The notes: generated by a model not told the origin, from the letters alone. A stretch of 64,000 nucleotides of DNA from Hormiphora californensis (GCA_020137815.1 CM035356.1:3906001-3970000), one strand, 5' to 3'. Positions 1 to 64,000 are shown, counted from the first letter of the stretch. Numbers and translations: made by a program.

Positions 1-177
1 CTAAGTAAGACAGAGCAAGTTTTTTTATAATGAGCCACCCTTTATGATGTAGATAATAGGCTTCAAAGTCATATAGGGGACATACCTTTGTCTTTCTAAC
101 TGATGCAAAAATAACCTTAACCAATAATCTCTCTCCCTCCTCTCTCCATACCCTCTCCCTCTCCCTCCCCTCACTCA

Positions 178-269
<92 letters not shown>

Positions 270-273
270 TCAG

Positions 274-3200
274 CTCGCTAAGAAGCATCACCCTGACGTT
301 GCTAAAGATGAATCATCTACTGAGAAGTTTAAGGAAGCATCCGAGGCGTACGAGGTAACCAGAATTTTAGCATTTATTAATTAACTATTTAACTTATTAG
401 CTAATTAAAGACTTGACTTGACTGGACTTGCCACGTGATACCATAGTATTCCACCAGGTGTTGAGCGACGACCAAAAACGTGCGGAATACGATGCGGCAG
501 GTCGGAACCCATTTGCTGGAGCTGGGGTAGGTGGACGAAATCCTTTTACACATGGAGGGGGTCATCCTGGTCACCCGGGTGGGGATCCTTTTGGGCAGGT
601 GAGAGTTCTTAAAGTAAACCAACTTGTAAAATCTGCCGCGGTCATAACTCCACCTCCCAATGTGATAGAGACTTTAATGTTTTTTATATGAAGAACTCCA
701 GAAAAAATTGGCATGATCTTTTTAAAAAACTCCAAGCTCTTTTTATGAACTTTTAAGACAATATTATTTTCAAGGCGGGCAGCGCAGAGGATTTCTTTAA
801 AAAGACCTTTGGAGGAGGATTTGATTTTGAGTCAATATTTGGGCAGAATCTAAACCAGCGACAGTCTCACGGCTATACACCTTCTGCTCCTAAGGTATAT
901 CACGCTGTGATTTACATTTTACTCGTTAGACTGTTATTATATTATATAGACCAATTACTGTTCATTCTGATGATAAAAACACTAATCTATAAACGCTGTA
1001 TCTTGAATCCAAGTGCTTTATCTAATTCTCCACTCTCTTTCTCGGTAGAAAATTGTAAATTCCAACCCTCAACTCAGTACACGATGACCATCTCGTTTCT
1101 TGAGGCTGCCAATGGTACCCGCCGGACTGCCACCCTCTCATACCCGACAGCGTGTGCCCGGTGCAAGGGCAGGATGGGAGAACCGGGTACCGGGCTGAGG
1201 AACTGTACTAGGTGCCGGGGAACTGGACAGGTATGTAGGGGGCAGCATTGTTTGGGAACTGGACATGTATAAAGAGGGTCCAGTAGAGTATAGAAGAATC
1301 AAGAGACATATTATTAAGACTCAGAAAAACTAAATATCACATGACCAGGAGTCATACAGGCTATAAGATGCAAACTAACAATAGGAATATATGTCTAGCT
1401 GGACCACCTGCCCCCATTATGTCCATTATGATTCTCGTTTATAGAGCATAAATCTCTTTCTCTCTCTCGTTCCCCCTCTCTCTCTCTCTCTCTTTTTCTC
1501 TCTCCCTCTCTCTCCCTCTCACCTCTCAATGTCCCCCCTCATTGTCTGTCATAGTCACATACAATGATAACTGCTAGGGGTTAGAGAGCGAGTGATAGTT
1601 AGAGAGCGAGTGATAGTCATGCCCCAGCCATGCCTAATGTTATAGAGACATGGTCTAATCGTAGTGTTACTATACCTCATATACCCCATGCTATAAGTTA
1701 CGATATAAGGCAGAACGGGCCTACTATTATATGATTCCACACCCACAGGGCTGGCTCCAGCCCGATATTCCTGGGGGGTGCAGTGGCCGAAGGCCACTGT
1801 TCCCTAATAGTAGCTTTTGCGACCGGAGCGCCCGAAGGGCGCGTAGGGAGCTCCGCCCAGGGGGGGGGTTTGGGGCGCACAGCCCCCCAACCGGGGGTCC
1901 AGGGGGCGAAGCCCCGGAAATTTTTTAACTAAATCAAGCAAATTTTAGGGTTTTTGATCATTTGTGACGTCTACTTTCTAGATTTATGAATGCTACAATG
2001 CTCTCTCTCTCTCTCACTCAGTGATGTTCACTACGTGATTTAAATTCGGTTGTGATCAGTCAAAAATTTTACTGAAAATTTTGTATTTTTGGGGTGGTTT
2101 CCCAATCCAAATGGTCTCAGACAGTCTTGGCAGCTTCGCTGCCAAGAATTTCTGGGGGGGTGTGCACCCCCCGCATCACCCCCCTGGAGCCAGCCCTGCA
2201 CACCCAGTCACCCCGCTCCCCCCTCTCCTAGGTTTTCAATTCCAGATTTCACACCCCCCCCCCCCCCCCCCCCCCCCCGCTCCTAGGTTTTCAATTCCAG
2301 ATTCCACACCCAGTCCCCCGCTCCTAGGTTTTCAATTCCAGATTCCACACCCCCCGCTCCTAGGTGGTGAATCAGATAGGTTGGTATCACGTCCAGCAAG
2401 AGTGTCCAGCGTGTCACGGCCAGGGCCAGATAATCACCCAAAAGTGCAAGGGATGTCATGGCCGGGGTACCAAGAATGTATCCGAGGAGGCAACAATCAA
2501 TATTCCATCGGGTAACTATTATAGTCGGACCCCTATTTACCGGAGAGAGATCCCAGATCCCATGATCCGGAACTAAATATGAAATTATCCGCAGGTATAT
2601 CTGATGGGACGACGGTGGCATATCGATCACAGGGGGGCACTGACATCAAAATAAACATCCAGGTATCTGCCGTTAGTTCTGCATTATAACTACTTAGTTC
2701 GGGGTTTGGTTCCTTGGGATTGGTCTGGCAGCATGGTACATGTTCTCAATTTGGACCAATTTAATCATTATTATCAGTGCTAATTTGATCCCATTACTAA
2801 CTTGACTAATTTATGACTTCTAGGTCGAGAAAAGTACAAAGTTCAAAAGGAATGATCTGGATATTCACAGTTCTGTTAACATTGACATGGCCAAGGTAAT
2901 AAAGTAACGGATGTGCAGGGTGTCCCACTTACTTACACTACTTACACCTCCCATTTTGGCCATGAGAAGATTAAATAGAGCTCACATTGCACGTACCAAC
3001 ACCCTTCCATTTTCAAACGCCTAGTTTTGTGACAAAGCTAATCACAATTATACCGCTCTGGTGATTTGCCGGAACAATATTTGACATGATTCCGACGGGT
3101 ATAGTGCGGAATAATATTATTAATTCTATTAATTTCAGGCGATCCTGGGTGGATGGCAGAGGGTGGAGGGTATAGCAGGGAACATGGACGTGAAAATACC

Positions 3201-4341
3201 TGCCAATACCCAACCTGGTAATTACCATGGCATTTAACACTGTTTAACACTGTTTAAACATTGTTTAACACTGTTTAAACACTAAACACATCAGATCTGA
3301 ACCGGAATATTTCAATATTTTTTATGTCTAACCTGGATTTACCAGACTGTCCGGCTATAAATGCACGGTATACCGAGGGTCCGGTAAACCGAGGTTTCAC
3401 TGTATAACATCCCTTGTTTGTTTGTTTGTTTGTTTGTGATTGCTGCGTCTGATAACATCCCTTATACAGGTAGTACAATGAGGTTGGCAATGAAGGGTAT
3501 CAAGGATAACATAACTAGCAGGGGCGTTGGAAACCATATTCTCAGTATCAATGTTAAACTGCCGAGGTTAGTCTCAGTGTAATCGTAACTTAGCCTTGAT
3601 TTAACCAATTTTCATATTTGAATTTGGACATAATGTTCGGTTTTATATATTCATTTCTTATCCCTCACTTTCTTCACTCATCTCTTTTCAACAAATGCTA
3701 CTATTTTCTACATCTCCCTCAGGTCCCTAACATCGCAGCAACGAATGCTTCTACAAGCATTTGAAGGTACCCTCGATGATCCTCGCGATCTCATCGCCTC
3801 TCTCAGCAAAGGTTGGTACACATCAGGAACCGACCGAAACAAGTAAACAACCAATCAGAACTCGTTATTTTGGTCACGTGACTGGTTATCAGCCAATCAG
3901 GCATCCGTATTTCCTGATTCGGTCGGTTCCTGGTACACATAGATCATGCCGCCCATTCGTATTCAATTTCATGGCTATTTTCCTGTCCCAATCTCCCAGC
4001 TAATATCGGATAATTCCACAACCGAGTGACGTCATGTGATCTCCTCTCTCTCTCAGATTTGAAACAAGATAAGATACCACCCCGGGGAGGATCCCCACCA
4101 CCTGATCCCACAAAGCCCCGATCTGATCCCACAAAGCCCCGCTCTGATCCCCCTGCACAACCCCGCTCTGATCCCCCTGCACAAGGTGATCAGGAACACC
4201 CTGGAACCGGGGAGAATTCATCGCCAGAGTCGTCCACTCCATCTGAACCGCCCCATGAAAAGAGCAAAGGTAATTACTTTATGATGAGAGATAAAATAAT
4301 CAACCTGGAATATCGCAAGCAGAAATTTTACAAATATTCAT

Positions 4342-4399
<58 letters not shown>

Positions 4400-4716
4400 T
4401 ATTATTTGTCTTTCATTTCATCTCTGCCCCACCTGTCCACTAAAGTTTTGTAATATTTTATTTGCGATATTTTAGGCGTTTCATCGGATCAAAAATATGC
4501 GATTTTCGGAGCTCTCCTTTGGAGTGGAATTTTCTTGTACTTCACCAAGGTTAGCTGCAATAACAAAGAAATTCAAAGAACAAAGAAATTCAAAGAAAAT
4601 TTAAAGAAAAAATATAGTACAGATAATTTTAATACGTTCTTTCCCCCATCTTTCAGCCTCATCTTGAAAAATGGCTATCAACATGGAACATTCAGCGAAG
4701 CGATCCAAAAGACTGA
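274..4716 (+). CDS. DNAJA3: Type I DnaJ/Hsp40 co-chaperone, mitochondrial Tid1/DNAJA3-like; multi-exon, 5' end lies upstream of the window
   Basis: Exons at about 274-354 (LAKKHHPDVAK...EASEAYE, HPD motif), 458-598, 775-894 (G/F-rich), 1078-1230 and 2364-2511 (four CxxCxGxG-type motifs), 2595-2662, 2824-2895, 3139-3217, 3470-3567, 3723-3811, 4057-4269, 4476-4549, 4657-4716. All are GT-AG and phase-compatible. Confidence 0.85.
1746..2198. mobile_element. Non-autonomous hAT-like element (MITE) in a DNAJA3 intron
   Basis: TIR CAGGGCTGGCTCCAG / CTGGAGCCAGCCCTG; 8-bp TSD CACACCCA at 1738-1745 and 2199-2206. Confidence 0.85.
3824..3932 (+). mobile_element. 109-bp hAT-like MITE (CAGGAACCGACCGAA family), copy 1
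   Basis: TIR CAGGAACCGACCGAA / TTCGGTCGGTTCCTG; 8-bp TSD GTACACAT; near-identical copies at 22529 and 38034. Confidence 0.9.
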
Positions 4717-4793
4717 TCATCATCAATGTGTTGATTTCCGTTTTTATACCTAGCCGCAACTTTTTTTACACAAAACACAGAATCTTATTAATT

Positions 4794-4941
4794 TCAGTCC
4801 GCTTTGACCTTGACCACCCATTGTACCTCCTTTTGCTTTCCCTGAGCCTTTTCTACCCCCTCACAGTGGCCACAGCTCCTCTTGCAATTCAGAGTCATCC
4901 ATTCACCATGAACACGACAGACACCTGAGAGGGAGAGAGGA

Positions 4942-4986
<45 letters not shown>

Positions 4987-5740
4987 TACAGACGTCAGAC
5001 AGACATACAGACGTCAGACATAGCGAGAGATAAGGCCAGGGGGAGATGAAGTTAAACATAACATGGTTACTATGGTTGGTTTGTTTGTTTGTCTTAGGAA
5101 CCTGGGATACTGATTTCTCCCCCTCATCTTGGTCTACTTTGATAGTATTTTCATGCTAGCCTTGATGGAAAATATAGGGGAGACCCCAGTAACTCAGTCT
5201 TACTCCAACCGACATACACGATACCCAGTGGTACACTTGTTGGTACCGAACACAGAGTCAGATGCGAGAAGCATCGCTGTCCTGGGTATCGTGCCGGATC
5301 TTGAAGTGTCTCCGACGTGGAGGGATTTTGGAAGAAGTGGGAATCGGGAAGAATAGAAGAGAAAGGTTGAGGAGCACTATGGTTGGTTACTATGGTTACT
5401 AGCTCTATAACTAACCATAATCCGCCTCGCACCAGTTACGACTAGCCCAAGCAGCACAAAACTCCTCCATCCCTTCTCCGTCTCTACACTCTCCACTATC
5501 ATCACCAACGGCGGATATCAATACCTCTTCAATGGCCGTGTCTCTCTTCCTTATGTCATGTTCGTTGGATGCAGTTGGATCAGGCGTACCAAATTCCCAA
5601 CCATTATAAACATCCATTATCATAGCGCTGGTTTTCCATGACCATGAGTGCCAGGACCGGGGTTGATCTCTGGCTGGCTCGGTTGTAAAACGAGCATACC
5701 CGAGGGATAGGAGGGCAGAAACAAGTAACAGACGCATCAT
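4794..5740 (-). CDS. Small secreted ShKT-domain prepropeptide (2 exons)
   Basis: Exon 1 5740-5416: signal peptide MMRLLLVSALLSLGYA, RKR site, CRD...CAAWASRNWC. Phase-1 splice to exon 4924-4794 (GVCRVHGEWMTLNCKRSCGHC...KAD*). TATA box at about 5777-5784. Confidence 0.7.
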
Positions 5741-6114
5741 GGTGACTCTATTATACTGATCCTACTGCTTGCCTTCTTTTTATACTAAATCAGAGACAAT
5801 AATACTGCATAATTTTGGTATAAAATGCGAGTTTAATATAATTTTGGATAACAATAAAGCTTATTAGGCGAATATAATATTCAAACCCGGAAAATAAAAT
5901 CACTCGCAATATATATTCTCTGTTTCATAGTTTATTTTCCAATATTTTTGCACTCCTGGTGATCTCATCATATAAACTGTCCACATCATTACCACATGTT
6001 CAACATGTCTCTCCTTTTCTCTCTCTCTCCCTCTCTTTCAGACATCTCTCTCTCTCTCCCTCTCTTTAACACATCTCTCTCTCTCCCTCTATTTAACACA
6101 TCTATCTCTCTCTC

Positions 6115-7628
6115 TAACACATGTGAACATGTTTACAGATTCCATCAGGGCACCGGGTGGTACCTCCAGGGCACGATCCACCACTATCATCATCACCACC
6201 CCCACACTGATCACAACTCTTGGCACAGTTCTTCTTCATCCACTCGCCATAACTCCCGCTGCAATATCCACTTGATGCCCACGATGCACAGTCTGCCTCC
6301 TCGTCCTCACAGTCAGGGACAGGCCCAACCTCATCATCACGCTCATCACTACCCTCACTTCCTCCTTCACTTCCACCCTCGCTTCCTCCCTCTGTTATAG
6401 GGAGATCATGTTAAAAAAGTGTCTCAATCAATGAATGTAGAGAAAGTATTCGCTAATCTATAAACCATATATCGGGTAATATAGTGTAGCGCATGATCAC
6501 CATGGGGCTACATAAACCCCCGGTTTATTGTTTGTGTGACTTACCAGTACCGCTCTCGGCTGCAGCGTAGACCTTCACCTCTTTCAACTCCAAACACATC
6601 TTCCCCTTGAATTTGTTTGATTGTTTAATAACGACCTGACTTCCTGTGGAATTCAGATGGTAATGGAAGAGACAGAGTGATTATGTAATTAGCGGACAGA
6701 CACTGCGAAACACACAGGCAGACATAGTGACAGATAGACAGACAGGTAGTCAAAATATGTCTGTATAAAAACGAGATGCATTCGGATGACAGACAGAGTA
6801 AAGACAAACAGAACACCAACAGAGCTCTTACCCATTTGACCTCCACAGTCAATGCTATAAGTTTGATCCTCCTTGCTATTTCCACTCTGGACCTGTAGGG
6901 TTCCACATGGAATTCCCACTGGTTCATCGTCGCCGTAAAGCATCACCTCAGCTCCATCCTGCCTCATTCTCTTGCTATCAAACCTTCCATTTAGAATCTC
7001 TACCCGAGCAATGCTATAGGAATCATCCAGCTGAAAGTGAAAATATAACGGGTTTTCAAAGTGGGTGTAGCTTATTTTGGTACCCTTATAACTTAAGGTT
7101 TAGGTCCTGTCCCTTGTCGGTGCTGAAGAAAAGATAACAACCCGAGACTCTAACTCTCTATAGTAGTACCCATTAGAAATGAGGTGCCGGAGATATCGAG
7201 GATAAAAGAAGGGAAGAACCTCCCTTTTTATGGCCCACGCCCTACTAACCTCGTATATGAAGGAAGCAGCGTTCCGCCTATCACACATGGTATGGGATGC
7301 AGTCGAATCGTCTCCATCTACTGCATAATCAGCCACTTCTTGTCTCCCTTCCATGTCAAGGTGCTGCTCTGAGAGACCCTCTTGGGGGGAATGTACTCCT
7401 CTCCGCCTCCCCCAGATTCATCACTGCCACCTTCCTCATCACTCCCATCGTGGCAGGAGCCACAGGATTTCTAGAAGGATGGCATGGGTCATGGCAAGAA
7501 AGAATACCCCCTCTCTCTCTAAGCGCGGAGAGCGCGAGAAGAGAGAGCGAGCGCGAGCAGCGCGCGAGGCAGACTCTAGCGCAAGATGAGAGCGATAGAG
7601 CAGAGATAGAGATCTAGCGCCTGCTTCG

Positions 7629-7660
<32 letters not shown>

Positions 7661-8924
7661 ATCTCTACTCTCTCTCTCTCTCTTCTCTCTCTCTATCAGA
7701 TCAAATTTCCGTGCTGCGAGCGATTTTTATCGCTCTAGTATCTCTGTTTGCAGTGTCCCACCGTTTTGTAGGAACCACCCGCAAGTGACGTTTGCCAAAT
7801 GACAAAATCGTCACCCAATTTATAAACCGTTCCTCATTACCCAGAGGCCCCCCTACTACATCGCCAGTCAACAAGTATTCTCCGGATGAGATAGGAAGAG
7901 GATTGTATGTTGCTGATATCACTCCTGAGATCTTAGGTGGTAGGAAGTATTCGAAGAAAGACTTAGCGTCTTCTTTGTCGGAGGCATGCAAGTTACTAGT
8001 TGATCTTGCAGTGCCACAGGGGAGTACTACTCCTAGTTCGAGCACTACTCCGAGTAGGAGTCACCAACCTGGGGAATGGTGGCATAGGAAAGATGATGAT
8101 AAGATCATTTTACATGAGGAACTAGCTGCGGCTCACCGAAGGGTAATTGATCTTCAAGATCAAGTTAAAGGACGAGATTAGGAACGTTGAGACCGCTACA
8201 GTTACCAAGACTGTTCAACGTGATCTGAAGAGCTACTCAGCTATGCTCAGTCAGAACTGTGCAGCAGCCTTTGCTCAGACTAGGATCCAGAAAGCTGCCA
8301 CTAAAGCATCCGTTGCGAAGCCTGATGAGGAGGACCGTTCCAGAAACTTGATTGTATTTGGACTGCCTGAGGAAGCTGAAGGAGCTACTGTGGAAACTTC
8401 TGTTACGTCTCTGTTGGAGGAAATGGACGAGAAGCCCCCGTTGACCAGTTGTACTAGGTTGGGTATGCCAGCCGAGGGTAAGTTGAGGCCTGTAAAGGTG
8501 ACTTTGAAGTCTAGAGACAGTCTTCTTGTATTGTTGAGAAAGGCATGTGAGCTGAGAAATTCTGAGAATTTTAAGCGAGTATTTCTTGAGCGAGATCGGA
8601 CTTATGAGGAGAGAGTTGAGAGGAAGAAAGCAGTGAAGACTCTAAATGAGCTGAGACAGGCGCATCCTGAGAGAAAATACGTTTTTAAGGAAGGTGTTAT
8701 TGAAAGCATCTAGAACTCATTAAATTTTGCCCCACAAGCTTGTGGAGATCCCTTTCTTGCTTTTTATGTTTTTACTATCTTGAATTGATCTCTTCGCACG
8801 CCGCACGGGGCAGGACCCACAGTTTGTTGCCATTTATTTTAATTTGAATTTACATTGCTGTGCGTTATTCCACCATCAAATTTTCAAGGCCAAGCAAAGC
8901 CACGTCTCTCTCCCTCCTCTCTAG

Positions 8925-8956
<32 letters not shown>

Positions 8957-11900
8957 CGAGAGAGAGAGAGAGAGAGAGAGAAGAGGAGAGAGAGAGATCG
9001 CTTCTCTATTCCTTGTTTTCGTAGGAAGTTAATTTGCTTTGGTGTGCTCTCTTCACCCCTTTACCTTTGCACTTGTTACACACAATTTCTCTAAATCTCT
9101 GTAACTATCTGGATTGTTTTGATTGCTATATTTGTGATTAATTATGTCGGATAGTGCTACACGAGAGAAACATGATGCCCGTAAATCTGCATTGGGTCAT
9201 CTGCTAAGTTCTGCATCCGGAAATCAGGAAATAGTACGCTGCCTCAGTTTGATTGATCCAGCCCTGCCGGACAACTCCAATGCTGCATTACTTGCCAAAC
9301 AGAGCAGAGCATCACTTGAAGGAGTTGCCACCTTCATGGGCATCGCGGACCCGAACTTGAAGAGAGTTTTCTCTAATCGGGAGAAATTGGCTGTTGTGAT
9401 TATGCGTCGTTTTCAACCAGCTGACCACCTGTGTTTGTGTGCTGAATGCAATGTGAAATACAAGCTATCTCTAGACAGTGTTTCCAGCTATTGAGTGCCA
9501 TATTGCGGGGTAGGGGGGCACATGCAGGTGAACGGGTATCATGCCTTCATTGCAGCAGCCACCAAGAGGATACATCCTCTCTCGCCACACATGGTTGGCT
9601 TTGTTAAACGGCTTATCACTCTTGTCGCAACAACGAGTTCTACTACTGCTACCCCAGCTAGTATCCCAGCCCCGTTCTCGCACAACAACAGTATTAGTTC
9701 ACCAAATTGATCAGACTCCAGTCACAGACCTTCTAAAGGGGGCTGGTTGGCTGGTAAAGAGTCTCTCGGAATTGCTGTTGTACTTGATGAAGTAAAAAGT
9801 GTCGCCAGTGATAATAATGAGCAAAAAGACCAGAGGAAGAGACTGCGGTTGAGGAGGCAAGAAAGATAGTGGACAGAAAAGGATGATATTGGAGGCGAGA
9901 CCCGGATAGCCGGCCAGTGTAGTTAAGGCATTTCTTGAGTGGGATTTGCCAAACGGGACGAAGGGGGACAACAAAGCTAATTATGGTAGACCTTGTAAGG
10001 ATTAGGCATCTAACAGTTGGCAAATCTTTCCTGAACTTGGTACTTCTAAAAAGGGCTGACCGATACTAGTTTTGTCCTTCACCAAAAACTGTGCAAATTT
10101 GTACAACAAACTGAAGAATGCTGTTTTAACTCTAAATGCAAAGCTGTACCATCCGTTTGGGTACAACAAGTGAGAAAAGCTGCAGTCAAAACTCGGGCTA
10201 ACAAGCTGGCTAACATGCAGGAAAGACCCAGCCAAAAAACCAAACCTGCCCCACCACTACTCCAGCTCCCCTGCAAGAAAAGGTTAGAGGAGACTGGAAA
10301 GTTCGCCAGATACCAGGATTTTCAAAGGTTCGAGGAGATTTCTAACCCGGCTGATAGGGAGAATGGACTCCATGGAGAAATCAGTGAGCAGGTTGCAGGT
10401 ACATGGGCTCCCGGGTCCTCCGTTAAAGTCGGCATGGCTTCCCCAAAGCCAGATGCCAGACTTCAGTTTCATGAGTCAGCCTGCCTGGTGTTAAATGCTG
10501 GGGGGTTTCAACCCTGGCGCCCCCGCAGCAATACAAGGTGGAAGAAAGCTGTTACTGAACCACGAGATTCTCTCACTTAGGGAGAAGGGGGTATGCGTAC
10601 CTTTTATAGGTATCACTGAGTCGTGGTTGAGGGATTTTCACCTGGATGCACAAATCCAGCTGCCGGGCTACCAGTGTATTCGAGCGGATAGGGTAGGTAG
10701 ACAGGGAGGAGGTGCTCTTCTTTATATAGATGAAGGTGTTCCTATTAAATGGTCAGCTAGCTACGACGATGGCCACATGTGAGGCGGTTTTCTGCCGTCT
10801 CCCATCTTGTTCCCATGAGTATTGCTGTTAGTATACCGACCCCTGATGCCCCCTTATCACAGCTTTTCCGGAGGTTCTCCAGTTTTTAGTTTCCAACTTA
10901 GAAGAAAGGACCCGGATACCGATTTCTTCCTTATGGGGGACTTTAATTTTCCGACAATTGATTGGAAAAACCTGTCTATCGGAGGCAGGTCAGCAGAAAA
11001 TACACGGTCAGCTCGAGATCTTCTGGAGTTTTCGGAGAACCATTTTCTGCAACAGGTTGTGGAATCCCCTACTAGAGGGCAAAACATCCTTGACTTGTTC
11101 CTTGTGAACAAGGTATCTCTGGTGGGCAAAGTTCAGGTGGTAGGCACAGAGATGTCGGACCATAACCTAGTGCATGTGGGTCTTACCTTCCACCCATCTC
11201 GCCCTCAACAGAGACATCGAGCTAAACTGGAAGGATTCAGAGCTCTTGACTGGCCCAACGGGGACTACGATCTCCTGAGAGGAGAGACTAGCCGAGCTAA
11301 ACTGGGAAAAGCTTCACAGTGAGAGCGATTTTCAGAGTTTTCCAAGTGTGTTCACCCAAGAAATTCTCTCTGTCTGCCAGGAGGTATTCCCGGAAGTAAA
11401 AGCTCCCAAAGGGAAACCAAACTGCTACAAAAAGCTACGGAGAAAGAAGATCAAACTCCGAGCACGTATGGAAGCCCTGAGAAGTAAGGACCAAGTAGCA
11501 GCAGCAGAAGAGGTAGAGGAGCATCTTTCTCAGGTCTGCCTAGAGATCAAAGACCTGGTACTAGCTAGGAAAGATGACCGTGAGCGACGTGCGGTACTGA
11601 AGATGAAGTCAGACCCACGGTACTTCTACTCCTTCGCAAAATCTTTTGCAAAGGGGAAGTCTAGCATTCCCCTGATCACAAAAGAGGATGGCTCCATGGT
11701 AACTGAACCCAAAGATATCGCAGACGCTTTTCAAAGCGAGTTCTGCAGGGTGTTTAGCGACCCGAACAACCCCGAAACCGAGGAGCCTACCTTCAATAAG
11801 CCTGAGCTATCATGGTTAGATGATGGTATTGAGCTACACGATGAAGATATCATCAAGGTGTGTAAGGACCTGGAGTCTTCTTCCTCACCCGGACCGGATG

Positions 11901-23500: not shown

Positions 23501-26165
23501 TATTTGGACCAGGCTAACACATTACCACCAAAATTACCCCAACGAATGCTCCACAACGGAGATCTGGCACTATCCCATATTACCTTGAAAATTTGCAGTG
23601 GAATTTTATTTTGGTGAAATGGGATACCCATTTTTAACGAAAATGGGATATCCCATTTTATCAAAAAATTGGTATCCCATTTTATCAAAATTAATTTTTC
23701 GTCAGAATATGGTTACTTTAAATTGCACTTTGCTTGGATTAAACTAGTTTGTAATGGTATTTAAGTTTTGTTTACAATTAGTAAGTGGTCTGAAGGCTCC
23801 CGCCATTGCCGGCAGCCGTGAAATCATGAAAAGTTAGTAACAAGCTACCTAATTTCTTCACCAACGGGTCCCTAAAGCCTCATTTTACACTACTAAGTTC
23901 AACAAGAGGGGTCAAAGCGTGAACAGGTTCATTTCCTAGCGGGGTGCTACCTGTATACAATTTCAGACAGGTCCGAAATTCTCTAAAGTTTGCTAAAGAA
24001 TTGGGGACCAAAGAGTTGATCGTTAACACATAAATGTGGATAATATTTAGTAACTGCTAAACTAAGAAAGCTACATGGATACCAGAAACCTTTTGGTGTA
24101 TATAATAGAAGATTAGATTAATGAGAATTGAATAATTATATCCACACGTTTAGTCGTATTCTGCAGTTGTCACTCGGTGCATTTTTTTCAGAGAATACAA
24201 GTTTTTTCGAGTTATGAGCGAAAATAGGCTATATTAATAATCGTTACTGAGAAATTTGCGTTTAAATGGCCGCTTAAACAGCCAAAATTTCAGTATCCCA
24301 TTTTTCCAAAACATGTTTTGGAAAAATGGGATACTGAAAATTTGGTAAAATGGGGTATCCCATTTGAGTAAAATAAAAGTATCCCATTATACCAAAATCA
24401 TGAGTTTCTATAATTAGCTAATTATAATTAGACACGTTCATTCTGATGCTCTGATCTCTTTAGGTATCGCTAATAAATATCTTGCTCATAAACTAAGCCA
24501 ATCGATATTTTCTAAAAGAAACAGAGACGTGTGTACCAAATGAAAGAAGTGGCCTGGTTTTTTACTTTCCTTATTTTAAGATGACGAGGGTGCTAGTGTA
24601 CCATCTAAACACTTCCCACCAAGGCTATAAACGGTTTCGGAACTAATCTAAGATCATTAATAAGAGTTGTTAACTATTTATGAGCCTGTAACATGGCCAA
24701 TCTTTTCAAAACACCGATTTCCCATTTTACCAAATTTCCCATTTTACCTGTGGCTCCCCTAATCATTTTCCCAGTACTCGATACTGAAAAGTGCCGTCCG
24801 AAGGTCGACACCGTACTCAGTTATATAACAAACATAGGTACTGCAGTATGCACTCTCCGTTGGGTGCAGCGTGGCCATGTTTTTGTACTGATCTGTATTC
24901 CATATATTGGACATAATATATGTCACATATAATATGTAGGATTTTATTATGCCTATAAGTTGTACCTGAAAACTTATAACACGAGACCGAAGGTCGAGTG
25001 TTATAAGTACAACAATAATGATCCGAGACCACAGGTCGAGGCAGATTCTTGTACTTTAGTGCACGAGCCTGCGAGTGCCACTAAGTCTAACTACCTCACG
25101 AGCCTGCGAGTGATGTAGTTTTACTTTTTGACCGAGCCTGCGAGGTCTAAAAGTGTAAGAATCTGGGACATTATTGTTGACGTCAGGTACAACGAAAATA
25201 GGCATAATAAAATTGCATTGTAAAATTTTTAAAACAAGAGTGAGAGACACTTTAGGGCGTAACAATCTAGAGCGAATTCATGATACTAGTAAGCCCGCTC
25301 GCCCTACGGGCGAATGTCGGGGATGGTCAATGGTCAATGGTCATACAGTAAACTAAGCAAACAGTGTAGTATCATTTGAAATTTTTAAAATCAGTAAATT
25401 TATCAGGTAAATTAACCACAGCGATTCTTTCGACAGAAAAACCACGGGTCCTCTTTTGCCAGGTCCTGAAGTATTTTATGAAGGAGCACATTTGCAAAAT
25501 ACTTTTCACGTATTACTGCCATTTCTTATTAGTGCCATTGATACTTTGTTATTACGTGTGTTGACAACATTTTTTGAATAATAATCACCTCTTTTGGTAG
25601 GATTCTATCACGTAGTCTATAGGCGTCAGCGCCAGTTTGGGACATATGGCTCCTCCAAACTCGCTGGCGATTGTGTTGAAGTTGAGTAGTCATGTTCACG
25701 AAAACGTGGTGAACAGGGGGTGAACAGATCAAAATCAAGATGCACGTGCAGTTTACGGTAAGCAGTGGCATTGCCAGGATCTTAGGGACAACAGTGAAAA
25801 AGCCCATTGTAGGTCCAGGATTTGTGCACCCAATTTGGTAACAATGACATCACCCAAACAATCCCTATGCGATATATGAAGTATGGAGGTAGGCAGGAGA
25901 GATAAGGATAAACAGGGGTATAGTACAGAGTGAGAGATTAGCTAACTGGTCAGCACCGCTGAGGGACAAACGTGAAAAAGCATGTCAGAGTGGCCGATTG
26001 GAGAAATACCATCACCCATCTTCCCTCATGCTTTACACAAGTACGGCATGCGGTAAGTAACGTGATTGTACGAGCTAGAGATATAGAGAGAGATAAAGAG
26101 TTGATCCGAGTCGAATGACTGGGTTTAACGAGAGTGGATAAGAAGAGAGAGACGAGAGAGAGAAG

Positions 26166-26202
<37 letters not shown>

Positions 26203-26204
26203 CG

Positions 26205-26236
<32 letters not shown>

Positions 26237-26281
26237 CGAGAGAGAGAGAGAGAGAGAGAGATGAGAGAGGAGAGAGAAGAG

Positions 26282-26324
<43 letters not shown>

Positions 26325-29300
26325 AGTTCGTACACGTTTATCTTTCTAACGGTTTTTAAGTGTGACAGAAACAGTGGAGTTCGAAGTGCAGCGGTGTTAT
26401 AAGTTTTCATGTATCACTGGGGGGTGTTATAAGTGAAAACTTATAACACTGGGGGGTGTTATAAGTGAAAACTTATAACACTGGGCAGTGTTATAAGTTG
26501 TACAAGCAGTGCTACCTAAAGAATTATATTATATCTCAAAATTTTACAATGTTACATATAATATGTCACATACTTGGATTCGCGACATCGTCGTACGCTG
26601 CATGTGCTAATGTTATGCACATGTGTGCGTACAGCATAAAATATGCAGTACAAAATCTCTCTCTCCCTCACTCACTCACCTCCCTTTCTCCCAGGTACCT
26701 ATACCTCGGTCCTATTCCGTTATGTCGTGTTTAAACCGTTTGAGGATGAAGTCTTAATTGGTAGAGTCCGAAGATCCAGTCCTGAAGGTTAGTGCTATAT
26801 TTGTTTGTTTGTTTGTTTGTTTGGTTGTTTGTGGTGGGGGGTACAGGTAGGTTATAGCGAGCCCAACTCTTCCCCGTATGGCAGAATGACATTGCAACCT
26901 TGTTTATTTGTTTTCTTTTTAAATTTTTATTGAGTATGTTTTTTTTCTTTTACAAATGTGAAACGAATGAAAGGTATGCTATTGAAGGTACAGTCGGACC
27001 CCGATTTAGGGCCCCCCGATTTAGTGGCACCCCGATTTAGGGACAGGATTTTTTGCCCCCGATACAGGAAATTAACCTTATTTGACCCCGATTTAGTGGA
27101 CACCCCGATTTAGTGGACAAGAGCCTTTCCCCCGAGGGTGTCCCTAAATCGGGGTCCGACTGTAGTTGATAGTGATATGTTTTTAAATTTCAGATAAACT
27201 AATCGATTGAAATTGCTAAATGAATTCATTTTCATATGAATAAAATAGTAGACACGTAATATTACACTTCACACAAAAGAGATATTGTAACAATTAGTTG
27301 GTTAGTTCGTTGGTCTGTTAGTTTTATCTTTCCTTTTTCATTTTGTTTGTTTGTTTGTTTGTAACTACGCACTAACATCATAACAATATCCACTATTCCA
27401 CTAATGTCTAATGCTAATACCAACATGAATTCCTTAAATTGTTCAGACTTTCTCCTCTCAGAGATTATCACCGAACCAAAATACTGTTTTTCCTGTTTTT
27501 AGGGTTGATCCACCCAAACACATCAATTAGATCCCACTTCACGAGCTCCCTCACTCTACACATGTCCTTATTGACATTGAAACTACAGACAGGTTTGAAA
27601 TCCAGTGGTGGGCTGGGGTGTATCAGGGTAACTGAGATTATTGAGCCACGTCGCGGTTTAGCATGCATTATCTTGTAGACACCTGTAGCAGGGAGAAATA
27701 CCGTTATTATAAATAGTGACATTACGTGAAAAGAAATTATATTTTATTTGAAGATGTCGCAAGAGCTGTCAGAGCATTGGCCTGTCAGCACAAGAGAATC
27801 AGGATCAGGATTAGCAAAATAATTTTGTAACACCGATATATTCTTACCGCTAAAAGGTGTGTTATTAGTGTTTGGACACCCACACTCCTCCCCCTCCATG
27901 ATAAACCTTCCACACCTCCTCACAGAACACGCCCCAAAATCAACCCTCTCGATCTTACTCCTAACATATCTCATTGTCGCAGATTTCCTAACGTAACGAA
28001 ACTGGATCCTGTCATTTAGTTCGGGATAGTAATACCATGGGTGTTCCTCTTCTAAGTATTCAGGGAATATCCTGAACTGGAACCACTCCAACCACGACCC
28101 AGTTTGGGTGTATGCCCATACTCGGAGACCTCCGTGTCGGTCCGTTTCTTCGACCTCGGCGATATAGTAGACAACTGCCAAGCATGAAGGTAGGGGTGGT
28201 GGAAGGGGAGTAGTCTCTTCCGATGAGGTGCTAGATTCATGGATCTGATCTGGGAAGTACTCCTGGTAGGAAGCTCTTATATCGCTTATATCCGCTTTGT
28301 GGGTCCGGGAATTCTGGTGGATATCCTCTTGGTGTGAATTCTGGTGGATATCCTCTTGGAGTAAACTCTGGTGGATATAATCCTCTTGGTGTGAATTCTG
28401 GTGGATATCCTCTTGGAGTAAACTCTGGTGGATATAATCCTCTTGGTGTGAATTCTGGTGGATATCCTCTTGGAGTGAACTCTGGTGAGCACTTGGTAGA
28501 TGGGTTGTGTGGAAGGGAGCCTCCTCCTCCATCTCACTTTCATCTGACTCCTCGTTATCATCCAGTATTACCACTATTTCCTGTACCTCATTTAGTTCCC
28601 TACTATATGCCATACTAAACGGATAAAACTTTTAGCTTGCGGAGCTGTTTAGATGTCACTCTTTGGGGCGAGCAAGGGACTAAGTAGAATAAAGCACATC
28701 TTTGAGGCTAATTTAATGTCAATATATGCAACGAATGAAGAAAGGGACTAATACTGAACTAACGAACTCAGAACTTAGAGCAATTGATATATTAATAATA
28801 ATAAATGCACGTACACAATTGAAGAGGCCGTGAGAATCTCGGGGAATCAACCTGAACAAATACTCACCATGCAACAATTTTGTGGGGGTGGAGAATTGTT
28901 GCCTTCTAAACTACACAAAAGTTTGGTAACGAAATTACGCTTACCTACTAAGAGCCGGAAGCGGAGTAGCATTCAACAACAACAAATCCTACCTTACAGG
29001 CACGCCAAAGCGTACCCTAGTTACCGCGATGCCTCTGCGTGGGGTAATAACACAAAAGTGAGGTCTGCAAGCACAGCAACTCCGGTTGGCTGTCAGCGTG
29101 AGAGCGAGGGAGAATATAGAGCTCTATTTCTATAGCTGTGAGTGAGAGTGAGATAGAATATAGAGCTCTATCTCTATAATAGCTGGCGTTATGCCAGCTA
29201 CCATCTCTCTGCCAGCCAAACGGAGATCATGATATATCACATGCACCTGGTACACCTTATTGATGGGGCTCGTATGTAATGAATTAGGCGAGATGTGGGA

Positions 29301-30026
29301 CAGGTGTGATATGAGATGAAAACGATGTAATCTTCCGAAATAAACGACTCAAATTATCTGCCTCATTTCAGTTCTTGTTCACATAAAAAACACACCACTC
29401 ATTATGAGTATGATACACGTCCTGCATGTGTCCCTAATTTCCCCAGTCTTTATCTATCTCCCGTTGCAGGTGTCTGGGTGACTCTTGGTTTCTTTGAGGA
29501 TGTCTTTCTTCCCAAGGAATACCTCCAATCACCCTGTAAATTTGACAAGGAGGAAAATTGTTGGGTCTGGGAGTACCAGGATGGCATTGAGACACACAAC
29601 ATGTACATGGACGAAAAGGAAGAAATCAGGTGAGTTGGACCCCGTTTTATCGGGCAAAATGATGAAAAGGAAGAAATCAGGTGAGTTGGACCCCGTTATA
29701 CCGGGCGAAATCCTTTCCCCCGAGTATTGAATTAATGGTAAATCAGGGTTCGATTGTAATAATAGGAGCGTAGAGTCCTGGACTCATAGAAACAAGAATT
29801 AATGAAATTGAAACCATCAGTTTTATTTCTAACTCTCTCTATCTCCAGATTTCGAGTTGTCAAAGTTGAATATAACGATGTAGCAAAACCTAAAAGATCC
29901 ACAATATCGGAGCCGTCTGGTTCTACTGATCAGCAGGATAGTACCCTACCCATGAAGATTATTGGAACTATCAGTGAACCTGGGCTGGGACTCCTCACCT
30001 GGTGGAGAGAGGATAACGTGGGCTAA
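20532..30026 (+). CDS. POLR3H: RNA polymerase III subunit RPC8/RPC25
   Basis: Exons 20532-20588 (MFQLIELRNNVGIRP), 22383-22518 (LNTKLANKV..GLCI..FPGD), 26695-26787 (FRYVVFKPFEDEVLIG), 29470-29629 (LGFFEDV..WVWEY..MD), 29849-30026 (FRVV..GLGLLTWW). Confidence 0.93.
20596..22154. mobile_element. Fold-back Tc1/mariner-type non-autonomous element, almost entirely palindromic
   Basis: TA TSD; ends CAAGGTGGCCCATAAATT / AATTTATGGGCCACCTTG; about 755-bp near-identical arms around a ~47-bp spacer; mirror-identical ORFs 20801-21136(+) and 21614-21949(-). Confidence 0.92.
22529..22636 (+). mobile_element. CAGGAACCGACCGAA MITE, copy 2
   Basis: Same sequence as 3824-3932, flanked by a duplicated GTTAGTG (the intron donor). 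Confidence 0.88.
22925..24823 (+). repeat. Interspersed repeat (about 550 bp), split here by an insertion; uninterrupted inverted copy at about 52703-53245
   Basis: 22925-23404 plus 24762-24823 match the reverse complement of 52703-53245; the ORF track shows near-identical peptides at 23018 and 52953. Confidence 0.85.
23407..24759. mobile_element. 1.35-kb non-autonomous DNA transposon with TA flanks
   Basis: TIR GGGGAGCCACAGGTAA / TTACCTGTGGCTCCCC; repeated ATGGGATA/TATCCCAT subterminal motifs; empty site visible in the sister repeat near 52765. Confidence 0.85.
26991..27162. mobile_element. Tc1/mariner-like MITE (CAGTCGGACCCCGATTTA family)
   Basis: TA-CAGTCGGACCCCGATTTA...TAAATCGGGGTCCGACTG-TA; related copies at about 2523, 29685-29757, 33272-33352 and 60873-60940. 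Confidence 0.88.
27744..28613 (-). CDS. Uncharacterised intronless protein nested antisense in POLR3H intron 3; may continue into 27722-27468
   Basis: 289-aa ORF: acidic N-terminus, QEDIHQNSH/QEDYIHQSLL tandem repeats, globular aromatic region, C-x4-C-x8-C-x-C cluster. Confidence 0.5.
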   Translation of the reverse strand: MAYSRELNEVQEIVVILDDNEESDESEMEEEAPFHTTHLPSAHQSSLQEDIHQNSHQEDYIHQSLLQEDIHQNSHQEDYIHQSLLQEDIHQNSHQEDIHQNSRTHKADISDIRASYQEYFPDQIHESSTSSEETTPLPPPLPSCLAVVYYIAEVEETDRHGGLRVWAYTQTGSWLEWFQFRIFPEYLEEEHPWYYYPELNDRIQFRYVRKSATMRYVRSKIERVDFGACSVRRCGRFIMEGEECGCPNTNNTPFSGKNISVLQNYFANPDPDSLVLTGQCSDSSCDIFK

Positions 30027-30166
30027 AGAGGGAGAAAGTTTTAATATTTTAGTAACTTATTTATTTTCTGGTTTTAACTAATTCTTGTTGTTCCATTTTT
30101 TAGACCAGTACCCGGGCAGTGCCCCAATATACTGAATTGATAATAACTGTTTCCTGATTTAGCACC

Positions 30167-47696
<17,530 letters not shown>

Positions 47697-48654
47697 GGCA
47701 GTAAATGCCACACAAAACAGACGCGAGCTAACCGGAATTGACCCTATGTTATGTTCGGCGATTTAAATGTTTTAAAGGTAAAAGGGTGGAGAAGAGGCAA
47801 AATCTCTATAAACATGTGTTTTGTAGCTTTTTTTGAGGTGTTGTTAAAATTAGTCAAATATGTCCAGCGAGAGGGTACTGCACCGCACCCTCAATATTCC
47901 TACACCCCTGGCACCCCGCCCCTATTATAAGTCGGAGAGGCATACAGCGTGACCCCATATATTATTCATGACAACCCGCGGTGAGACAGGTTCGAGCAAG
48001 GCAAGCCAACCAAGTGTTATACAGTGTGAAGAACGACTAATTAACAATTTTCAAGTTTGTTGTTAAGATGTTTCTGTCGTTATTTGGATTAACAAATCTT
48101 CAGACTGCTTGTATCACTTTGAAATAACGTCCAGAAGTTGAAATAGTGGATCGGAGATGACCGCTAGACGTGCCTACTGCCTAGTGGCGGCATCTTTTAT
48201 TGTCAGCTCAGGAGAAGCGATACAGGAAGCAGGGAGGAAGCACCATGCTCACTGAGCAGTGAGCACTGCTCAGGGACAACTCCAGAGAAGTCCGAATGAT
48301 CGGATTTTTATTTTTTGGCAAGTCAGGACCTAGCTGGTTAGGGAAAGGCCAACATGCAAAATGTTCGTTTGATTCAGGGTAAAGTGCTGAAATGGGGTCC
48401 TCTCATCACATTGAACAACGCGCGCGCTCCGAGAATTTCATTCCGCAAATTGCGCCAGGGGGAGGCCCACATTTCCGACCCAATTGAAAAAGTCAGCCCG
48501 TTTCGACTAAGATGACCACACAAAAGGTTAAGGTGGGATAGTAATAATTAATTCTGGAAATAAAATTCGTCAACATCGAGCTCCTTGCACAGTAAACAAA
48601 TAAAACACAGTCTCTCAAATGTCCAGTTTCAGTTTTCACACAGCTCTCTGTCGC

Positions 48655-49775
48655 TCAATAAGGGCGGGATCTGAACCCTCTCTCTCCGCCACTACGTCTC
48701 ATTGGAGGCATGCGCCTGTCTCTCCGGTCCTCGTTTGGAACTCGCACTGCCACGTCCAAATAGTCACCAATTGCGAGTCTGAAAAATGAACATTATGTGT
48801 AACAAGTAGTGGGGAATAGTAGTTCTAAACACTCCTTTATTCACCAACAAATACTAGTCTTTATTCACTTCAAAACCCTTTCCAACTACAACTGTATAAC
48901 TACCTGCATGCTGAGAGGGTTAATTTGTCATCTGGTCCACTATGTGCAACTGAGGTAGTGCCAACCTCCTTAAAGTGAAATACTCCCCTCTTGTCAGGGA
49001 ATGTTAGGGCAAAGTTAAACATTGTACCTGGGGAGCGAGTGTGTTAAATCAATCAATAGGCGTTCTTATTTCATAAGTGAGATCGATTTAAGATTTTCAA
49101 GATGAAAATAAAATTTAAAGTTATAAATGAATTTCTCTCTTACCCTTAGCGTTGGCAGTTGTGTAAACATCTTTAATAAGGTTAGTTAGTTCCTTCAGTG
49201 TGGCATCCTTCCAAGTATAGATCTGTAGCTCACTCCCTGGGACTCGGCCCCTGTGGTAGGCATCCGGTAAATTGTGCTGACCCTAGGGAGAGATAGAGGG
49301 AAGATTAAACGGTTTGAAATTAAATCAGCCATCATTATTGAGATTTTGTTAGATCTTCGGATCTATAGGGTTCAGTGATGGGGAGAGTATTTTGGATAGA
49401 CCCTCCCCTGGCCTAATTAGGGGAGCAATAGCGCGGGAGATATCGAGTGTGAATGTAAGACTTCTTGAGCAACACAAAACCCGGCCGATTTTTGTCTCAT
49501 ATAAGACCGTCCTCTCCGCACCGGTGCGGCTACGTGAGGCCGCGTGGCGCGTGTGGGCGATGTACAGTCAGTGCCTGACAAGCCGATTTAATCTTAGTTG
49601 TCTCGTTGAAATCTTGTGGTGAATTTAACCAAGGTTTGAAATAAAATGTGATGTGAGCATTTGACATGAAACTGTGATGCTTTACCTCATTCACGAAAAC
49701 ACGCAGTAGAAGGGGACATGTCTTCTCTCGGTCTACCGGGGCCACGGCAGGTGCTGCTGTAGCTACCGATGTCAT
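48655..49775 (-). CDS. SAP18: Sin3-associated polypeptide 18
   Basis: 4 exons: VDREKTCPLLLRVF; ELQIYTWKDATLKELTNLIK; FNFA..GTT..DDKLTL; IGDYLDVAV...RSRPY*. Confidence 0.95.
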
Positions 49776-50063
49776 CTCACGGCTAGTTGAAAGTGGTTAG
49801 GAGGAAACAGTATTTATAATGGACGGGAACAGAGTGGATAGGTGGTTTGGGGACAGGTGGTTTTGGGGACAGGTGGTTTTGGGGACAGGTGGTTTGGGGA
49901 CAGGTGGTTTGGGGACAGGTGGTTTGGGGATAGGTGTTAATGTGGAAACTGGGGTAAAGAATAACAAATAAAATAGATATATGAAAGGGGTGACAAATAA
50001 TATATATCCAGCGTCCTATGTACACAAGGGGTGTTACAAAAAAAACCTTCAAAAAAAACTTCT

Positions 50064-54009
<3,946 letters not shown>

Positions 54010-54293
54010 GGCTATTACTGTGGTGATGGAAGGTCATTATTATAATGGAGTTATTTTTGGGTCTTACTGTCACGCAATGTTTGCAATGTTCTAACCCTCT
54101 TCGAAAGAGAGAGAGGGCCGAACAAGCCACAAGGCAACACAATGTTTTGTCAGTACAGAATAAAGATTGGGGACCAAAGAGTAATGTGCACTAATTGGGC
54201 AATAATTAGGTACTATGTAATTAGATGCTCAACGTTAACAAATTGTAATCGTGTAAAAAACCAATAAATTAACAATTGTCTAAACTCTCTCTT

Positions 54294-56959
54294 TCAAATA
54301 ACACTCATGTATTTGTTCGTATCAAGATAACTCCGACCCGTTAGACAACTAAATTCAGCCACTTCATTTTGGTTCATGGAACGAGATATGAACCTGAGAC
54401 TCTGCATCATTCTGAGGTAGTTCGTGAACTCCTCGTGGTCGGGTGTGTTAGGAATGTTAGATAGAGCTGTGCTAGGTGTGTTAGTGGCAGTCATCAGCTC
54501 CTCAGCTGATAGGGTTCCTCGAGTCCACTGTCATTACCAGTCGTCCGGTGAAGTCAGACTGCAGCAAATTGTATGAGATTCCTGGAACGTGAGGGGTTTA
54601 TTTTTATGGGTTTGGGGGCCGACAAGCACTATAACCTTGTTATGTTCTAACCCTCCTAGCTAGGCAACTATAACCCCGGTATAATTGATCTACCGAACCC
54701 TCACAGATGATTTTATGTAGTGTGAGCTATACAACGGTACACGGGAATATATCCCAGGGAGTAGGGACATTAAACTAGGTATATTTGGGACATGGACATT
54801 AAATTAACGCAACCCCCCCCCCCCCCCCCTACGTAAATATGTTTCCCAAATTCCCCCCCCCCCCCCAATACCTGAAAAACCCTTGGCCACTAAATTCTCT
54901 GTTACCTGAGAAGAGGGATATTTTCAGGATCAGGAGGTGGATGATCCCACCAATTCTCAGCAACTGGGCTTCTAAAGTTCTCTAACATGCTGGAGTGGAT
55001 CTCACACAGCAGGTTGGCATTGTCTATCAGAACCTGGGAGAGAGAGGGCGATGTTTACTCAAAATATCGACAAAAGCACAATTGCACCCAATTGCACACA
55101 ATAGCACACTTGCATTATATACACACCTCCAATATACATGCTGCCATTGACACCCCCCCGCCCCCCGATCAGATATGAATAATACGAGTTGTGCCATACC
55201 GTAGTGAATATCTTCTGATCAGTGAGATTCTCAAGCAGTACCCGTATCACATCACCAGACACCAATACATTACTGACTCCAACCCTGGCTACATCTGAGA
55301 GGAGATGGGGGGTTGATCAATAAGATGGGGATTGAGTGGGGGGGGGGTTGATCAACAAGATGGGGATTGAGTATGGGTGGTGGTAGAGCACTGGGGGAGC
55401 CAATACAATAAATTATTCAAGAGCAGATAGTTTTGAACAACAACTGTATGTGATAAAAGTGACTCTAATCTCCTTTCTCTCTATCCACAGATCTACTGGG
55501 TACGGGTGTACTAAAGTAGGGACCTATCACCAGGGCTGGGGGGACTAACCGGCTAGACTATCTCCCTTGAAGGAGAATAGTTGGGTATTCCATCTCTCAT
55601 CCTCTGATAATTGGACCTCAGCCAACTGTCCCCCATTGAGGGTATCACATGTCAGGAGGAATTGCAGGAATTCCTTATTGAACTCCGGAAAATCCATTTG
55701 ACCCTGACGTGGGGATGATGGTTGTGTAGTGAAGGGGATTCAGATCATGATATTGCATAACATTGAAACTTCTTCTCTAGCTATACCCCGCCCTTCTTCT
55801 CTCTTCTCTATCTATACCCCGCCCTCTTCTCTACCTACCCCTGCTGTGTTGAGGGTGGTGTTGGAGGTATCTTGGAAGGATCGAGTCAGATGAAGGGCGG
55901 GTATTATAACTGAACTGCGGGTGCCCTCTGCCTTGTAGTTATCCAGGTAGGAGAGGAGAAGGGAGTAGAGGGTCATTGTCTTGCCGCTACCCCTTCCACC
56001 AGTAAGAACTGCCCGGAAACTGAAATGATGTTTGTTATTTCTGGGATTTCTAGTGTTATACCCTGTAGTCTGTACCCTCAATCATTGAGATAAAACACGC
56101 GACACTCAGCTAGAATCTTGATCTGCCGAACCCTCACAGGGCACGCAGCTACTAGAATCAGGAGGAGTGACAAAAAAGGGGTTACAAAGTTTGTAGTATT
56201 GATAAGAAACATACCTTCCATCTTCATTCTTCAAGATGTCCCTAAAGTGTTCTCGGTACTGTACAAACCCCTCCTTTGACACCATATAAATCCTGGGAGA
56301 GAGAAAAGTTATTGATCTGGCCTCTGGGGAAATGTTAATCTAACAAAATATGTACTGTCCTCTCTGAACCGGGCTGAAGGCATCGTGTGCGATATTACAG
56401 TCATGTAGTATGACAAGTGAAATGTTAATCTGTTCAAACAAACGGGAGAAGATCTGTACAAATTATGAAACTGAAAAGTGTGATATTAATTCAACCTTTA
56501 CCTGTTGTAATAACTGTCTGCCACTGGGTGTGCCCAGCAACTTGTATCTTTCATCTTTAAACCGGATGACAGCTCCCCTTTGTGTTTTCGTGATCAAAAC
56601 TATCAGCAGTTACAAGGTCCTAGATAGAGGTTGAAATAACACAGGATTCGAATTCATGACTCAGGAATGAACATGTAAATACTCAATTAGAAGAAGTCAG
56701 TATACTTTTGGTCCAAGATTAGACTGAGTTTAGTAGTTTCTAGAAAGTATACAAACTCACCTTGTGCTTGAGTTGAGTTTTAACAACATCTTTTAATTTT
56801 AAATCCATTCTAGCGACATCAGCTCCCTCTGGGGCGCGGTAGCGCCCTGTCTTTACGTTTTGGTATGGGCATGTTCTGCTCCACATGTCGCCAGTGAGTG
56901 GAGGCAAATCTGCTACACAGAGGACTGTGACGAACTGTGTCAAACACACACTTTCTCAT
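54294..56959 (-). CDS. DAP3: Mitoribosomal small-subunit GTPase mS29/DAP3-like protein, multi-exon
   Basis: Presequence-like MRKCVFDTVRHSPLCSRFAST; P-loop RAVLTGGRGSGKTMTL; VLIDNAN Walker-B-like motif; C-terminal EEFTNYLRMM..FSCLTGR. One 1-nt frameshift near 56833. Confidence 0.65.
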
Positions 56960-57250
56960 GCCTAGTCACAGGGAAAAGGGAGATATACTGGGTAGGATAG
57001 CGACTGGCTATTTGAAATGGCGGCTAACTTGAAACACCCCCTCTACAGGCCAGCGGGTGCACCAGATTTGGATTTTTAGACATCAGTGGGCTAGTCAGAA
57101 CTCATGCCAAGCTCACTGATTGAGGGGGGAGATGAACTGTTCGCAGTACTGTCTCCATGATCTTGGAGATAAAAACGGGTTCAAGAAATATCAATCAGTC
57201 TACAAAGTTCAAAATACGAAACCAAAACTATAAAACTAAAAATTCACAAA

Positions 57251-57448
57251 TTATCTCTTTGTAGCAGCGTTCTTCATACACTTCTCTAACATCCCAAACT
57301 CCTTTTGACAGGTGCCTTGAACAGTATTTGAACTCTTGATGACACAGTTTGTGTAGGCGGCTGCCTCGGGGGTGCAGGCTGATACTGATTTGAGAAGTTT
57401 CCGGAGGCGAGCACCAGCCGCGGAGCCTGCAGCTGCAGCTGGGGTCAT
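57251..57448 (-). CDS. NDUFAF8: Complex I assembly factor NDUFAF8 (twin CX9C)
   Basis: 65 aa: RLRK..SACTPEAAAYTNCV...CQKEFGMLEKCM, two CX9C motifs. Confidence 0.85.
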   Translation of the reverse strand: MTPAAAAGSAAGARLRKLLKSVSACTPEAAAYTNCVIKSSNTVQGTCQKEFGMLEKCMKNAATKR

Positions 57449-57946
57449 AACAGGGAGTTGTTTTGTTCAGGGAGTTGTTTCGTTCAGCTGAAGAGATGGT
57501 CGAGCGGGAGACCGGGGTCACTTTCTCATTATAGAGTGCTGTTTAGGAGTGCTATATAATAGAGATTGGAGATGTTAGGTTATGGAATAGGAAACTATAG
57601 CAGTGTATTGTCTGGTACCTATAAAACACGCATAGTTAGGAGGGTTAGAAAAATAATTGTAATTCGAATTACAACACAATGGAATAAGAATAAATGTTCG
57701 CTAAGGTTAAATTGTAAAACTGTTGAATTTAAAAACAATCGCTATGCTCCACATCATCATGAGGCCCACCTACCCCTAACCAGACACTCTCAGTAGAAGA
57801 AATGGGCACTATCATTTGAATTAAAAATCAGATATAAAATCTCACTCCTGTGATATCATGAGAATTGATTGTCTTTGAATAACTTAAATTGTTGTGTGTT
57901 AAAATAGAATAATCAGGCTAACGTTAAAACCGTGTGGTTGATAACG

Positions 57947-60900
57947 CTAAAACCGTGTGGGTGCGTCCAACTGTAGGATTTTCATCCCAACTTTGTCTTC
58001 CTCCTTCACAGTGGAGAGATTCTGTGGTGTTAGGAGGATGAACTGACTCTTGTGGATGTTGCTGCTCTTACTGTATTCGATCAGCATTTTCATCGTGATC
58101 CGTCGGTTGAACAAGTCCTGCAGAGAAAGGGTCTTAGAGGGAGAAGAGAAATATGGACGGCTGGAGTGTGTATTTTATGTGCTTTTACACATCATCAGAT
58201 AAATTGGTTAACAAAAGAACAAATGACTCGTATTTTACTTACCATGAACACATCGAACTCATCCAGACATCGGAAGGGGCTCTCCATTAGACACCAGAGA
58301 CTGCATATGAAACAGACAGTAGAGAAGGACCGCTCTCCCCCTGACAAAGACTTGACATCGTGGGTCTTCCTATTCGGCATGTTGAGCTGCATGTTGAGTT
58401 CCCCGTTCTTGTGATCAACCTAGGGAAGTGAGAGTAGGGTCACCTGGGTCAAGAGGAGTGAGCTGTGAGAGACTCACTCCTCTCCACTCTCACATTGAGT
58501 TAGAGTGGGGTGGATGCGGTGAGAGTGGTGCTACCCCCACCCTGTGTCTGTGATGCTTCGGTAGCTCAAGGTTAGTGAGGAAAAAAAGGGACATAGAAAT
58601 ACAGTAGCGAGATATGTGCTAACCTTAATCTGTCCTGAGTAGCCCCTCTGGCTAAGATTCATGGAGAAGAGAATACTCAGACGGTAGGAGATTTCCTTCC
58701 TCATTATGAAATAATGCTTTTCCCTGTCCGCCTGGGCAGATTTCAACTCCTGAGCTAGCTCGTTGATTTTCTTGATAGCACTCTTTTTTCGCAGGTACTT
58801 TGATTTGATTTCTTCCAGCCTGCAATGTGATTGAAGTAGAAAATTAGAACTGTTACCATGCATTGGAGACAAAACAACTGAGGTCATAAAACCATGTCCA
58901 TTGATAACATGTTAACAATATGAACAACGATATAATGGTACTAAATCAATTAAAATTGACAGAAGCTTTCGAGAAGACTATATTGAAGTTCAGCTAACAC
59001 GTTAACTCACTGGGTGGCGAGGGCGTCGATTTCACTCTGGGAGATGCTACTTTTGTTCACCTGTTGCTCTAAATTACGAAGCAACTTCACAATCTGGCCA
59101 GGCTTCTTTCGTGTCTCGATTCTAGGACAACACTGAATGGCCATCGCTGTTCCATCTGAAACATGTCAAAGAATTTAAAAAACTGTGGTCCGATGAATAA
59201 TGAGTTTTTATCACTCATTCTTAGTGAAAGAAACAACTGCAACAAAAGCAATAATCACTAGTATTTTACAATTCCTGACCTTCGATTTGTTTCTTCTTTG
59301 CGTTAAACTCATTCTCCGCTTTGGTCGTCTCAGCCACGATCTCCTTCTTCTTGTTTTTCAGTCTGTCTGCCTCCTGGCTGATCCTGTTTTATAGAGAGAC
59401 AATTATGAGATTCTGTCTTTCTGTTTATAGTAGGGTACTCCGTACTGTGTATCAGAAACTGTAGAACATAGTTGGTGCTTATTCTTACTTATCTCTCTTC
59501 CTCTGAAGAACACCCATCTTGGTCCTCAACTCTTCCAACTCTGACATGATGGATCCGTCTGTTTTAGTACTTTCCTCCCACCTCCTCCTGGCCTCTCTGT
59601 ACGCTTCATCTAACTCAGCTCTCCTTCCTTCCAGCGCTTCCTTCTTTTCAGCTAACTCCGCCAACTGAGCCTCGTACACAATAACATCTTGCTGAAGGGC
59701 TGTGGCATCCATCATCGGGGCCTGAGGGGGGGGTGTTCAAATTGTTCATACTGTATTTAGGGGAGTTGTTATGTTCTCTTCTTTAAATTTGTAATTTGTT
59801 GCAGGGTACGGAGAGAGGGCCGAACACGGCAACTGGGCAAGATATGTTAAACTTACATCCTCCAGATTATCAAGCTCAATTGCCCGCTCGTTCAGACTAT
59901 TCAGCTCCCTCTTTATATTGCTCTGCCTGTTTCTGTTCCCCACTGCTTTGGTTCTGATCGCTTTTAGTTGACCGTCCAGGGATGAATATTTCTGGTTGAG
60001 GATCTCCCTCTCACTTGTGATCCTGCTTCTTGCGTGGGTCAGCTGTCTGAGTAGATCAGTGGTGTCCACCTGGTGGGCAGAGTTTCAGTTAGGATTCAGG
60101 AGTTAGGGATTAGGATTAACGGGTATCAAAACGGCAGTGGACTAATATTATTTCAGGAATAGGTAGATGTAACATCTCACATTGAGCATCTTGGCAGTTT
60201 GTCTGCTGAGATCGTTAGAGTAGACACCCCGGGGTTTAACATCATCCCCACTGAGGGTCCAGGCACTCATCACATTTTTAGGGGCATGCCCAACTATCAA
60301 CCCTCTCGCTTCTTCGCTGTTCTCAATCAGTAAAACCTGCTCCATTGTCGTCTGAAAACAAGAGGTGAATTAAAATGGGGGCGGGGGTGCTAACATGCAG
60401 TATAATAAGAAAACATAATTTGGCCTTCTAAGACCTAGCTTAGTGGTCCATACTGACATCTGAACCATCATTCCTGAACCACCCCCCTCCGATAAGTGCA
60501 AAGTTAACTCACCAACTCCACGAGGGCATTGCAGATCATGTTATCTGACACCTCCAGCATGTCATACATTGTGGGGTGGTTCACATTCTGGGGCCTGTTC
60601 CTACTGATATCATACGTCCCATCTCTGACAGGGTGGTTAGCAGGGTGGTTAGTGGAGTGGTTAGCAGGGTGGTGTTAGTACTTAGTAGGGTGGTTAGTAG
60701 GGTGGTTAGTAGAGTGGTGTTAGTACTTAGTAGGGTGGTTAGCAGGGTGGTTAGTATTGTGTCGTTAGCAGGGTGGTTAAAAGGGTGGTTAGCAGTATTG
60801 AGCGGGGGCATATAAATGGTACTTGTTACTTGGTAAGTAGATGGGGTTTGGCAAAAAAATAGGTACATAGTACAGTCGGACCCCGATTTACCGGGATCCT

Positions 60901-63814
60901 CGGGGGAAAGGGTTTTGCCCGGTAAATCGGGGTCCGACTGTACATATTTGGAGGGTGTATGAATTGAAGCTAGAAACAAGATGGGAACAAGATGTATATT
61001 GCGTCGTCTTTTTACCTGAATTTCATCATGGTTATATTGGGTAAGTTTTCTTTGCAACAGCTCCTGTAAATCTGAGTAAAAACCCCTTTGTCGTGACTAT
61101 CATGTATCACCCAGTTGTGGAGATGACCCTTTATGGCGCTCTCAATCACTGTAGTCCACTTTGCATCCTTTACACGGATATGTAAACCTGGACAGGGAGA
61201 GAGGGGGGGAGTTGGGTTAGGAAGAGAGTTGGATGGAGAGATGGAGTTGGGTTAGGGAGAGAGGCAGTTGGGTTAGGGAGAGAGGAAGGCACGTCCCAGA
61301 CTGACGTTCTGGTGTAAGATGTTACATTTTATGGAAACATGTCAAATAGTGATTAATTAATTTACCAAATGGTCCCCGTGGTTTCTGATGAAACCGGCCC
61401 TGTCTGGCGGCCTCCTCAACCTTCTTTATGAGATGATCCATGTAGGTCCCAAACACCTGGACTCGAGATCTCTGACCGGACTGACAGGTCCTCATCTGGT
61501 CTCCAATCTTTCTGTCTCTCTCCTGATTCGTCTCAAGGTCGTCACTAAAGAAAGGGTGGTGGATATTAAAACACTGTATTATTTGACAATGTAAAAAAGG
61601 AAAGTTGGCGTATTATTATGTAAGATGCTATCGCAACATTTTGTTCTAACCCTCCTTTACTAAGAGAGCTAGAGGGTCGAACATCGCAACATACGTGATT
61701 TGTTTTAGCTCCTCACTCAGTTGCAATCTCTCGTGTTCATATCTAGAGATCTCACTGGACACACTCTGCAGCTCGTTGGTGAGCGTCTCAAGCTTTTGTT
61801 TGCAGTCATCCAGCTCAGACTCCCGTTGGGCTCTTTCCGCCTCTACGTTCCTTTTCCTGTTGCTGAAATGGGGGGGGGGGGGGTCAATTTCAACCACTGA
61901 AATGCAAGTTATGCTAAAAAGTAATGAAAACCTATCAAACTGTGTCTAACTGTATATTTGTGTAACTGTGTCTAATACCTTTCTTCCATATCCCTAATCT
62001 TGTTCTCAATCTGCCTCTTGTCCTGCGTGATGTCCCTTGCTGAAGTCTTGCAGTTTCCAATTTCCTTCATAACATTCGCCACCTAGACACAAATTATTGT
62101 AATTATTGCCGGGGGGGGGGGGGGGCTCTAGTTTGATGAAATACAGTACGAATTCTATTTGTTGATAGCTGGCCCCTAAAAATTACTCACCTCTCTCTTC
62201 TTTGCCTGTACCATACACTTCAATGACTCGCTATCAGACTGCAGGCTACCGTACTTATCACTCGCTGTTTCAATCTCACTCTCAAGCTTCTTAATCTGAC
62301 TGTCAACTGCCCGAACTTCAGAGTTTTTCGCAGTCACTTTCCGATCGAAATCAGGGGCTTTTTCAGTTTTTAGTGAGGTTATGTACTTCTCCAGTGGCTC
62401 TGCTTCCTGTTCCAGCGCAATTACCTAACAAGGGGGAAGTGATACATCCGAGATGTCTAAAAAACTACAAACTGAAAGGCAACTACCGCCGGTAAATTAA
62501 ATGAGATTAAAATCAATTAATAATTGAATTAAATGAAAATCACCTTGCTCCACACTAGCTCATCTTTTGCTGCACTAATTTTATCCCGGAGTCCTTGGAG
62601 TAGGTTTGCCTCTGCGTACTTGCTCTTGGTCGAGAAAAACTTAGCCCTCATTTCAGGTAGACTAGCTTCTTTTCTCCGTATTGTGCTGTTGAGTGTCACA
62701 ACTCTGTTGTCAATCTCCTAAATATGAGATGATGTTACCATAGCAACTACTAGCAACTACAATTACTAGCAACTACAAACATCTCCTAATAAGGAAGGAA
62801 TTATGTTACCATAGCAACTACAAAATCAATTGTACCTGGTAGTCGTTAATCATTGTTTCGAGGTGAGTGGATTGAAGGAAGAACTTGTATTTGTCAGAAG
62901 GTTCCTTTGTAGCCAGGAACTTCTTACTCATTTCTTGGTTCAGAATACTAATTGGGTTGGTAACCTGGGGGGGGGGGGTAAAGTTGGGTCAATGAACCGT
63001 GGGTTGTGTAGTTTAGGCCATTAAAAAGATTCTAAAAAAGAAAAATTGGCTATAAAATAACTTGATATGTCAAAGTCCATAGTTTCAATGCTTTGTCTGT
63101 ATTACTGCTCCCCTAATAATACAGCGTGTTATTATACCTGTATGTTGTAGTGACTAAGCAGGAGCTGTAACTGGTTGTGAGTGCTCGAAATGGTCTTCCC
63201 AGTGTGAGATTTCAACTTGTAGTAACTTTGTGACTTAGCAATCTTCCTCTCTACAGTTACCGTATCGCCGTAATCCTGGAAATGTGCAATAACTTTATAA
63301 ACAGTGAAAGAACAATACTGGCTACAAAATTCTCTGAGAAGGGAGATCTCTAACCTCGTAGTTCCAAGCTGATTGTTTATCATTAGTGTTACAAAGGGTG
63401 ACAGTCACTTTAGCGTATGTGGATCCCTGTTTGATAAACTCTGTAATGTTGGCACCTCTGTTTGTAGCGTTACTCTTACCGCCTAGCCCTATCAGCAGGG
63501 CCATCAGGATAGCTGATTTACCACCTGAGACAAGGTAAGATCGTTAGGACATTATCATTCTCGACCAGGTAAAATAATACGGGAAAGTTTGGCAGACTAA
63601 TTAAAACTCGGTCTAACTTACTCCCGTTTCGGCCCACAATAAATGTTATCGAAGGGGCTAGTTCCACTTCAAAGTATTCGTGACACATGAAGTTCTCAAG
63701 TTCGATCTTCATAATACTGCCGGGGACATGACGTGGCTCTGCTAACGAATCAGTAATCTTCTTCTTTTTCGACGAGCCGCTCGGACCGTCGGGGGATCGC
63801 TTTACTTTCGACAT
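57947..63814 (-). CDS. SMC6: Structural maintenance of chromosomes protein 6, multi-exon
   Basis: [17 protein letters not shown] Walker [12 protein letters not shown]; coiled-coil exons; [13 protein letters not shown] signature; [13 protein letters not shown]; QFILLTPQ. Confidence 0.95.
60626..60793. repeat. 12-bp tandem repeat (AGGGTGGTTAGY) abutting an SMC6 acceptor
   Basis: Direct reading. Confidence 0.85.
60873..60940. mobile_element. 68-bp CAGTCGGACCCCGATTTA MITE
   Basis: Perfect TIRs with TA TSD. Confidence 0.9.
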
Positions 63815-64000
63815 TTTTTGAAGTTTCACTCAGACATGGTTCTAATGGGAAAATATGGTATTATCTTCCTTCCACGCCTTGTGAGAAAACAAGCTTTGGC
63901 CAAGAAAAGAGACAGAAACGATGTTTGTTGACAGTTAGAGGAGAAAAAAAACTAGCCAAAAAGGAAAAAGCGAAAGAAATAAAGTTTTTTTTTTTTAATT

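Follow-up and report, generated by a model that had tools for sequence, protein, structure and literature searches.

The five unrelated minus-strand housekeeping genes SMC6, the CHCH gene, the DAP3-like gene, PFDN4 and SAP18 of Hormiphora californensis lie head to tail in that order and are tentatively regarded here as a partly polycistronic, partly co-transcribed unit. Within it, at least SMC6, the CHCH gene and the DAP3-like gene may form a polycistronic unit that is resolved by spliced leader (SL) trans-splicing, as one instance of a genome-wide ctenophore operon system and perhaps with internal promoters for some members. A probability of about 0.4 is assigned to this reading.

Results

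The window examined, which is the whole stretch of DNA analyzed, is 64 kb in length, and the features of the cluster described below lie on its minus strand, a minisatellite without assigned strand excepted. In cluster order, the stop-to-ATG gaps measure 498, 291, 284 and 288 nt, the sizes reported in an earlier, sequence-only reading of the window; on recheck, these values and the start and stop codons that delimit them were exact. For comparison, the genome as a whole has 14,265 genes, on average one in every 7.8 kb. A search of the genome (110.69 Mb in 45 contigs) revealed that all five cluster genes are single copy and yielded no retrocopy preserving a leader junction for any of them. An Rfam scan of the 64-kb window gave no matches. 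Gene identities were assessed by protein searches performed exon by exon; the length and open frame of the resulting exon chains were checked by script.

The first gene of the cluster, SMC6 (coding region 57947..63814), comprises ∼19-20 exons and encodes a protein of ∼1078 residues as judged by the exon chain. Its C-terminal exon matched human SMC6 in the Protein Data Bank (PDB) with an E value of 4.8e-17, ahead of SMC5 and SMC1, and exon 1, the Walker-A exon, gave a match to AAA_23. Upstream of the gene, an A-run at 63985..63996 closes a same-strand retroelement fragment ∼170 nt before the SMC6 ATG and is followed, ahead of SMC6, by a T/C-rich stretch of 140 nt. The fragment contains a 331-aa open reading frame just past the window end, for which a Pfam search returned no match. 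Repeats are abundant upstream of SMC6, and no clear host gene was found in the next 9 kb.

The second gene (57251..57448) is a single exon that encodes a 65-aa twin-Cx9C protein, previously named NDUFAF8. Profile matches to CHCH, Cmc1 and CX9C were all below threshold; the best PDB match was the CHCH domain of NDUFA8 (E = 2.5e-4), and look-alikes of the product in the protein Atlas were Cx9C proteins. A search of JGI metagenomes and metatranscriptomes with the CHCH protein gave no match, and the exact protein was not found in the protein collection searched. These data point only as far as a twin-Cx9C protein, NDUFAF8 being a candidate identity among the CHCH proteins. The third gene (54294..56959) is predicted to encode a P-loop NTPase and had been named DAP3. 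Its P-loop exon matched the Pfam DAP3 family (PF10236) with an E value of 0.0077; the bit score of 15.9 falls below the cutoff of 23.1, and other P-loop families scored higher. Five other exons of the gene gave no DAP3 match in Pfam, and a PDB search with its exons gave no match. The DAP3 identity is thus weakly supported, and the gene is referred to as DAP3-like.

PFDN4 consists of three exons (54009-53905, 50529-50427 and 50248-50064) encoding 130 residues. The last exon matched PDB prefoldin subunit 4 (E = 5.4e-8), and the gene also gave a match to the Prefoldin_2 profile. Its first intron is 3.4 kb in length and is full of (GA)n and repeat copies. SAP18, the last gene of the cluster, consists of four exons (49775-49686, 49282-49144, 49027-48904 and 48778-48655) encoding ∼158 residues. 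Three of these matched the SAP18 family of Pfam (PF06487) with E values of 2.1e-6, 4.4e-12 and 1.9e-4, covering consecutive profile positions 1-25, 19-69 and 64-112, respectively. A search with the exon 1 reading frame found only genomic open reading frames of a related species (P0001-P0003), which show 78-84% identity to it and share its starting Met. The names SMC6, PFDN4 and SAP18 were therefore retained from the earlier reading, whereas NDUFAF8 gave way to a twin-Cx9C CHCH assignment and DAP3 to the qualified form used here.

In H. californensis, a 44-nt SL is carried by 56% or more of the Iso-Seq reads, and more than half of the annotated transcripts start with AG (PMC8527503). The 21-nt 3′ part of this published leader has about 683 copies in the genome, compared with 0 for a control sequence; none of the leader copies is located within the 64-kb window. 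An acceptor matrix was built from 23 cis introns of the cluster genes, for which a leave-one-out median of 7.8 was obtained. The AGs that had been placed 27, 39, 2, 8 and 7 nt before the five ATGs were found at precisely those distances, with the G at 63842, 57488, 56962, 54018 and 49783, respectively. Candidate SL acceptors of SMC6 (63842..63843; score 7.9) and the CHCH gene (57488..57489; 6.4), together with the strong unpaired acceptor of the DAP3-like gene (56962..56963; 7.7), which lies 2 nt before the ATG at 56959, rank in the top 4% of the region's 1015 AGs. Each of these three is the best AG of its own gap, or nearly so, and none of the random intronic positions sampled had an AG as good within 45 nt. 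No AG other than 63842 reaches the 95th percentile in the 180 nt upstream of SMC6, and 57488 is the best AG of the 498-nt SMC6-to-CHCH gap. By contrast, the candidate acceptors of PFDN4 (54018..54019, 8 nt before the ATG; score 2.5, 90th percentile) and SAP18 (49783..49784, 7 nt before the ATG; score 3.6, 92nd percentile) are weak, with null fractions of 0.17 and 0.06, respectively. On this matrix, the candidate acceptors proposed before the ATGs are of intron grade for SMC6, the CHCH gene and the DAP3-like gene and weak for PFDN4 and SAP18.

Additional features accompany these sites. A 3-codon mini-uORF (63826-63837) lies between the SMC6 acceptor and its ATG, and the 39-nt leader of the CHCH gene contains a tandem repeat (57451-57487) with 2.2 copies of a 17-nt unit. 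The CTAAC branch-like motif described earlier for SAP18 is present 17 nt before the AG. Joining at the SAP18 acceptor would put the leader in the reading frame of the ATG; the pattern of this leader-to-SAP18 junction found no match in JGI metagenomes or metatranscriptomes.

That the five AGs have no obvious partner donor, as had been stated, proved roughly correct in that no donor signal rose above chance, although three donor-like GTs (57845, 57780 and 57773) were found in the SMC6-to-CHCH gap. Their scores of 6.0-7.9 compare with a cis median of 6.2, and they lie 285-357 nt upstream of 57488, such that cis-splicing could conceivably join adjacent genes into bicistronic or chimeric mRNAs, for example from a donor in the SMC6 3′ UTR to 57488. 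Such an arrangement is considered highly improbable given that three donor-like GTs are about the chance number for a gap of 498 nt and that the other gaps have no donor of usable spacing, those before PFDN4 being just 49-77 nt from the AG.

The start of the DAP3-like gene differs from that proposed previously. A strong donor at 56760 closes the first exon, the body of which is read in a different frame from the ATG at 56959; the in-frame ATG is at 56885, 74 nt downstream. Splicing at 56962 would consequently place first on the mRNA an out-of-frame AUG that opens a 46-codon reading frame (plus stop; 56819..56959 by three-frame translation), which overlaps the in-frame ATG. Use of a weaker alternative acceptor at 56910-56911 (score 1.7) would make 56885 the first AUG. 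A transcription start near 56957 would also drop the out-of-frame AUG from the mRNA and, in this respect, favors an explanation in which the cluster is made up of five independent compact transcription units, with a promoter in each gap and tight spacing as a result of local compaction. Here, some mRNAs, those of SMC6, the CHCH gene and the DAP3-like gene, would be individually trans-spliced from short outrons, and PFDN4 and SAP18 would start ∼30 nt past TATA-like motifs to give very short unspliced leaders. This explanation is a substantial possibility, albeit one held at less than even odds. A promoter and an outron would fit inside the 498-nt gap, the gaps tolerate repeat insertions, and operons are unreported in ctenophores (PMC7986045).

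A promoter for the DAP3-like gene would, on the other hand, have to sit in a young MITE fragment or in the CHCH 3′ UTR. The CHCH-to-DAP3-like gap contains a truncated half of a foldback MITE (56992..57120; 129 nt) that has 78 matches in the genome, most of them 79-97% identical and many in inverted pairs; alignment revealed that the copy in this gap retains the right arm only. The fragment ends 33 nt before the ATG at 56959 and 29 nt upstream of the acceptor AG. From this position, it follows that a pre-mRNA using 56962 must start inside the MITE or within 130 nt after the CHCH stop codon, and such a start would fall in or over the CHCH 3′ UTR, with little promoter room.

The distribution of TATA-like motifs bears on the same question. 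The sequence TATAA[AT], which occurs only 17 times on the minus strand in 24 kb, precedes three of the five AGs, namely those of the CHCH gene, PFDN4 and SAP18, by 26-45 nt. In 5000 random draws of positions, at least three of five anchors with this motif were obtained with P ∼0.001, a value from a test chosen after inspection of the data and to be read as post hoc. At PFDN4, TATAAT starts at 54044, 26 nt upstream of the AG at 54018. At SAP18, the consensus TATAAATA (49811..49818) lies 35 nt before the AG and 43 nt before the ATG and is one of only two matches to TATAWAWR on the minus strand in 24 kb. Outside the cluster, TATAA[AT] was also found upstream of a MATH-BTB gene (58 nt before the ATG) and of a gene for a secreted protein (16 nt before its first ATG), and within the cluster, the two genes in which the motif is nearest to the AG, PFDN4 and SAP18, are those with the weakest acceptors. 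Each of these observations argues for independent transcription units. [quoted passage not shown] TATA-driven starts would imply outrons of ∼15 nt for the CHCH gene, 0 nt for PFDN4 and 5 nt for SAP18, far under the C. elegans minimum. The fallback offered in the sequence-only reading, individual trans-splicing from very short outrons, may hold for the CHCH gene but is a poor fit at PFDN4 and SAP18, where the TATA-driven outron would be 5 nt or less. For these two genes, the motifs present an either/or: the leader would be joined at 54018 and 49783, or the transcripts would have capped 5′ ends of their own near 54014 and 49788.

Several points run counter to a promoter in each gap. TATAA[AT] is missing from SMC6, the DAP3-like gene and the neighboring MCMBP gene, all of which nevertheless have a strong acceptor just ahead of the ATG, and the 5′ UTRs implied for PFDN4 and SAP18 (∼5-13 nt) would be unusually short. 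A 10-mer, TCCATTATAA, common to the upstream regions of PFDN4 and SAP18 and encompassing the two motifs, was rejected as a promoter motif, as it is not enriched genome-wide (424 copies compared with 428 for a control). No 6-8-mers were shared among the gaps beyond shuffled expectation.

The element TATAAATA before SAP18 may be either a TATA box or, as UAUAAA, the poly(A) signal of PFDN4. The latter would be in keeping with a Ciona-type or “SL1-type” operon over all five genes, in which the gaps are the upstream 3′ UTRs with no real spacer, the A/T-rich hexamer is the poly(A) signal of the upstream gene, and cleavage and trans-splicing nearly coincide. TATAAA is a known variant of AAUAAA, and its end is separated from the SAP18 AG by 28 nt, a spacing typical of a poly(A) signal and its cleavage site; AATAAA and ATTAAA are absent from the four gaps, AATAAA being seen only after the last gene, SAP18, at +343; and a single leader would serve all genes, as in tunicate operons. 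Such an operon is nonetheless unlikely. The form found at PFDN4 and the CHCH gene, TATAAT, is not among the usual poly(A) signals; genes with no close upstream neighbor are likewise preceded by the motif; PFDN4 and SAP18 have weak acceptors; and the CHCH-to-DAP3-like gap is without a hexamer of this kind.

The gaps themselves have taken in only the 129-nt MITE fragment and a 100-nt minisatellite, compared with the 3.4 kb of repeat-filled sequence in PFDN4 intron 1. The minisatellite, identified with Tandem Repeats Finder in the PFDN4-to-SAP18 gap (49836..49936), has 6.6 copies of a 15-nt unit. That the gaps have stayed short amid repeat growth nearby fits a constraint on their length.

Discussion

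The preferred reading of a partly polycistronic unit can be set out as follows. RNA polymerase II would start upstream of SMC6 and read on into the CHCH and DAP3-like genes, the upstream message would be cut and polyadenylated within each gap, and downstream messages would receive a cap and the 44-nt leader by trans-splicing, the sites used being 63842, 57488 and 56962 (or 56910). All of these RNA steps are our inference: that the leader is added at the acceptors named, that transcription continues through the gaps, and where polyadenylation takes place. PFDN4 and SAP18 would use their own start sites, such that the whole would be a “hybrid” unit; own start sites are the more likely option for these two genes because of their weak acceptors and the TATA-like motifs at promoter distance. 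Three features, the weak PFDN4 and SAP18 acceptors, the TATAA[AT] motifs and the out-of-frame DAP3-like ATG, cut against a simple operon of five genes.

Ctenophores are one of two candidate sister groups of all other animals. If true, ctenophore operons would bear on how frequently operons emerge alongside leader trans-splicing and on gene regulation in a lineage with an unusual genome architecture; the present cluster, if it is an operon, would be of a kind that has not been reported in the phylum. Operons resolved by SL trans-splicing occur in nematodes, tunicates, flatworms, chaetognaths and some protists, and the classes enriched in known operons include chromosome maintenance, mitochondrial, chaperone and chromatin genes, a point in favor of the polycistronic reading of this cluster. 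Enrichment of these four classes in operons is also documented in the literature (PMC12460157). The study of the H. californensis SL (PMC8527503) concerns the same genome and leader, and the AG with which transcripts start there matches the acceptors placed near ATGs here. That paper covers leader addition with no mention of operons or polycistronic RNA, and the annotation, although manually curated from Iso-Seq reads, has still not led to operons being reported.

In C. elegans, SL2-type operons have intercistronic regions of ∼100 nt. The cluster resembles C. elegans operons in its co-oriented housekeeping and mitochondrial genes, its stop-to-ATG distances of a few hundred nt, its SL-splicing host and the unpaired 3′ splice sites, here candidate sites predicted from sequence, shortly before downstream ATGs. 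It differs from them in having no known specialized downstream leader, no U-rich or shared gap element and no canonical poly(A) hexamers in the gaps, and in that two to three of its gaps contain TATA-like motifs.

Tunicate operons use one leader for all of their genes. Those of Ciona and Oikopleura have a single SL and little or no spacer, and one leader would serve all genes in the present case too. The likeness extends to three of the AGs, each of which has an A/T-rich hexamer 26-45 nt ahead of it, the arrangement found where a poly(A) signal abuts an acceptor; unlike in tunicates, TATAAA is the only one of the cluster hexamers that is a recognized poly(A) variant. For a Ciona operon, TSS-seq revealed a single promoter at the head (PMC4691747).

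In the chaetognath Paraspadella gotoi, genes count as an operon when at least two of them are spaced by less than 250 bp and one or more carry the leader (PMC12460157). That definition rests on leader reads from RNA-seq, whereas the cluster described here is known by its stop-to-ATG gaps of 284-498 nt only. With its UTRs mapped, the cluster would probably fall within the P. gotoi definition, and a bias toward housekeeping genes is common to both.

Results

Layout and surroundings of the cluster. On the minus strand, SMC6, a CHCH gene, a DAP3-like gene, PFDN4 and SAP18 follow one another, each in single copy. The start and stop codons claimed for these five genes by the sequence-only reading were borne out, giving stop-to-ATG gaps of exactly 498, 291, 284 and 288 nt, and the AGs proposed as spliced leader acceptors were present (G at 63842, 57488, 56962, 54018 and 49783), each ahead of its proposed ATG by 27, 39, 2, 8 and 7 nt, respectively. 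A retroelement fragment on the same strand lies upstream of SMC6, with its terminal A-run ∼170 nt before the SMC6 ATG. Downstream, a 1.5-kb gap separates SAP18 from more minus-strand genes, comprising two secreted-protein paralogues and a MATH-BTB gene. Given this gap, and given that no clear host gene was seen in the next 9 kb upstream of the retroelement fragment, the cluster is delimited on both sides.

The retroelement fragment includes, just past the window end, a 331-aa ORF (contig 7, ∼3,970,250-3,971,245, minus strand), which is followed by the A-run upstream of SMC6. It returned no Pfam match, and by eye it resembles the tail of site-specific LINEs, with its cysteine/histidine and endonuclease parts. 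Beyond SAP18, two tandem paralogous exons of 148 aa, ∼300 nt apart and without a Pfam match (45794-47143, minus strand), probably represent a duplicated secreted-protein gene; a separate signal-peptide exon lies beside them near 47030-47143 on the same strand.

Identities and models of the genes. Searches were made with the individual exons of the spliced models rather than with joined proteins, and they confirmed the names SMC6, PFDN4 and SAP18. The single-exon gene at 57251..57448 (minus strand), previously called NDUFAF8, does encode a twin-Cx9C CHCH protein of 65 aa, but no search singled out NDUFAF8. The name DAP3, given to the P-loop NTPase gene at 54294..56959 (minus strand), drew one sub-threshold Pfam match confined to the P-loop exon (E = 0.0077). 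Higher scores went to other P-loop families, and the PDB held no match to the gene. PFDN4 was re-modelled as three exons encoding 130 aa. Its 3.4-kb intron 1 (50530-53904, minus strand) is rich in (GA)n, which totals ∼900 bp in four blocks, and in dispersed repeats, at least four pieces of which have dozens of copies at 90-97% identity; one copy of an intron-1 repeat was observed in the same window at ∼22917-23406 on the plus strand. The SAP18 first exon is 78-84% identical, with the same starting Met, in short ENA contigs (644-796 nt; proteins P0001-P0003) of a related species.

Spliced leader and candidate acceptors. The 21-nt 3′ part of the 44-nt H. californensis spliced leader has 683 genomic copies, compared with 0 for a reversed control. 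[quoted passage not shown] Scans of metagenome data for the CHCH protein and for a junction of the leader with SAP18 returned nothing usable.

Acceptor and donor matrices were built from 23 credible cis introns of the cluster genes, with exons chained by script. The cis acceptors of the region have C-rich pyrimidine tracts and a median score of 7.8 (leave-one-out). Scores of 7.9, 6.4 and 7.7 were obtained for the AGs of SMC6, the CHCH gene and the DAP3-like gene, respectively, which are thus of cis-intron quality; all three fall within the top 4% of the region's 1015 AGs, each ranks first or close to first in its own gap, and no position sampled at random within introns had so good an AG within 45 nt. 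By contrast, the AGs of PFDN4 (2.5) and SAP18 (3.6) reach only the 90th-92nd percentile (null fractions 0.17 and 0.06, respectively). The proposal of an acceptor-like AG before each ATG holds at intron grade for the first three genes, but the last two AGs are weak. Runs of 10-15 C, not mixed pyrimidines, are common at local cis-intron acceptors (e.g. SMC6 introns 62965-63137 and 61863-61978, minus strand), and the tracts of the candidate trans-splice acceptors differ in being a mixture of T and C.

It had also been claimed that these AGs have no obvious partner donor. Donor-like GTs occur in the gaps no more often than expected by chance. Three of them (57845, 57780 and 57773) lie within the 498-nt gap between SMC6 and the CHCH gene, where a cis-spliced leader exon using them would be possible. 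Resolution of the cluster as cis-spliced bicistronic RNAs is highly improbable.

The 5′ end of the DAP3-like gene. The ATG named as the DAP3 start (56959), which directly follows the strong acceptor, proved not to share the reading frame of the first exon; this exon ends at a very strong donor (56760), and the in-frame ATG is at 56885. A 46-codon ORF (56819-56959, minus strand) opens at ATG 56959, stops at 56819 and overlaps the DAP3-like coding start out of frame. Either this is an upstream ORF or the true 5′ end of the gene is to be sought further downstream. Three readings are possible: the DAP3-like mRNA carries the overlapping upstream ORF, a weaker acceptor at 56910 (score 1.7) is used, or transcription begins downstream of 56959. 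The frame could be restored by a 76-nt intron, but its acceptor is poor (-3.9), and it would be the shortest of the credible cluster introns.

Contents of the gaps. Between the CHCH and DAP3-like genes lies the right-hand arm of a foldback MITE (56992-57120, minus strand), half of a palindromic full form of ∼220 bp. This fragment has 78 genome-wide matches across chromosomes, mostly 79-97% identical and many in inverted pairs; it also bears a YY1-like word, GCCGCCATTT. A 15-nt minisatellite of 6.6 copies (49836-49936) occupies part of the PFDN4-to-SAP18 gap, and the whole 39-nt CHCH leader is a tandem duplication, a 17-nt unit repeated 2.2 times (57451-57487, minus strand). Neither AATAAA nor ATTAAA was found in any of the four gaps, and no 6-8-mer was common to them beyond shuffled expectation.

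The motif TATAA[AT], which occurs 17 times on the minus strand in 24 kb and went unmentioned in the sequence-only reading, lies 26-45 nt upstream of three of the five AGs (CHCH, 45; PFDN4, 26; SAP18, 35). When five anchor positions are drawn at random, three matches are reached with P ∼0.001; because both the motif and the distance window were picked once the data had been seen, the enrichment is no more than suggestive. Before SAP18 the motif (TATAAA at 49818) extends to the full consensus TATAAATA, which has just two matches on the minus strand. No TATA-like motif precedes SMC6, the DAP3-like gene or the neighbouring MCMBP gene, where strong acceptors are found instead. Comparable motifs stand in front of MATH-BTB and secreted-protein genes outside the cluster: TATAA[AT] at 41651, 47243, 5971 and other positions lies 16-58 nt before the first ATG of the MATH-BTB gene, of a secreted-protein gene and of a possible protease gene, which points to leaders that are very short or to a TATA-proximal architecture.

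Discussion

Promoters internal to the cluster may be what the TATA-like motifs of the gaps represent. In Ciona and human, TATA boxes occupy positions -32 to -29, and at least 51 nt upstream of the acceptor is required for efficient trans-splicing in C. elegans (PMC4691747). Therefore, no single transcript can be both initiated from one of these motifs and trans-spliced at the AG that follows it. If the motifs are promoters, then PFDN4 and SAP18 have their weak AGs by coincidence. If the AGs are acceptors, then the precursor must start upstream of the motif, within or over the 3′ UTR of the upstream gene, and the motif may act as a poly(A) signal, a role that only TATAAA could plausibly fill.

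Judged from sequence, shared transcription of the cluster is credible but unproven. It is disfavored by the TATA-like motifs in the gaps, the two weak acceptors (PFDN4 and SAP18), the out-of-frame DAP3-like AUG and the lack of a common signal in the gaps, and the explanation that the five genes are independent compact units is a serious one, at somewhat under even odds. Shared transcription is favored, however, by the pervasive trans-splicing of the host and by the three intron-grade acceptors that are unpaired. It is also favored because the gaps are still <500 nt while the neighboring intron and the upstream region gained repeats, and because the DAP3-like gene has no room for a promoter outside the MITE or the CHCH 3′ UTR. 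We tentatively prefer partial co-transcription, most plausibly of SMC6, the CHCH gene and the DAP3-like gene in that order, at a probability of about 0.42. The gene classes represented in the cluster are typical of known operons, and this too favors shared transcription. A spacer-less operon of the Ciona type spanning all five genes is unlikely.
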